From NCBI GenBank assembly GCA_963804645.1, contig CAWDRG010000002.1, positions 158,095-222,094 on the forward strand: DNA of 64,000 bases. The letters are read 5' to 3'. The notes under the pieces were generated by a model. The model saw only the letters and a list, made by a program, of their open reading frames with translations, did not search any database and was not told where the DNA came from. A program made the translations under genes and the position numbers. Source of the DNA: an uncultured Bacillota bacterium (GTDB lineage Bacteria; Sysuimicrobiota; Sysuimicrobiia; Sysuimicrobiales; Segetimicrobiaceae). Positions 1-64,000 of this stretch are shown here, one piece after another. Position 1 is the first letter of the stretch; each line of letters starts with the position of its first letter.

Positions 1-722
1 ACGTGCAGCTGTGCGTTCGCGTGGATCATCGTGAATCCAAGCCCGCGCGCCGCGCCGACCCACTCGCCGATCACGGCGCCGATGACGCTCGTCGCGACCG
101 CGATGCGCGTTCCGGAGAACACGAACGGGAGGGCGGCGGGAATCCGGATCTTCGTGAGGATCTGCCGGGGTCGGGCGCCGAGGATGCGCAGCAGGTTGAC
201 CATGTCGGGGTCGGCCGCGCGGAGCCCGTCCACCGTGTTGACGACGATCGGGAAGAACACGATCAGCGCCGCCATGACCACCTTCGAGGCCATGCCGTAG
301 CCGAACCATACGATCAGGAGCGGGGCGATCGCGAACACCGGGACCGTCTGGCTGGCGATGATCAGCGGGTAGACGGCGCGCTCCACCGTCCGCGACGAGA
401 AGATCGCGAGCGCGAGGCCGATGCCGACGACGAAGGCCACCGCGAACCCGGCGAACACCTCCTGCAGCGTCACCCCGGCGTCCGCGAGCAGCATCGCGTG
501 GTCCGCGATCACAACGCCGGCGATCCGGCTCGGGGCCGGCAGGATGTAGAACGGCACCCCGAACGCTCGCACCGCCCACTCCCACAGGGCGAGCACCACG
601 AGCAGGAGCGCCGCGGGCGGCCCCGCCCGCCCGGCCCACCGCGTCCACCGGTCGGCCCAGCGGGCCGTGCCGGCGGGGCGTGGCTCGGCCGCGGGCAGCG
701 CGTGGTGGTCGATGGTGCTCAT
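1..722 (-). CDS. ABC transporter permease (SsuC/ThiX-like), runs off window start
   Basis: ATG at 722 overlaps the ATPase stop; reverse translation gives hydrophobic TM segments and a QTVPVFAIAPLL motif; downstream of the TPP riboswitch. Confidence 0.8.
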   Translation of the reverse strand, partial: MSTIDHHALPAAEPRPAGTARWADRWTRWAGRAGPPAALLLVVLALWEWAVRAFGVPFYILPAPSRIAGVVIADHAMLLADAGVTLQEVFAGFAVAFVVGIGLALAIFSSRTVERAVYPLIIASQTVPVFAIAPLLIVWFGYGMASKVVMAALIVFFPIVVNTVDGLRAADPDMVNLLRILGARPRQILTKIRIPAALPFVFSGTRIAVATSVIGAVIGEWVGAARGLGFTMIHANAQLH

Positions 723-1504
723 CGGGACGCCTCGAGTAGTTCCGGCTGCAGCCACGCGAGGATCTGCGCCTTGCGCTCGACCACGCCCGCGTCCGTCGGA
801 CGGCGCGGACGCTCGAGCGGTACCGCCAGTTCGGCGCGCACCCGCCCGGGGCGCGCGGTCATGACGTAGATGCGGTCGGACAGCAGCACGGCCTCCTCGA
901 CGTCGTGGGTGATGAACAGCACCGTGCGGCCGAACTCCTCCCGCAGCCGGAGGAGGTAGTCCTGCATCGTCGAGCGCGTCATCGCGTCGAGCGCGCCGAA
1001 CGGCTCGTCGAGCACCAGCAGGTCCCGGCGGCACAGCAGCGTCCGCACCAGCGCCACGCGCTGGCGCATGCCGCCCGACAGCGTGGCGGGATACGCGCGC
1101 TCGAACCCCTCGAGTCCGAACGTCCGCAGCCACCCGAGCGCCTCCTCGCGCGCCTCGGCGCGGTCGACTCCCTGCACCTCGAGCCCGAGCGCGGCGTTGT
1201 CGACCACCGTGCGCCACGGCAGCAGGAGGTCCTTCTGCTGCATGTAGGCCACGCGGCTGCCGGTGGCCCCGAGCGGGGTCCCGTCGATCGTGACGGTCCC
1301 CTCGTCGGCGGGCACGAGGCCGGCGACGATGTTGCACACCGTGCTCTTCCCGCACCCGCTCGGGCCGAGCAGCGTCACGAACTCGTGCTCCTCGACGTGC
1401 AGCGATACGCCGGTCAGCGCGTCCACCGACGCGGCCCCCCTGCCCCGCGCGGCCGATGCGGGAAAACGCTTCGTGACCCGTTCGATCCGGAGTTTCGTGG
1501 TCAT
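719..1504 (-). CDS. ABC transporter ATP-binding protein (TauB/SsuB/ThiZ-like)
   Basis: Walker A GPSGCGKS, LSGGMRQR signature, LDEPFGALD, ITHD; GGAGG RBS before ATG 1504. Confidence 0.92.
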   Translation of the reverse strand: MTTKLRIERVTKRFPASAARGRGAASVDALTGVSLHVEEHEFVTLLGPSGCGKSTVCNIVAGLVPADEGTVTIDGTPLGATGSRVAYMQQKDLLLPWRTVVDNAALGLEVQGVDRAEAREEALGWLRTFGLEGFERAYPATLSGGMRQRVALVRTLLCRRDLLVLDEPFGALDAMTRSTMQDYLLRLREEFGRTVLFITHDVEEAVLLSDRIYVMTARPGRVRAELAVPLERPRRPTDAGVVERKAQILAWLQPELLEASR

Positions 1505-1549
1505 CGGGCCTCCCGTGTGCCCCGCGCGCATCCGCCGCGCAACGACAAC

Positions 1550-1576
1550 GCGCCGCTCCCGGAACCGGGGCGGCGC
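1550..1576 (-). terminator. GC hairpin, probable riboswitch expression platform
   Basis: GCGCCGCTCCCGG-AA-CCGGGGCGGCGC stem directly 3' of the aptamer, followed by a weak GTTGTCGTT tail. Confidence 0.5.
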
Positions 1577-1581
1577 GCCTC

Positions 1582-1672
1582 ATACTCCCTCCGCTGGCAT
1601 TACCCAGATCAGGTTCCGGGGTCGATGGCAGGCAGCCATCCTCTCAGCCTGGTATACCCAAGCTCCCCCACG
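1582..1672 (-). ncRNA. TPP riboswitch (THI element)
   Basis: Minus strand GGGGAGC...GCTGAGAG...GACCCCGGAACCTGATCTGGGTAATGCCAGCGGAGGGA matches the THI-box consensus. Confidence 0.95.
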
Positions 1673-1694
1673 CTATTCAGTTGTTGGCCCATTC

Positions 1695-1703
1695 AGTATA
1701 CCA
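1695..1703 (-). promoter_or_regulatory. Extended -10 promoter (TGnTATACT) for the riboswitch leader
   Basis: TGGTATACT about 20 nt upstream of the aptamer. Confidence 0.55.
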
Positions 1704-1935
1704 CACAGCCGTGCGCCCGCAACCGCGGCGCCGGGCCGGGCAGCGATTTCGCAAATGGACAGGGGGAAGCCAGACGCCTGCTGGTCTCGGGGCGGCATAC
1801 AAGCTGTCGAACAGTCTTGCGGTAGATTCGCAGGCGGCACGAGTGCGCGAACGGGAACGGTGGGACGTGATGACGGGGGGAGGACCTGAAGAGTCCGAGT
1901 CGCGACTCCGGACCTGGGCATCCCGGCGCTGCCGG

Positions 1936-3200
1936 TCAGCTCGAGTCGCGGGTGCACCTGGGCGAACGCTGGGACGACTTGGCGCGCAACCTGGCAGAGC
2001 GTCGGCGGCGTGTGGCGGGCGTGACTCAGCACCTGGCGATGAAAGAACACCAGCAGCAGCGTATAGGCCAGGATGCGAATCATGGTGAGCACCACGAAGG
2101 CTTGATCGTGCTGCTGGTGCACCGCCGGATGCTTGAGCTGGCACTCTTTCGTCAGCGTCTGGAAGACTTCCGTATCAATGCGCCACCGCGAGCGCCCCAG
2201 CGCCGCGAGCCCCACTGGGGAACAGGCCAGCCGTCGAGGCTGCTGGCGTAGAGGTTCGTGCTCTCTTCCCACACCACCGTTTTGTGCCGCGTCCGGTGGC
2301 CCCCCTCGCGCTGCGACGCACACGCGCGTCTGCGCGTCCCGCCGCACCTCCTTGACGCACCGCACGGACCGGTCTCCCGCCGCCCAGTGCACGTCGGGCA
2401 CATGCCAGCAGGTGCGTCGCGACGTCGAGGCGTACCGTCTCCGCCGGCGTCACCTCACTCGTCCTGCGCGCCAGTTCCGCCACCAACTCGGCCTGATTGT
2501 CCTTGATGGTGCACACCCAATCGAGGCCGAGCGCTTCGATGCGCGTCGATGAACGGCTTGCCGAAATAGAGCGCATCCGCCACCAGGACGTCCACGAACC
2601 GCCGCCCCAACTGGCCCACGAGCTCCTCCAGCAGGGCCTGCGCACACGGCGACTTCGCCTTCGCCCGGCGCCTGAAAGCGCAAGCCCCAGCGGAATCGGA
2701 AACGGCGTGCTCACAACGGCGACCGCCACGATGCGGTGATAGTATTGGACGGCGGTCTGCTGGACGCCGTCGACCATCCGCTCCACCGTCCGCTCCAGAC
2801 AGGTGTCGCAGCAGCGGACGTAGGACTGGCAAATCTCGATCCCGTCCACCGCGGCCACGATCAAGCCTTGCGCGGCATCCGTGCGCAGCACCCCATTGCG
2901 CTTCAGCCGGCGCGCCACCTCGCAGCCCAGCGTCAACACCGCCTCAGGCGCCAGGCGCTCGAGGGTGTAGCGCAGCGTGTCCTCACTGAGCGGCCCGATG
3001 CGATGGCGCAGCCCGCCGGCCCGGCACTCATACTCCAACTGATGGAAGCTCGGGATCCGCCCAACCGCGCCCCAGAACACGGCGGCGAAGACCTTCTGGC
3101 ACGAGTGCTGCGGGTGCTGCCGCCCCTCCGGCAGGCGGGCCAGCAGCGCCGACCAATCGAAGATTTTCTCCAAATACGCCTCGATCTCGTGCCGCCCCAC
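1936..3200 (-). pseudogene. DDE transposase (ISAs1/IS4-like), frameshifted
   Basis: AAVDGIE, VLVADALY and GRSRWRIDTEVFQTL motifs lie in different frames; ends DSS-stop at 1936. Confidence 0.8.
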
Positions 3201-3202
3201 CG

Positions 3203-3590
3203 CTACGGGGCCTTCCGCCGTTGCTGGCGCGCCAGGACGAGCAACTGCACGTTCGCCGTCCAGCACCTCGCGCACCGCGTCCTGAAACGCCCGCCCCGCG
3301 TCCACCCGCTGGCGGATCGCGTCGGCCCAGCCCGCAGGAATATGGATCACCCGCGGGCGCCCCGTCTACGCGCACCTGAGGTGCCAGGCCGGATGGCCCA
3401 CGCCGGTCGCACAGTGGCACGTCGGTTTCCCGCACCGGACATGGCTGAGCGACAGCGACCCCGGCAACATCTCGTCGACGGTCTCCGGCAGGTGCCACTG
3501 CCGCTCGAGCCCCGCCTTCCGCTGCCGCAGCCGCGCGGCCTCCGGACCTCGCGGCGCCGTGAAATCGACTCGCAACTTCGGTTTGCTCAT
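3203..3590 (-). pseudogene. DUF6788-like small Cys/His protein, frameshifted
   Basis: MLPGSL...CGKPTCHCATGVGHPAW motif; C-terminal half in other frames matches the intact paralog at 5089-5457. Confidence 0.75.
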
Positions 3591-3826
3591 CTTGCATCCG
3601 AGTATAATATAAGATACGTAGAATGCAAGCCCGTCCGCAAATGCAAAAATGCTCCTTCAAGGGTGCCTACCGAAAACCCCGCTGCAGCGGGGCCTAGCCG
3701 TCACTCCAGCCCGCCGTTTACGAAATCACTGCCGGGCCGCGCAGGCATTTCGGAATACGGTCTGGGTCACAAGGAGCCCAGGATCCGACGCCTCCCCGAA
3801 GGGACAGGATTGAGCAAGCGGCTGGC

Positions 3827-5092
3827 CTACGAACGTCGGTACGGGTGCTGGAGGGGCGAATTTCGGGGGGTGCAGAGAGGTTGGCGACGCTGGCGGAGGG
3901 TCGGCAGAGCAGAGCCGAGTGGCGCTATGGCTGAACCGCTGTTGGCAACGGCCGGGGATAAGCCGAGATTGATCCGCAGCGCGCGCACGAACTGAATCGC
4001 TGTCCGCACACCGTGGCTGCCGCGATGCAGATGGCGCAGCCGATACAACCGCTCGATCGTCAACGCGAGGAACAGCAGGAGCCAGTTGGCAACGATGCTC
4101 GTGGCGTGATGGTGGCAGAGGTGTTCCATCCCATGCAGCGTCTTGGCCACGTTGAAGCCTTCGTTTTCAATCGCCCACCGGCTCTTCGCCATGAGGAACA
4201 GCGCCTGGCTCGGGACCTGCGCCATCGGCCAGTCGGTGAGCCACATCGCTTCGATGACCTTGCCCGTAGGTTTCGTCTGCCGATACAGGAGCACGCGCAC
4301 CCGGGCCCAGCGCAGAGTCCCCCAGGGCGCGAAGTTCTCCGCATCCCACACCTCCACGACATCGCCGCGGTAGGTGAACCGGTGCGTGGGGGCATGCCCG
4401 CATAGCGTTGTCGCGCCGCCGCGTAGAGGTTCGGCAAGTTCTTCTTAAGGCGGACCACGGCATGCAGCCCCAGATCGCCGACCGTGTGCAGGAACGGCAC
4501 CTTCGCAAAGTTGCCGTCCGCCACGACGTAATCGGCGAACCGCCGGCCCAGGGCCGCGATCCCCCGCGTCAGCACACGCAGCGCCGCCGCGTACTCACTA
4601 TCGCGCGGCCCGTACAGCTCCACATCGCACGGCAAGGGCAGCGTGCTGCCCACAACGCTCAGCAGCACTACGTGATGCCGGTACCCAAGAAGCGGCAGCG
4701 CTGTTTCGTGTAACCCGACGTCGTCGTCCCGTCCACGGCCAGGCCGATCCACGGCGTGCCCGCGAAGGCCTTCGTGCGCTTGGCCCACCGCAGGACGCCG
4801 GCCAGACCGCCCGAGTGCGCCCCGGATCCATGCGGGCCGTGAAATAGGCGAGAGCGTCATTCCCAAACGCGCGGCACACCGCCAGCGCGCGCCGCGCCCG
4901 TGACCGCACCAACGCTTCCACGCCCGCGAAAGAATCTTCCCGCAGCACATGGCCGACCACCAAGCCCCACACCAATGCGCGCGCAGGAATCCGCGGGCGG
5001 AGCCGGCCATCGCCCGGCCGCTCAAAAAAGTCGCCCAAACGAAGGATATGCGTGACGTACTTCCAGAGCCGACGGGGCGTCGGCCCGCTCAC
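3827..5092 (-). pseudogene. DDE transposase, frameshifted
   Basis: DGRLRPRIP, YVVADGNF and KSRWAIENEGFNVAK motifs across several frames; GTG start overlaps the upstream stop (GTGA). Confidence 0.8.
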
Positions 5093-5457
5093 CGCCGCCG
5101 CTTCCGCGCCAACACGAACTGCTCCGCGTTGGCCGTGAGCACGTCGCGCACCGCCTCCTGTAGCGCTCGCCCGGCCGCGACGCGCTGCGCCACTTCTTCC
5201 GCCCATTCCTGCGGCACGCGCTCTGTGCGCTTCCGTCCCTTCACCGTGAAGCTCAATGTCCAGGCGGGATGCCCCGGGCCTGTCGCACAATGACACCCCG
5301 GCTGTCCGCACCGCGTCTCGCTCCGTGTGAGCGACCCGGGCAACATCGCCGTCACGCTCGCTGGCAGCTGAAAGCGGCGGATCAGCGCATGGCTACGCTG
5401 CCGCAGCTTTGCGGCCTCATCTCCGGTCAGCTCGCGTGGACTCATCGCGTCTCGCAT
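5089..5457 (-). CDS. DUF6788-like protein
   Basis: 122 aa with MLPGSL...RCGQPGCHCATGPGHPAW; coupled to the transposase. Confidence 0.8.
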   Translation of the reverse strand: MRDAMSPRELTGDEAAKLRQRSHALIRRFQLPASVTAMLPGSLTRSETRCGQPGCHCATGPGHPAWTLSFTVKGRKRTERVPQEWAEEVAQRVAAGRALQEAVRDVLTANAEQFVLARKRRR

Positions 5458-6594
5458 CTTGTAGGTATACTCCTACAAGATTCCCGCAAAGTCAAGGGGT
5501 CCTTACCAAATGCGAAAATAGAACCCCCGATGTCTCTACACCGGGGGGTGGCTCAAATCCGCTCTGAAGACGTGCGCCTTACTTATGACCCTCGACTATT
5601 CCGAAACTACGCGGGCCGCGGTAGTGTCAAGAGTTATGTGTAGATTCCCTTGAGAGAGAGCGCCTCGCCTGCCGGACGTTCAGGGCATAGACGATCGCAT
5701 AAATAATCCGATCACAGCTGGCTACGTTCGTGAAGCACGTATGGGGCGCGTGCGCCGGCGGACTTCGCGAAACACGCGTTCAATCGCATTTGTGGTGCGG
5801 ACCCGGCGCCAGTCCGCCTCGGCGACGGATAGAAGCTGAGCAGGGCGTCCTCCTCGCGCGTCAGACAGGCGACCGCGGCGGGGGCGGTGGCCTGCCAGGC
5901 CTGGACCCACTGGCGCAGGAGGCGGCGCGCGGCGTGGGTGGTCGGTGCCTGATAGATCCGGCGCGCCATGCGCAAACACGCCTCCCGGTCCTTGACCCGC
6001 AGCCGATTGGCCACGTTGCGGAGGACATGGACCCAGCACGCTTGGCGCGGGATGACCGAATAGACCAAATCGAGGGCGGCATGGAGGCCCCGATGACCGT
6101 CCGTGGTAATCAGCTGCAACTGCTTCCCCACTAACCCCCGGCAGGCCAGCGTCGTGAGAAAGGCTTCCAGGTGGCTTGGGTCTCGTAGCGAGCCAGCCGG
6201 AAATCGATCAGGTCCCGCTGCCCGGTGGGCCGAATGCCGTAGGCCACGAGAATCAAGCGGCGCTTGCTTCCGCGAGCCCTTTCACCCGGAGGCTGACGGC
6301 GTCGAGGAACAGATATTGATTCGGATAACCCACTCGCTATAAACACGAGCTTTGACCACTAGCGACGAATCTCGAACGTGGTTGGCTTATGGCGAACCGA
6401 TGACACCGATTGCCTGCGCGTAACTGAGGTGGACACATTCGCCCGGCGAGCAGGCTGGCCCGCCCACGCCGCGCGGAATCGGCCGTGGGTCCAAGTAGCG
6501 TGCATCCACCTGTGCGTCTCCGTCAGAGATGAGGTAGTGACCCATGCGCGGATCGGGACCAGGAGCGCTGTAACCGTAGCGTGCGCCGGTGGGA

Positions 6595-6887
6595 CTACCC
6601 GGTAACGACCGGCACCTTCTTTAGATAGGTCGGAGTGAGTGCGTCGAGCGTCTTTGGATACGCGTTTTTGTGGTCGACAGCGTACTCTTCGAGCGCCGTC
6701 GCGATCGTCTTGAGAAACGCGAGATCGACGATCGTGTAGATGGCGCGCGGGTCGCGGCTGGGGTTCATGGCGCCGCGATCTGCACGTCGAGCAGGGGGAC
6801 AGATAACATAGACCCTGCGGCACGCGCCCCATCCGACAAGCACACAAGCGCGGCAATCGAGAGAACCGCGAATAGGCGTCGTCTCAT
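6595..6887 (-). pseudogene. Small secreted protein with pilin/GspG-like segment, frameshifted
   Basis: AAAGGAG RBS, signal-like MRRRLFAVLSIAALVCL; another frame gives LKTIATALEEYAVDHKNAYPKTLDALTPTYLKKVP; 3' end uncertain. Confidence 0.45.
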
Positions 6888-6919
6888 GATGCTCTCCTTT
6901 ATGTCGAACACAGTCTAAA

Positions 6920-8445
6920 CCGGGATTTCCATTGTCTGTGTCTGAACACCTTGTGTTGAAGGAGTCCATCTGGCTCTTCAGGGACGAGTGTGACCGACGG
7001 CCCCATGAAAGGCTGTTCGGGCCCGTCCGAAACCCCCAATCCCGGGCATGGTCGCGCTGGCCACCGATTTCTCAGACACGTCCCCCTCGGCCTCCTTCTC
7101 GTCCTTGTTGGCCGCGACGATCGCCGGCTGCTATCCCGCCGGCACCGACAGCGTCGTAAGCCGCTGCACGATCGCCCCGAACAGTTGCCGCGTGAGGTGC
7201 CCCTCCGCCAGCAGCAGCCAGTAGTATCGGGCGTGTTTCACGAGCCGGCCACCCGTCTTCATCAGCCGCTGCTGCAGACTCGTCAGCGACCAGCGTGTCG
7301 ATCCGCTTCGGCAGCCCGAGCCGCCGCCAGAGGTTCCCCAGATTGTACGCAATGATGCTCAGCCACAACCGCACCTCATTCGCCCGGAACCGGTGGCAAC
7401 TCAATCGCGTCATCTTCACTGCCTGTTTGCCCTCCTTGATCCACTGCTCCGCCGTCCCGCGTTTATTGTAGAACCGCACCACCGCCCGGCTGTCTGTCGC
7501 CAGGGTCGTCACGATGAAGCCCACTCGAGGAAACAGTTCCCCGCAGTGGAACTCGATCTTCGCCACCACGCGCCGCGCGATCTTCCAACTCGCGGCCTGG
7601 TACCGGAAGCTCGTGTACCGCACCACCGGCTTGTGACTGGGTCGCCCGACCGGCCGCGTGAGCAGCTCCGCGATGGCCCGCTCCAAGATGTCGTTGGAGG
7701 GGATGCGAATGGCGTACGTTGCGTTCCGCGTCTCCAGGGCTTCGTAGAGCTCCGGCTTGGCAAAACCGGCATCGGCCCGGACGACCACGTCCTTGCCCTG
7801 CCGCTGCTGCCGCTCGAGCTCGGGCAGCAGCACCTGGTCCCACTCCTCGGCGCTGTGGACGTTGCCCGGTCGCAGCTTTGCCGCCAGACAGTCGCCCTCC
7901 CGATTGAACAGCAGCAGCGGATGGTAGCAGGTCGACGCAAAGTGCCCGTTGTAGGCGCTCTGCTCCTGCTGGCCGTAGACAGGGATCTCGGTACTATCGA
8001 GATCGAGCACCACCCGCTGCGGGGTGTCCACGGGGTCCACCCGTGCGATCAGCTCCCGATTGATCGCGGCCAGCCCGGCGAGGTTCTCATCTTGGGTCAG
8101 CAACTCCGTCTCGAAGGAGTGCGCCCGGGACGTCAGGGCGGCCCCGCGCTCCCAGACGCTGCTCCGACCCGATCAGCCGGAAGGTCGGATCCTGGGAGAG
8201 GCGTTCAGCATCATTCACGTCCTCGTACCCCGCCAATCGGCGGTAGACCGATTGCCGGACCAGGTCGGCGAGCGGGAACTGCGTGTTCGTGCCCCGCGGA
8301 TCGGTCAAGTGCTGTGCGATGAGGGTCGCTGAAGCCCAACCGCTCGTCCAGTTCGCGGACGAGGATCAGGCCGCCATCGGAGGTGACCCGCGCCCCCTGG
8401 AACTCGATCTTCAACGCGGTGTTGAACGAGAGCTGAAAGGGCTGA
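6920..8445 (-). mobile_element. IS1380-family element, 5'-truncated, frameshifted transposase
   Basis: QPFQLSFN..FQGARVTSDGGL, LDLDST, YHPLLLF, RADAGF, FYNKRGTAEQWIKEGK; right end ATGGAAATCCCGG. Confidence 0.88.
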
Positions 8446-9219
8446 TCGACTAGCGTCCGGTGGTGGAAGGCCGCTGCGGCTTGATCCAAGGTCTGGGTGA
8501 TCGTCGAGACGGTCGTGGGACTGACCACGTCGTCGAGGAAATTGGCGAGGACGGGCCGACCTGGCGGGTGGAGAGGCCGCAGAGGAAGACGGCGCGGACG
8601 AGTGCGTTGACGTCACTGGTGCGGCGCTGGTAGCGGCCGAGCACCGAGGGCTGGACCCCGCTCTGGGGGCCCGGGGAATATGGAGATCGGGGATGGTGCC
8701 CCACGTCGTCACCAAACGGCGGCGGTAGACGCCATTCCGATACCCCGGCCGGTCCGGATTCCGAGTATACCGGCCAGCATTCAGATGGTTGATCAACTCG
8801 TCATGCATCCGGTTCTCCAGCAAGAGCTTGACCGTGCCGAGCGTCTCCCGCGAGACGTCCCCCACAAGGTTCCTTCGTCCTTGACCTCTTTCCACAGATC
8901 GGTGACCGTGAGATCGGTCAGTGGTCGCACACTGGCCATGGGCGTATCCCTCCTTTTCGTTGGTCAGGTCTGGGGTACGCTCTCTCCCTTGGGGTCCCTG
9001 CTTTTACACACAACACCGTACACTGCCGGCCGCGGGCGCACGGATCACCCCGTCGCTGGCGCGGCCCGGCAGGCGGCGCCGATGCGGCACAGGAAAATGC
9101 GTCCGGCGCCATGAACTCAGACAGCGCCGAAGACGTTTCTGTACGCGATCTCACCATGCTGGGTGTGGACGGCGGGGACGGCTGCGGCTGGCCTGGACGC
9201 ATGCGGGGAGGACGGCGAC

Positions 9220-9690
9220 ATGCTATCGCGATTCACCGAGTGGCGTGGACAGAAGGATAGTCGGGCGATCCGCGCCAGGTTCAAGCTTGCGCTCGTGGGA
9301 CGGGTCTCGTTGTTCGCGGGGCTGAGCAAACGGGAAGTCGGCCTGATCGCCAATCTGATCAACGAGGCGGAGTTTCCGGCGGGGACCCAGCTGGTGAAAG
9401 CGGGAGAGCCCGGCACGGAGATGTTTATCATCGTCAGCGGCGACGCCGTCGTCAGGACGAAAGCGGGACGAACCATCCGGTTGAAGGCCGGAGATTTCTT
9501 TGGGGAGATGAGCGTGATCGACGGGGCCCCGCGGGCCGCGACCGTGGACGCCAGCACCCCGATTCGGGTGTTGGTGCTGGGGCAGCGCGACTTTTGGCGC
9601 GTGCTGGACGGGTCGAAAGCGATCGTGCGCAAGATCATGCACACGCTCTGCGAGCGCCTCCGGGAGACCGACAAATCGGCCTCGGAGTGA
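9220..9690 (+). CDS. Stand-alone cyclic nucleotide-binding domain protein
   Basis: GDFFGEMSVIDGAPRAATV phosphate-binding cassette; no HTH; GGGGAGG RBS. Confidence 0.9.
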   Translation: MLSRFTEWRGQKDSRAIRARFKLALVGRVSLFAGLSKREVGLIANLINEAEFPAGTQLVKAGEPGTEMFIIVSGDAVVRTKAGRTIRLKAGDFFGEMSVIDGAPRAATVDASTPIRVLVLGQRDFWRVLDGSKAIVRKIMHTLCERLRETDKSASE

Positions 9691-9793
9691 GCGGCGGCCC
9701 GCGACCGGCCGCCCGCCTGGTGATGCGCGGCCACCGCCGTCGAGAGCCCCGCGGGCGGTGTCGCACCGCTTCGCAGCGGAGCTAGTGGTTCGG

Positions 9794-12700
9794 ATGCAGT
9801 GCCCCGCCTGCGGTTTCGAAAGCCCCCCGGGCATGCGCTTCTGCGGTCAGTGCGGAGCGATGCTCGCTCCGCCCGCGCCGTCCGCCGAAGAACGCAAGCT
9901 GGTGACCGTCCTGTTTGCCGACGTGGTCGGGTCCACCGCGCGCTCGGGCGCGGTCGATCCAGAGCAGGTGCGGCGGCAGATGTCGCGCTTCTTCGAAATC
10001 GCCAATGAGGAGATCCGCCGGTACGGCGGGACCGTGGAGAAATTCATCGGGGACGCGGTCATGGCCGTCTTCGGGCTCCCCCTGATCCACGAGGACGATC
10101 CCGAGCGGGCGGTACGCACCGCGGCGGCACTCAAATCGCGGGTGGCCGCCGAGGTCGAGGCCGCGACGCTCCCCGAGATTCGGATCGGCATGAACACCGG
10201 GGAGGTCGTGGCCGATCCGCAGGCGACCGACAAGGGTGAGTTCCTGGTGACCGGTGAGGTGGTGAACCTTGCGGCCCGACTCCAGCAGCACGCCCAGCCG
10301 GGCCAGGTCCTCTTAGGCGAACGCACCGTGCGTGCGCTCGGCGACATCGCCTACGTGCGTCCGGTGACGCCGCTGACGGTGAAAGGCGCATCCGCTCCCC
10401 TCTTGGCCTGGGAACTGCTCGGGGTCGCCCCTCCGCGGGAACGCACGGTGCGAGCGACACCGTTTGTGGGTCGGGCCGAGGAACTCGACATGCTGCTGGG
10501 TCATGCCCGGCGGATACGGCGCGGGCGCCGGGGATTCATGATCAGCATCCTGGGACCGGCCGGGGTGGGCAAAACGCGCCTGGTGAGGGAGTTGTGTGCC
10601 CGGATTGAGGGCGTCCGCGTCCTCCGCGGTCGGGCGCTGCCCTACGGGACCGGGGTGCCGTTCTGGGCGCTCGGGGAAGTGATCCGCGAGGAATCCGGCA
10701 TTTTGATGGGAGACCCGCTGAGCCGCGCGCGCCGGAAGCTCCAGGACACGACCGACCGCCTGGGGATCCCGGACGCCGCCCCCGCGCTGCTGGCGGTCTT
10801 GGGGCTCGGTCCGGACGGACACGGATTGCCTCGGGACGCGCTCTTTTCCGGCGTGCGCGCGTTCTTCCAGGCCGTGGCCCGAACTGGACCGCTCCTGATG
10901 ATTGTCGAGGACGTGCACTCCGCCGAGGACGTCACGTTAGACTTTTTCGAGCAGATGACGCTTTGGGTCCGCGAGACGCCGGTGCTGCTGCTGGTGCTCG
11001 CGCGGCCCGAGCTGCTCGAGCGGCGCCCGATGTGGGTGGTCGGCACGCGCACCTCCACGACGCTCTTTCTTGATCCCCTGCTTGGCGAGGAGAGCCGCGC
11101 GCTGGTGCAGGGGATCCTGGACGGCAAGCCGGCACCCGGTCCGCTCGTGGAACGGCTGCTGGAGCGGTCGGAGGGCAACGTGCTCTTCGTGGAAGAGATG
11201 CTGCGGTCGCTGCTCGACCGCGGGGCCCTGACGAAAGAGGCCGATCGGTGGGTCCTCACGGTGCCGCTCGACGAGATGGCGATCCCCGATACCGTCCACG
11301 CGGTGATCGCGGCGCGCATCGATGCCCTGCCGGGGTCGGAGAAGCTCGTCCTGCAGACGGCGTCCGTCATGGGGCAGGTCTTCTGGCTCGGGGCCGTGCG
11401 TGTCATCGCCGGCGAGACCCAGGTGGACGATGCGCTCTGGGCGCTGGTCGTGAAGAACCTGTTGGTCCTCAATCAGCGGTCCGCCCTCGAAGGCGAGGAC
11501 GAGTTCAGCTTCCGAAACATTCTGATCCGTGACGTCGCCTATGCGATGCAGCCCAAATCTGTGCGGTGGCCCAAACACCGACGCGCGGCGGAATGGATGC
11601 AGGAGATCGGCGGGGACCGCCAGGACGAACTGGCCGACGTGATCGCCTATCACTGGCTGCAGGTGATGGCGCTGCGCGAGGACTTGGGGCTGCCGCCCGA
11701 GGCGCGGGCACGCGAGCACGCGATCGCGAACCTGCTGCTGGCGGGAGACCGGGCGGCGGCGCTGTACGCGAATACGACGGCGCTCGACCACTTTACGCGC
11801 GCGCTGGAGCTGGAGCCCCCGCCCACCGCGCGCCTGCGGGTCCTGCTCGGCCGCGGGGAGGTCCGGATGCTGCTCGGACAGCACGAGCCGGCGCGCGACG
11901 ACTTTGCCGCGGTGCGCGCCCTCGCGCGGGAGGCGGACGCGCCGCGGTGGGAAGCGATCGCGCTCGATCGCCTGGGCTACTCGTACGGGCGGCAGGACCA
12001 GATCACCCAAGCGCTGGAGCACCTCGAGCCGGCCCTGACGCTGAGCCGCGCGGTGAACGATCCGTCCCTCACCGGGCGCGTGCTCAACCATATGGGGTTT
12101 GCGTACTTCCACCAGTCCAAGCACGGCGAAGCGTTCACCATGCACGAAGAGGCCCGCCGGCTCCTCGACGCATGCGGAGACACGGCCGGCCTCGCCGAGA
12201 GCCTGCACGGATTGGGGGACACCTGCGGCTTCTTGGGCCGGTTCCAGGAAGCGATCGAGTGGTACCAGCAGGCGGTCGACGTGAGCGAGCGGATCGGGCA
12301 ACGCTCGCTCGCCGGCGAGAGCCGGTACATGATCGCCTGGCTTCGCAAGAAGCAGGGCGCCTACGCGGACGCCCAGGCGGAGGCCCAGCGCAGCGTCGCC
12401 GAGCTGACGGAGATCGGCGACGTGTGGAACACGTCCTTCGCGCTCACGCGCCTCGCGGAGATCGCGAATACCCTGGGCCAGTTTGGCGACGCGCTGAAGC
12501 TCACCGCGCAGTCGCTGGGCCTCGCGCGGGAGATCGACGCCGGCCGGCAGGCGGTGTCCAGCCTGCTGGAGAGCGGCACGACACGTCGCGAGCTGGAAGA
12601 CCACCGGGGGGCCTGGGCGGCCGATCGCGAGGCGATTGAACTCGCGCACGCGGGTGAAGTCGCCGCGTATTGGATGCCGCTCGTCCTATCCTCGCTGGCC

Positions 12701-13228
12701 CTGGACAGCGCGGGGCTCGGCCGAGCGAGCGCGGCGCGGTCGTACATCGAGTACGCTCGGCGCGCCCTCGCCGAAGGGCCGAACCGCGCGGACTATCGAC
12801 AGCAAGTGACCTATGCGCAGGGACGGGTGCAGTTGACACTGGAGCAACCCGCCGACGCGCGAGCCACAGCGGACCAGCTCCTGGCCATGGCGGTGACCAC
12901 CGAGACGTTGCACTGGCGCGTGCCCGCGATGCTGCTCGCGGCCGACGCGACCGCCGCGCTCGGGGACCCGTCGGCCGCGCGGGTCACGTACGAGTTGACG
13001 GCCGCAGACGCGGAGCGCCTGGGCCTCGCGCCGGCCCTCTGGCGGGCGCTCGCCGGGCTGGCCGAGGTGCAGCGGGCGTTGGGGCAGGCGCAGGCGTCAG
13101 TCGGGAGCGCGACGCGGGCCCGAGAGATCATCGATCGCCTGGCCGCGACCGTGGCCGATCCTGAGCTGCGCGCAACGTTCCTGCACTCGGCGAAGGTCCA
13201 GCGGGTCACGGCGCTCGCGGGCGCCTGA
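9794..13228 (+). CDS. Zn-ribbon + class III adenylate/guanylate cyclase + AAA/STAND-type NTPase + TPR protein
   Basis: CPACG...FCGQCG; TVLFADVVGST, EKFIGDAVM, VNLAARLQ; GPAGVGKT, IVEDVH; C-terminal TPR-like helices. Confidence 0.93.
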   Translation: MQCPACGFESPPGMRFCGQCGAMLAPPAPSAEERKLVTVLFADVVGSTARSGAVDPEQVRRQMSRFFEIANEEIRRYGGTVEKFIGDAVMAVFGLPLIHEDDPERAVRTAAALKSRVAAEVEAATLPEIRIGMNTGEVVADPQATDKGEFLVTGEVVNLAARLQQHAQPGQVLLGERTVRALGDIAYVRPVTPLTVKGASAPLLAWELLGVAPPRERTVRATPFVGRAEELDMLLGHARRIRRGRRGFMISILGPAGVGKTRLVRELCARIEGVRVLRGRALPYGTGVPFWALGEVIREESGILMGDPLSRARRKLQDTTDRLGIPDAAPALLAVLGLGPDGHGLPRDALFSGVRAFFQAVARTGPLLMIVEDVHSAEDVTLDFFEQMTLWVRETPVLLLVLARPELLERRPMWVVGTRTSTTLFLDPLLGEESRALVQGILDGKPAPGPLVERLLERSEGNVLFVEEMLRSLLDRGALTKEADRWVLTVPLDEMAIPDTVHAVIAARIDALPGSEKLVLQTASVMGQVFWLGAVRVIAGETQVDDALWALVVKNLLVLNQRSALEGEDEFSFRNILIRDVAYAMQPKSVRWPKHRRAAEWMQEIGGDRQDELADVIAYHWLQVMALREDLGLPPEARAREHAIANLLLAGDRAAALYANTTALDHFTRALELEPPPTARLRVLLGRGEVRMLLGQHEPARDDFAAVRALAREADAPRWEAIALDRLGYSYGRQDQITQALEHLEPALTLSRAVNDPSLTGRVLNHMGFAYFHQSKHGEAFTMHEEARRLLDACGDTAGLAESLHGLGDTCGFLGRFQEAIEWYQQAVDVSERIGQRSLAGESRYMIAWLRKKQGAYADAQAEAQRSVAELTEIGDVWNTSFALTRLAEIANTLGQFGDALKLTAQSLGLAREIDAGRQAVSSLLESGTTRRELEDHRGAWAADREAIELAHAGEVAAYWMPLVLSSLALDSAGLGRASAARSYIEYARRALAEGPNRADYRQQVTYAQGRVQLTLEQPADARATADQLLAMAVTTETLHWRVPAMLLAADATAALGDPSAARVTYELTAADAERLGLAPALWRALAGLAEVQRALGQAQASVGSATRAREIIDRLAATVADPELRATFLHSAKVQRVTALAGA

Positions 13229-13413
13229 GCGAGTCGCCCCGCGCGCAGCGTCACGGCGTCCTGCTCGGCATGGCGGGACGCGGTTCCAGGGTGGCCGCGA
13301 CACTCCGGGCCACGCGCACGCGACGGTGCGTCCACCTCGGGTCCCGGGTTCGCGTGCGACCGAGAGTGTATAATACGGTCCATCAGCCCCAACCCAGTGG
13401 TGGAGGCGACCTC

Positions 13414-13842
13414 ATGGTGTTCGGCCCGTCGAGCAAGGTGCAGATGCTCGAAAAAGTGCCGCTGTTCAGCGGTCTCTCGCGAAAACAGCTCCAGCAGGTC
13501 GCCCGGGTCGTCGACGAAGTCGACGTCCCGGCGGGCAGGCGATTGGCAACCGCCGGCGAGAGCGGTGACGAGCTGTTCGTGATCGTGGAAGGGACCGCCA
13601 CGGTGCGGACGCCGCGGGGGCGCGCGGTGCGCCTCGGCCCCGGAGAGTTTTTCGGCGAGATGAGCCTCGTCGACGGTGGTCCCCGATCGGCCGACGTCGA
13701 CGCGGGCACCGCAATGCGGCTCCTCGTGGTCGACCGACGCGCCTTCTGGGGGCTGCTGGCCGCGGCGCCCCCGCTCGTTCCCAAAATCATGAGCACGCTG
13801 TCGCGCCGACTGCGCGACGCGCAGGGTTCGATCTCGTCCTGA
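13414..13842 (+). CDS. Stand-alone cyclic nucleotide-binding domain protein (paralog of 9220-9690)
   Basis: GEFFGEMSLVDGGPRSADV; GGAGG RBS. Confidence 0.9.
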   Translation: MVFGPSSKVQMLEKVPLFSGLSRKQLQQVARVVDEVDVPAGRRLATAGESGDELFVIVEGTATVRTPRGRAVRLGPGEFFGEMSLVDGGPRSADVDAGTAMRLLVVDRRAFWGLLAAAPPLVPKIMSTLSRRLRDAQGSISS

Positions 13843-13899
13843 TGCCGGAGTCACGGCGCACGACCCGACCGGCCGACGCCGGCCGGTCGCGAGGAGGGT

Positions 13900-14184
13900 G
13901 TGGTGAACGCGGTGTGGCGCGGTCAGGTGATTGCGGCGAGCGATCGAACGCTCGAGGTCGGCGGCTACCGGTACTTCCCGCGCGAGGACGTCCGCATGGA
14001 CCTGCTGCGGCCGACCCCGAAGACCCAGCGTGATCTCGCCTGCCCGCACGGGGTGCAGTTCTTCGACGTCGTCGAGGGCACGGCGCGCAGCCCACGGGCT
14101 GCATGGTCGTACGAAGCGCCCCGTCCGTCGATGACGCAGGTCGATCGGTGGATCGGCTTCTGGGAGGACGTGCAGTTCGAATGA
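13900..14184 (+). CDS. DUF427 family protein
   Basis: AVWRGQVIAASD...YFPREDV...AAWSYEAP...IGFW pattern; GAGGAGG RBS. Confidence 0.85.
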   Translation: MVNAVWRGQVIAASDRTLEVGGYRYFPREDVRMDLLRPTPKTQRDLACPHGVQFFDVVEGTARSPRAAWSYEAPRPSMTQVDRWIGFWEDVQFE

Positions 14185-14243
14185 AGGCGTCCCGCGGCGC
14201 GGCGCGCGTCCGACTCGTCGCACGACCCCGCGTGTAACCGCGT

Positions 14244-14309
14244 GCGGGCGGCCTGCGGGGCTCGGATGGCCCGCACGGAGCTCGCGCCGGCGTCCCGCAG
14301 GCCGCCCGC
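14244..14309. repeat. 16-bp perfect inverted repeat (intergenic stem-loop)
   Basis: GCGGGCGGCCTGCGGG at 14244-14259 and CCCGCAGGCCGCCCGC at 14294-14309. Confidence 0.7.
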
Positions 14310-14355
14310 GGCGCCGGCCGCGTGTGGGTCCCGACGATAACGTACATCCGACGTG

Positions 14356-15288
14356 ATGCCGATGGAGATGCTCCTCGAGGTGCACGACCTCGTCAAGGTA
14401 TTCGGACGCGCCCGGGCCGTGGACGGCGTGTCGTTCACCATTCCGAAAGGCCGCATCGTGGGCCTCCTCGGGCCGAACGGCGCCGGGAAGACCACCACGA
14501 TCCACATGCTGCTCGGCCTCATCACGCCGACGGCGGGGCGCATCGTGTACTTCGGGCGGGAGTTTCCCCGACACCGATCCGCGTGCCTTCAGCGGATCAA
14601 CTTTGCGTCCTCGTTCAACACGCTCCAGGGCCGGATCTCCGTGTGGGAAAACCTCGCGGTGTTCGCCCGGCTGTACGGACTCCGCGCGCCGCGCGCGAAG
14701 ATCGAGTCGCTGGCCGCGTACTTCGGGGTGACCGCGCTGCTGCATGCGCGGTATTGGGACCTCTCGGCGGGTGAGCGCACCCGCGTCAACCTCATCAAGG
14801 CGCTGCTGAACGACCCCGAGCTCATTCTGATGGACGAGCCGACGGCGGCGCTCGATCCGGACATCGCCGACAAGACGCTCGCGCTGATCGAGGAGATCCG
14901 CCGCGTGTCCGGGGTCTCGATTCTGTACACCAGCCACGACATGCACGAGGTCACCCGGATCTGCGACGACGTCATCTTTCTCGACCGCGGCCGGATCTTC
15001 GCCCACGACACGCCGCTCGGGCTGACGAAGCGCATTCGCACGGCGACGCTCGCGCTCACGTTCGACGGCGACCGGGCCGTCGTCGAACGCTTCCTCACCG
15101 AGCGCGGGGCGCGGTTCCGGTTCACGCACCCGTTCTCGGTGTCGATCGAGACGACCGAGCAGGCGCTCCCGAGTCTCATTTTTGACGTCGCCACGACCGG
15201 CGTGTGGATCACCGACGTCGACGTCAAGAAGCCCACCCTGGAGGACGTGTTTCTCACGATCGCGCGGGGGCCGCGCCGTGTCGACTGA
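14356..15288 (+). CDS. ABC-2 exporter ATP-binding protein
   Basis: [30 protein letters not shown]. Confidence 0.92.
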   Translation: MPMEMLLEVHDLVKVFGRARAVDGVSFTIPKGRIVGLLGPNGAGKTTTIHMLLGLITPTAGRIVYFGREFPRHRSACLQRINFASSFNTLQGRISVWENLAVFARLYGLRAPRAKIESLAAYFGVTALLHARYWDLSAGERTRVNLIKALLNDPELILMDEPTAALDPDIADKTLALIEEIRRVSGVSILYTSHDMHEVTRICDDVIFLDRGRIFAHDTPLGLTKRIRTATLALTFDGDRAVVERFLTERGARFRFTHPFSVSIETTEQALPSLIFDVATTGVWITDVDVKKPTLEDVFLTIARGPRRVD

Positions 15289-16066
15289 CCGAATCGCCGG
15301 GGTGCTGCTGCAGGAGGTCTACATCACGCGGCGGTCGCTCGAAGTGATCGTGGACCTATTCTACACGTCCGCGGTCACCGTCGTGGTTTTCGGCTTCGTC
15401 TCGCGGTTCCTCGTCGGCGTCACGCATCAGAACGCGGGCTCGTACCTGATCCTGGGCCTGCTCCTGTGGGAGGTCATCCGCGTCAATCAATACTCCCTGA
15501 CCGTCGGCAGCCTGTGGAACATCTGGTCGCACAACCTGAGCAACATGTTTGTGGCGCCGCTCACCGTCACCGAATACATCGTGGCCCACCTGCTGTCGGC
15601 GCTCCTCAAGACGTTCGTGATCTTCTGCGGGATCTCGGCCGTCGCGGCCTGGGGATTTCACTTCGACATCTTGCGGCTGGGCGTCCTCAACGTGGCCCTG
15701 TTCTTCGCGAACCTGACCGTGTTCGCGTGGTCGGTCGGGCTCGTGCTGCTGGGCGTGATCTTCCAGGTGGGCACTCGCATCCAGGCGCTGGCGTGGGGCA
15801 TGATCTTCCTGTTCCAGCCGCTGACCGCGGCGTTTTTCCCGGTCACGGCGCTGCCGCCGGTGGTCCGCGCGGTCGCCTATGCCCTGCCCCCGACGTACGT
15901 GTTCGAGGCCGCGCGGCGCGCGCTCGACGTGCCCGGGGTGAACTGGACGTCGATCGGCATCGCGAGCGCCGAGAATCTCGTCTACCTGGTCGCGGCCGTC
16001 GGGACGTTTTCGTGGATGGTGGCCCGGTCGCGCAGCAGCGGCCGGCTCGCCCGCGCCGAGGGCTGA
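15278..16066 (+). CDS. ABC-2 type permease
   Basis: About six TM segments, FFPVTALP..VAYALPPTYVFEAAR; overlaps the ATPase end. Confidence 0.88.
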   Translation: MSTDRIAGVLLQEVYITRRSLEVIVDLFYTSAVTVVVFGFVSRFLVGVTHQNAGSYLILGLLLWEVIRVNQYSLTVGSLWNIWSHNLSNMFVAPLTVTEYIVAHLLSALLKTFVIFCGISAVAAWGFHFDILRLGVLNVALFFANLTVFAWSVGLVLLGVIFQVGTRIQALAWGMIFLFQPLTAAFFPVTALPPVVRAVAYALPPTYVFEAARRALDVPGVNWTSIGIASAENLVYLVAAVGTFSWMVARSRSSGRLARAEG

Positions 16067-16076
16067 CGGCGCCCGG

Positions 16077-17084
16077 TTAGTCCGGCGCCTCCTCGAGGAC
16101 TCGCCAGAGCTCGTCGCGGGCGGCCGGGACGAGCGGGGACGTCCGTCCGGCGTGCTGGACCACCGGGGGCGCGCCCGCGCCGAGGAACTCGCCGATCTCC
16201 GCGACCGGCGCCCCGGTCGCGCGCACCGCCTCGGCGGTGCGCGCCGGGTCCGGCGTGGCGATCAGCAGCGCCCCGCTGCCGATCAGCGCGAGCGGATTCG
16301 CGCCCAGCACCCGGCAGATCGCCGCGGTCTCGTCCGGGACGGGGATGCGGTCCGCGTCCACGCGGACCCCCACGCCCGAGGCGGTCGCGATCTCGTGCGC
16401 GGCGGTCAGGACGCCCCCCTCGGTCACGTCGTGCATCGCACGGGCCCCCGCCCCGGCCGCGGCGCGTCCCTCCGGGAGCACGCTCAGGCGATCCCGGAAC
16501 GCCTGCGCGCGGGCGAGCAGCGCATCCCCCAGCGCCGGCCGCAGCCGTGCCGCGAGGTCGGTGGCGAGGATCGCGGTGCCCTCGATGCCGGCGCCCTTCG
16601 TCACGAGCAGCCGGTCTCCCGGTTGGGCCCCGCCGCTGCGCACCAGACGCGCGCGCGGCGCCCGCCCAACCGCGGTCATCACCACGATGGTCCGGTCGAT
16701 TCCCCGGGTAACCTCGCTGTGTCCGCCGACGATCTCCACGCCGATCGACGACGCCGCGGCGCCGGCATCGTGCATCACGCGGGCCATGTCGCCGCCGGGA
16801 TCGTCTTCGCTGAGCAGCAGCGTCAGCATAAGCGCGACCGGTTCCGCGCCCGCGGCCGCGAGGTCGTTCGTCGCGACGAACACCGCGTACCAGCCAGCGT
16901 GATGCCCGGCGCCCGTGATGGGGTCGGTCGTCAGCACCGCCGCCTCGTCGCCGAACGCGATCGCCGCGCAGTCCTCTCCCACGGCGGCGTGAACCAGCAC
17001 GTCCGGCCGGCGCGTGCCGAGGTGCGCGTACGCGAGCGTGCGCAGGAGCTCGGGCGGCACCTTGCCGACGGGCAGCCGCGTCAC
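16077..17084 (-). CDS. AIR synthase-related (HypE/PurM-like) protein
   Basis: GEDCA, TTDPI, NDLAAAGA, GGHSEVT, MHDVTEGG. Confidence 0.88.
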   Translation of the reverse strand: MTRLPVGKVPPELLRTLAYAHLGTRRPDVLVHAAVGEDCAAIAFGDEAAVLTTDPITGAGHHAGWYAVFVATNDLAAAGAEPVALMLTLLLSEDDPGGDMARVMHDAGAAASSIGVEIVGGHSEVTRGIDRTIVVMTAVGRAPRARLVRSGGAQPGDRLLVTKGAGIEGTAILATDLAARLRPALGDALLARAQAFRDRLSVLPEGRAAAGAGARAMHDVTEGGVLTAAHEIATASGVGVRVDADRIPVPDETAAICRVLGANPLALIGSGALLIATPDPARTAEAVRATGAPVAEIGEFLGAGAPPVVQHAGRTSPLVPAARDELWRVLEEAPD

Positions 17085-17149
17085 GACGGATCCCCGGGGC
17101 GGGGCGCCGAGTAGGAGTTCGCGGGACCGTGGAGAATCACGACGGCGGG

Positions 17150-17386
17150 ATGCCCGAAACCGCGTTTCTGCTGATCAAGATCGATCACAACACGCCGGCC
17201 GAAGTCACCCGATTGCTGCGCGCATTGCCCGGCATCGATGAGGCGCACGCGATCATGGGGGAGTTCGACGTGCTCGCCGTGGTCCGCACGAACGCGACGC
17301 GCGAAGTCACCGCGCTGGTCGACGCGCACGTCCGCACGATCCACGGGGTCTCGCGGGTCGTGACCTGCATCACGGTGCCGGTGTAG
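17150..17386 (+). CDS. Lrp/AsnC ligand-binding domain protein
   Basis: AFLLIK...EAHAIMGEFDVLAVV...IHGVSRVVTCI. Confidence 0.85.
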   Translation: MPETAFLLIKIDHNTPAEVTRLLRALPGIDEAHAIMGEFDVLAVVRTNATREVTALVDAHVRTIHGVSRVVTCITVPV

Positions 17387-17435
17387 GCGCGGCCCGGCCC
17401 ACCCGCCCGAGCCGCCGCGGGGGCTCCGCGGCCGG

Positions 17436-18365
17436 CTAGACGGCAACGCGGGGCGTGATCATCGTCATGCGCCCCAGGATCTGCTGGGCGACCTCGAGGG
17501 CGCGGAGTCCGTGCTCGCCGGGGACCAGCGGCCGCGCCTCGCCCCGCACGCAGTCCAGAAAGTGCGCGAGTTCCGCCCGGAGCGGCTCCTCGCCCTTGAG
17601 CAGCGTCTTCCGCTCGACGCCGCGGCGCACCACGGTCATCTGCTGGGTCAGATAGTTCAGGTGCACCAGCCCGTCGTGCAGCGTGATCTCGAGCTCGGCC
17701 GCTTTGACCGGCGAGACCCGGCTCGCCACGAAGCTCGCGAGACATCCGTTCTCCAGACTGAGATGCGCGACCGCGAGGTCCTCGTCGTCCCCGTGAATCG
17801 CCGCGCCGATCGCGCTGACGCGGGACACGGGCGACCGCATGAGCGTGAGGATGATGTCGAGGTCGTGGATCATCAAGTCGAGCACGACGCCGACATCCAT
17901 GACCCGCCGCGGATTCCAGGGACGCACGCGGCGGACCTGCACGAACAGCGGCTCGGTCACGTATTCCCGCAGCGCCTGCACCGACGGCTTGAAGCGCTCG
18001 ACGTGCCCCACGAGCAGCGTCACGCCCTGACGCGCCGCAATCTCGATCAGGTCGGCCGCCTGGTCCACCGTGGTCGTGATCGGCTTCTCCACGAGCAAGT
18101 GCACGCCGTGCTGCAGGAACTCACGCGCAACCTCGTAGTGCAGCGCCGTCGGGACCACGAGGCTGACCGCGTCCACCTTGCCGAACAACTCGCGGTAGTC
18201 CTGGTAGCCCGCGGTTTGGTAGCGCCGCGCAAACGCGCTCGTCTCCCGCGCGGCGGTGTCCACAACGCCCACGAGGTCGACGCCCGGCATGTGCTTGTAG
18301 ATCCGCACGTGATGCTGCCCCCACTGACCGAGGCCCACCACGCCGACGCGGATGCGGGTGTTCAT
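17436..18365 (-). CDS. Gfo/Idh/MocA family oxidoreductase
   Basis: GLGQWG, VEKP, VGHVERF, DLMIHDLD. Confidence 0.92.
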   Translation of the reverse strand: MNTRIRVGVVGLGQWGQHHVRIYKHMPGVDLVGVVDTAARETSAFARRYQTAGYQDYRELFGKVDAVSLVVPTALHYEVAREFLQHGVHLLVEKPITTTVDQAADLIEIAARQGVTLLVGHVERFKPSVQALREYVTEPLFVQVRRVRPWNPRRVMDVGVVLDLMIHDLDIILTLMRSPVSRVSAIGAAIHGDDEDLAVAHLSLENGCLASFVASRVSPVKAAELEITLHDGLVHLNYLTQQMTVVRRGVERKTLLKGEEPLRAELAHFLDCVRGEARPLVPGEHGLRALEVAQQILGRMTMITPRVAV

Positions 18366-18375
18366 CGGCCCCCCC

Positions 18376-19494
18376 TCACCCGCGTGCGTCGAAGCTGCGC
18401 ACCGCGCGGATGACCCGTTCCACCGCGTCGTCGGTGAGCGCCGGATGCACCGGAATGCTCACGACCTCGTCGGCGGCGCGCTCGGCCTCGGGGCACCGGA
18501 CCGTCCCGTAGCCCTCGCGCTCGTACAGCGGGCTCTTGTGAATCGGCGTCGGATAGTAGACACGCGTGCCGATCCCGTGCGCGTCGAGGTGGCGGACCAG
18601 GCGGTCGCGCACGCGCGGCACGCGGAGCGTGTATTGATGGTAGACGTGCAGGCATCCGGGGGGCTCGTAGGGCAGTACCAGCCAGTCCAGATCCCCGAGC
18701 CCCGCGGACAGCCGGGCGGCGTGCTCGCGCCGGCGGGCGTTCCGGCCTTCGAGCAGGGGGAGCTGCGTCGCGCCGAGCGCGCCCTCAATCTCGTTCATCC
18801 GGAAGTTGTACCCGAGCGTCTCGTAGACATAGCGCTCCCGGGTACCGCAGTCGATCAGCAGCCGGGCGCGATCGGCCACGGCCGCGTCGTTCGTCGTGAG
18901 CATGCCGCCTTCGCCGGTCATCAGATTCTTCGTCGGATAGAAGCTGAACATGGCGGCCGCGCCGAACGTGCCGACGCGACGGCCCCCAAACGCCGCCCCG
19001 TGGGCCTGGGCGGCATCCTCGATCACGGTCAGGCCGTGGGTCCGCGCGATGCGGTCCAGCGCGTCCATCTGACACGGCAGGCCGTACAGATGCACCGGCA
19101 GGATTCCCTGCACGTCCGGCGTCCGACGCACGGCCTCATCGACCGCGTCGGGATCGAGATTGTAGGTGCGCGGATCGATGTCGACGAACACGGGACGGGC
19201 GCCCCGATGGAGCAGCGCGTTCGCGGTCGCCCCGAACGAGAACGGCGTGGTGATGACCCGCGCGCCCGGCCGAATCCCGACGGCCTCGACCGCCACCATC
19301 AACGCCGTCGTGCCGGACGAGGCCGCGACGGCGTGCGCCGCCCCCAGGTACTCGGCGAACGCCCGCTCAAACTCTCGCACCCAGCGCCCGGCAACAAGGT
19401 GGCCCGATTCGAGCACCTCGAGGACCCGGCGCTTCTCCTCCTCGGTGATTTGGGGTTGAGCGATCGGTACGGTCTGCTGCGATGTGGTAGGCAT
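18376..19494 (-). CDS. DegT/DnrJ/EryC1/StrS aminotransferase
   Basis: SSGTTAL, PVHLYG, EDAAQAHG, SFYPTKNL, GEGG. Confidence 0.93.
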   Translation of the reverse strand: MPTTSQQTVPIAQPQITEEEKRRVLEVLESGHLVAGRWVREFERAFAEYLGAAHAVAASSGTTALMVAVEAVGIRPGARVITTPFSFGATANALLHRGARPVFVDIDPRTYNLDPDAVDEAVRRTPDVQGILPVHLYGLPCQMDALDRIARTHGLTVIEDAAQAHGAAFGGRRVGTFGAAAMFSFYPTKNLMTGEGGMLTTNDAAVADRARLLIDCGTRERYVYETLGYNFRMNEIEGALGATQLPLLEGRNARRREHAARLSAGLGDLDWLVLPYEPPGCLHVYHQYTLRVPRVRDRLVRHLDAHGIGTRVYYPTPIHKSPLYEREGYGTVRCPEAERAADEVVSIPVHPALTDDAVERVIRAVRSFDARG

Positions 19495-19692
19495 GCGCAC
19501 CTTTAGGTGTGTCGTCCCCGGGCCGTCGCGGCAAACATTCTGCACCCCGGGGGGATTTCCTCTCGCGCCGCCGGGCGCTCGGGCCTCTCTGCGTATCGGA
19601 TCTCTCTGCTTAATCGTTGCCGGCGTCTCGGGGGTTCCGCGGCGTCCCGCCTGCGCGGCCGCGCGCGCCGGCCGATCGGCGCGCGGCGGACG

Positions 19693-20136
19693 TCAGCGCG
19701 GGGCTTCGAGCTCTCCCCGCAGCGCGGTGAGCATGCCGTCCAGGTTTTCCTTCATCTTGATGCGCAGCAGCTGGCTCAAGAGCCCGCCGATGAGGGGAAT
19801 GCCGAACTCGAACTCCACCACGATCGCGGTGCGCGTGCCGTCGCCCTCGGGAAGAAACGACCACTCGCCCTCGTAGCGTTCGAAGTCCCCGTCGCGCTGC
19901 CGGAACCGGCAGACGTGCCGGGCGTCGTCCCACGCGTCCTCCTCGATCCAGTGGATCCGGCGTCCCTCTACCAGGCCGACCCACTCGGTGGCCGTGGGGA
20001 CATCGCCCGCGCGCTCAAGCACGGTCACCCGCTCGAGGTCAGGCATGAACCGCGGAAAATCCTCGACCCGCTTGGCCACCGCGTACACCGCGTCGAGCGG
20101 TGCGCGGATGACCGTGGACGCCTCAACGCGTGCCAT
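19693..20136 (-). CDS. SRPBCC/START (cyclase-dehydratase-like) protein
   Basis: APLDAVYAVA..VEDFPRFMP, GDFERYEGEW. Confidence 0.85.
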   Translation of the reverse strand: MARVEASTVIRAPLDAVYAVAKRVEDFPRFMPDLERVTVLERAGDVPTATEWVGLVEGRRIHWIEEDAWDDARHVCRFRQRDGDFERYEGEWSFLPEGDGTRTAIVVEFEFGIPLIGGLLSQLLRIKMKENLDGMLTALRGELEAPR

Positions 20137-20162
20137 CCGTGTGTGTCCCCCCGCTGCGCGGC

Positions 20163-21137
20163 TCACGTATGCAGCTCGAGAATGTCGCCGTCCGAGAGCA
20201 CGTGCTCGCGCTGGACCATCTGGCCCTCAAACGTCTGCGCGCCCCAGATGCGCGCGTACTTCAGCCGCTCCGCAAAGTCCTTGTGGACGGCGGCCGACGC
20301 GTCCTGCACCGTGGCACCCTGCGGCAGGACGAACGGGACCGCGCGGTCCGCGCGTCGTCCCGGCGCCTTCGTGTACACTCGGATGACGCGGAGGAGTTCG
20401 AACAGCGCGCGCGGCAGCGCGTCCACCCCCTCGCCAGTCTCGGCCGAGACCGCGAGGATCGGGAACCGTTCCCCGTAGACCTCACGCACGATCTCGAGGC
20501 GACCGGCCGCCCCCTCGGCGTCGGCCTTGGTCGCGACCAGAATCGTGGGCACGATGCCCTCCCCCGCCCCGAGCTGTCCGAGCTGCACGCGGGACCGGGC
20601 CGTGATCTCGAGCGTCGCCTCGAGCGCGGAGAGCACGTCGTCGTCGCCCAGGTCGGCGATCAGGAGCGCTCCGTTCGCCTGGCGGATCAACGCGAACAGC
20701 CAGGGTTCCTCGGTCTCCGGGGCGATCGGGGGCAGGTCGAGCAGCTGGACCTGGACGTCCTCGAACGGCACCATGCCGGGCAGCGGGGCGCGCGTGGAGA
20801 ATGGATACGCGGCGACGACCGGGCTCGCATGGGTGAGGGCCGCGAGCAGGCGCGACTTCCCGGTGTTGGGCGCCCCGACCAGCACGACCTGGCCCGCGCC
20901 CTCGCGCGGGACGTGATGCCACGTCGGCCCCTTCGCGCTCGCGGTCTTCTGGCGGGCGGCCTCCGTGCGCACCTTCGCCATGCGGCGGCGGATGTCGGCC
21001 CGCATGTGCTCGGTGCCCTTGTGCTTGGGGATCGTGGCCATCATCTCCTCGAGGGCCGCGAGCTGCTCCTCGGGGGTGGTGGCCTGCCGGTACCGGCGGT
21101 CGGCCTCGAGATACTGGGGTGTCAGGTTTGCTGGCAT
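20163..21137 (-). CDS. DRG/Obg-like GTPase with TGS domain
   Basis: MPANLTP, IPKHKGT, GAPNTGKS, YPFST, DLPP, TKAD; C-terminal TGS domain (VYTK...HVLSDGDILELH). Confidence 0.9.
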   Translation of the reverse strand: MPANLTPQYLEADRRYRQATTPEEQLAALEEMMATIPKHKGTEHMRADIRRRMAKVRTEAARQKTASAKGPTWHHVPREGAGQVVLVGAPNTGKSRLLAALTHASPVVAAYPFSTRAPLPGMVPFEDVQVQLLDLPPIAPETEEPWLFALIRQANGALLIADLGDDDVLSALEATLEITARSRVQLGQLGAGEGIVPTILVATKADAEGAAGRLEIVREVYGERFPILAVSAETGEGVDALPRALFELLRVIRVYTKAPGRRADRAVPFVLPQGATVQDASAAVHKDFAERLKYARIWGAQTFEGQMVQREHVLSDGDILELHT

Positions 21138-21282
21138 AGGGTACGCGCCTATTGTAACAGAGCCCGCCGATGCAGGAAACGGCGCGTGTTGGTCCAAGTA
21201 GGGTCGGACAGCCGGGACGGTGAGCGTGGGGGGACGCCGCCCGGCGAGCAGGCCTCACCATGCAGTGAGGGAGGGATCATCG

Positions 21283-22512
21283 ATGAAGCGATGGGCAGGA
21301 CGATGTGCAGTGGTGGCGACGGCGCTCCTCCTGATCACGGCGGGGATCCAAGGGACCGCCGCCCCGCAGGACACGAGCCACGTGATCCGGCTCGGAGCGG
21401 CGATCTCCAATACCGGCAGCCTGGCGGGGGCCGGCAAGCTTACGGTGGACGGCTACAACTTCGCCGTCGACTGGATCAACGCGCACGGCGGGGTGAAGAT
21501 CAACGGCGTAGTCTACACGATCGCCCCGATCAAGTACTACGACGACGAGAGCAAGCCCGCCGAGTCCGCCGCGCTGGTCGAGAAGCTCGTGACCCAGGAC
21601 CACATCAACCTGATCCTCGGGCCGTACTCGTCCGACAACACGATCGCGGCGGCGGCGATCAGCAGCAAGCTCGGCGCGGTCATGATGGCCGACGAGGGCG
21701 TCGCGAAGGTCATCTGGACGTCCGGCAACAAGGGCGTGATCGGCCCGATCATGTACGACTACCAGTACATGTATCCAATCATCGACGCGCTGCTCGCGAA
21801 GCAGACCGGCATCAAGACCGTGGTCGTGACGCACGCCGACGACTCGTTCAGCGTCGGCGTGGCCGAGGGCGTCGTCGCGTACATGAAGGAGAGGGGCATC
21901 CAGGTGCTCGGGGACTTCCAGTACCCGTCCGCGACGACGGACGTCTCCTCGATCATCGCCCAGGTCAAGCCGCTGAACGCGGATGTCCTGCTGAGCTCCG
22001 GCCACATCACTGACGCGATCCTGATCACCAAGCAGGCGAAGCAGAACGGCCTCAACTTCAAGGCGCTGGCCTTCACGGTGGCGCCGCCCACGCCCGACTT
22101 TGTCAAAGCGCTCGGCAAGGACGCCGAGTACGTGATCGGCCCTGCGCCGTGGGTCCCGCAGGAAAACTTCACGGACCCGTACTTCGGGAATACCGCGAAG
22201 TATGTGGCCGGGTTCAAGGAGAAGTACAAGTACGACCCGGACTACCATGTGGGGGACGCCTCGGAAGGCGTCGAGCTGCTGATCGAAGGGATCGCGAAGG
22301 CCGGCAGCACCGATCCCGCCAAGGTCGGCCCGGCCTTCCTCAACACCACCTACGCGACCATCGCCGGGTTTGTCGCCTTCGATAACAACTGGCACGAGAA
22401 CAATCAGCTCGGCTCCGCGATCCAGATCCAGAACGGCGTGCCCGTGCCGATCTGGCCGATCAAGTACCTCAACAACTTCAAGTTCCCCACGCCCAGCTGG
22501 GCGCAGCGCTGA
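21283..22512 (+). CDS. Branched-chain amino acid-type ABC substrate-binding protein
   Basis: Signal peptide, INAHGG, YDDESKP, LGPYSS; heads a liv-type operon. Confidence 0.9.
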   Translation: MKRWAGRCAVVATALLLITAGIQGTAAPQDTSHVIRLGAAISNTGSLAGAGKLTVDGYNFAVDWINAHGGVKINGVVYTIAPIKYYDDESKPAESAALVEKLVTQDHINLILGPYSSDNTIAAAAISSKLGAVMMADEGVAKVIWTSGNKGVIGPIMYDYQYMYPIIDALLAKQTGIKTVVVTHADDSFSVGVAEGVVAYMKERGIQVLGDFQYPSATTDVSSIIAQVKPLNADVLLSSGHITDAILITKQAKQNGLNFKALAFTVAPPTPDFVKALGKDAEYVIGPAPWVPQENFTDPYFGNTAKYVAGFKEKYKYDPDYHVGDASEGVELLIEGIAKAGSTDPAKVGPAFLNTTYATIAGFVAFDNNWHENNQLGSAIQIQNGVPVPIWPIKYLNNFKFPTPSWAQR

Positions 22513-22626
22513 TTCGGCGCCGAGACTTGAGCGTCCGGCTTCCGGGGCGTTCGCCGCACGACGGCGGCGGACGCCCCCGGGCCGGGCGCGTGCGCGGTGC
22601 GCGGCAGGGCCCGTAGCACACGGACG

Positions 22627-23496
22627 ATGGGGATCTGGCCTCAGATCGTCATCAACGGCCTCCTGCTCGGGGGGGTGTACGCCCTCAGCGCGCTCGCGTT
22701 CTCGCTGGAGTGGGGGATCCTCAACATCGTCAACCTGGCGCACGGGTCGTTCATCATGCTCGGCGCCTACATCACCTGGATGCTGCTGACGTCCCCGCTG
22801 CACCTCGACCCGCTGCTCAGCATTCCGATCGACTTCGCGATCCTCGCCGTCCTCGGGTTCCTGATGCAGCGGTACCTGCTCAACCGGGTGATGCGCGGCC
22901 CGTTCTTCCTGACGCTGCTCCTGACGTTCGGCATCGACTACGTCCTCGTCAACATCGGGATCCTCTTGTGGACCGCGGACCCGCAGTCCGTCAGCGTGTC
23001 GTACAGCGCGGTGAGCCTCGCGATCGGCGCGCTGACGATCCCGTACACGCGGATCGCCGTGGTCGCGGCGGCCGTCATTCTGACCGTGGCGCTCGCGCGG
23101 TTCATGCACCGCACCCGGTTGGGCCGCGCGATCAACGCCACGGGCATGGATCTGGACGCGGCCAGCCTCATGGGCGTCCGGCTCCCGATCGTGTTCGCGC
23201 TGACGATGGGCCTCGGCTGCGGCCTCGCGGGGATCGCCGGCGCACTATACAGCATCAACTTCCCCTTCGATCCCCAGATCGGCGGGAGCCTGACGCTCCG
23301 GGCGTTTGTCGTGACGTGCCTCGGCGGCCTCGGCAACGTGTACGGCCCCCTTCTCGGCGGGCTCGTCCTCGGCATGGTGGAGTCGGTCGCGTCCGTGCTC
23401 ATCGGTTCCGGGGCCGTCGACGCCGCCGCCTTCGTCATGCTCGTGCTCATCTTGGCGCTCCGCCCGCGCGGGATCGGGGGCCGCGCGACCGCGTGA
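22627..23496 (+). CDS. livH: Branched-chain amino acid ABC permease
   Basis: NGLLLGGVYAL, VNLAHG, GGLGN, RPRG. Confidence 0.88.
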   Translation: MGIWPQIVINGLLLGGVYALSALAFSLEWGILNIVNLAHGSFIMLGAYITWMLLTSPLHLDPLLSIPIDFAILAVLGFLMQRYLLNRVMRGPFFLTLLLTFGIDYVLVNIGILLWTADPQSVSVSYSAVSLAIGALTIPYTRIAVVAAAVILTVALARFMHRTRLGRAINATGMDLDAASLMGVRLPIVFALTMGLGCGLAGIAGALYSINFPFDPQIGGSLTLRAFVVTCLGGLGNVYGPLLGGLVLGMVESVASVLIGSGAVDAAAFVMLVLILALRPRGIGGRATA

Positions 23497-24512
23497 GCCT
23501 GCCCGCGAGATCGCCCGCGGACGTGCTGGCTCCGGCGGCCGGCACGGTGAGCCGGGCTCGGCGCTCGGGCGCGCTGCGCGTCGCGCTGCCGCTCGTGTTC
23601 GGGATCGCGGTCCTCGCGACCCCGCTCGCCGCCTCCGGCTATCCCCTTCGGGAAGCCACCACCATCCTGATGTACATGGCGCTCGCGCTGTCCTGGAACC
23701 TGATCGGCGGGCTGTGCGGCTACCCGTCCGTCGGGCAGGTGGCGTTTTTCGGCATCGGGGCGTACGTGACGGCCGCGATGGTGGTGCACCTACACTGGAC
23801 GTTTTTCGCGGCGCTCGGGGCTTCGGCGCTCGCCGCGTTCGCGTTCGCCGCGATCATCGGGCCGATCATCCTGCGGCTGAACGGGCACTACTTCGCGATC
23901 GCCACGCTCGGGACGGCGCAGGCGCTCGGCCAGATCGTCATCATGGTCCCGTTCGTCGGCGGCCCGAACGGCATCATTCTCCAGTTGCCGTTCACGGACG
24001 TCCATATTTACTATCTGATGGCCGGCGCGGTGGGGCTGGGGCTCCTCATCACCTACGTGATCCTCCGGGGCTCATGGGGCTATGCCTGCCGGATGATCAG
24101 GCAGGACGAGCACGCCGCGGCGGCGTGCGGCGTCAACGCCACGTTCTACAAGACCGCCTGCTGGGGGCTGTCCGCCGTCGTGGCCGCCGTCGTCGGCAGC
24201 GTGTACGCGGTGTGGATCACCTTCCTCAATCCCCCGTCCGTGTTCGACCCGCTGTTCAGCCTCACGATGGTGGTGCTCACGATGGTCGGCGGTGCGGGGT
24301 CCCTGTGGGGACCGGTCATCGGCGCGTTTCTCGTCGAGATCGTCGATCAGTATCTGTGGGCGAATCTCCTGACCGCGCACACCATGTTTCTCGGCCTCGT
24401 CATCGTCGTGATTGTCTTGTTCCTGCCGCGCGGCATCTGGCCGTACCTGACGGGACAGCAGGGGCTGTCATGGCGCTCGCTGTTCGCGGGCACCCGGCAG
24501 TACCGCATATGA
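23493..24512 (+). CDS. livM: Branched-chain amino acid ABC permease
   Basis: [37 protein letters not shown]. Confidence 0.88.
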
Positions 24513-25312
24513 GCGCGGCGCTGCGGCTCGAGAGCGTGTCCAAGTCCTTCGGCGGCCTGCGGGCCGTCCACGAGGTGTCGCTGGAACTCAATGACGGCGA
24601 GATCCTCGGGCTGATCGGCCCGAACGGCGCGGGGAAGACCACGCTGATGAACCTGATCGCCGGTGCGTACCGGCCAACGGCCGGACGCATCTTCTTGGGC
24701 GACCGCGAAGTCACCGGCCGGCCGCCGTTCGTGATCGTGCACATGGGGATCGCCCGGACGTTTCAGATCGTGCGCGTCTTCAAGGAAATGACCGTACGCG
24801 AGAACGTGCTCGTGGGCGCGCTGTTCGGCGGGCGCACCGACCGCGGCGCCGCCTCGGAGCGGGCCGACGAGGTGCTGGAGTTCGTCGGGCTGCGCGGACT
24901 CGCGCACCGGACGACCGGCGACATCGGTCTGGCGGAGCAGAAGCGCGTCCAGCTCGCGCGCGCGCTCGCAATCCGGCCGTCCGTGCTGCTGCTGGACGAG
25001 GCGATGGCGGGCCTGAATCCCGGCGAGATCGAGGCGGCGCTCGAGCTCGTGCGCGCCGTGCACCGTAGCGGAGTCTCCCTCATCGTCATCGAGCACCTGA
25101 TGAAGGTCGTGATGGGCCTCTCGCACCGGATCGTCGTCATGCACCACGGACGGCTCCTCGCGCAGGGCAGCCCGGCGGACGTGGTGAACGACCGGCAGGT
25201 CGTCGCCGCGTACTTTGGGGAGCACTACTCGCGCCGCCGGGAGGCGGGGGTCTCGCGGGCGGCGCGGGCGCCCGAACCGTCCGCCGGGAGGGACGGCGAT
25301 CGCCCTTCTTGA
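24509..25312 (+). CDS. livG: Branched-chain amino acid ABC ATP-binding protein
   Basis: [32 protein letters not shown]. Confidence 0.9.
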
Positions 25313-26006
25313 GATCCGGGACCTCACGGCCGGCTACGGGGCGATCCAGGTCCTGTGGGACGTGACCATGGATGTCGACCGCGGCGAAATCGTGACGCTG
25401 CTCGGCAACAACGGGGCCGGCAAGACCACGACGATGCTCGCGCTCACCGGCTTGGTGCCACGCTGGGGCGGTACGATCTCGCTTGCCGGCCAAGCCATTG
25501 GAGGACTCCAGCCCCCGGACGTCACCGGACGCGGGCTGACGCTCGTCCCGCAGGGACGGCGGCTGTTCGGTTCGATGACCGTGGAAGAGAATCTGCTGAT
25601 GGGTGCGTACCTCCGGCGCGACGACGGCATCCCGGCGACGCTCGCGCACATCTACGAGATCCTGCCCCGGCTGCAGGAGCGGCGGCGGCAGCTGGCCGGC
25701 ACCCTCTCCGGGGGCGAGCAGCAGATGTGCGCGATCGGACGGGCGTTGATGTCCCAGCCGAAAGTGCTCTGCATCGACGAGCTGTCGTTTGGGCTCTCTC
25801 CGCTCGTCACTGCGGCGATGCTGGATGTGCTGGTGCAGATCCGCGGCGAGGGCGTGAGCGTGCTGCTGGTCGAACAGGACGTCGAGAACGCCCTTGCCGT
25901 CGCGGACCGGGCGTACGTGATGGACGGCGGCCGCATCGCGCTGTCCGGGACGGCGGAGGCCGTCTACGACGACCCGGGCGTGCGCGCCGCCTACATGGGG
26001 CTGTAG
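25299..26006 (+). CDS. livF: Branched-chain amino acid ABC ATP-binding protein (probable ATC start)
   Basis: [32 protein letters not shown] just upstream of ATC at 25299. Confidence 0.88.
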   Translation: MALLEIRDLTAGYGAIQVLWDVTMDVDRGEIVTLLGNNGAGKTTTMLALTGLVPRWGGTISLAGQAIGGLQPPDVTGRGLTLVPQGRRLFGSMTVEENLLMGAYLRRDDGIPATLAHIYEILPRLQERRRQLAGTLSGGEQQMCAIGRALMSQPKVLCIDELSFGLSPLVTAAMLDVLVQIRGEGVSVLLVEQDVENALAVADRAYVMDGGRIALSGTAEAVYDDPGVRAAYMGL

Positions 26007-26040
26007 GCACGGCCGACCGTCTCGTCAAGAAGGGATCCGC

Positions 26041-26799
26041 ATGAACGACGACACCCGTCGCCTCAATCGGGCGCGCTTCACCGACACCGCGTCGGACTAC
26101 GCGGCCAGCCGCGCGGCCGCGCGCGCCGCGCAGGTGCAGGCCCTCTGGGATCTCGCGTCTCCGCTGCCGGACGACCGGGTCCTGGATGTCGCGTGCGGGC
26201 CCGGGGCGCTGCTCGCCACGCTCGCGCCCCGCGTGCGGCACGCGGCAGGCTTGGATCTCACCCCCGCGATGCTCGCGCTCGCGCGGAGCGCCGCGCCCGG
26301 CGCGTGGCTCGTGTGCGGGGCCGCCGAGCGGCTGCCGTTCGACGATGACGCGTTCTCGCTGGTCGTGTGCACCTGGGCGTTTCATCATTTCGCCGCCCCG
26401 CCGCGGGTCCTGTCGGAGATGGCGCGCGTCTGCGTACCGGGCGGCCGGGTGGCGGTTGGGGATCTGATCGGGTCCGAGGATGACGCCGTGCGGGCACGCC
26501 AAAATGAGATTGAGCGGCTTCGGGACCCCGCGCACGTGGCGCTCAACAGCGCCAGCGGCCTGGCCGGCCTGCTGGGGAGCGTCGGGATCTCCGTGAGCGC
26601 CAAGACCGACGGGGACGAGTTGCGGGACCTCGACGAATGGTGCCGCATGTCCAGGACACCGCCGGATGTGACGGCCCGCGTCCGCGCGATGCTCACGGAC
26701 ACGATCCCCGGGGACCTCGCGGGCATGACCCCGACCCTCGCCGGCGGGCGGCTCCGGTTCGTGCACCGCTGGGTGATGCTGATCGGCCGCAAGGTCTGA
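26041..26799 (+). CDS. Class I SAM-dependent methyltransferase
   Basis: VLDVACGPG, AERLPFDD, RDPAH. Confidence 0.88.
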   Translation: MNDDTRRLNRARFTDTASDYAASRAAARAAQVQALWDLASPLPDDRVLDVACGPGALLATLAPRVRHAAGLDLTPAMLALARSAAPGAWLVCGAAERLPFDDDAFSLVVCTWAFHHFAAPPRVLSEMARVCVPGGRVAVGDLIGSEDDAVRARQNEIERLRDPAHVALNSASGLAGLLGSVGISVSAKTDGDELRDLDEWCRMSRTPPDVTARVRAMLTDTIPGDLAGMTPTLAGGRLRFVHRWVMLIGRKV

Positions 26800-26883
26800 C
26801 GGTCCCGCCCCGCGACCAGCGCCCTCGCGAGGGACCGGGACCGATTCGACCGACTCGCCAGCTCTCCGCCGCGCCCCGCCGCG

Positions 26884-28755
26884 TTATCGGTGGGCGCCGT
26901 CTCCGTCGCGCTGCGGCGTGCCGCGGGAGCGCAATCCCACGTCTCCCCCCTCCGCCTCGTCGTCGGCCCAGACGACCACCGCCTCGGGCGGGATCGTGAG
27001 CCGCAGCCGGGCGCCCGCCGCCACAGCCGCCGTGGTCCGCAGCCTCAGGTCGATCCCCGCGTTCAGCGACACGAGCGCTTCCCGGATGCCGCCGAGTTCG
27101 ACGACGTCCTGCACGACGGCCGGTACGGTCCCGTCGGCGGTGATCTGGACGTCCTCCGGGCGGACGCACCAGGTCACCCGCTGTCCCGGGCGGAGCGCGC
27201 CGCGCGACACCGCGAGCACGACCGAGGACGTCTCGATGAGGCCGGGCGCGAGCGCGCGCCCCGCGTGCACGTTCGGGATGCCGAGGAGCCGTGCGATCTC
27301 GGGCGAGGCGGGGTGGCCGAACACCGTGGCGACCGGCCCGGCCTGCAGAAACCTCCCGTTCGCGATGACCAGGATCTCGTCCGCCAGAAACGCCGCATCC
27401 GACGGATCGTGGGTGACCAGCAGCGACGCCAGGCCCGTATCGCGCTGCAGCGCGCGGACATCCCGGAGCACCGCGTGACGGGTCGGGGCGTCCAGCGAGG
27501 AGAACGGCTCGTCGAGCAGGACCCACCGCGGGTTCACGGCCAGCGCCCGCCCGAGCGCGACCCGCTGCCGCTGCCCGGTGGAAAGACGCGACGGCAGGCG
27601 GTGCTCGAGCCCCTCGAGCCCCAGACGATCGAGCCAGTACCGCGCGACCCCGGGGTCGGTGCCGACGCCGAACGTGAGATGCTGCCACACGGTGAGGTGG
27701 GGAAACAACCCATGCTCCTGCGGTGCGTATCCGAGGTGCCGCGCCTCCGCGGGCACGGCGTCGAGCGCCTTCCCGTCAAACTGGATCGTGCCGCCGTCCG
27801 GGCGGTCGAGCCCGGCCAGCAGCCTGAGCGTGACGGTCTTCCCCGACCCGGAGGGACCGACGATCGCGATGCGCCGCACGGCGGCCGTGTACGCCACGTC
27901 CAGGGAAAAACTTCCGAGGCGCTTGCGGAGCTCAAACCGGAGCGGCGGCGCGGCGGGCGCGGCAGGGTGCGCCGCGGGCCTGCGCGACGCCGGCAGCGGA
28001 TGCGCCTGGAGCCGGGGCCGGGGGCGCCACTGGTTCAGCAGCAGAAAGAGGAGCGCGACGAGAACCGCCAGCAGCACCGGCGCGAGGGTGGTCGCGAGGC
28101 CGGTGCTGCCAAACTGCACGTACGTGAACACGGGCAGCGAGTACGGGTGGTAGGCGACCATCGCGGTCGCGCCGAACTCGCCGAACGCACGGACCCACGC
28201 GAGCAGGAGGCCCGAGCGAATGCCGGGCCACGCGACCGGCAGGCTGATCCGCCAGAAGCGCGCCCACCGGCCGTGTCCGAGCGTGGCGGCGACGCCCTCA
28301 AGCGCACGGTCCACGCCGGCGAAGGACGAGCGCCCGGCGACCACCAAAAACGGCGACGCGACGAACGTCTGGGCCAGGACGATGCCGGCCAGCGAGTCGG
28401 TCAGATGCCCGCCCGCCAGCCGCCCGATCAGCGTGTAGGGGCCGACGAGAAATAGAAGCAGAATGCCCGCGGCGAGCGGCGGCATCGCGAGCGGCAGTTG
28501 GACGACCGCGCCGAGGAGCCCGATCGCACGGCCCTGGCCGTGCGCGAGCACGTACGCGAGCGGGATCCCCGCGATCGCGATGAGCGCACACGAGATCGTG
28601 GCCGCGCCCGCCGACACCTCCAGCGCGCCGAACAGCCCGGGCGATTGGAGGCCCCCCACCCCGGAGATCCCGAGCTGCACGACGAGCGCGCACAGCGGCG
28701 CCACCAAGTACAGCGCCAGCAGGCCGCCGAGCCACGGCAGCGGGCTCCGGCTCAT
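26884..28755 (-). CDS. Fused molybdate/tungstate ABC permease + ATPase + TOBE-like tail (ModB-ModC fusion)
   Basis: LPLAMPP, RAFGEFGAT permease followed in frame by GPSGSGKT, LDEPF, VTHD. Confidence 0.88.
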   Translation of the reverse strand: MSRSPLPWLGGLLALYLVAPLCALVVQLGISGVGGLQSPGLFGALEVSAGAATISCALIAIAGIPLAYVLAHGQGRAIGLLGAVVQLPLAMPPLAAGILLLFLVGPYTLIGRLAGGHLTDSLAGIVLAQTFVASPFLVVAGRSSFAGVDRALEGVAATLGHGRWARFWRISLPVAWPGIRSGLLLAWVRAFGEFGATAMVAYHPYSLPVFTYVQFGSTGLATTLAPVLLAVLVALLFLLLNQWRPRPRLQAHPLPASRRPAAHPAAPAAPPLRFELRKRLGSFSLDVAYTAAVRRIAIVGPSGSGKTVTLRLLAGLDRPDGGTIQFDGKALDAVPAEARHLGYAPQEHGLFPHLTVWQHLTFGVGTDPGVARYWLDRLGLEGLEHRLPSRLSTGQRQRVALGRALAVNPRWVLLDEPFSSLDAPTRHAVLRDVRALQRDTGLASLLVTHDPSDAAFLADEILVIANGRFLQAGPVATVFGHPASPEIARLLGIPNVHAGRALAPGLIETSSVVLAVSRGALRPGQRVTWCVRPEDVQITADGTVPAVVQDVVELGGIREALVSLNAGIDLRLRTTAAVAAGARLRLTIPPEAVVVWADDEAEGGDVGLRSRGTPQRDGDGAHR

Positions 28756-28756
28756 G

Positions 28757-29647
28757 CTACTGAACGAGCTTCCGGAGCGCCGCGGGGATCGCGGAGGAAT
28801 CGCCCGCGAGCTTCGGGATGAGCACCGTCAGCCCGCTCTGCGCCAGGAGGCGCTTCCCCTGCGGGCCGAGCAGAAACTGGACGAACGCGGCCGCGCCGTC
28901 CGGATTCGGCGCGTTCTGCAGCACGGTCACCGTAAACTCGGCGTTGAGATCGATCGCCGCGGGCGGTACGATCACCGGGATGTGAGTCTGGACCGCTTCC
29001 ATCGAATAGAAGAATCCGGCATCGAGCTGTCCCGCTTCCAGGCGTCCGACCAGGGTCTCCTCGGGGAACACCTGTGCCGGGTTGTCGTCCGGCCCGAGGA
29101 CCCGCATCGCCAGGTCCGGCTGATGATAGTAGGCCGCCGCCTTCTGCATGAACTGGATCGTGAGCGCCCCCTTCGGGTCGAGCTTCGGGTCGGTCCGGCC
29201 GAGCCGGAAGCCCGGTCGGGTCATGACCCCGTACCACGCGCTGGACTTGAGGTCGGCCGCGAACGCACTCTGTGGATTATAGCCGATCACAAGCGGCGCC
29301 GTGGCGAAGCTCGTGTACCAGCGGACCCAGTCGCCGTTCGCCTGCCCCATGAGGGTGTCGTTCACGGATGGGACCGCGCTGATGAAGACGTCGCCCTGCC
29401 TGAGCTTCCCTTTGATCTGATTCGCGACGGCACCCGACCCCGCGCCGTACCCCTGGTACTGATAGCCGCTCGCGGATGAGAACGCCGGTCCCATCGCGTG
29501 CTCCATGATATTCACCAGCGACCCGGCGTAGAGGACCGAGACCGGCCCCCCCGTGGCGCCCGCGGGCGCCTCGGCGATCCCGTCCCCGGCCGCCAGCCCC
29601 AGCACCAGCACGAGCGCCCACACCCGAATGACCCGAGACCACTGCAT
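28757..29647 (-). CDS. Molybdate/tungstate-binding protein (ModA/WtpA-like)
   Basis: Signal peptide, YAGSL, GSGAVA, DVFISA, GRTDPKLDPKG. Confidence 0.85.
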   Translation of the reverse strand: MQWSRVIRVWALVLVLGLAAGDGIAEAPAGATGGPVSVLYAGSLVNIMEHAMGPAFSSASGYQYQGYGAGSGAVANQIKGKLRQGDVFISAVPSVNDTLMGQANGDWVRWYTSFATAPLVIGYNPQSAFAADLKSSAWYGVMTRPGFRLGRTDPKLDPKGALTIQFMQKAAAYYHQPDLAMRVLGPDDNPAQVFPEETLVGRLEAGQLDAGFFYSMEAVQTHIPVIVPPAAIDLNAEFTVTVLQNAPNPDGAAAFVQFLLGPQGKRLLAQSGLTVLIPKLAGDSSAIPAALRKLVQ

Positions 29648-29685
29648 CGCTGCTCCCTCCGTCTGCGAGGTGCCGCGCACGCCGC

Positions 29686-30819
29686 TCAGGACAGGAGCGG
29701 CTGCGGCGCACCGACCTCGCTGGTGTCGTACCCGCCCGCCGCCTCGAGATCACGCCGGACGGCCTGGCGCTGCACCGTGTCCAAGAAGGCCTCGATCGGC
29801 GGGTATCCGACGAGCGCCCGCGGGATCACGAGGTCGTAGTGCTCGCGCTGCAGCGGCACGAACGCGAGGTCGTGCGCCCGTGCGGCCGCCCCGATCCCGA
29901 TGCCCGCGTCGACGAACCCGAGCGCCACCGCCTGCGCCACGTCCAGGTGGGTGGAGGCCTCGCGCTCGTAGCCGCGCACGTCCGCCGGGGACACGCCGCA
30001 GCGGGCGAGCTCCGCGTCAAGGAGCGCGCGGGCCCCGCTGCCCCGCTCCCGGTTCACGATGCGCACGCCGCGCCGTGCGAGGTCCGCGACCTCGTGGATG
30101 CCCCGCGGATTGCGCGGTGCCACGATGAGACCCTGCTCCCACGTGACGAACCGAACGGCGACCGCGTCGCTGCCCCGCAGCGCGCGGCGGACTCCCGCCA
30201 TGCCCTCCGGCCCCATCCGGTCGCCGCGCAGGTGCATCCCGGCTATGTGCGCCGCACCGCTGCGCAGCCATCGGAGTGCCTGCAGGCTCCCGGCCGGAAG
30301 CCACCGCAACCCGAACGCGGGATACGCGCGCCGCAGGTGCCCGGCCACGACGGGGATGGTCGGGTCGCACCCCGCGATGACCAGCGTCTGACCGGCGCGG
30401 TCGTTCGGCGCCGTCAGCGTGACCCGGACGGCCGAGCCGCGCCGGCCGGCGACGATCCCGTCCGCTTCGGGCAGGCCCGCCGTGGCCCCGAGCGGCCCCA
30501 CGAGCGGCACCGCGATCGACCGGCTGCCGATCGTCGAGAGCTGCACGCGTGTCCCGTCGGCGACCTCCCCGGCCTCGCCGGCGAGGGTCGCGGTCACCTC
30601 CACATCCGGCTCCGGGACCTGAAACAGGTCCTCCACGCGGCACGAAAGGACGGCCGCCAGCCGCAGCGCTAGAACCGTGGCGGGCGCCGTCCGTCCGGCC
30701 TCGATCGCGTTCACGGTTTGCCGTGAGGCCGCGATCCGCAGCGCGAGCGTCTGCTGTGACCATCCCCGCCGTTCCCGCCACTCCCGCACGCGATTCGTGA
30801 GCGGACACCGTTGCCTCAC
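29686..30819 (-). CDS. XRE-HTH + PBP-domain regulator (molybdate metabolism type)
   Basis: N-terminal HTH (SQQTLA..SRQTVNAIEAG); C-terminal GSLQAL, NRERGSGAR, EHYDLV. Confidence 0.88.
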   Translation of the reverse strand: MRQRCPLTNRVREWRERRGWSQQTLALRIAASRQTVNAIEAGRTAPATVLALRLAAVLSCRVEDLFQVPEPDVEVTATLAGEAGEVADGTRVQLSTIGSRSIAVPLVGPLGATAGLPEADGIVAGRRGSAVRVTLTAPNDRAGQTLVIAGCDPTIPVVAGHLRRAYPAFGLRWLPAGSLQALRWLRSGAAHIAGMHLRGDRMGPEGMAGVRRALRGSDAVAVRFVTWEQGLIVAPRNPRGIHEVADLARRGVRIVNRERGSGARALLDAELARCGVSPADVRGYEREASTHLDVAQAVALGFVDAGIGIGAAARAHDLAFVPLQREHYDLVIPRALVGYPPIEAFLDTVQRQAVRRDLEAAGGYDTSEVGAPQPLLS

Positions 30820-30858
30820 CGGCAGAACCCCCAGGGCGAGCGTACGTGATACGTGCTG

Positions 30859-31434
30859 TTACGTGCCCGCCGTGCGCATTTCGATGCGGACGATGTTATC
30901 GACATACCGGCCCCCGCGCTTGTCCTGGGGCACGACGAGCCGGGCCATGCCTTCGTCCGCTCCCAGCGGGGCGGCGTCAGTTTGATATGCCACAAGGATC
31001 TGTTGATGTCCGTAGTCCGGCAGGATCTCCGCCAGGGCGATCACCGCCTGATACCCGTCGCTCCCGGTGACCACGACGTACTTGCTGAGGATGTCGTTCT
31101 TCCGGCGTGTGTTGGTCTGCACTCCGGCCGCGTTGAGGAGCGTCCACAACAAGACCCCGGTGTACGTGGCGTGCATTGACGCCTTTCCGGCGAGAAAGGT
31201 CACGTGCACCGTCGAGGGAGGGTACCGCTGCAAGTCGGGACGGGTCAGATGTGCCGGGTGATCGACGAGACCACGCACATCGAACCCCGGGGCGTAGCCT
31301 CCCGATTGGGCTCCTGCGAGGGGCGTGCCTCCGGTCCCGACCGCGCCCAGGAGCAGCGAGGCGCAGATGATCGCGAGCTGCCGAAGCCGACGCGAACGTG
31401 CATGGTGACGGACGGAGTGCGCGACGGTGGTCAC
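30859..31434 (-). CDS. Secreted sulfite-oxidase-like molybdopterin-binding domain protein
   Basis: Signal peptide; VRGLV, YTGVLL, GSDGY, RLVVP..GGRYV. Confidence 0.75.
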   Translation of the reverse strand: MTTVAHSVRHHARSRRLRQLAIICASLLLGAVGTGGTPLAGAQSGGYAPGFDVRGLVDHPAHLTRPDLQRYPPSTVHVTFLAGKASMHATYTGVLLWTLLNAAGVQTNTRRKNDILSKYVVVTGSDGYQAVIALAEILPDYGHQQILVAYQTDAAPLGADEGMARLVVPQDKRGGRYVDNIVRIEMRTAGT

Positions 31435-31448
31435 GAGGTCCCCGCCGC

Positions 31449-31655
31449 TCAGGGCCGGCCGACCATGACTTCGGTCGCCTTGATGACCGCGACCACGTTA
31501 TCTCCGACCTGAATGTTCAGCCGCTGGACGGACTCCTTGGTGACCGCGGCGACGAGTTCCTGATCGCCCACCGTCATCCGCACCTCGGCCATGATGTTGC
31601 CGAGTGACACGCCCGTGACCTTGGCGCGAAGCTGATTGCGTGCGCTGAGTTGCAT
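31449..31655 (-). CDS. mop: Molbindin (single TOBE domain)
   Basis: MQLSARNQL...VTKESVQRL...AVIKATEV. Confidence 0.92.
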   Translation of the reverse strand: MQLSARNQLRAKVTGVSLGNIMAEVRMTVGDQELVAAVTKESVQRLNIQVGDNVVAVIKATEVMVGRP

Positions 31656-31701
31656 CGTGTGCCCCCCGATCTCGTATCGTCTGTGAGCGAGCCGCGCCCA
31701 C

Positions 31702-31731
31702 CGTATAGCAACACTATTTGTCAAATGACAA
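31702..31731 (-). promoter_or_regulatory. Putative promoter and palindromic operator of the mop-mod operon
   Basis: TTGTCA-N18-TATACG on the minus strand; perfect palindrome TTGTCA-AA-TGACAA at 31718-31731. Confidence 0.55.
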
Positions 31732-31970
31732 GATTCCTTTCCTCCACGCGAAATCCCTCCTGACGCCGCGAGTTCGGCGAACCCCCTCACGTGTCCGGGA
31801 GGTCCCTCGGCATCCCGGCCAAGCAGGACGAACCTGTGGGCGCCGCGTAGTGTAGGCGCAGATCCGCACGATGGGCTCGAGCCGGGGCCGCGACGCCTCC
31901 CACAGATCGGATGGGAGGCGTTGTGTGTTTCCCGACCGCCGGGTCGAGCCGGCAGGGAGGCCGTGCCGAC

Positions 31971-33521
31971 ATGGACACGCATCACCCCACCTCGGAAGAT
32001 GAGATGCGCCGCTCGGGCGGCGCCCCCGCCGACCGGCTCGAGTTTTCGCCCGGGACGCGCGCCCGGTGGGAGTGGTCGGCCGAGGAGATCCGCCGCGTCG
32101 GGCACCGGGTCGTGGACCTGATCGCCGAGTACCTCACCACGCTCCCGGACCGCCCGGTGTTCCGCCCGTACCCGCGGGCGGAGGCCGACGCGATGCTCGA
32201 GGCGCCGATGCCGACCGGCGGCGCCGATTCGACCGCGATCCTCGATGAGTTTGCCGCCGCGATCGCCCCCTATCCGTTTGGCAACGGGCATCCGCGGTTT
32301 TACGGATGGGTGAACTCACCGCCCACGGTGATCGGCGTGTTCGCCGAGGCGCTGGCCGCGGCGATGAACCCGAGCTGCGCCGGCGGCAATCACGCCGCCG
32401 TGTACGTCGAGCACCAGGTGCTGCGCTGGATCGCGGCGATGCTCGGATTCCCGGCAGGCTGCGGCGGGCTCCTCGTGAGCGGGACCTCCATGGCGACCGT
32501 GACGGCGCTCGCGGTCGCGCGGCACGCGGCGACCGGCGGGACCGTGCGGGCGCGCGGACTGCAGGGGACGGACGCGCCGCTTGTCGTGTACACGAGCCGC
32601 GAAGGCCACGGCTGCGTCCAGAAGGCGGTCGAGCTCCTCGGGATCGGCTCCGACCACCTACGCACGATCGCGTGCGACGGCGCGTTCCGGCTTGACGTCC
32701 CCGACCTTGAGCGCGCGATTGCGCGCGACCGCGCCGCGGGGCTGCGGCCGATGGCCGTGGCCGCGAGCGCGGGGACCGTGAACACCGGCGCGATCGACCC
32801 GCTCGCCGAGATCGCCGCGGTGTGCCGCCGCTGCGGGCTCTGGCTGCACGTCGACGGCGCGTACGGCGCTCCCGCGATCCTCACCGCCGGGTACCGCGAC
32901 CCCCTCGAGGCGATCGGGCTCGCCGACAGCGTCGCGGTCGATCCCCACAAGTGGCTGTACGTGCCCGTGGAGGCCGGGGTCGTGCTCGTGCGAGACGCGG
33001 CCGCGATGCGCGACGCGTTCAGCCTGGTCCCGCCCTACCTCCGCACCGACGGCCTCGCAGCGGGCGTCGGCGGGCCGCCGTGGTTCAGCGAGTTCGGAGT
33101 GCAGCAGACGCGCGGGTTCCGCGCCCTCAAGATCTGGATGGCGCTCAAGCATCACGGCCGGGCGGGCTATGCGGAGGCGATCACGCGGGACACGGCGTTG
33201 GCGCGCTACCTGGCGTCGCGCGTCGAGGCGGCGGACGATCTGGAGCTCGCGGCGCCGCAGAGCCTGAGTATTGTCTGTTTTCGGTATGCGCCGCCGGCCC
33301 TGCGGGATAATCCCGAGCGGGTCGACGCCGTCAACCGTGCGGTGCTGGAAACGCTCCAACTCGGCGGCCGCGCGTTTCTGTCGAGCACGACCCTGCACGG
33401 ACGGTTTGTGCTGCGCGCCTGCATCGTCAACCCCCGCGCCTCCCGCGCGGACCTCGACCTTCTGGTGGACATGGTCCGAACGATCGGGCGGCGAGTCCTC
33501 GACCCCGATGGCACACCATAA
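31971..33521 (+). CDS. Group II PLP-dependent (aromatic amino acid-type) decarboxylase
   Basis: HPRFYGW, AGTVNTGAIDP, HVDGAYG, DPHKW. Confidence 0.92.
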   Translation: MDTHHPTSEDEMRRSGGAPADRLEFSPGTRARWEWSAEEIRRVGHRVVDLIAEYLTTLPDRPVFRPYPRAEADAMLEAPMPTGGADSTAILDEFAAAIAPYPFGNGHPRFYGWVNSPPTVIGVFAEALAAAMNPSCAGGNHAAVYVEHQVLRWIAAMLGFPAGCGGLLVSGTSMATVTALAVARHAATGGTVRARGLQGTDAPLVVYTSREGHGCVQKAVELLGIGSDHLRTIACDGAFRLDVPDLERAIARDRAAGLRPMAVAASAGTVNTGAIDPLAEIAAVCRRCGLWLHVDGAYGAPAILTAGYRDPLEAIGLADSVAVDPHKWLYVPVEAGVVLVRDAAAMRDAFSLVPPYLRTDGLAAGVGGPPWFSEFGVQQTRGFRALKIWMALKHHGRAGYAEAITRDTALARYLASRVEAADDLELAAPQSLSIVCFRYAPPALRDNPERVDAVNRAVLETLQLGGRAFLSSTTLHGRFVLRACIVNPRASRADLDLLVDMVRTIGRRVLDPDGTP

Positions 33522-33545
33522 CGTCGGCGCTCCCGGGCCCGACCG

Positions 33546-33881
33546 CTAGTGCGAGCCCTGGATCTCCGTCGTCATGATGACCTGGGCGTATGGATTCCAG
33601 GTCGCCATCGTGTAAAACGAATAGCCGAGATCGGCGGCCACCAACCCGTATCGCGTCGCCGTTTGGTTGACGGTCGGCTTCGGAGGACGGAACGATCGAT
33701 CCATCTCGCCGGTCACTTGGCAGATCTTCCGCGTGGAGCCGGCGACATACGTGATGCCGCCGGCCGGCGGCGCGGGGGCGGCGCTTGCGCCGTTCGCCGG
33801 TACCCCGCCTGACGGCACCAGGGCGCTGACGGCGAACAACGAGACCGCGACCGCAGTTGTGAGTGGTGTTTTCATGGGCAT
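33546..33881 (-). CDS. Small secreted protein, probable internally deleted DUF4185-like gene
   Basis: Signal peptide; TRYGLVAADLGYSF joined directly to YTMATWNPY. Confidence 0.5.
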   Translation of the reverse strand: MPMKTPLTTAVAVSLFAVSALVPSGGVPANGASAAPAPPAGGITYVAGSTRKICQVTGEMDRSFRPPKPTVNQTATRYGLVAADLGYSFYTMATWNPYAQVIMTTEIQGSH

Positions 33882-33974
33882 CCCTCCCGAGACCGGATCC
33901 ACACATCCCTCTCCCGCGCCGCCGTCACCGCCCCGCCGTCGTGCGGAGACCCCGGCAGCGTGGGCGGGCGCGCG

Positions 33975-34907
33975 TCACGCGGGGGGCGGCCCCGCCACGA
34001 GGTAGTGCGACGCAAGCGGGTGGCCGAGCAGGGACGCAAGCGGACGCGACGCCTCGGCGAGGCGGTCGAGGTCCACCCCGGTCTGGATCCCGAGCCCGTC
34101 CAGCATGTACACGAGGTCTTCCGTGGCCAAGTTGCCGGACGCGCCGGGTGCGTATGGGCAGCCGCCGAGGCCGCCCGCCGAGGCGTCGACGACGGTCACC
34201 CCGGAGAGAAGCGCCGCCAGGACGTTCGCTAGCGCCGTGCCCCGCGTATCGTGGAAGTGCACGGCCACCGCGCTCATCGGCAGGTCCCGGGACAGCTGCC
34301 GGAGCAGCGAGGCTACCTCCCCCGGAGTCGCCGCCCCAATCGTGTCTCCGAGCGAGATCTCCGCGCACCCCATCTCGACGAGCCGTCCGGCCACCTGCCG
34401 GACCGCCTCCGGCGCGACGCGCCCGGCGTAGGGACACCACCACGCCGTCGACACGTACGCGCGAACGCGAACGCCGTGGTCCGTCGCGAGCGTGACCACC
34501 TGGCGGAACTCCGTCAGCGACTCTTCGACCGTCATGTTGATATTGCGTCTCGCGAATGCGTCGGAGGCGGCGGTGAACACCGCGACCTCGCGCAGCCCGC
34601 ACGCGAGCGCGCGCTCCATCCCGCGGCGGTTCGGCACCAGTGCCGAGAGCGCGGGGCCCCGGAGATCGGAAAGGCGCTCAAGGAGGGCGTCGGTGTCCGC
34701 CATCTGCGGAACGCGGTCCGGACGGACGAACGCGCCGACCTCAATCGCCGGGAGCCCCGCGGCGGCGAGCCGCCGGACGAACCCGACCTTCTCGGCGAGC
34801 AAGAGCGACACGGCCTCGTTTTGGAGCCCGTCGCGAGGCCCGACCTCCACGATTCGCACGCGCGGCGGCAGCCCGGTGAGCGGGCCAGCGTCCCGGGCGC
34901 CGGTCAC
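33975..34907 (-). CDS. hmgL: Hydroxymethylglutaryl-CoA lyase
   Basis: EVGPRDGLQNE, HFHDTRG, GGLGGCPYAPGASGNLATED. Confidence 0.95.
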   Translation of the reverse strand: MTGARDAGPLTGLPPRVRIVEVGPRDGLQNEAVSLLLAEKVGFVRRLAAAGLPAIEVGAFVRPDRVPQMADTDALLERLSDLRGPALSALVPNRRGMERALACGLREVAVFTAASDAFARRNINMTVEESLTEFRQVVTLATDHGVRVRAYVSTAWWCPYAGRVAPEAVRQVAGRLVEMGCAEISLGDTIGAATPGEVASLLRQLSRDLPMSAVAVHFHDTRGTALANVLAALLSGVTVVDASAGGLGGCPYAPGASGNLATEDLVYMLDGLGIQTGVDLDRLAEASRPLASLLGHPLASHYLVAGPPPA

Positions 34908-35425
34908 GGATGCTCTGCCGCATGTTCGCCCGGCGCGCCGAGTTCCGCCACGACCATGCCGCCCTCGACCCGCTGCCCAACGCGGACATGCACGGCGCGG
35001 ACCGTGGCCGCGCGCGGCGCCCGGATCACGTGCTCCATCTTCATCGCCTCGACCACCAGGAGCGGTTGCCCGACCTTGACCGTCTCGCCGGCGTTCACGT
35101 ACACCTCCGTCACGCCCCCCGGCATCGGCGCCCGAAGCGCGTCGGCGTCGGGGCCGCTCCCGCCGCCCCGGCGCGCACCCCCACCCGGATCGATCTCGTA
35201 GATCGCGGTCACGCCGTCGACGTGGAGGAACGTCCGCGTTCCCGCCGCGGCCCACCGGACGAGGTGCGTCCGGCCGCCGAACTCGACCGCGGCGACGCCC
35301 GGCTCGAGCACGGAGAGGCGCAGGCGAACCGGGCGGCCCCCAACCCGCACCGCCCACTCGTCGCCGGCCCGCGACACCTCGCACGGGACGTCGCGCCCCT
35401 CGAGACGCAGCACCAGATCACTCAC
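34904..35425 (-). CDS. Biotin carboxyl carrier subunit
   Basis: APMPG, EAMKM biotinylation motif. Confidence 0.92.
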   Translation of the reverse strand: MSDLVLRLEGRDVPCEVSRAGDEWAVRVGGRPVRLRLSVLEPGVAAVEFGGRTHLVRWAAAGTRTFLHVDGVTAIYEIDPGGGARRGGGSGPDADALRAPMPGGVTEVYVNAGETVKVGQPLLVVEAMKMEHVIRAPRAATVRAVHVRVGQRVEGGMVVAELGAPGEHAAEHP

Positions 35426-36929
35426 GGGCGCCCCCCAGCCGCCACGGCCCGAGGTCGTCCCACGGGTCTGCCCCGCGCTGCCGGCCAGCCGGCCCCCCCG
35501 CCGGCGGATGGGCGCGTCCGTCTCCCGTTTGGAGCACCGCGAGCACGGCCCCGATCGCGAGCGCCGCGTCGCTCCCGTCCCCGCTCCATGCCTGGAAATG
35601 CCGCTCGAGAAACCTCGTGGTCGTCTCGCCCCGGCGGAACGCGTCGTGACGGACGATCGCCCGCAGGAACTCGAGATTCGTGCGGCACCCGAGGATCACG
35701 TAGCTCCCGAGCGCCTCGTCCATCCGCGCGATCGCGGCCTCGCGGGTCTCGCCGTGCGCGATCACCTTGGAGAGCATCGGGTCGTATTCGACCGGTACGC
35801 GCCATCCGGCGCGGAGACCCGAGTCCACCCGCACGCCGGGGCCGCGGGGCTCGACGAGCGTGAGGATCGGACCGGGGGTCGGCCGAAACTCGTGGGCGGG
35901 GTCCTCGGCGCTGACCCGGCACTCGATCGCGCAGCCCCGGATCTCGTGCGCCTGGGGCTGCGACGCCGGCAAGCGGTCCCCGCCGGCGATCCGCAGCTGC
36001 CACGCGACCAGATCGAGTCCCGTCACCGCCTCCGTCACCGGGTGCTCGACCTGTAGCCGCGTGTTGACCTCGAGGAAGTAGAATCGCCGCTCTGTGTCGA
36101 CCAGGAACTCCACCGTACCGGCGTTGACGTAGCCGGCCGCGCGCGCCACCGCCACCGCCGCACGCTTGAGGTGGGCACGGAGTTCAGGGGTGACAAACGG
36201 AGACGGCGACTCCTCCAGGAGCTTCTGGTGCCGGCGCTGGATGCTGCACTCACGCTCGCCGAGCGCCCAGACGCCGCCCGCGCCGTCTGCGAGCACCTGC
36301 ACCTCGATGTGCCTGGCCTCGTCGATGTGGCGCTCGAGGAGCAGCGCGTCACGCCCGAAGGCCGCGTGTGCTTCGCGGCGGGCGGACCGGAGGGCGTCCG
36401 GCAGTTCGTCGGGCGATTCCACCCGCCGCATCCCGCGCCCGCCCCCGCCCGCGGAGGCCTTGATCATGACGGGAAAGCCGAGGCGCGCGGCCGCCTCTGT
36501 TAGGGCCCCGTCCGCCGCCTCCGGCGCATCGTAGCCCGGGACCACCGGCACGCCGCCGGTCTCCGCGAGGCGGCGCGCCTCGCCCTTGTCCCCAAGACGT
36601 GCTATCACCTCGGCCGGCGGGCCGACCCACGTGAGGCCCGCACCGCGCACGGCATCGGCAAACTCGGGAGACTCCGCAAGAAAGCCGTACCCGGGGTGCA
36701 CCGCGTCGGCGCCCGAGCGGCGGGCCGCGTCGAGCATGCGTCCGACGTCGAGGTAGGTCTCCCGCGCGGCGGCGCCGGGCAGCGGCACGCGCGCATCCGC
36801 GAGCCGCACGTACAGCGCGTCGCGGTCGGGCTCCGCGCACACCGCCACTGTCGCGATCCCGAGCTCCCGGCACGCCCGGATGATGCGGACGGCGATCTCC
36901 CCGCGGTTCGCGATCAAGACCGTGCGCAT
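35418..36929 (-). CDS. Biotin carboxylase subunit of methylcrotonyl-CoA carboxylase
   Basis: LIANRGEIA, HPGYGFLAE, GGGGRGM, RECSIQRRHQK, EVNTRLQVEH. Confidence 0.93.
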   Translation of the reverse strand: MRTVLIANRGEIAVRIIRACRELGIATVAVCAEPDRDALYVRLADARVPLPGAAARETYLDVGRMLDAARRSGADAVHPGYGFLAESPEFADAVRGAGLTWVGPPAEVIARLGDKGEARRLAETGGVPVVPGYDAPEAADGALTEAAARLGFPVMIKASAGGGGRGMRRVESPDELPDALRSARREAHAAFGRDALLLERHIDEARHIEVQVLADGAGGVWALGERECSIQRRHQKLLEESPSPFVTPELRAHLKRAAVAVARAAGYVNAGTVEFLVDTERRFYFLEVNTRLQVEHPVTEAVTGLDLVAWQLRIAGGDRLPASQPQAHEIRGCAIECRVSAEDPAHEFRPTPGPILTLVEPRGPGVRVDSGLRAGWRVPVEYDPMLSKVIAHGETREAAIARMDEALGSYVILGCRTNLEFLRAIVRHDAFRRGETTTRFLERHFQAWSGDGSDAALAIGAVLAVLQTGDGRAHPPAGGPAGRQRGADPWDDLGPWRLGGARE

Positions 36930-36931
36930 GC

Positions 36932-38539
36932 CTACATGCGAAACACGCCGGGGTGCATGCCCTCGATCGGGGCGTTGAGCGCGGCGGACAGCGCCAGCCC
37001 GAGCACCGTGCGCGTCTCGGCAGGGTCGATGACGCCGTCGTCCCACAAACGGGCCGTACTGTGGTAGGCGTTGCCCTCCGCCTCGTACTTGGCCAGGATG
37101 GGGGCGACGATCGCCTCCTCCTCGACGGGGGTCAACGTGCCGCCCGCGCGGGCCACCTGATCGCGCTTGACGGTCAGCAGCACCATCGCCGCCTGCTCGC
37201 CGCCCATCACGGAGATGCGGGCGTTCGGCCACATCCAGAGGAAGCGGGGCGCGTAGGCGCGCCCGGCCATCGCATAGTTGCCGGCGCCGTAGGACCCGCC
37301 GATGACCACGGTGAGCCTCGGCACGCCGCAGGTCGCGACGGCGTGCACCATCTTCGCGCCGGCCCGGGCGATGCCCGCGGCCTCGTACTCCTTGCCGACG
37401 ATAAACCCCGTGATGTTCTGGAGGAAGACAAGCGGCACGCGCCGCTGCCCGCACAGCTCGATGAAGTGCGCGCCCTTCTCCGCGCTCTCCACGAACAGGA
37501 CGCCATTGTTCGCGATGATGCCGACCGGAATTCCGTGGAGGTGGGCGAAGCCGGTGACGAGCGTCGTCCCGTACAGCGCCTTGAACTCGTGAAACCGGCT
37601 GCCGTCGACGAGCCTGGCGATCACGTCCCGCGCGTCAAACTGCCGCCGCAGGTCGGTGGGCAGGATCCCGTAGATCTCCCGGGGATCGTAGCGGGGCGGC
37701 TCCGGCTCGGCGAGGTCGATCGCGGGCGACTTCACGCGGTTCAGGGTCCCGACGATCTCCCGGACGAGCGACATCGCATCGGCGTCGTCCGTGGCGAGGT
37801 AATCGGTGACACCGCTGCGGCGGGAGTGCACGTCGGCGCCGCCTAGTTCCTCGGCGCTGACCTCTTCGCCGGTCGCGGCACGCACGAGCGGCGGTCCGCC
37901 GAGAAAGATCGTGCCGGTCCCGCGCACGATCACGGCCTCGTCCGACATCGCCGGCACATAGGCCCCGCCGGCCGTGCACGAACCGAGCACCGCGGCGATC
38001 TGCGGGATGCCGCGGGCGGACATCGTCGCTTGATTGAACATGATGCGCCCAAAGTGGTCACGGTCGGGGTAGACCTCCGCCTGCAGCGGCAGAAACACCC
38101 CGCCGGAATCCACCAGGTACAGGCACGTCAGGTGGTTGTCGAGGGCGATCTCCTGTGCGCGCAGGTGCTTCTTTACCGTCACGGGGAAATAGGTGCCGCC
38201 TTTGACCGTGGCGTCGTTCGCGACGATCATGCACTCGATCCCGCGCACGCGTCCGATCCCGGTGACGATCCCCGCCCCGGGTGCCTCGTCCCCGTACATG
38301 CCCCACGCGGCGAGCGGGGCGATCTCCAGGAACGGCGAGCCGGGATCAAGCAGGAGGTCGATGCGCTCGCGGGCCGTCCGCTTGCCTTGCGCGCGCAGCC
38401 GCTCGTGCGCGCGCGGCCCGCCGCCCTGGCGGACCTTCGCGAGGCGCTCGGCGAGCATCGCCGCCAAGCCCTCGTGATACGCACGGTTCGCTGCGAACTC
38501 CGCAGCGTCCACATCGACATGAGACTCGAGGACACTCAT
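36932..38539 (-). CDS. liuB: Methylcrotonyl-CoA carboxylase beta (carboxyltransferase) subunit
   Basis: [36 protein letters not shown]; operon with HMG-CoA lyase. Confidence 0.92.
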
Positions 38540-38643
38540 CCGCTGGTGATATTCCCCTCTCCGCGCGACCGCACCTCCACCGGCCGTCGCGGCGACCGTG
38601 CGGCGCGTCGGGACCGATCACACGACGTCCGGGGCGCCGCCCT

Positions 38644-39555
38644 TCAGTCGGCGGACCCGCGGACTTCCTCAGCGGGGCTCGCCGCGGCCCGAAGCGCGTG
38701 CCGGACTTCCGCGGTCGCCTCGCGGCCGAGCGCGGCCACCGGCGGGAGCGGATCGCCGATCTCAAACCCCTGCAGGGCGAGCCCGGTCTTCACGCACGCC
38801 GCGAGCGCGTGCCGCTGGAACACCTCGTTGAGCACCCAGAGCCGCCGCTGGAGGCGTTCCGCCTCGTCCCACCGTCCCTGCTGCGCGAGGTCGTAGAGGG
38901 CGACGCACTGCCTCGGCAGGAGGCACGCGGGTCCCGCCATCCAGCCGACTCCTCCCAACCGAAACACGACGAGCGGGATGTGGGCGGAGGCGCTGAACAC
39001 TTTGATCCGGTCGCCGGCGCGGTTCAGGACCGTCAAGATCTTGCCGGTCTCCCCGGAGGCCTCCTTGAAGTACTGTACATTCGGAATCTCGCTGAGCGCG
39101 ATGACGTGGTCCGGCGTGAGTTCCGCGCCGAGCAATTTCGGGTTCGAATACAGCACGATCGGGCACCGCACCGCCTCGGCGACCGCCGAGAAAAATCCCA
39201 GCACGCCGCGGGACGTCAACGGGAAGAAGGTCTGCAGAATCAGCACCACCCCGTCGATCCCGAGATCGAGCAGCCGCTGCACCTGGTCGATGGCGTCGTG
39301 CGTCGCGTACGCCGCGACCCCGGGCACGATCGGGACCCGGCCGCGCGCGGCGTCGACTGTGATGCGGACGATCTCGGTCCGCTGTGCGGGCGTGAGATAC
39401 GGAAACTCCCCGGTGCTGCCGAGCGGGCTGAGGCCGTGCACCCCGCCCTCGATCAGGTGCTCCACCAGCCGCCGCAGGACGCCCTCACGCACGCGTCCCG
39501 ACGCGTCGACCGGGGAGACGAGATACGGGAAGATTCCGTGGAACGACTCGGGCAT
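38644..39555 (-). CDS. Dihydrodipicolinate synthase-family aldolase
   Basis: GSTGE, LYSNP, catalytic K in YFKEAS. Confidence 0.9.
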   Translation of the reverse strand: MPESFHGIFPYLVSPVDASGRVREGVLRRLVEHLIEGGVHGLSPLGSTGEFPYLTPAQRTEIVRITVDAARGRVPIVPGVAAYATHDAIDQVQRLLDLGIDGVVLILQTFFPLTSRGVLGFFSAVAEAVRCPIVLYSNPKLLGAELTPDHVIALSEIPNVQYFKEASGETGKILTVLNRAGDRIKVFSASAHIPLVVFRLGGVGWMAGPACLLPRQCVALYDLAQQGRWDEAERLQRRLWVLNEVFQRHALAACVKTGLALQGFEIGDPLPPVAALGREATAEVRHALRAAASPAEEVRGSAD

Positions 39556-39786
39556 GGGCGGCCACCGTCCTCGCGAGGCTGCGGTTCCGAGTGGCGTTCT
39601 GGCGCCGCGCGAGCAATTCCTCCGATCCGCGCGGGTCGGTCCGTGGAAGGAGAGCGGAGCGACGCGTGCCAACTAGGTGTGTCAGCGCGCCGCGGGGTGC
39701 GATCGCCGGGCACCGGCGGCGCGCGCCGGGCGGTCCTTCCGGACGCGTCCGAGACGCGGACTTCTTCGGGCGGGTGGTGTCGAGCG

Positions 39787-40902
<1,116 letters not shown>

Positions 40903-40933
40903 TCGGCGCGGGCGGGCTGGAACGCTCCGGCGG

Positions 40934-41410
40934 CTACGGCGGAAAGACCAACAGCGCGGGCACGTAGCCCGCGGCACCGTCCGGGGTCCCCACGAGCGCC
41001 GCGGTCTCGCGCGTCAACCGCTCGGGAGTCGGAAAGAGCAGGATCTGCTGCCCCACCGTATCGCCGTGAACGTCATAGAACCCGCGCACCGAGACGATGA
41101 CCCCCTTCTTCACAAAGGGCAGCTGTGCCAGGTAGGCCGCCTTCAGCTCGCCCTGCTGCGCGGTGCCCGAGGGACCCAACACCGCGAGGGCGGTTGAGAC
41201 GTCGCAGCACGGCAGCAGCGGGGACGTGCTCTTGATCGCGGTATCGTAGGGCAGCTTGATCGCCGGCTCCCGCAGCGCCCCGGAGGGCGCCAAGCCGATC
41301 CTCCAGGGGAGCGAGATCCGGACCCCGCTGAGCCCCAGCAGCAGCACCACGCAGACCACCACGGAGGTGACGACGAGCGCCACCCGTTCGGTCATGCTCT
41401 GCGGCTGCAC
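40934..41410 (-). CDS. Hypothetical membrane-anchored protein
   Basis: N-terminal TM helix; GGAGG RBS; directly downstream of the SBP gene. Confidence 0.6.
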   Translation of the reverse strand: MQPQSMTERVALVVTSVVVCVVLLLGLSGVRISLPWRIGLAPSGALREPAIKLPYDTAIKSTSPLLPCCDVSTALAVLGPSGTAQQGELKAAYLAQLPFVKKGVIVSVRGFYDVHGDTVGQQILLFPTPERLTRETAALVGTPDGAAGYVPALLVFPP

Positions 41411-41452
41411 CGCTGCGCCTCCGCCCGCCCTCGCGTGCGAGTCCCCGGCGTC

Positions 41453-43048
41453 CTACTTCCCCACCGTGATGTTCCACGGAATGATCCAGGCCGAGGGCAC
41501 GAATCCCGTGAGCCCCTTTCGCGCCAGCACGAGGCTGTAGAAAACGCCGGGGCGCACGACAGGGGCCTCGCTGTACCAGAGCTGGTGCAGCTTGGACCAG
41601 AGCTGCACGCGCTTTCCCTGGTCGGGCTCCGCGTTGAACGCCGCGAACAACTGGTTCTTGTCCGGCACATCCCACCACCCAGGGTAGGCGCCGGTAAAGA
41701 TGTTCTGCAGCGCCGGGTCAGGCACGAAGCCGCCGCCGGTCACGAACATGTCCCAGTCTTCGGGCTTGGAGCGGCGGTCCAGCACGGTGGCCCACTCCGT
41801 CACCTGCAGGTCCACCTTCAGCCCGGCCTGCTGAAGCTGGCTCGACGCGATGACCGTGCTCTTGAACATGTAGTCGTACTCTTGGGTCGACAGCCAGCGG
41901 ATCGGCTGTCCCGAGTAGCCCGCTTCCTTGGCCAGCGCCCTCGAGCGGTCGGTGTTGTGCACGTCGTACCACTCCGACCCGGCCGTCGTGTACCACGGCG
42001 TCCCCTTCGGGTAGAGGCTCGGATCGAGCGAGTACAGCGCGGGGTTGCCGAAGGTGGCCTGCATGATCGGCTGCATGTCGAGGGCAACCAGCACCGCCTG
42101 GCGCAGCTTAAGATTGGTCATCATCCCCTGCTTCGTGTTGAAGACGAACACCAGGTATGCCCCGGGCCGGACGACGCCGACGTCGACGCGCGGATCGGTC
42201 TTGAGCTGCGCGTACGCGTCCTGGTTGATCTGGTCGGCGATCTGGTAATCGCCGCTCTGCACGCCCGCGATCCGCGTGGCGACCTGCGACACCGGATAGT
42301 AGTAGACGTCATCCGCCAGCGCGTCCCTGCGGCCAGCGTACAGACTGGGCGCCTCGGTCCGTCCGACGAACTGATCGAACCTGGTGACGTGCACGTACCG
42401 GTCCGGCGCCCATTCCACGAACTTGTACGGTCCCGTCCCGATGAACTGCTTGAGCGGGCTCGTGCCGGCGCCGTCCGCGATCTCCTTCGGCATGATCGCG
42501 GCCGCGCCGTTCGGGAGCGCCAGGAACGCCAAGAGCGGCGCAAACGGGGTCTTCATCTTCATGACGACCGTGTCGGGGCCGCTCGCGGTCACCGAGTCGA
42601 CCGCCCGGTACACCGCGACCCCGCGCGGGCTCACCTTTCCCCAGCGGTTCAGCGACGACACCACGTCCGCGCCGGTGAGATCGGCGCCGTTGTGGAACGT
42701 CACGCCCTTGCGTAGGGTGAACGTGTACGTCAGGCCGTCCTTGCTGACGGTATACCCGGAGACGAGGGACGGCTGCACCCGCCAGCCCGCATCGAACGCG
42801 AACAGCTCCTCGAAGATCCCGAGCGTGATCGTGGACGTGAGGTCAGCCGTCGAGGCCACCACGTCCAGCGTGAGCGGCTCACCGATCTCCGCGATCTTCA
42901 GCGTGCCGCCTCTGCCGGGCGCGACCGCGGCCGCAGCACCGGACACCGTCCCGAGCCCCAATCCCGCGGCGGCCCCAGCGCCGGCGATCGTGCCGAGAAA
43001 CGTCCGCCGGGTCACACGTCCCTGACGTACTCGACCGTGGCTGCTCAT
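41453..43048 (-). CDS. Family 5 (peptide/nickel) ABC substrate-binding protein, Tat-exported
   Basis: TRRTFLG Tat motif; YTFTLRKGVTFHNG; IGTGPYKF. Confidence 0.92.
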   Translation of the reverse strand: MSSHGRVRQGRVTRRTFLGTIAGAGAAAGLGLGTVSGAAAAVAPGRGGTLKIAEIGEPLTLDVVASTADLTSTITLGIFEELFAFDAGWRVQPSLVSGYTVSKDGLTYTFTLRKGVTFHNGADLTGADVVSSLNRWGKVSPRGVAVYRAVDSVTASGPDTVVMKMKTPFAPLLAFLALPNGAAAIMPKEIADGAGTSPLKQFIGTGPYKFVEWAPDRYVHVTRFDQFVGRTEAPSLYAGRRDALADDVYYYPVSQVATRIAGVQSGDYQIADQINQDAYAQLKTDPRVDVGVVRPGAYLVFVFNTKQGMMTNLKLRQAVLVALDMQPIMQATFGNPALYSLDPSLYPKGTPWYTTAGSEWYDVHNTDRSRALAKEAGYSGQPIRWLSTQEYDYMFKSTVIASSQLQQAGLKVDLQVTEWATVLDRRSKPEDWDMFVTGGGFVPDPALQNIFTGAYPGWWDVPDKNQLFAAFNAEPDQGKRVQLWSKLHQLWYSEAPVVRPGVFYSLVLARKGLTGFVPSAWIIPWNITVGK

Positions 43049-43376
43049 CGCTCGCCCTCCCGAAGTTGTCATCGGACCGTCGGATCCGCCCGGGTTGCGC
43101 CACGGGCGCTCACCCCACCCCACCGGAGATGGGCGGGTCGCCCGCTTCATCACCACGCCGCGGCCCGCCCCTGGCTTGCCAGCGCATTCCATTTGTCACG
43201 ATCACCCTCCTGCTCCGGCCCGCGCCCGATCGGTGCCGGCGCGCCGGACCGGCCCGGGGGACCGCGGCAGATCGCTGACCATGCAGCGGCGGGGGGGTGC
43301 CCGTGACGGCGAAGGTCGGTGCCGCTGTCCGTCGAATACACAGGCCCGCGTCACCGATGGATTCAGGAGGAACACC

Positions 43377-43769
43377 ATGACATTTTCACCCCCCGCCGGC
43401 CTTCTCGACGTCACGGTGCTACTGATGAGAGTGTTCGTCGCCGTCGTCTTCGCGTGGAGCGGCTGGCACCACCTCCGGAACCCCGACGAACGTAGCAAGA
43501 GCATCGAAATGAGCAAGGGGTTTACCATCTTCCTGGGCGCCGCCGAGGTCTTGGGGGCGGTCGGACTCGCGGTCGGCGTCCTCACTGCGTACGCGGCGCT
43601 GGGCGTGGTGCTGATCATGCTGGGGGCGGCGTATAAGAAGGCGTTTGTCTGGCGCTCCGGGTTCTGGGGCGATAGCGGATCGGACGGCTGGGATTACGAG
43701 GTGATGATCATCCTCATGAACCTCGCCATCGTCGCCACGGACGGCGGGCGATACGTGCTGCTCAGTTAG
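43377..43769 (+). CDS. DoxX family membrane protein
   Basis: RVFVAVVF, EVLGAVGL, GWDY, GGRY; AGGAGG RBS. Confidence 0.85.
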   Translation: MTFSPPAGLLDVTVLLMRVFVAVVFAWSGWHHLRNPDERSKSIEMSKGFTIFLGAAEVLGAVGLAVGVLTAYAALGVVLIMLGAAYKKAFVWRSGFWGDSGSDGWDYEVMIILMNLAIVATDGGRYVLLS

Positions 43770-43785
43770 TGCACGGCCGACCACA

Positions 43786-44798
43786 TCAGGTCGTCGCGGG
43801 AAGCACGGCGATGGCGTGGACGCCGAACGCCCCGGTCCCGGAAGGCCACGGGACGTCCAGTGCCGTCCACGTGCGGCCCGCGTCGCGGGAGCGAAAGACG
43901 CCCCGGTTATTCGCCGCGTACATGGTTCGCGAGTCCGGATCGACAGCGAAGCGGCTCGCCGTCGTGCCGCGCGGCTCGGGGAGCCCTGCCATCGACACCG
44001 TCCACGTCGCGCCGCGGGCACGTCGATAGACGAACGCGTCGGCGTGCGCCGGACGGTACGCGGTCCCTGGCCCCGCCGCGGCCGACGCCACGACCGTCTC
44101 GGGATCCTCCGGGTCGACCGCGATCCCGATGAGGTAGCGGTGCCGGAGACCGTTCACGCGACGCTGCCACGTCTCTCCCGCGTCACGGCTCTCGAAATAA
44201 CCGTCGCCGGCCGCCGAATAGACTCGACCGGGCGCACCCGGCTGGGTCGCCGCTGTGTGGGTGTCGTATGGTCCCCCCGCCACGCGATCCCGCCAGGTCC
44301 GTCCCGCATCATCGGTCCGCACGAGCGCGCCGGCCTCGATGGCGACGAACACGCGGCCAGGCACCGCCGCGTCTGGTTCGATCCACCGCACGTGATGAGT
44401 CTCCGGCCGCGGAGGGAAGCTCCACGTGGGGGCGGATTCGAGGCGCCGAAGGTCCGCCGCTTCCCGCCACGTCTCCCCCCGTCACTGGAGCGGTACAGCG
44501 CGCTCGGTTCGGTCCCAACGTACACCACGCCGAGCGCGTCCACGCGCTCCGTGGGGCTCACCGCGACGGCGGTGACGTCGGCACGTTCGAGCCCCGGGAC
44601 CGCCTCCCAGCTGCGTCCGACATCGGCGCTGCGCCAGACGCCGTGTCCCGAGGTGCCGCAGTACACCCGGGCGCCGTCCCCCTGGTCCGCGGCCAGACAC
44701 GCAGGCGCGAGGCCGGCTAGGCGCTCCTCGACCGTCCACGGAGCGCCGGGCCGGGCAATCAAGACGGAATGCTCGGTCGCGAGCATCACGACGTGCAT
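43786..44798 (-). pseudogene. BNR/YVTN-like beta-propeller protein with a single frameshift
   Basis: Repeated Asp-boxes (RSADVGRSW, RTDDAGRTW, SRDAGETW); frame break at the C6 run 44475-44480. Confidence 0.8.
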
Positions 44799-45012
44799 CT
44801 CATGAGTCTCCTTCCACCGTCACGGTTGGACAGCCGCGGACCGGGTCCTCTTCCGGTCTCGGAGCCGCACCGTGCCACGGTGCCGGCCCGGCCGAGTCGG
44901 GCGACCCGGGTTGGCCGCCGTCTCCCGGTGCGCCGACGGCCTCGCGCGGCGGCCCAAGGCCGCGCGGGCTGCGGTCGCGAAGATACGCACCAACGCGGCA
45001 CACGGAGGACGG

Positions 45013-46107
45013 ATGACCATGCTGGTTGTCGACAGCCATTTGGATCTGTCTCTGAATGCGCTCCAATTGAATCGCGATCTGCTCAGCTCGGCGTACACGA
45101 TTCGCGCCCTCGAGGCCAGTACGCCCGGGCGGGGGCGCGGACAAGGCACCGTGGCATTTCCAGAGATGCGCCGCGGGAGGGTCGCCCTCAGCTTCGCCAC
45201 GGTGCTCGCGCGGTCCACCGGACGCCCCGAACCCCATATCGATTTCGCCACGCCGGCTCAGGCGCACGGGATCGCGTGGGGCCAGCTCGGATACTACCAC
45301 GCGCTGGCGCACCAGGGCCACGTCCGGATCGTGCACGATCTGCCTGAGCTGAGCACGCATTTCGCGGAATGGGACGCCTGGGATCTCCACACGCCACCCA
45401 CGGACGCCGCTCCGGCGTCGCCGCCGCCCGGCCTCGTCATCGCGATGGAAGGCGCCGATCCGATTCTCGCCCCGGAACATCTGCGGACATGGTGGAACGC
45501 GGGGCTGCGGCTGCTCGGCCTCGCGCATTTCGGCCCCGGCCGATACGCCGGGGGCACCGGCACCGAGGTCGGCCTGACCGATCTCGGAAGGCGGCTGCTG
45601 CCGGAGATGGAGCGCGTCGGCGTCATCCTGGATCTGTCCCACAGCTCGGATCAAGCGTTCTGGGAGGCGATGGCGCACTATCGCGGCCCGGTGCACGCGA
45701 GCCACACCAACTGCCGCGCGATCAACCCTCACCAGCGCCAGTTTGCCGACGAGCAGATCCGCGCGCTCGTCGAGCGCGGGGGAGTGATCGGGGTGGTTCC
45801 CGGCTGCTGGCAGATGCGGTTCGGGTGGCGCAACGGAGACAGCAACAAGGACATCAGTCTCGCGGACCTGATCGAGCACATCGATCACATCTGCCAGATC
45901 GCCGGCAGCGCCCGGCATGTGGGGATCGGGAGCGATCTCGACGGCGGGGTCGGGCGCGAGGGGTTTGCCCGCGATCTGGATACGATCGTCGATCTGCAGC
46001 GCATCGGCGAGCTGCTCGCGTCCCGCGGATATCCTCGGGAGGACGTGGCCGCAATCATGCACGGAAACTGGACCAGCTTCCTGCGGCGCGCCTGGGGATC
46101 CGCCTGA
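45013..46107 (+). CDS. Membrane dipeptidase (peptidase M19)
   Basis: DSHLD, MEGA, DLSH, ASHTN, GIGSDLDG. Confidence 0.92.
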   Translation: MTMLVVDSHLDLSLNALQLNRDLLSSAYTIRALEASTPGRGRGQGTVAFPEMRRGRVALSFATVLARSTGRPEPHIDFATPAQAHGIAWGQLGYYHALAHQGHVRIVHDLPELSTHFAEWDAWDLHTPPTDAAPASPPPGLVIAMEGADPILAPEHLRTWWNAGLRLLGLAHFGPGRYAGGTGTEVGLTDLGRRLLPEMERVGVILDLSHSSDQAFWEAMAHYRGPVHASHTNCRAINPHQRQFADEQIRALVERGGVIGVVPGCWQMRFGWRNGDSNKDISLADLIEHIDHICQIAGSARHVGIGSDLDGGVGREGFARDLDTIVDLQRIGELLASRGYPREDVAAIMHGNWTSFLRRAWGSA

Positions 46108-46282
46108 CGCGTTCATCGGAATCCGGCGCACCCTCTGCTCGCACGGGGCAGGCACGCTTGACGGCACCTGGAAGCTGCTCCGTATCGAAGAACGGCGGGA
46201 GACGGCCGCGCCTTCGTAGTCCCCGCGACGCCTGCGGCACTCGACGCACGAGCGTGACGCACCAGGCCGCACGCCGCGGGAC

Positions 46283-47272
46283 TCATCGATCGGGGCGTCG
46301 TCCCGTCGGCCGCGCGGCGAACTCGTCGGTCGCGCGGATCAGAGCGGTCGTGATGCCGGGGTCGGCCGGGGAATGCCCCGCGTCGTCGACGATCACAAGT
46401 TCGGCGCGCGGCCACACGCGCTTGAGCGCCCACGCGTTCGCGATCGGTGCCTGGAAGTCGAAGCGACCGTTCACGAGGATCCCGGGGATGTCCGCCAGCG
46501 CCGCGGCGTCGCGGAGCAGACTCCCATCCTCAATCCAGGCGTCATGCCGCACGTAATGGGTGACAAGGCGCGCGAACGCCATCGCATACGACGGGTCCGC
46601 AAACCTTCGGGCCAACCCGTCGGTCGGGGGCCATGCCACGGTCGCGGACTCCCACAGACACCATTCGAACGCGGCTCGCCGCCGGACCTCGGGGTCGGAA
46701 TCGTGCAGCAGCCGGTGATAGGCCTCGACAAGATCGCCGTCCCGGTCTGCCGCCGGCAGCGCGCTTCGCAGACGTTCCCACTGCTGGGGGAAGAACGCCG
46801 CCACACCGCCCCGGAACAACCAGTCGAACTCCCGGCGCCGTCCGGTCGTGACACCACACAGAATCATCCCGCTGACCTGCGGGGGATGCCGCTCCGCGTA
46901 GGCGAGCGCCAGCGTACTCCCCCAGGACCCACCGAACACCAGCCACCGCCCGATGTCCAGGCGGTGACGCAGCCGCTCGATATCATCGATCAGGTGCGGC
47001 GTCGTGTTGCTGGTCAGGTCGGTCCCGGGATCGCTTGCGTGCGGCGTGCTCCGCCCGCACGCCCGCTGATCGAACAGCACGACGCGGTAGAGACTGGGAT
47101 CGAACAGCCGGCGGTGCCACGCCGTAGACCCGGACCCAGGACCGCCGTGCAGGACGACGGCCGGCGTCCCGCGCGGGTTGCCGCACGACTCCCAGTACAC
47201 GAGGTTGCCGTCTCCGACATCCAACGTGCCGTGCGCGTGGGGGCTCACGTCCGGATAGAGACCCGCCGCCAT
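46283..47272 (-). CDS. pip: Prolyl aminopeptidase
   Basis: HGGPG, DQRACGRS, GGSWG, GRFD, AGH. Confidence 0.92.
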   Translation of the reverse strand: MAAGLYPDVSPHAHGTLDVGDGNLVYWESCGNPRGTPAVVLHGGPGSGSTAWHRRLFDPSLYRVVLFDQRACGRSTPHASDPGTDLTSNTTPHLIDDIERLRHRLDIGRWLVFGGSWGSTLALAYAERHPPQVSGMILCGVTTGRRREFDWLFRGGVAAFFPQQWERLRSALPAADRDGDLVEAYHRLLHDSDPEVRRRAAFEWCLWESATVAWPPTDGLARRFADPSYAMAFARLVTHYVRHDAWIEDGSLLRDAAALADIPGILVNGRFDFQAPIANAWALKRVWPRAELVIVDDAGHSPADPGITTALIRATDEFAARPTGRRPDR

Positions 47273-47293
47273 GTCATCCCACCGAGAGGCGGC

Positions 47294-47821
47294 TTAGATG
47301 CGGTTGACCGTGATGTACGTGACGACGTCCCACGCGTTGCGGATTCCAATGAAAATCAGCAGCACCACGCCCCCTGCAAGCACAAACAGCGCGTGCGCCG
47401 GCACGGCCGCCAGGGCGATCCCGCCTGCGACGATCGCGCCGTCCGCGACAAAGGGCAGGATCGTGTACCACGCCCAGTCCTCGAGATCCGCCCGGTACAC
47501 GGTGAGCCGCTTCGCTCGATAGGCGATCCGCACGATGTACACGACGCCGTAGAGGCCGATGAGCGCGGCCGCCGCCCCCGGGTATATCAGCGACGACCAC
47601 GGCGCGATCAGCACGGCCGAGACGAGCAGCGCCGCGGCGAAGTGCATGACGGTCGGCGTGCTGAACGTCGCGATCCCGTCGTGGGTACCTTCCGTGCGCT
47701 CCCGCGCGGTGATCAGGCTGATCACGACGAACATGAGGCCGGTCAACGCGGCGGCCGACGAGCCTGTCATGGTGTAGAAGCTCGCCCATGCGGTGAGAAA
47801 CGGCGACACGGCACCGGCCAT
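47294..47821 (-). CDS. Hypothetical membrane protein
   Basis: W..F....GSSAAALTGLMFVVIS...GIRNAWD; multiple TM helices. Confidence 0.75.
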   Translation of the reverse strand: MAGAVSPFLTAWASFYTMTGSSAAALTGLMFVVISLITARERTEGTHDGIATFSTPTVMHFAAALLVSAVLIAPWSSLIYPGAAAALIGLYGVVYIVRIAYRAKRLTVYRADLEDWAWYTILPFVADGAIVAGGIALAAVPAHALFVLAGGVVLLIFIGIRNAWDVVTYITVNRI

Positions 47822-47827
47822 CGTCGG

Positions 47828-49153
47828 TCAGCCGGCGTCCGCGCCGAGCGCCCGTGCCGCCTCGGCGGCGGCGCGCACGCCGGTTTCGAGCGCGCCGTTG
47901 ACCGTCCCGCCTTGGCCGTCGCTCGACGTGGCTTCGCCCGCGAAGAACAGCGTGTCGTCGACCGGCGCCGCAAGCGCCGCGCGCGCATCGCGGCGTCCCA
48001 CCGCCACGTAGCTGTACGCGCCGCGTGCGAATGGGTCGCGGCTCCAATCGTACGTCAGACCGCCGTCGAACTCCGTGCGCGCAAGTTCGGGCGCATTGAA
48101 CAGCGCCCCAAACCCGTCGCGCGCGCGCTCGATGCGGTCCACCTCGGCCAGGCCGCTCAGGGCGACCGCGTTCGGGCCGCCGACCCACGCGACGACCAGC
48201 GTGCTGCGCACCGGGACCTGGGTCCAATACGTGGGAAACGGCTGCCGGTCGCAACGAAAGAACGCGGCGTCGCGGTATCGCGCGTGCTGCACGACCTCCC
48301 AGAAGGCCGTCCTGAACGCTAAGGCCACCTTGCTCACGTGGCCCATTTCGATGCTCGACAGCCCGGCGTGTTTGGCGGAGGGCAGGGTCGGGTCGAACTC
48401 CACCGCCGTGTTGTCGCCGCGGTGACGCAGCACGCCGACCGGAAGCGTGAGAATCGCGGTCCGCGCCTGCATCGTCTGCCGCTCGCCGCCGCGAGTCACC
48501 TCGATCACCACGCCGCCGCGCCGCCACGAAATTCGACGCACGACGGTTGAGAGGTGCAGTTGCACGCCCGCGGCGACGCAGCGATCATGGAGCAGCGCGA
48601 CCATCGGCCGGTACCCGTCGACCGGCCGGGCGCTCGAGCTGTCGACGCCCGATCGCCACTCCTCGGCGATCGCGCGCACGCTTGCGACCGACGGATCGGC
48701 GGCATCGAATCCTTCGACGAACGCCCGCGCCGACCGTGCCCGTTCGCGCGTCGCGTCTGCCCGCTCGAAGCGACGCAGAAATCGGTCGACGGTCTCGTCG
48801 ACGGCGAGGGCACGGGCCGTCTCGAAGATGCCGGCCGCCGACGACCACTCGGACTCATCGCGCAGGAGCTCTCCGTCCATGGAACACATCCATCCCTCGC
48901 CCCCCGTCGGGACGGCCGCGATGCCCGCCCCGCGAAGCAAGCGCATCGTCAGCTCGGCCCGACCGTGGATGAACTCCGCCCCCAGTTCCGCTGGCGTTCC
49001 GGTTCGCGCAACCGGGCACGACCACACGCGGCCGCCGACGCGGTCGCGCGCCTCCAGCAGCACCACGCGCACCGAGCGACCGGCCAGGCCGTGCGCCGCC
49101 GCCAGGCCCGCCGTGCCAGCGCCCACCACGATGGTGTCCGCGTCCACGCACAC
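47828..49153 (-). CDS. Flavin-containing amine oxidase family protein
   Basis: GAGTAG, EARDRVGGR, ELGAEFIHG, GAYS, FAGEAT, GTVNGA. Confidence 0.9.
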   Translation of the reverse strand: MCVDADTIVVGAGTAGLAAAHGLAGRSVRVVLLEARDRVGGRVWSCPVARTGTPAELGAEFIHGRAELTMRLLRGAGIAAVPTGGEGWMCSMDGELLRDESEWSSAAGIFETARALAVDETVDRFLRRFERADATRERARSARAFVEGFDAADPSVASVRAIAEEWRSGVDSSSARPVDGYRPMVALLHDRCVAAGVQLHLSTVVRRISWRRGGVVIEVTRGGERQTMQARTAILTLPVGVLRHRGDNTAVEFDPTLPSAKHAGLSSIEMGHVSKVALAFRTAFWEVVQHARYRDAAFFRCDRQPFPTYWTQVPVRSTLVVAWVGGPNAVALSGLAEVDRIERARDGFGALFNAPELARTEFDGGLTYDWSRDPFARGAYSYVAVGRRDARAALAAPVDDTLFFAGEATSSDGQGGTVNGALETGVRAAAEAARALGADAG

Positions 49154-49257
49154 CAGTATATCAGCCTCGGCGGCACCGCCGTATGGAGCCGTCGAGACGG
49201 TCGCGGCCGCGTCGGCGTCGCTCGGCGAGGGTGGATGCCGTCGGGGTGACCATTCGC

Positions 49258-49953
49258 TTACAGCAGCGACACTCTCCCGGTCGCCAGCTCGTAGTACGCG
49301 GCGGCGATCTTGAGCTTTCCGGCCTGCAGCAGCTCAGACAGCGCGGGTGACGACGTCCGCAGCAAATCCGCTTGGATCATTGCGTTGGCTTTGATCGCTG
49401 CCTCGAGGTTGGATCCGGCCCGCTCCACGGCCGGGCGGATGTGGGGGAAGAGACTGGTGATCTGGCCCGGCGCCGGTTTGTTCGCAATTGCGGCCGAAAC
49501 GGCCCCGCAGCCCCCGTGGCCGAGGACCAGAATCAGCGGGGTGCCGAGGACCACCGCCCCGTACTCCAGGCTCCCAATAATCTCCGGCGTCACGATGTTG
49601 CCGGCGACCCGACACACGAAGACGTGCCCGATGCTCTGGTCGAATGCAATTTCCACCGGAACGCGGGAGTCGGCGCACGACAACACGGCAGCAAAGGGTT
49701 CCTGCTTCTGCGCGCTGCCCTGCTTGAGGATTGCCAAGTCCTCGTTGAAGGCGGTCAGGGCGCCGTTGACGTACCGGGCGTTGCCGTCCAGGAGCCGGTC
49801 GAGCGCCTGGCTCGGGGACAGCGCGGTCTGGGCCCCGGCGGGGGCGGACGACGAGGCGACCGCCCCCGCGCCGCTCACCACACCGAGTACCGCCGCCGCG
49901 GCCAAGAGATCCCTGCGGGACAGGCGTCCTTCGAGATTACGTTTCATCGTCAC
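49258..49953 (-). CDS. Beta-class carbonic anhydrase, Tat-exported
   Basis: SRRDLL Tat motif; CADSRV, RVAGN, HGGCGAV zinc ligands. Confidence 0.93.
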   Translation of the reverse strand: MTMKRNLEGRLSRRDLLAAAAVLGVVSGAGAVASSSAPAGAQTALSPSQALDRLLDGNARYVNGALTAFNEDLAILKQGSAQKQEPFAAVLSCADSRVPVEIAFDQSIGHVFVCRVAGNIVTPEIIGSLEYGAVVLGTPLILVLGHGGCGAVSAAIANKPAPGQITSLFPHIRPAVERAGSNLEAAIKANAMIQADLLRTSSPALSELLQAGKLKIAAAYYELATGRVSLL

Positions 49954-50409
49954 GCGTGCACCCCTCTCTCACCGAACTCGCGTCGCGCTCAGAGGCGGAG
50001 ATGACCGAACGGAACAGCGCGACGCGCCGTCATCTGCAATGGCGTACCGTGCCATCGTACGCCCGCTTGAAAGTCGATTTTTCCACCGGTTCGATTGTCT
50101 GTTCCGGGGCACCTGCTGTGAAAGAAGTCTCGTTGTCTCGTCGCGGAAAGGTGTGACTGCTCGTCCCCTGTTCCGCGTGCCATCGTGAGGCGATCGCGCG
50201 CACTACCGAGTTTCCGGACGGGGTCCGCTCAACCTCCGGCCGCCAACTCGGACGCAAGAGCGTATGCTAACCGTAAGAGATCCTGGCGCCATCGGCACTC
50301 CAGACGGTCGATGCGGGTCGAGTCCAAGCCGCTGCACGTTCAGGGGAGAGATGGGTGATGTTTCTGCTCCGGGTGTTCACGGATCGCCAGCGCCGCAGGG
50401 GGAGTGTCC

Positions 50410-51132
50410 ATGTTTCCCTATGACGCCGCGTTGGCCGCCGCGGTGCAAACGCCTCCGCAGACGATCGACGGGGTACTGCAAACGATGCGGGCGATCGATG
50501 CCACGTGCGCCGACGCCGACGGCCTGAAATGGTTCAACGGGCTGTATCTGCAAGTGACCGAAGCCGTCGCGGCCCGCGTCGCCGCTGGCACCTTCGCCGA
50601 CTCGGCATGGATCGCCAACCTGGATGTCCAGTTTGCGCTGCTGTACTTTAGCGCTCTGCAAGCGCAGCTGTCCGAGGCGCCCTGCCCAGCGTGCTGGAGG
50701 GTCCTCTTCGATTGTCGCAACAACCCCGCCATTGCGCGGATCCAGTTCGCACTCGCCGGCATCAATGCGCACATCAACTACAATCTCTCGGCCGCGATCG
50801 TCGTCACCTGCCAGGCGACACACACGGTCCCGCAGCAGGAGACTCAACAGTACAACGACTACACGTCGCTGAACCCGACGTTGAGCGGGATCATCGACAC
50901 CGCCAAGCAGACGTTGCAGGTTCGCCTCCCGGGCGATCCGCTTCCAGCGGTGTCTCACCTGGAGAACATCATCGCCGCGTGGGACGTCGGTGCGGCGCGT
51001 GACGCCGCGTGGACCAACGGTGAGCTCCTGTGGCACCTGCGAGATGTCCCTGCGCTCAGCTCACGCTTTCTGGATACACTCGACGGCTCCGTGACCGTCA
51101 TCGGAAAGACCCTTCTCGTGCCGGTGCCCTAA
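50410..51132 (+). CDS. DUF5995-like protein
   Basis: DGLKWFNGLYL.VT, LDVQFA, LAGINAHINYNL. Confidence 0.75.
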   Translation: MFPYDAALAAAVQTPPQTIDGVLQTMRAIDATCADADGLKWFNGLYLQVTEAVAARVAAGTFADSAWIANLDVQFALLYFSALQAQLSEAPCPACWRVLFDCRNNPAIARIQFALAGINAHINYNLSAAIVVTCQATHTVPQQETQQYNDYTSLNPTLSGIIDTAKQTLQVRLPGDPLPAVSHLENIIAAWDVGAARDAAWTNGELLWHLRDVPALSSRFLDTLDGSVTVIGKTLLVPVP

Positions 51133-51174
51133 CCGCGGCGCGAACCTGTGCCGAACGCGGATGCCGCCGGAGCC

Positions 51175-51318
51175 CACGAACCCGTTCCAGTCGGCAGAAC
51201 ATACATCAAACGGGGTGCGGAGCATCGTGTCCCCCAGTTTCGGTTGAGAATCTGGCGCGTGCGACTCTTCTACAATATCCAAGGCGAACACGTCCATATC
51301 CTGGCGGTCGTACCGAGG
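51175..51318 (+). pseudogene. Degenerate relE-like toxin fragment
   Basis: Aligns at DNA and protein level with 62670-62810 (PQFRLRI..VR.FY.I.GE.VHILA.VP). Confidence 0.7.
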
Positions 51319-51459
51319 TGTTCGTGCGCCGTGCTCGTGAGCGGCGTCATGCGAAAGAACACCGCAGGCGCAACGCGTGCTCATTCATCGCGGCTGAACT
51401 GCCGACATGCCCCACTTACACGGATCAGAAGTACTGCCGCGTAGCGTGAGGGAACCGCG

Positions 51460-52581
51460 ATGGAGGGCCGGGGCTTGGGAGCGGCGAAATCGTCTGTCAG
51501 GGAGATGATGCGTAGCCGCCGGCAGGCCAATAACCAAGCATTGGAGCTCTACGAACCGGTCGAGCGGATGATGCATCCGCGAGCCAGCACGATAAATCGT
51601 TACAACAAGGATCAGTCAGGCACGAAGGAGTATCGCTTCAACTCTCTGGGCTTTCGCGGTGAGGATGTTGATCCGACCTCGGAACACAGGATTTTTGTCG
51701 CCGGATGTAGCCTGACCTTTGGCGACGGGCTCGACCTCGCTGAAACGTGGCCATTCCGGTTCCGGGAGAAATACGCCGCGAGACACGGGTGTCCGCCACA
51801 ACGTGTTAACCTGCTGAACTTCAGTGTGTCTGGTGCCTCGAACGACCGAATCGTTCACACTGTTCTGCCGCAGTGCAGCGTCGTCCGGCCTGATCTGCTC
51901 CTCGTGCAGTTCACTTACTCCAACAGAACCGAATACCTCCAAGGCTCGGATGTTTCCCGAATCGGACCGTGGATGGACCTGCGGCTCGACCCGTCCGGCG
52001 TGACGAAGATTGGCGACGAGAAGCTCCGAGTATCGGGGCTCGAAGAGGCGGCGCTCTACTACTACGGCTTCTACACGCAAGAATGGGGATTGGCCTCGAC
52101 GCTCCGTAACATCCTTCTCGTACAAAGCTATTGCAAGGCGCATGGGATACCCCAGCTCTGCTGGTGGGTTCATGACCTCGGTGAAGAAATGTCACGGTGT
52201 TCCGGGAACAGGGTCTGCAAAGTATTGCACGACCTCGTCGATCTGGCGCACTTTTGCGACGTCCCACTCGAGCTGCTTGAGGTGGACAGGGCGGCTGACG
52301 ACATTCACCCTGGTCCCAGAGCGCATCATGCGATCGCGGATTGGCTGTTCGCACGGTACGAAGCTCTGGCCGCTGGTGAAGCGCATGGTAAGAACTTGCG
52401 TGCGACCGATGGATCGAACAGAGCAACCAGGGCATGGAACGAAGATGCCGTTCTGAGCACAATGAATCCCGGTGGCCAAACCCGTACATGGAGTAGCTAC
52501 ATCAAGAGCAGGATCGGCCAGATACGACAGAAGGTTGCGGGTATTCGGAAACGGGACCGCAACATTTATCCGCTCTACTGA
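51460..52581 (+). CDS. SGNH/GDSL-like hydrolase-fold protein
   Basis: NSLGFRG, GCSLTFG, NFSVSGASND, DDIHPG. Confidence 0.75.
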   Translation: MEGRGLGAAKSSVREMMRSRRQANNQALELYEPVERMMHPRASTINRYNKDQSGTKEYRFNSLGFRGEDVDPTSEHRIFVAGCSLTFGDGLDLAETWPFRFREKYAARHGCPPQRVNLLNFSVSGASNDRIVHTVLPQCSVVRPDLLLVQFTYSNRTEYLQGSDVSRIGPWMDLRLDPSGVTKIGDEKLRVSGLEEAALYYYGFYTQEWGLASTLRNILLVQSYCKAHGIPQLCWWVHDLGEEMSRCSGNRVCKVLHDLVDLAHFCDVPLELLEVDRAADDIHPGPRAHHAIADWLFARYEALAAGEAHGKNLRATDGSNRATRAWNEDAVLSTMNPGGQTRTWSSYIKSRIGQIRQKVAGIRKRDRNIYPLY

Positions 52582-52667
52582 TCAACCAGGGGACGCGGGA
52601 AAATGCGGTGGAAAGACACGGAGGGCCATGCTGGCGAAGATTTCGTTCCCCGCTACCCGAACACCGA

Positions 52668-54446
52668 TTATTGAGCTTTACGGGCTACGAACCGGTCCAG
52701 CACCAGTAGATCAATTCCGCTTGAGGCAAACGTCTTCAGCGCGTCCGCGGGGGATGCGATGATCGGCTCGCCTCTGAGGTTGAAAGACGTATTGAGGAGA
52801 ATGGGAACACCGGTGGCCTGGGCGAAGCGCTCAATCAGGCCATAATAGCGCGGGTTACTCTGCCGCCGGACCACCTGCAATCGGCTCGATCCGTCGACGT
52901 GGGTCACGGCCGGAATGACGGCACGCTTGTTTTCTCGTACCTGCGTGACAAGCAGCATGAACTGAGCCGCATAACTCTGGTCCAATCCCTGGTCCTCGAA
53001 AAACTCGCCGACTCGCTCCGCGAGCACCGACGGCGCGAATGGGCGGAACGGTTCGCGAAACTTGATCTTCGTATTGACGATTTCCTTCATATCGGCGCGG
53101 CGCGGGTCAGCCAGGATACTCCGATTTCCCAGAGCCCGCGGTCCCCATTCAAACCTATCCTGGAACCACCCAACCACCTTGCCCAGCTCGAGTGCAGCCA
53201 CTGTCGTGTCTAGAAGGCCGTCATCATCATACTGCTGAAATGACAGCCCGCTCCGCTCGAGGCACTGCCGGATTTCACCCTCCGGGTATCGTGCACCCCA
53301 AAGACAATGCTTCATGACGAAGGTCCGAGGCTTTTGCAGCATGACGTGCCACGCGTATAGCGCCGCGCCGAGAGCCCCGCCCGCGTCGCCGGCCGCGGGT
53401 TGCACGTAGAGCCCCTCAAAAGGTGTCTCGCGAAGAATCCGGCCGTTCATGACGCTATTCAGGGCCACACCTCCTGCCATACAGAGGTTTCGCAGCCCGG
53501 TCCGAGCCTGAAGATTTCGAGCCATTGCCAGCATGATGTCCTCAAGCACAACCTGGATACTGGCCGCGACATCCGCATAGTATTGGCTGCGACGGACGGC
53601 CTCTGCGGAAGGATCGACGCCGGGGTGCGTGAGCGGTGTCACAAACTCGTCGTCCGGGTTCCGAGGGGCCCCGAACAACTGCTCAAAATTTCCATTGAAG
53701 GTTTTCGAGTCCGAATAATGGTAGGAAAAATACTCCATGTTCAGCGTGAACGCCCCATCACGACTCACGTTAACGAGTTTCTGAACGCGGTCAACGTACC
53801 GTGGTTGGCCATACGGTGCCATGCCCATAACCTTGTATTCGCCGTCGTTGACTTCGAAGCCCAAGAAGGCCGTGAAGGCCGAGTACAGCAGTCCTAGCGA
53901 GTGGGGAAAGCGGATCTCGTGATCGAGGACGAGTTCGTTGCGCGATCCGCCCCAGTCGGCTTTGCCTCGTCCGACGGCAACGGTGGTCCATTCCCCCACG
54001 CCGTCGACCGAGATCACCGCCGCGTCGGTAAAAGGAGAGCAAAATAGCGCGCTCGCGGCATGGGATAGATGGTGTTCGACAAACAACACCCGTTCCTTAG
54101 GGACCTGCAGTTTGTCGGAAATGGTGCTCCGGATCCACAGCTTCTCGCTCAACCAACCGATCATGGCCTGTTGGAAGACTTTCCAAGACTGTGGATACGA
54201 AGCGAGTATGCTCAGAAGGATTCGCTCGAACTTAAGCAGCGGCTTCTCATAAAACACAACGTAATCGAGATCCTGGGCGCTGATCGTGGCGCGCCGAAGG
54301 CAGAACTCGACCGCACGCGCCGGGAATACATGATCATGCTTGCGGCGCGAGAATCGTTCCTCCTGAGCGGCCGCAATGAGCTCGCCTTCCCGCAGCAGGG
54401 CCGCTGCTGAGTCGTGATAATAACAGGAGATACCGAGAATGTGCAT
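52668..54446 (-). CDS. O-carbamoyltransferase (NodU/CmcH/TobZ family)
   Basis: YHDSAA, EERFSRRKH, HHLSHA, DGVGE, GEYKVMG, GGVALN, GPRALGNRS, FREPFRPFAP, LNTSFN. Confidence 0.95.
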   Translation of the reverse strand: MHILGISCYYHDSAAALLREGELIAAAQEERFSRRKHDHVFPARAVEFCLRRATISAQDLDYVVFYEKPLLKFERILLSILASYPQSWKVFQQAMIGWLSEKLWIRSTISDKLQVPKERVLFVEHHLSHAASALFCSPFTDAAVISVDGVGEWTTVAVGRGKADWGGSRNELVLDHEIRFPHSLGLLYSAFTAFLGFEVNDGEYKVMGMAPYGQPRYVDRVQKLVNVSRDGAFTLNMEYFSYHYSDSKTFNGNFEQLFGAPRNPDDEFVTPLTHPGVDPSAEAVRRSQYYADVAASIQVVLEDIMLAMARNLQARTGLRNLCMAGGVALNSVMNGRILRETPFEGLYVQPAAGDAGGALGAALYAWHVMLQKPRTFVMKHCLWGARYPEGEIRQCLERSGLSFQQYDDDGLLDTTVAALELGKVVGWFQDRFEWGPRALGNRSILADPRRADMKEIVNTKIKFREPFRPFAPSVLAERVGEFFEDQGLDQSYAAQFMLLVTQVRENKRAVIPAVTHVDGSSRLQVVRRQSNPRYYGLIERFAQATGVPILLNTSFNLRGEPIIASPADALKTFASSGIDLLVLDRFVARKAQ

Positions 54447-54670
54447 CAGTATTGTCTTCGCATCTCGGCGGGGTCGGAACCACGCTTGCCGCGACAGGCC
54501 CACGTAGGGATGCGGCCCGCGGTCTTTACATGCAGTAGGTCCGAAAGCCACCGGGCGCCGAGACCGAATGGTGCAACAAGAGTAAAATAAAATAGTGTAA
54601 GAAAGATCGTAGCCGGAACGTTGCTAAGCTTCCGCGCGATGATGCGCCACTCCGAGGGGCCGCTTTTCAT
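54446..54670 (-). CDS. SxtJ-like small membrane protein
   Basis: LTLFYFTLVAPFGL...D.L...RQY; coupled to the carbamoyltransferase. Confidence 0.65.
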   Translation of the reverse strand: MKSGPSEWRIIARKLSNVPATIFLTLFYFTLVAPFGLGARWLSDLLHVKTAGRIPTWACRGKRGSDPAEMRRQY

Positions 54671-54689
54671 CGCCCGCGCAGTGCCCTAG

Positions 54690-54870
54690 CAGGACGCTGA
54701 AAAATCGGGTATTTGCATGTTCATATAGAATCATACTCTATCGCGTTTGGCCTCACGCGTCCCTCCGTCGGAGATCCCACGATGCGCGGAGACGATTGGC
54801 AGCAGTAGGCGATTATCTCTCTCGAAATTGCACCCACGCTCAACTCTAAGCTTAGTTTTTCCGCGACCTG
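54690..54870. mobile_element. 181-bp MITE (IS5/IS1182-like ends)
   Basis: TIR CAGGACGCTGAAAAA vs CAGGTCGCGGAAAAA (13/15); CTAG on both flanks; no ORF. Confidence 0.8.
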
Positions 54871-54990
54871 CTAGTATTACAAAGTCACATTACCAGCAGG
54901 ACTTTGGCTACGCCTGTGGAATGGCAGTAGCGAGCTCAGCATATATCGCACCTCTCGTCGCAGCAGACGTCGTTGCCGCGGGTGTCGCCG

Positions 54991-56332
54991 ATGGTCACTT
55001 CGCCGCCCTTCACCGATCCCGCTCTGCGCCAGCGTTTCGTCGAGTACGTGACAGCCGTCCTCCCGGACCTGGGCCGCAAGGATCGCCAGCCGTGGGCGGA
55101 GGCCTATGTGCGCGGGTTGCTGCTCGAAGGCGAGCGCAAGTCCATCGAGCCCATGGCCAAGCGGTTGCCCGACGGGAATGTCCAAGCCTTGCAGCATTTT
55201 ATTGGAAAGAGCCCGTGGCCCTATGGCCGGTCCGCCAGCGGGTGGCGGGCGTGCTGTGTCCGGACATGGGCCCGGGGCTGTGGATCGTGGATGAGACCGG
55301 CTTCCCCAAGCAAGGCACGCATTCCGTCGGCGTGGCGCGGCAATACTCGGGGACGTTGGGCAAAGTCGCCAACTGCCAGGTGGCGGTCAGCCTGCATCAC
55401 GCCACCGCGACGGCGAGTCTGCCTGTGGATTGGGCGCTGTTTCTGCCGGAGGAGTGGACGCAGGATCCGGATCGCTGTGCGGCCGCGGGCGTCCCCGGGC
55501 CCGTCCACCACCAGCCCAAGTGGCGCCTGGCCCTCGACCTGATTGATCACGCCCGCACCTGGGGCCTGGCCGATCAACGGGTGATTGCCGACGCTGGCTA
55601 CGGCACGATCGCGGAATTCCGGGCCGGGTTGCGGGCGCGGCGCTTGCCCTATGCCGTGGGCGTCGAATCGGGCACCGGCGTGTGGACGCGCCGACCCCGA
55701 CGGCGCCGACGGCCCAACACCGGGCGCGGACGACCGCCCACGCGCTGGGACTACGGCGGCCAACGGCCGCCGCAGTGTGGGAGACGTGGCCCGCGCGCTG
55801 CCGGCCGCCGCGTACCACACCGTGACGTGGCGCGCAGGGAGCAAAGGGACACTCACGGTCGCGCTTCGCCCGGGTCCGAGTGTGGCCCTCCCACGGGTAC
55901 CACGCGGGCAAGCCGCCGGAGGACGAGCAATGGCTGCTCATTGAATGGCCGGCGGACGCCGCCCAACCGACGAAGTACTGGCTCGCCACCGCCCCACAGC
56001 GCCTCTCGTTGGTTGCAACTGGTCCGCTGGGCCAAGGCGCGCTGGCGGGTCGAGCAAGATTACGCGCAGCTCAAGGATGACCTCGGGCTCGATCACTTCG
56101 AAGGCCGCCGCTGGCTGGGCTGGCACCATCACGTCACCATGACGACGATGGCCTACGGGTTCTTGATCCGCGAGCAACTCCGGCACCGCGTCGGAAGGGG
56201 AAAAAAACGGCGCGCGTCCCCACGATCCCCCAGGTCCGCGCGGAACTCCAGTACCTCCTGAAAACATGGACAGGATACTGCATCGTGTGCGGCCAACTCG
56301 TCCCCGGCGCGATCAAAGATGACTCATCCTAG
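54991..56332 (+). pseudogene. IS701 transposase, frameshifted
   Basis: RKSIEPMA, VDETGFPKQG.HSVGVARQY.G.LGK.ANCQ, ADAGYG, RWRVEQDY, GLDHFEGR.W.GWHHH. Confidence 0.88.
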
Positions 56333-56343
56333 ACATGACATAG

Positions 56344-58201
56344 GTCGAGTAGGACCAGCGATCGCTCGCTGGGACCCCTCTGCCGAACGGCTCGTACGGA
56401 TCTCCCGTAAGCCGCTCTACCCCATGCCGACTCGTGAGTCATCAGGAATATATCCGAAGAGAGTGGAGCCCCAGACGGCGGTAGAAGAATGTTTCAGAGT
56501 ATCGCCGCCAGTTCGCCGTGCGCCAGCGTTTGGCCATGAAGGCCCGCAGCCTCCGAAGGATCCAGCGGTCCAGCGGCCTCCCGATCCGTCGCAAGTCGCC
56601 AATCCGGAAGAATCGTCCCCAACCGCGGAGCACTGGATTTAGCAGCGCCACGATCTCGTCCGCCCGACGCGGTTGGTTACGCCGCGTAAGATGACGGACC
56701 TTGTCCCGGAGCCGCTGTATTGCTCGCGCCCGTGGCTGTAGGTGCAGTCCCTCCTCATCGCGCCAGAAGCGGAATCCAAGGAACTCAAATCCTTCCGTAA
56801 TGTGAACGACCCGCGTCTTCGCAGGATGCAGTCGCAGTCCCAACTGCCCCTCCAGAATCTGGTGGACCTGCTCCAAGGCCGCCTCGGCGTCCTCGCGCGT
56901 TCGGCACACGATGACACTGTCATCAGCATACCGGACCGCGCGATGTCCTGCCGCGAGCATCTGATGATCGAAGGTGTTCAGAAACGCATTACTGAGCAGC
57001 GGCGAAACTACACCCCCTTGCGGGGTGCCCGCTACCAGGGTACGCTTCTTGCCCTCCTCCATCACCCCGGCCTGGAGAAACGCCTGCACGAGCCGGAGAA
57101 TCCGCCCATCCGCCACCACCTCGGCGACTGCGGCCAGCAGCCGCGCATGGGACGCGGTGTCGAAAAACTGTTCAATATCGATTTCGACAATCCACTCGCC
57201 CCCGTGATGCAGGCTCGCCATCACATCGCCAATGGCCTGATGCGCTGACCGTCCTGGACGAAACCCGTAACTGGTCTCCGCAAACCGCGGCTCAAAGTGC
57301 GGTTCCAGCCGCAGACGCATCGCCTGCGCCACTACGCGATCTCGTACAGCAGGGATCGCGAGGCCGCGACGACGTCCATCGGGTTTGGGAATGTAGACGC
57401 GACGCCCGGGCTGGGGCACATAGGCATCGTCCTTGAGGGCCGCCTGGAGTCCTTGCAACTCCTCATCCAAGTGTGCCTCAAATGCCTCAAGGCTCTGACC
57501 ATCCACGCCCCACGTCCCGTGGTTCGCCTTGACCAGCGTCCAGGCCCGCCGCAGATTCGGCAGGTACCAGACCTTGTCGATGAGCGAGCCGACCTTGATC
57601 GGATGCACGTCCTCCGCCACTCCTCCTCCTTCCTGACCAGAGTCCTGTTGGTCGGGGTCTGCACCGGTCGCGGCTCGGGAGCTGCTCATGACAGAGATCC
57701 CTTACCCCGCGCTCGTCAAGCCGATCCCGCCTTCAGGCCACCAAGCATGGAGCGGGTCCCTTCGCTCTGCCAGGTTTCCCTGACCTCATCGCTACGTCTG
57801 GACCCGTCCGACTCCTGAACGTGCATCGGGTTGGCTTTTCCCCTTCCGGGTTATACCGTCCCTACCTGTCCGCGCAGGACCGAACCCTACTCGCGACAGG
57901 ACACGCTCAGGCCTCCCCGGGTCATGCTGCTCTCTGTCCCACCATGCTGCCCGCACCCACGACTGATCCCCCCTGGTCTTCTCTGGATGCCCCTTCCTCC
58001 AGTACTAGCAGAGTCGGGCCTCCAGGGGTTCGCGCCGACCGGTTCGCCTGGCTTCGACAGCCTCGGCTGCGGCCTGGTGGTTTGCCTCAGGTCCTTCAGA
58101 TTCCGCCTCGCGACGGACACCCTACCCTTTTCGGCTACGGTCCGCATCCAGCTGGACCGGCAGGTCTTTCACCTGCGAGAGAACAGCACTGCCGGGCACA
58201 C
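56344..58201 (-). mobile_element. Group II intron (ribozyme + RT ORF)
   Basis: 5' GTGTGCCCGG at 58201; domain V GAGCGGCTTACGGGAGATCCGTACGAGCCGTTC; domain VI ending CCTACTCGAC at 56344. Confidence 0.93.
56442..57620 (-). CDS. ltrA: Group II intron reverse transcriptase/maturase without endonuclease domain
   Basis: RRVYIPKPDG, SYGFRPGRS, GTPQGGVVSPLLSN, RYADD, FEFLGF, domain X LNPVLRGW; GAAGGAGGAGG RBS before GTG 57620. Confidence 0.95.
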   Translation of the reverse strand: MAEDVHPIKVGSLIDKVWYLPNLRRAWTLVKANHGTWGVDGQSLEAFEAHLDEELQGLQAALKDDAYVPQPGRRVYIPKPDGRRRGLAIPAVRDRVVAQAMRLRLEPHFEPRFAETSYGFRPGRSAHQAIGDVMASLHHGGEWIVEIDIEQFFDTASHARLLAAVAEVVADGRILRLVQAFLQAGVMEEGKKRTLVAGTPQGGVVSPLLSNAFLNTFDHQMLAAGHRAVRYADDSVIVCRTREDAEAALEQVHQILEGQLGLRLHPAKTRVVHITEGFEFLGFRFWRDEEGLHLQPRARAIQRLRDKVRHLTRRNQPRRADEIVALLNPVLRGWGRFFRIGDLRRIGRPLDRWILRRLRAFMAKRWRTANWRRYSETFFYRRLGLHSLRIYS

Positions 58202-58210
58202 TAATACTAG

Positions 58211-58311
58211 TGTCCCGAGTCGAAAGTTGCTTCCATAATTCTGAGCTCCGAGGTGCTGACAATCTTGACGAATCTCACCGGACTATGTTAGCGAATCTCT
58301 GACTCAGGACA
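58211..58311. mobile_element. 101-bp MITE
   Basis: TIR TGTCCCGAGTC vs TGTCCTGAGTC (10/11); CTAG on both flanks. Confidence 0.75.
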
Positions 58312-58869
58312 CTAGGCTCCCTCACATCACGTGCCGACTTTTCGTGGATGCAACAGCGGCCACACCGCACCCCCGATTGTTCTGAACCGGTCGTGAGAAA
58401 CCTTTCCGGGCCCTCGCGCCTTGAGCGAACACCTAGCACAGATCGACCGCTTCCGCTACCGAACCACAACCCGTCGGATGGAATGAACTCTCGGGTCTAA
58501 CGCTCTACCAAAACGAAACAAGTCTCTATTGTCACAAGGACAGCGTTGTCTCGTAGTCGAACGCTAGGTTGGCGACGAGCTAGAAAACGAACGGCTATGT
58601 GAGGCGTTCGGCTACGTTGAAGCCTGGCTCCCTGCTCTTCGCGGGGGCTATGCCTTCACCCCCACCTTACCAGGACCTGAAAGCGCCCAGTCCCGAAATA
58701 TCCGGACGGACGCGTGGTTTAACCGGACTCGCGATGGTGGATTGCTTGTCACACCTGGTGAGTCGCGAGATGTCTAGTTTCAACTGTGGAACATATACAA
58801 GGCGTGTTGGGTACACACTGAAGATGCGTCGAAACGTCAAAACGCAAATTCCGGTTCACGGAGAGAACG

Positions 58870-59616
58870 ATGAAAGACTTTATGAGAGATGAACTTGGAA
58901 CCCGTAAGGTAGTCGATCGGAGCACCTTCCAGGCGGAACTGGACGCATTGCGGGTTCGAGAAAAGGCTCACACAAGAGAAGGCGACGCCATTGCAGCCGC
59001 CCGCCGACGGCTCCCCATGGTCGAGGTGGATGCTGCGACACCGCTCATTGGCGAACATGGGGCGGTAACACTGTTGGATGTGTTTGAGGGACGCCGGATG
59101 CTTATCGCGTACTATTTCATGTGGCACACCGGCCGCCCTGCGCCGGAGCAGTGCGAGGGATGCACCTTCTATACATCGCAGGTCCGCGAGCTGTCCTTCA
59201 TTCATTCTCGCGACGTCACTTACGCCACGTTCTGCCAAGGCCCGTACGAAGAGAGCGCCCGGTACCGCGACTTTATGGGCTGGGAGATGCCTTGGTACTC
59301 GGCCCAAGACTCGGTCAACACTCTCTTGGTTGGACGCGAGGTGGGCCTGTTTCACCTCGTTTGCTACCTGCGACAAGGATCCAATGTCTTCGAGACTTAC
59401 TGGACGACGAGGCGCGGCGTCGAGGCGATGGATAACAGCTATGGGTTGCTCGACTTGACCGTCTACGGGCGCCAGGAGAGGTGGGAGGAGTCGCCGACCG
59501 GCTGGCCACAGCGGCCGAAAGGCGAGCACCATTACCGTACTGATGGACGCCCCATTGCCCAGTGGTCCCGCCTGAAGGCCGGGTATTCGGACGACCTGGG
59601 AACCGACAGGCGCTGA
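58870..59616 (+). CDS. DUF899 (thioredoxin-like) family protein
   Basis: REKAHTR.GDAIAAARRRLPMV, FEGRRML, CEGC, LLDLTVYGRQE.WE.SP.GWPQ. Confidence 0.9.
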   Translation: MKDFMRDELGTRKVVDRSTFQAELDALRVREKAHTREGDAIAAARRRLPMVEVDAATPLIGEHGAVTLLDVFEGRRMLIAYYFMWHTGRPAPEQCEGCTFYTSQVRELSFIHSRDVTYATFCQGPYEESARYRDFMGWEMPWYSAQDSVNTLLVGREVGLFHLVCYLRQGSNVFETYWTTRRGVEAMDNSYGLLDLTVYGRQERWEESPTGWPQRPKGEHHYRTDGRPIAQWSRLKAGYSDDLGTDRR

Positions 59617-59816
59617 ACCGCGCCTACAATTTCCTCGACCTTTCGCCGAACGACGCGACGAAGCCGGTGGACGATACGGAGTTATAGGGGTGTGTGAAGC
59701 CGACCTTGGAAACGTGTTGGCTGCCTGACGTGAGGCCGGCGAAACGTGAGACTAGCGGGGATTAGCAACTCGCCGCTTCCCGACGAGCAGCACCACCCGA
59801 AGACGTTTGCTGTACT

Positions 59817-59866
59817 TGGTCGGGCCGGCCGAATTTGAACTCGCGACCACCTGAACCCCATTCAGG
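59817..59866 (-). repeat. tRNA-Pro(GGG) 3' fragment, att-like site 1
   Basis: Minus strand CCTGAATGGGGTTCAGGTGGTCGCGAGTTCAAATTCGGCCGGCCCGACCA: anticodon arm, T arm and CCA, no D arm or 5' acceptor strand. Confidence 0.85.
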
Positions 59867-59941
59867 TTCCCACTGTGCCTTAGCCTACCCTCACTCCGCG
59901 CATGCAAACTTTCGCCGTTGAGCGAGTCCTACGGGCTTGAC

Positions 59942-61230
59942 GGTAGTGTACGGTGTTGTGTGTAAAAGCAGGGACCCCAAGAGAGAGGGCGTACCCCCGA
60001 CCTGACCAACCGAAAGGAGGGATACGCCCGATGGCCAGTGTAGCCGCACTGACCGATCTCACCGTAGCCGATTTGTGGAGGGAGGTCAAGGATGAAGCGA
60101 CCCTGTGGGGCGACGTGTCTCGGGAGACGCTCCGCACGGTCAAGCTCTTGTTGGAGAACCGGATGCACGATGAGTTGATCAACCATCTGAATGCTGGCCG
60201 GTATACTCGGAATCCGGACCGGCAGGGGTATCGGAATGGCGTCTACCGCCGCCGCTTGGTGACGACGTGGGGCACCATTCCCGATCTCCATATCCCCCGG
60301 GCCCGCCAGAGCGGGTTCCAGCCCTCGGTGCTCGGCCGCTACCAGCGCCGCACCAGCGACGTCAACACGCTCGTCCGCGCCGTCTTCCTCGGCGGCCTCT
60401 CGACCCGCCAGGTCGGGCCCGTCCTCGCCAAGCTGCTCGACGACGTGGTGAGTCCCACGACCGTCTCGACGATCACCCGGGCCTTAGATCAGGCCGCGGC
60501 GGCCTTCCACCACCGCCCTGGGGCGATGAGTACCAATATCTCTTCCTCGATGCCGTCAGTCTCCGGGTGAAGGGGCTCGCGGGGAGCAAGCGCCGCTTGC
60601 TTCTCGTGGCCTACGGCATTCGGCCCACCGGGAGCGGGACCTGATTGATTTCCGGCTGGCCCGCTACGAGACCCAAGCCACCTGGGAAGCCTTTCTCACG
60701 ACACTGGCCTGCCGCGGGTTGGTGGGGAAACAGTTGCAGCTGATTACGACGGACGGCCATCGGGGCCTCCATGCCGCCCTCGATTTGGTCTATTCGGACG
60801 TCCCGCGCCAAGCGTGCTGGGTCCATGTCCTCCGCAACGTCGCGAATCGGCTGCGCGCCAAGGACCGCGAGGCGTGTCTGCGGATGGCGCGCCGGATCTA
60901 TCAGGCGCCGACCGCCCACGCCGCGAGCCGCCTCCTGCGGCAGTGGGTCCAGGCCTGGCAGGCCACGGCCCCGGCGGCAGTCGCCTGTCTCACGCGCGAG
61001 GAAGATGCCCTGCTCAGCTCATGCGTCGCCGAGGCGGACTGGCGCCGGGTGCGCACCACGAACGCGATTGAACGGGTGTTTCGCGAAGTCCGCCGCCGCA
61101 CGCGCCCCATGACGTGCTTCACGAACGTGGCCAGCTGTGATCGCATTATCTATGCAATCGTGTATGCTCTGAACGTCCGGCAGGCGAGGCGCTCTCTCTC
61201 AAGGGAATCTACACATAACCTGACACTACC
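59942..61230 (+). mobile_element. IS256-family element with frameshifted transposase (about 60031-61223)
   Basis: Ends GGTAGTGT / ACACTACC; 9-bp TSD GGGCTTGAC at 59933-59941 and 61231-61239. Confidence 0.92.
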
Positions 61231-61234
61231 GGGC

Positions 61235-61264
61235 TTGACTCGGCGACGTGATTCTGGCTATCAT
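61235..61264 (+). promoter_or_regulatory. Putative sigma70 promoter of the toxin-antitoxin operon
   Basis: TTGACT-N18-TATCAT just upstream of relE ATG 61274. Confidence 0.5.
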
Positions 61265-61318
61265 TTGGCTATAATGTTATACCGCATCCTCCTCGCTCCG
61301 GAGGCTGTTGAGGACTTA

Positions 61319-62606
61319 GGCGCCGTAAATAAATAAAGGTATCATAATCGTCTTGTCGTATACTGCACCGTGTGAGCGCTTTGTCCGAGTTGAGGCGGAA
61401 GTTCCGTGCGGTATGGCCGCACTTGGACGAACGCACGCGCCGCCTCACGGTCGCCAATGAAGCCTTGAGTTTGGGGTACGGCGGCGTCTCGCTGGCACAT
61501 CGGGCGAGTGGTTTGTCGCGCAAGGCCATCGCGAAGGGGATGCGGGAAATCCAATCGCGGAGCGGACCGGGGCCCGGGCGCATTCGGCGTCCCGGTGCCG
61601 GCCGGAAGGCCATCACCGTGGCCGATCCGCGCCTCGTACCGGCCTTGGAGGCGATGATTGAGGGGCAAACGCGAGGCGATCCAGAGTCGCCCCTGCGCTG
61701 GATCTGCCAGAGTACGCGGGCCATTGCCCAAGCACTGGGCCGGCACCACCACTTGGTGAGCCATATGAAGGTCGCGCAGCTGCTGCACGAGCTGGACTAT
61801 AGCCTGCAGGGAACGCGCAAGACCGAGGAGGGCACGGACCATCCCGACCGCGATGCGCAGTTTCGGTTCATCAACGCCGCGGTGAAGAAGTCCTTGGCGC
61901 ACGGCTGGCCCGTGATTTCCGTGGACACCAAGAAGAAAGAACTGCTCGGCCGCTACCACAATGCCGGTCAGCGCTGGCGGCCCGCCAAGCAGCCCATTCA
62001 CGTGCAGACCCACGACTTTCCCGGGCCCGCCGTGCCGCGCGCGTATCCCTACGGGATTTACGACATCGGCCGCAACGCCGGGTTCGTCAACGTGGGCACC
62101 GATCATGACACCGGCGCGTTTGCCGTGGCGTCCATTCGGGGGTGGTGGCGCGCGGAAGGACGCCGCCTCTATCCGACGGCCACGCGGATTCTGATCACCG
62201 CCGACGCCGGCGGCAGCAATGGGGCGCGGTTACGTCTGTGGAAGGTGGAGTTGCAGAAATTGGCCGATGCCACCCAACTGTACATCTCGGTCTGCCATTT
62301 TCCGCCCGGCACCAGCAAATGGAACAAGATCGAACACCGGCTGTTTTCGTTCATCTCGTCCAATTGGCGCGGTGAGCCCTTGCGGGATTACGAGACGATC
62401 GTCAATCTTATCGCGAAGACGACCACGGCGAAAGGGTTGCGGGTCACGTGCCGCCTGGATCGTCGGAAGTATCCCTCTGGGCGCACGGTGAGCGACGAAG
62501 AGATGAAACACGTCAACGTGACCTACGACACGTTCCATGGCGACTGGAATTACATGATTCGCCCGAGGGCATCACGATCATGATACCTTTATTTATTTAC
62601 GGCTCC
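61319..62606 (+). mobile_element. ISAzo13-family element
   Basis: 27-bp TIR GG(C/A)GCCGTAAATAAATAAAGGTATCAT with one mismatch; TTA TSD at 61316-61318 and 62607-62609. Confidence 0.93.
61372..62583 (+). CDS. ISAzo13 (Rhodopirellula-type) transposase, intact
   Basis: LDERTRRL, GDPESPLRW, HPDRDAQF, ISVDTKKKE, ADAGGSN, PPGTSKWNKIEHRLF. Confidence 0.95.
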   Translation: MSALSELRRKFRAVWPHLDERTRRLTVANEALSLGYGGVSLAHRASGLSRKAIAKGMREIQSRSGPGPGRIRRPGAGRKAITVADPRLVPALEAMIEGQTRGDPESPLRWICQSTRAIAQALGRHHHLVSHMKVAQLLHELDYSLQGTRKTEEGTDHPDRDAQFRFINAAVKKSLAHGWPVISVDTKKKELLGRYHNAGQRWRPAKQPIHVQTHDFPGPAVPRAYPYGIYDIGRNAGFVNVGTDHDTGAFAVASIRGWWRAEGRRLYPTATRILITADAGGSNGARLRLWKVELQKLADATQLYISVCHFPPGTSKWNKIEHRLFSFISSNWRGEPLRDYETIVNLIAKTTTAKGLRVTCRLDRRKYPSGRTVSDEEMKHVNVTYDTFHGDWNYMIRPRASRS

Positions 62607-62854
62607 TTACCGCATTTCAATTCGAAAGAGCGAGCGGAGATCAAGGATGGTATCGCCCGCCACCTTCGTCACGAACCGGCTAAGGTGAGCAGAACTCGGA
62701 TCAAGCGATTGCGGAGCACCCGACAGCCTCAGTTTCGGTTGAGAATCGGCGACGTGCGCATCTTCTACGATATCGAAGGTGAAAACGTCCATATCCTGGC
62801 GATCGTCCCCAAACGCGGCGCGGAGGATTGGCTGAGAAAGGCGGGCAAAGCACT

Positions 62855-63100
62855 ATGAAGCAGGTGCCGTTGAACGAAGTGAAAGATGCGCTATCCCGAT
62901 ACCTTCGCAAGGCGGAGAAGGAGGGAATTGTCATCACGCGCCACGGGAAACCCGCCGCGGTACTGATTGGTTTTGCCTCCGAAGACGACTGGCTCGAGTA
63001 TCGTCTGGAAAATGACCCTCGATTCCTACGGCGAGTGGCTCAGGCACGGCGGCATATCGCGGCCGGACAAGGAATCCCGTTGGACGAACTCCGGGAGTAA
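62855..63100 (+). CDS. Phd/YefM-family antitoxin
   Basis: EVKDALSRYL....IVITRHGKPAAVL; ATGA overlap with the toxin stop. Confidence 0.9.
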   Translation: MKQVPLNEVKDALSRYLRKAEKEGIVITRHGKPAAVLIGFASEDDWLEYRLENDPRFLRRVAQARRHIAAGQGIPLDELRE

Positions 63101-63103
63101 TCT

Positions 63104-63152
63104 TGGTAGGGCCGGCGAGATTTGAACTCGCGACCACCTGAACCCCATTCAG
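63104..63152 (-). repeat. tRNA-Pro(GGG) 3' fragment, att-like site 2
   Basis: Minus strand CTGAATGGGGTTCAGGTGGTCGCGAGTTCAAATCTCGCCGGCCCTACCA; near-identical direct repeat of site 1. Confidence 0.85.
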
Positions 63153-63226
63153 TTAAGACTATTAATACTCTAAATATAAATCCGATTCGGTGGACGGATG
63201 AGTTACGCTGCGTGAGTCGTATGTAC

Positions 63227-64000
63227 CTATCGACCATTGAGCGCATTCACGGCCGCGGTCCACGCCGGTTTCCGCTGGAGCTGATCGTCCAGCGGCAGGA
63301 CGCGCACCGGTAAGCCGTCCTTACGTGGCGCCACCTCCGACAGCCACGTCGCCCGATCACTCAGTCCCCAGATGATGACAGTATTCACCGCCGGATGCGC
63401 CAGCACCGTCGTCAGGAAGGCATGATACTGCGCCGCCACACCAGCGTCGCGAGTCGCAACGTCAGAGGGAAGCGCCTGGTCTTTCACGTCCAACTCGGTG
63501 ATGAAGATCTTGAGGCCGAGCGCCGCCACGGCGTTCATGAAGGCCGTCAGCTTGGTCGCGTTGATCACAGAGTTCGAGGCAATGTGCGACTGCATCCCGA
63601 GCGCATGGATCGGCACGCCCTGCTGCTTCAAACTCCGCAGCATCTGCAACGTGAACTGGCGCTTTCGGGCGGCGGCGGTGGAATCGTCCTCAATGCCAAA
63701 CTCGTTGTAGACAAGAGTCGCCGAGGGATCCGCCTGCGCCGCAAAGGTAAACGCGTGCGCGATATACTGCGGCCCCAGCAGCCGCATCCACGGCGTGTCG
63801 CGCAGGCCATCTGGGCGCCCATCCGCGGGAAGGACGGCTTCGTTCACCGCATTCCAAGAGTGGAACTGCCCTTTGTAGCGCCCCATAAACGCAACGATGT
63901 GGTCGCGCATGTACTGCGTGGCGTTCGCCGGAGTGACGTTCGAGGCGAACCATGACGGCATATTGGAATGCCAGACGAGGTGTGTGCCGCGCATCGGTAG
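63227..64000 (-). CDS. GH10 endo-1,4-beta-xylanase, 5' end outside the window
   Basis: RGTHLVWH, WNAVNE (acid/base), YNE, GMQSH, ITELDV (nucleophile), WGLSD. Confidence 0.9.
   Translation of the reverse strand, partial: LPMRGTHLVWHSNMPSWFASNVTPANATQYMRDHIVAFMGRYKGQFHSWNAVNEAVLPADGRPDGLRDTPWMRLLGPQYIAHAFTFAAQADPSATLVYNEFGIEDDSTAAARKRQFTLQMLRSLKQQGVPIHALGMQSHIASNSVINATKLTAFMNAVAALGLKIFITELDVKDQALPSDVATRDAGVAAQYHAFLTTVLAHPAVNTVIIWGLSDRATWLSEVAPRKDGLPVRVLPLDDQLQRKPAWTAAVNALNGR

Follow-up and report, generated by a model that had tools for sequence, protein, structure and literature searches.

The window analyzed here is a 64,000-nt stretch (positions 158,095-222,094, forward strand) of contig CAWDRG010000002.1, which belongs to the genome of an uncultured soil bacterium of the Bacillota (GCA_963804645.1; draft assembly, 22 contigs, 5.3 Mb). 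It contains an insertion sequence (IS) of the IS701 family, the right end of which is split by a group II intron. The locus comprises the following features:

54871..54874, no strand: left CTAG flank, putative 4-bp target duplication (CTAG flanks both ends of all three genomic IS copies)
54875..56343, plus strand: IS701-family element up to the intron; its left terminal repeat begins TATTACAAAGTCA
56344..58201, minus strand: group II intron (1858 nt; 5' end GUGUG, 3' end ...CGAC)
56349..56376, minus strand: domain VI hairpin with a GCGA loop (from folding)
56385..56417, minus strand: domain V hairpin (AGC triad, 2-nt bulge; from folding)
56442..57689, minus strand: intron-encoded protein, 415 aa, reverse transcriptase and maturase; YADD codons at 56930-56919
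57970..58028, minus strand: EBS1 hairpin of domain I; core UAGUACU at 58007-58001, 9-mer at 58007-57999
58062..58178, minus strand: part of domain I, weak Rfam match to group-II-D1D4-4
58202..58206, plus strand: TAATA (as read on this strand), the 5-nt tip of the right terminal repeat, severed from the IS by the intron
58207..58210, no strand: right CTAG flank, putative duplication copy; its A and G are IBS1 positions -7 and -6

On the minus strand, the 5' junction reads ...CTAGTATTA|GTGTGCCCGG... and the 3' junction reads ...CCTACTCGAC|CTATGTCATG..., which defines the intron as 58201..56344. With the wider flanks included, the arrangement is GGGACA CTAG TATTA | GTGTGCCCGG ... CCTACTCGAC | CTATGTCATGTCTAGG. 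Both termini conform to the group II boundary rule (5' GUGYG and 3' AY), with GUGUG at 58201-58197 and ...CGAC at 56347-56344. When the intron is removed, the right IS end, read inward, is CTAG-TATTA-CTATGTCA, and the left end at 54871 reads CTAG-TATTA-CAAAGTCA. The preliminary description of this DNA had placed the intron 5 nt inside the right terminal inverted repeat (TIR), with excision restoring the IS end, and the junctions together with the matching left end confirm this: the insertion separates base 5 of the right terminal repeat from base 6, and the intron runs antisense to the transposase. Furthermore, CTAGTATTAC with at most one mismatch was found twice in the window versus 0.11 occurrences expected, and none of 100 shuffles gave two.

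Three copies of the intron are present in the genome, one in the window, one on contig C5, and a third whose parts lie at the end of C11 and on C22. All of them occupy the same IS position, in three different IS copies. The terminal repeats match at 11 of the first 13 nt in the window IS and at 14 of 14 nt in the C5 element, and some other IS ends are flanked by TTAG instead of CTAG. Four 1-nt indels private to the window IS (alignment positions 352, 901, 986, and 1144, relative to both other IS copies) disrupt its transposase frame (approximately 54931-56261); a 504-aa open reading frame (ORF) is nonetheless open in this DNA, which has a G+C content of 69%. The window IS matched the IS701-family profile NF033540 partially (275.9 bits; profile positions 52-361; cutoff, 150), and in the C11 IS the transposase gene is intact (442 aa; 431.7 bits; profile positions 3-361). 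Since the C11 IS also bears the intron, decay of the IS following insertion was not seen in this copy.

Folding placed the closing helix of domain I at intron nt 6-10/281-285. The best Rfam match of the intron was RF02003 (group-II-D1D4-4; 28.8 bits; E value, 0.00083), which is below the gathering score of 49, and no intron model was found over the window at the gathering score. We consider this sub-threshold score to be outweighed by the other group II features. In a by-eye comparison with the intron copy of genome G014, three base pairs of domain V and two stem pairs of domain VI were altered on both sides. Together with the change in the EBS1 stem described below, these compensatory changes in the sequence indicate that the ribozyme is under structural selection. 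The branch point is likely the A at -7 from the 3' splice site. RNA-library contigs covered the intron in 6 and 8 of 30 bins and did not cover the IS at all; these contigs possibly reflect DNA carry-over. A TPP riboswitch was the sole Rfam match at the gathering score in the window.

The 415-aa ORF of the intron contains the domains RVT_1 (1.3e-40) and GIIM (3.4e-17) and scored 391.5 bits against TIGR04416 (cutoff, 300), while the domain search detected no endonuclease domain in it. The reading frame is open in all three genomic copies. The C terminus of the protein reads ...RRYSETFFYRRLGLHSLRIYS, and the motif LX3AX3PXLF[V/A]HW, given for the C terminus of class D proteins in the RmInt2 report (PMC4615759), is absent from it. 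An atlas search with the protein returned only "group II intron RT/maturase." Across the phylum, 11 of 94 genomes had a protein match at an E value of ≤1e-60, and the closest protein outside the lineage in these genomes was at most 47% identical, a figure that depends on the unpublished genome G047. At the DNA level, a search across the class and phylum detected the intron in 5 of 94 genomes, G000 included, and beyond G010 and G014 only fragments were found. A protein-seeded locus search of the genome contigs yielded 113 pattern stretches, none of which was confirmed.

The target was defined from 5' exons gathered from all database loci containing the 18 nt with which the intron opens, so that the search was independent of the exon. 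The word YTAGTAYTA was present in all three genomic copies and in eight of the nine distinct 5' exons (CTAG in six and TTAG in two; TATTA in five and TACTA in three), with unrelated DNA upstream. Thus, the other copies bear out the site that had been proposed from the window copy. Positions -8 to -4, -2, and -1 are invariant, position -9 is C or T, and position -3 is T or C, while no conservation was found at -10 to -25 among the eight targets. On the other side of the insertion, the 3' exons in this genome and on metagenome contig L014 are IS ends of the form C(T/A)A(T/A)GTCA.... The first base was C in all six known 3' exons, and this C at +1 is presumably IBS3. The YTAG flank is found at IS ends regardless of the intron (5/5), namely at three left ends, at an IS end fragment on C17 detected by blastn, and at an intron-free right end that was found in a peat metagenome contig.

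The 9-mer TAGTACTGG (intron nt 195-203) is located in the apical loop region of a domain I hairpin with an outer stem at 174-180/226-232 and an inner stem at 183-186/210-213. Whether one sequence is folded alone or two as a consensus, it sits in the loop and is not buried in a stem, as a role as EBS1 had led the preliminary description to expect. It can pair with CUAGUAUUA over nine positions, two of them G-U. Decisive support came from L017, a full-length relative that is 81% identical and has a different target, with the 5' exon ...GTTTTTCATGG and the aligned loop CCATGAAGG. In L017, CCAUGAA exactly complements UUCAUGG; in the intron studied here, UAGUACU exactly complements AGUACUA and forms one G-U pair with AGUAUUA; and the cross-combinations of each loop core with the exon of the other fail to pair. 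In addition, a G-C pair in the inner stem of the hairpin is A-U in L017. We conclude that an EBS1-IBS1 pairing of 7 bp is proven by covariation of the two sequences. The claimed length of 9 nt thus stands for the 7-nt core, whereas the two extra G pairs lie outside this proof: the two G residues following the core, shared by the two introns, could form G-C or G-U pairs with -8 and -9.

The IBS1 consists of A and G from the target duplication of the IS and of the five tip bases. No IBS2 and no EBS2-IBS2 pairing were found. Although its exon differs, L017 has the same sequence over the domain I stretch preceding EBS1 (nt 148-180), and because this segment is unchanged and nothing is conserved upstream of -9 among the eight targets, we conclude that an IBS2 is lacking. 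In G014 and L019, the contigs end approximately 100 to 125 nt into the intron, before EBS1, and the pairing is assumed there.

In this genome, the right ends of all three ISs are occupied and none of the three left ends is. GC skew along the contigs formed consistent blocks of both signs, and its sign agreed with the gene-strand bias in 15 of 15 contigs longer than 90 kb. In each of the three occupied sites, which span four contig regions, the intron sense strand was the G-rich, gene-rich strand, whereas all six empty matching sites, five with TAGTAYTAC and the TGCTA-variant end on C17, were on the C-rich strand; these strand statistics are thin, as only three ISs contribute and each IS necessarily has its two ends on opposite strands. 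If replication direction is read from skew and gene bias in the 22-contig draft, the occupied ends would correspond to the lagging-strand template. The preliminary description assigned the target junction to both IS ends; indeed, both ends carry the sequence, but only those on the lagging-strand template are occupied.

The same distribution could arise independently of replication direction if the right ends had a determinant that is absent from the left ends, or if insertions into left ends were selected against. The exclusive use of right ends would fit this explanation, and the right ends have GTCAYRTCTARGATGRGTCAT in common further in. However, the left and right ends of the C5 element are identical from -9 to +9 and still only the right one is occupied, and three solo sites, including the right-end-like fragment on C17, are empty and lie on the C-rich strand. 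Moreover, group II target sites seldom reach past about +10. For RmInt2 of Sinorhizobium meliloti, the target described in PMC4615759 spans only -16 to +7. We therefore regard a right-end effect as rather improbable and favor occupation of the lagging-strand template.

The pairing does not explain target choice completely. In a genome census, AGTAYTA|C was found at 118 empty sites, and the favored strand accounted for 63 of these. A C at -8 was present in 20 of these 63 sites, and nine empty favored-strand sites outside ISs have the sequence CCAGTAYTAC, all nine being fully Watson-Crick complementary to UAGUACUGG. Nine perfectly complementary sites that are nevertheless empty show that pairing alone is insufficient. 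Sites with T at -8 on the favored strand were occupied in three of three cases, and the IS-type 3' exons share C-W-A-N-G. Either the protein may read further positions, with T at -8 and the 3' exon C-W-A-N-G as candidates, or selection may remove insertions from genes.

The intron resembles group IIC introns in having no endonuclease and no EBS2. Among solved structures, IIC reverse transcriptases come closest to its protein (7uim, 259.6 bits; 6ar1, 233.4 bits; 5hhl, 216.8 bits; 5hhj, 212.8 bits), followed by TeI4h (159.7 bits) and LtrA (138.6 bits), but this PDB ranking contains no class D, E, or F structure and cannot place the protein in a class. An intron of the IIC type would read a DNA hairpin, and its location at the IS tip would be incidental. 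Yet, IIC introns combine a short EBS1 with a hairpin just upstream, and here the 5' exons are unrelated beyond -9, so that no shared upstream hairpin is possible. In addition, the domain V triad of IIC introns is CGC, in contrast to AGC here. The EBS1 is 7 nt long and covaries with its target, whereas in group IIC introns part of EBS1 is said to be missing (PMC3753933). A hairpin-reading IIC intron is therefore very unlikely. Some features are shared with the IIE and IIF introns as described in PMC3753933, which measure 450 to 700 nt without the ORF (approximately 610 nt here) and end with AC at the 3' side. According to the same source, EBS1-IBS1 alone defines the 5' splice site of these introns in vitro; they retain, however, a recognizable EBS2-IBS2, and none was found here.

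Comparison of the copies revealed that the intron moved independently of its host ISs. Each of the other two genomic copies differs from the window intron by a single base (1/1858 and 1/1746 positions), and the intron on metagenome contig L014 is identical to the window copy and lies behind a fourth, different flank. The host ISs are much more diverged: the C11 IS is 97.9% identical to the window IS (2.1% divergence), and the C5 element is 77 to 80% identical to it, with 7.8 kb of other genes between its right end and the matching left part. In line with this, the first 140 nt of the 3' exon differ from those of the window at 1 position in C11 and at 33 positions in C5. Near-identical introns in diverged ISs rule out passive copying with the IS. 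That the intron entered a single IS once and was multiplied by transposition of this IS is thus hardly credible, even though all copies share one position in one IS family and the ISs of C2 and C11 are close relatives, because the intron differences contrast with host divergences of 2.1% and approximately 20%, the related G014 intron occupies a different repeated element with the same tip, and the intron splits the terminal repeat needed for such transposition.

The G014 intron, which is 80% related, has a 3' exon beginning with CAACGAGAG..., and this sequence is the end of another repeated G014 element, also beginning with CTAG-TATTA-C; the search for these element ends required YTAG and is thus uninformative about the flank. 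Ends of other repeated elements in relatives bear the same tip as well. The L017 intron reads outward and is located approximately 95 nt downstream of the stop codon of an ISNCY-type transposase (NF033593). In G009, the same IS end occurs in six copies, which define its tip as ...CATGG-CGAA followed by CTAG or CTAA. By this definition, the L017 intron would lie 4 nt from an ISNCY-type tip, an assignment that is tentative, as the 3' exon of L017 itself (CACGGCG...) differs from the G009 tip. The ends of the ISNCY-like copy on C9 showed no inverted repeats. Matches to the exon-junction pattern of L017 occurred at the same level as in a reversed-pattern control and were rejected as noise, and two sites in G000 resembling the L017 junction were unrelated.

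One peat run suggests a possible further relative, inserted 5 nt into the repeat of a small noncoding element with CTAG flanks. The junction predicted for this element had no exact match in 94 genomes, and among seven matches with one mismatch, none of the four inspected was an intron. Tentatively, the lineage could specialize in the last 4 to 5 bases of integrated YTAG-targeting transposons and switch between unrelated families by changing EBS1, from the IS701 type described here to the ISNCY type (L017) and perhaps to the small CTAG-flanked element, and thereby act as a retargetable killer of transposon ends. In that case, since the target word spans the junction of duplication and tip, only integrated copies would be struck, and each strike would remove one transposon end.

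Based on these results, we consider it highly probable that this group II intron, which lacks an endonuclease, is active or was so until very recently and retrohomes via EBS1 into the tips of IS701-family elements on the lagging-template strand. In the mechanism we propose, the RNA-protein particle would recognize single-stranded DNA of the sequence 5'-YTAG TAYTA|C-3'. The 7-nt loop UAGUACU (EBS1) would pair with the AG of the target duplication and IS bases 1 to 5, with the C at +1 as the presumed IBS3, and IBS2 would not be used. The RNA would then be reverse-spliced between IS bases 5 and 6 on the lagging-strand template, where the nascent lagging strand probably primes cDNA synthesis. Such a site would arise only where an IS of this type has integrated into a YTAG target, and several diverged IS lineages with the tip TAYTAC would be targeted. 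Insertion puts 1.86 kb between the 5-nt tip and the remaining repeat and, plausibly, should disable that IS end.

Homing to the TIR junction, as put forward in the preliminary description, is supported by the flanks and by the covariation of EBS1, but the idea is not new. According to the RmInt2 report (PMC4615759), both inverted repeats of ISRm17 are homing sites of RmInt2 in S. meliloti GR4. Homing shows a lagging-strand bias, which is established for the endonuclease-less introns RmInt1 and RmInt2, and the authors of the report point out that a target in both inverted repeats guarantees one on the right strand. On pRmeGR4c, we found the RmInt2 target word three times, twice occupied by the intron and once empty. 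The two introns have much in common: both are endonuclease-less, encode a protein of approximately 415 to 419 aa, are present in multiple copies inside terminal inverted repeats of ISs, show a bias for the lagging-strand template, and leave empty ends side by side with occupied ones. In both, the 5' exon extends to a few conserved bases outside the repeat core (CTA/CTAG).

There are also differences. The two proteins are only 34% identical over 367 aa, and RmInt2 belongs to class D, the motif of which is absent here. The ISRm17 transposase is of the ISNCY type (NF033593), whereas the host here is an IS701 element. RmInt2 inserts approximately 13 to 16 nt into the repeat and uses EBS2/IBS2 together with C-16 and T-15, which are read by the protein (PMC4615759), while the present intron inserts 5 nt in, its IBS1 straddles the junction between duplication and IS, and none of the positions upstream of -9 is conserved. 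Use of both repeats, as in RmInt2, may or may not apply here: the three left ends are empty, but all of them lie on the disfavored strand. The principle of homing into IS inverted repeats is thus already published for RmInt2 and ISRm17, and the present intron extends it.

A second point of comparison is RmInt1, which is likewise endonuclease-less, resides in the multicopy element ISRm2011-2 (IS630 family), and shows a lagging-strand bias (PMC5894124). Its insertion is said in the same paper to block the spread of the IS. The RmInt1 target is reported to be internal to the IS and not in a terminal repeat, with EBS1, EBS2, and EBS3 acting over -20 to +5. More generally, group II introns "hiding" in mobile elements have been described as a general finding (PMC7306698). 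A literature search of open-access papers found no group II intron in the ends of IS701 elements.

In summary, the locus represents a natural experiment in the targeting of endonuclease-less introns, with a single 7-nt guide, no EBS2, and compensatory retargeting in a close relative, and with a clean split between occupied lagging-template and empty leading-template sites. Homing into IS inverted repeats had been published only for RmInt2 and is extended here to another phylum, another IS family, and an intron that is not of class D. The insertion site is near enough to the tip for the guide to read the transposon's own target duplication. For the design of targetrons, the intron may be of use as a compact element, the specificity of which seems to comprise approximately 9 to 10 nt plus further protein contacts. 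In terms of genome biology, the arrangement exemplifies one selfish element policing another.

Intron relatives were found or suggested in other targets. The 81%-identical relative on the metagenome contig L017 adjoined an ISNCY-type transposase. The end of this element was present in six copies in the genome G009 (contigs C41, C49, C81, C34, C36 and C86), with CTAG or TTAG flanks, as at IS701-type ends. Furthermore, in the peat metagenome run X5 we detected contigs that departed from the window at or near the intron boundaries (positions 56347 and 58201) and, as read from a 30-nt consensus only, linked intron-like ends to different exons. Likewise on a 30-nt consensus only, the 5' exon ended in ...CCATTTGGGGC, and the 3' exon was similar to the following small element, starting at its 6th base.

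Small element adjoining the IS
Window 58207-58315, including CTAG on either side: 101-nt non-coding element, TIRs TGTCCYGAGTC...GACTCAGGACA

These loose ends suggest additional retargeted relatives of the intron.

In the sister species G010, two truncated pieces of the intron were found.

Intron pieces in G010
C37:2222-2571: intron nt 1-351, 98.6% identity, truncated, after a CTAG-TACTA exon
C56:9093-9603: intron nt 753-1264, 96% identity, truncated

Since both pieces are truncated, we conclude that decaying copies are present in this species. The window's own genome, G000, contained four more group II intron protein genes, which were 40-43% identical to the window intron's protein.

Additional group II intron protein genes in G000
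C20:1806-2981
C15:386922-388034
C15:457756-458871
C5:193269-194384

On another contig of G000 (C19:220422-220661), a tandem array of ~24 copies of the 10-nt unit CCCAGTACTA was observed. Each unit holds the 7-nt core target AGTAYTA, which is paired by the intron EBS1; all these sites lie on the disfavoured, C-rich strand, and all are without intron.

Four 1-nt indels that are private to this copy make the window's IS701 transposase (54931-56261) a pseudogene. Despite these indels, a 504-aa ORF at 54747-56261 is uninterrupted by chance in DNA of 69% G+C, and the transposase would probably be scored as intact by automatic annotation. To the left of the IS lies a repeat of ~122 nt (window 54684-54805), which occurs at seven genomic places at 80-85% identity. 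At the other end of the window, a TPP riboswitch at 1569-1679 (minus strand) scored 54.5 bits versus the Rfam gathering score of 54.3.

On contig C5 of G000, the left part of the IS is separated from a right-end fragment.

Between the two IS parts on C5
C5:302613-310390 (1814-9591 of the locus L080): 456-aa reverse transcriptase (RVT_1 only), ISL3 transposase and PEP-CTERM protein

Either insertions are nested within this IS, or the two parts are remnants of separate ISs.

Further copies of the 101-nt CTAG-flanked element were detected on G000 contig C9 (two) and in G010 (two). In addition, an IS630-like element with the same terminal sequence lies immediately left of the IS on C11. Here, CTAG sites are used by several unrelated elements, which accumulate at them.
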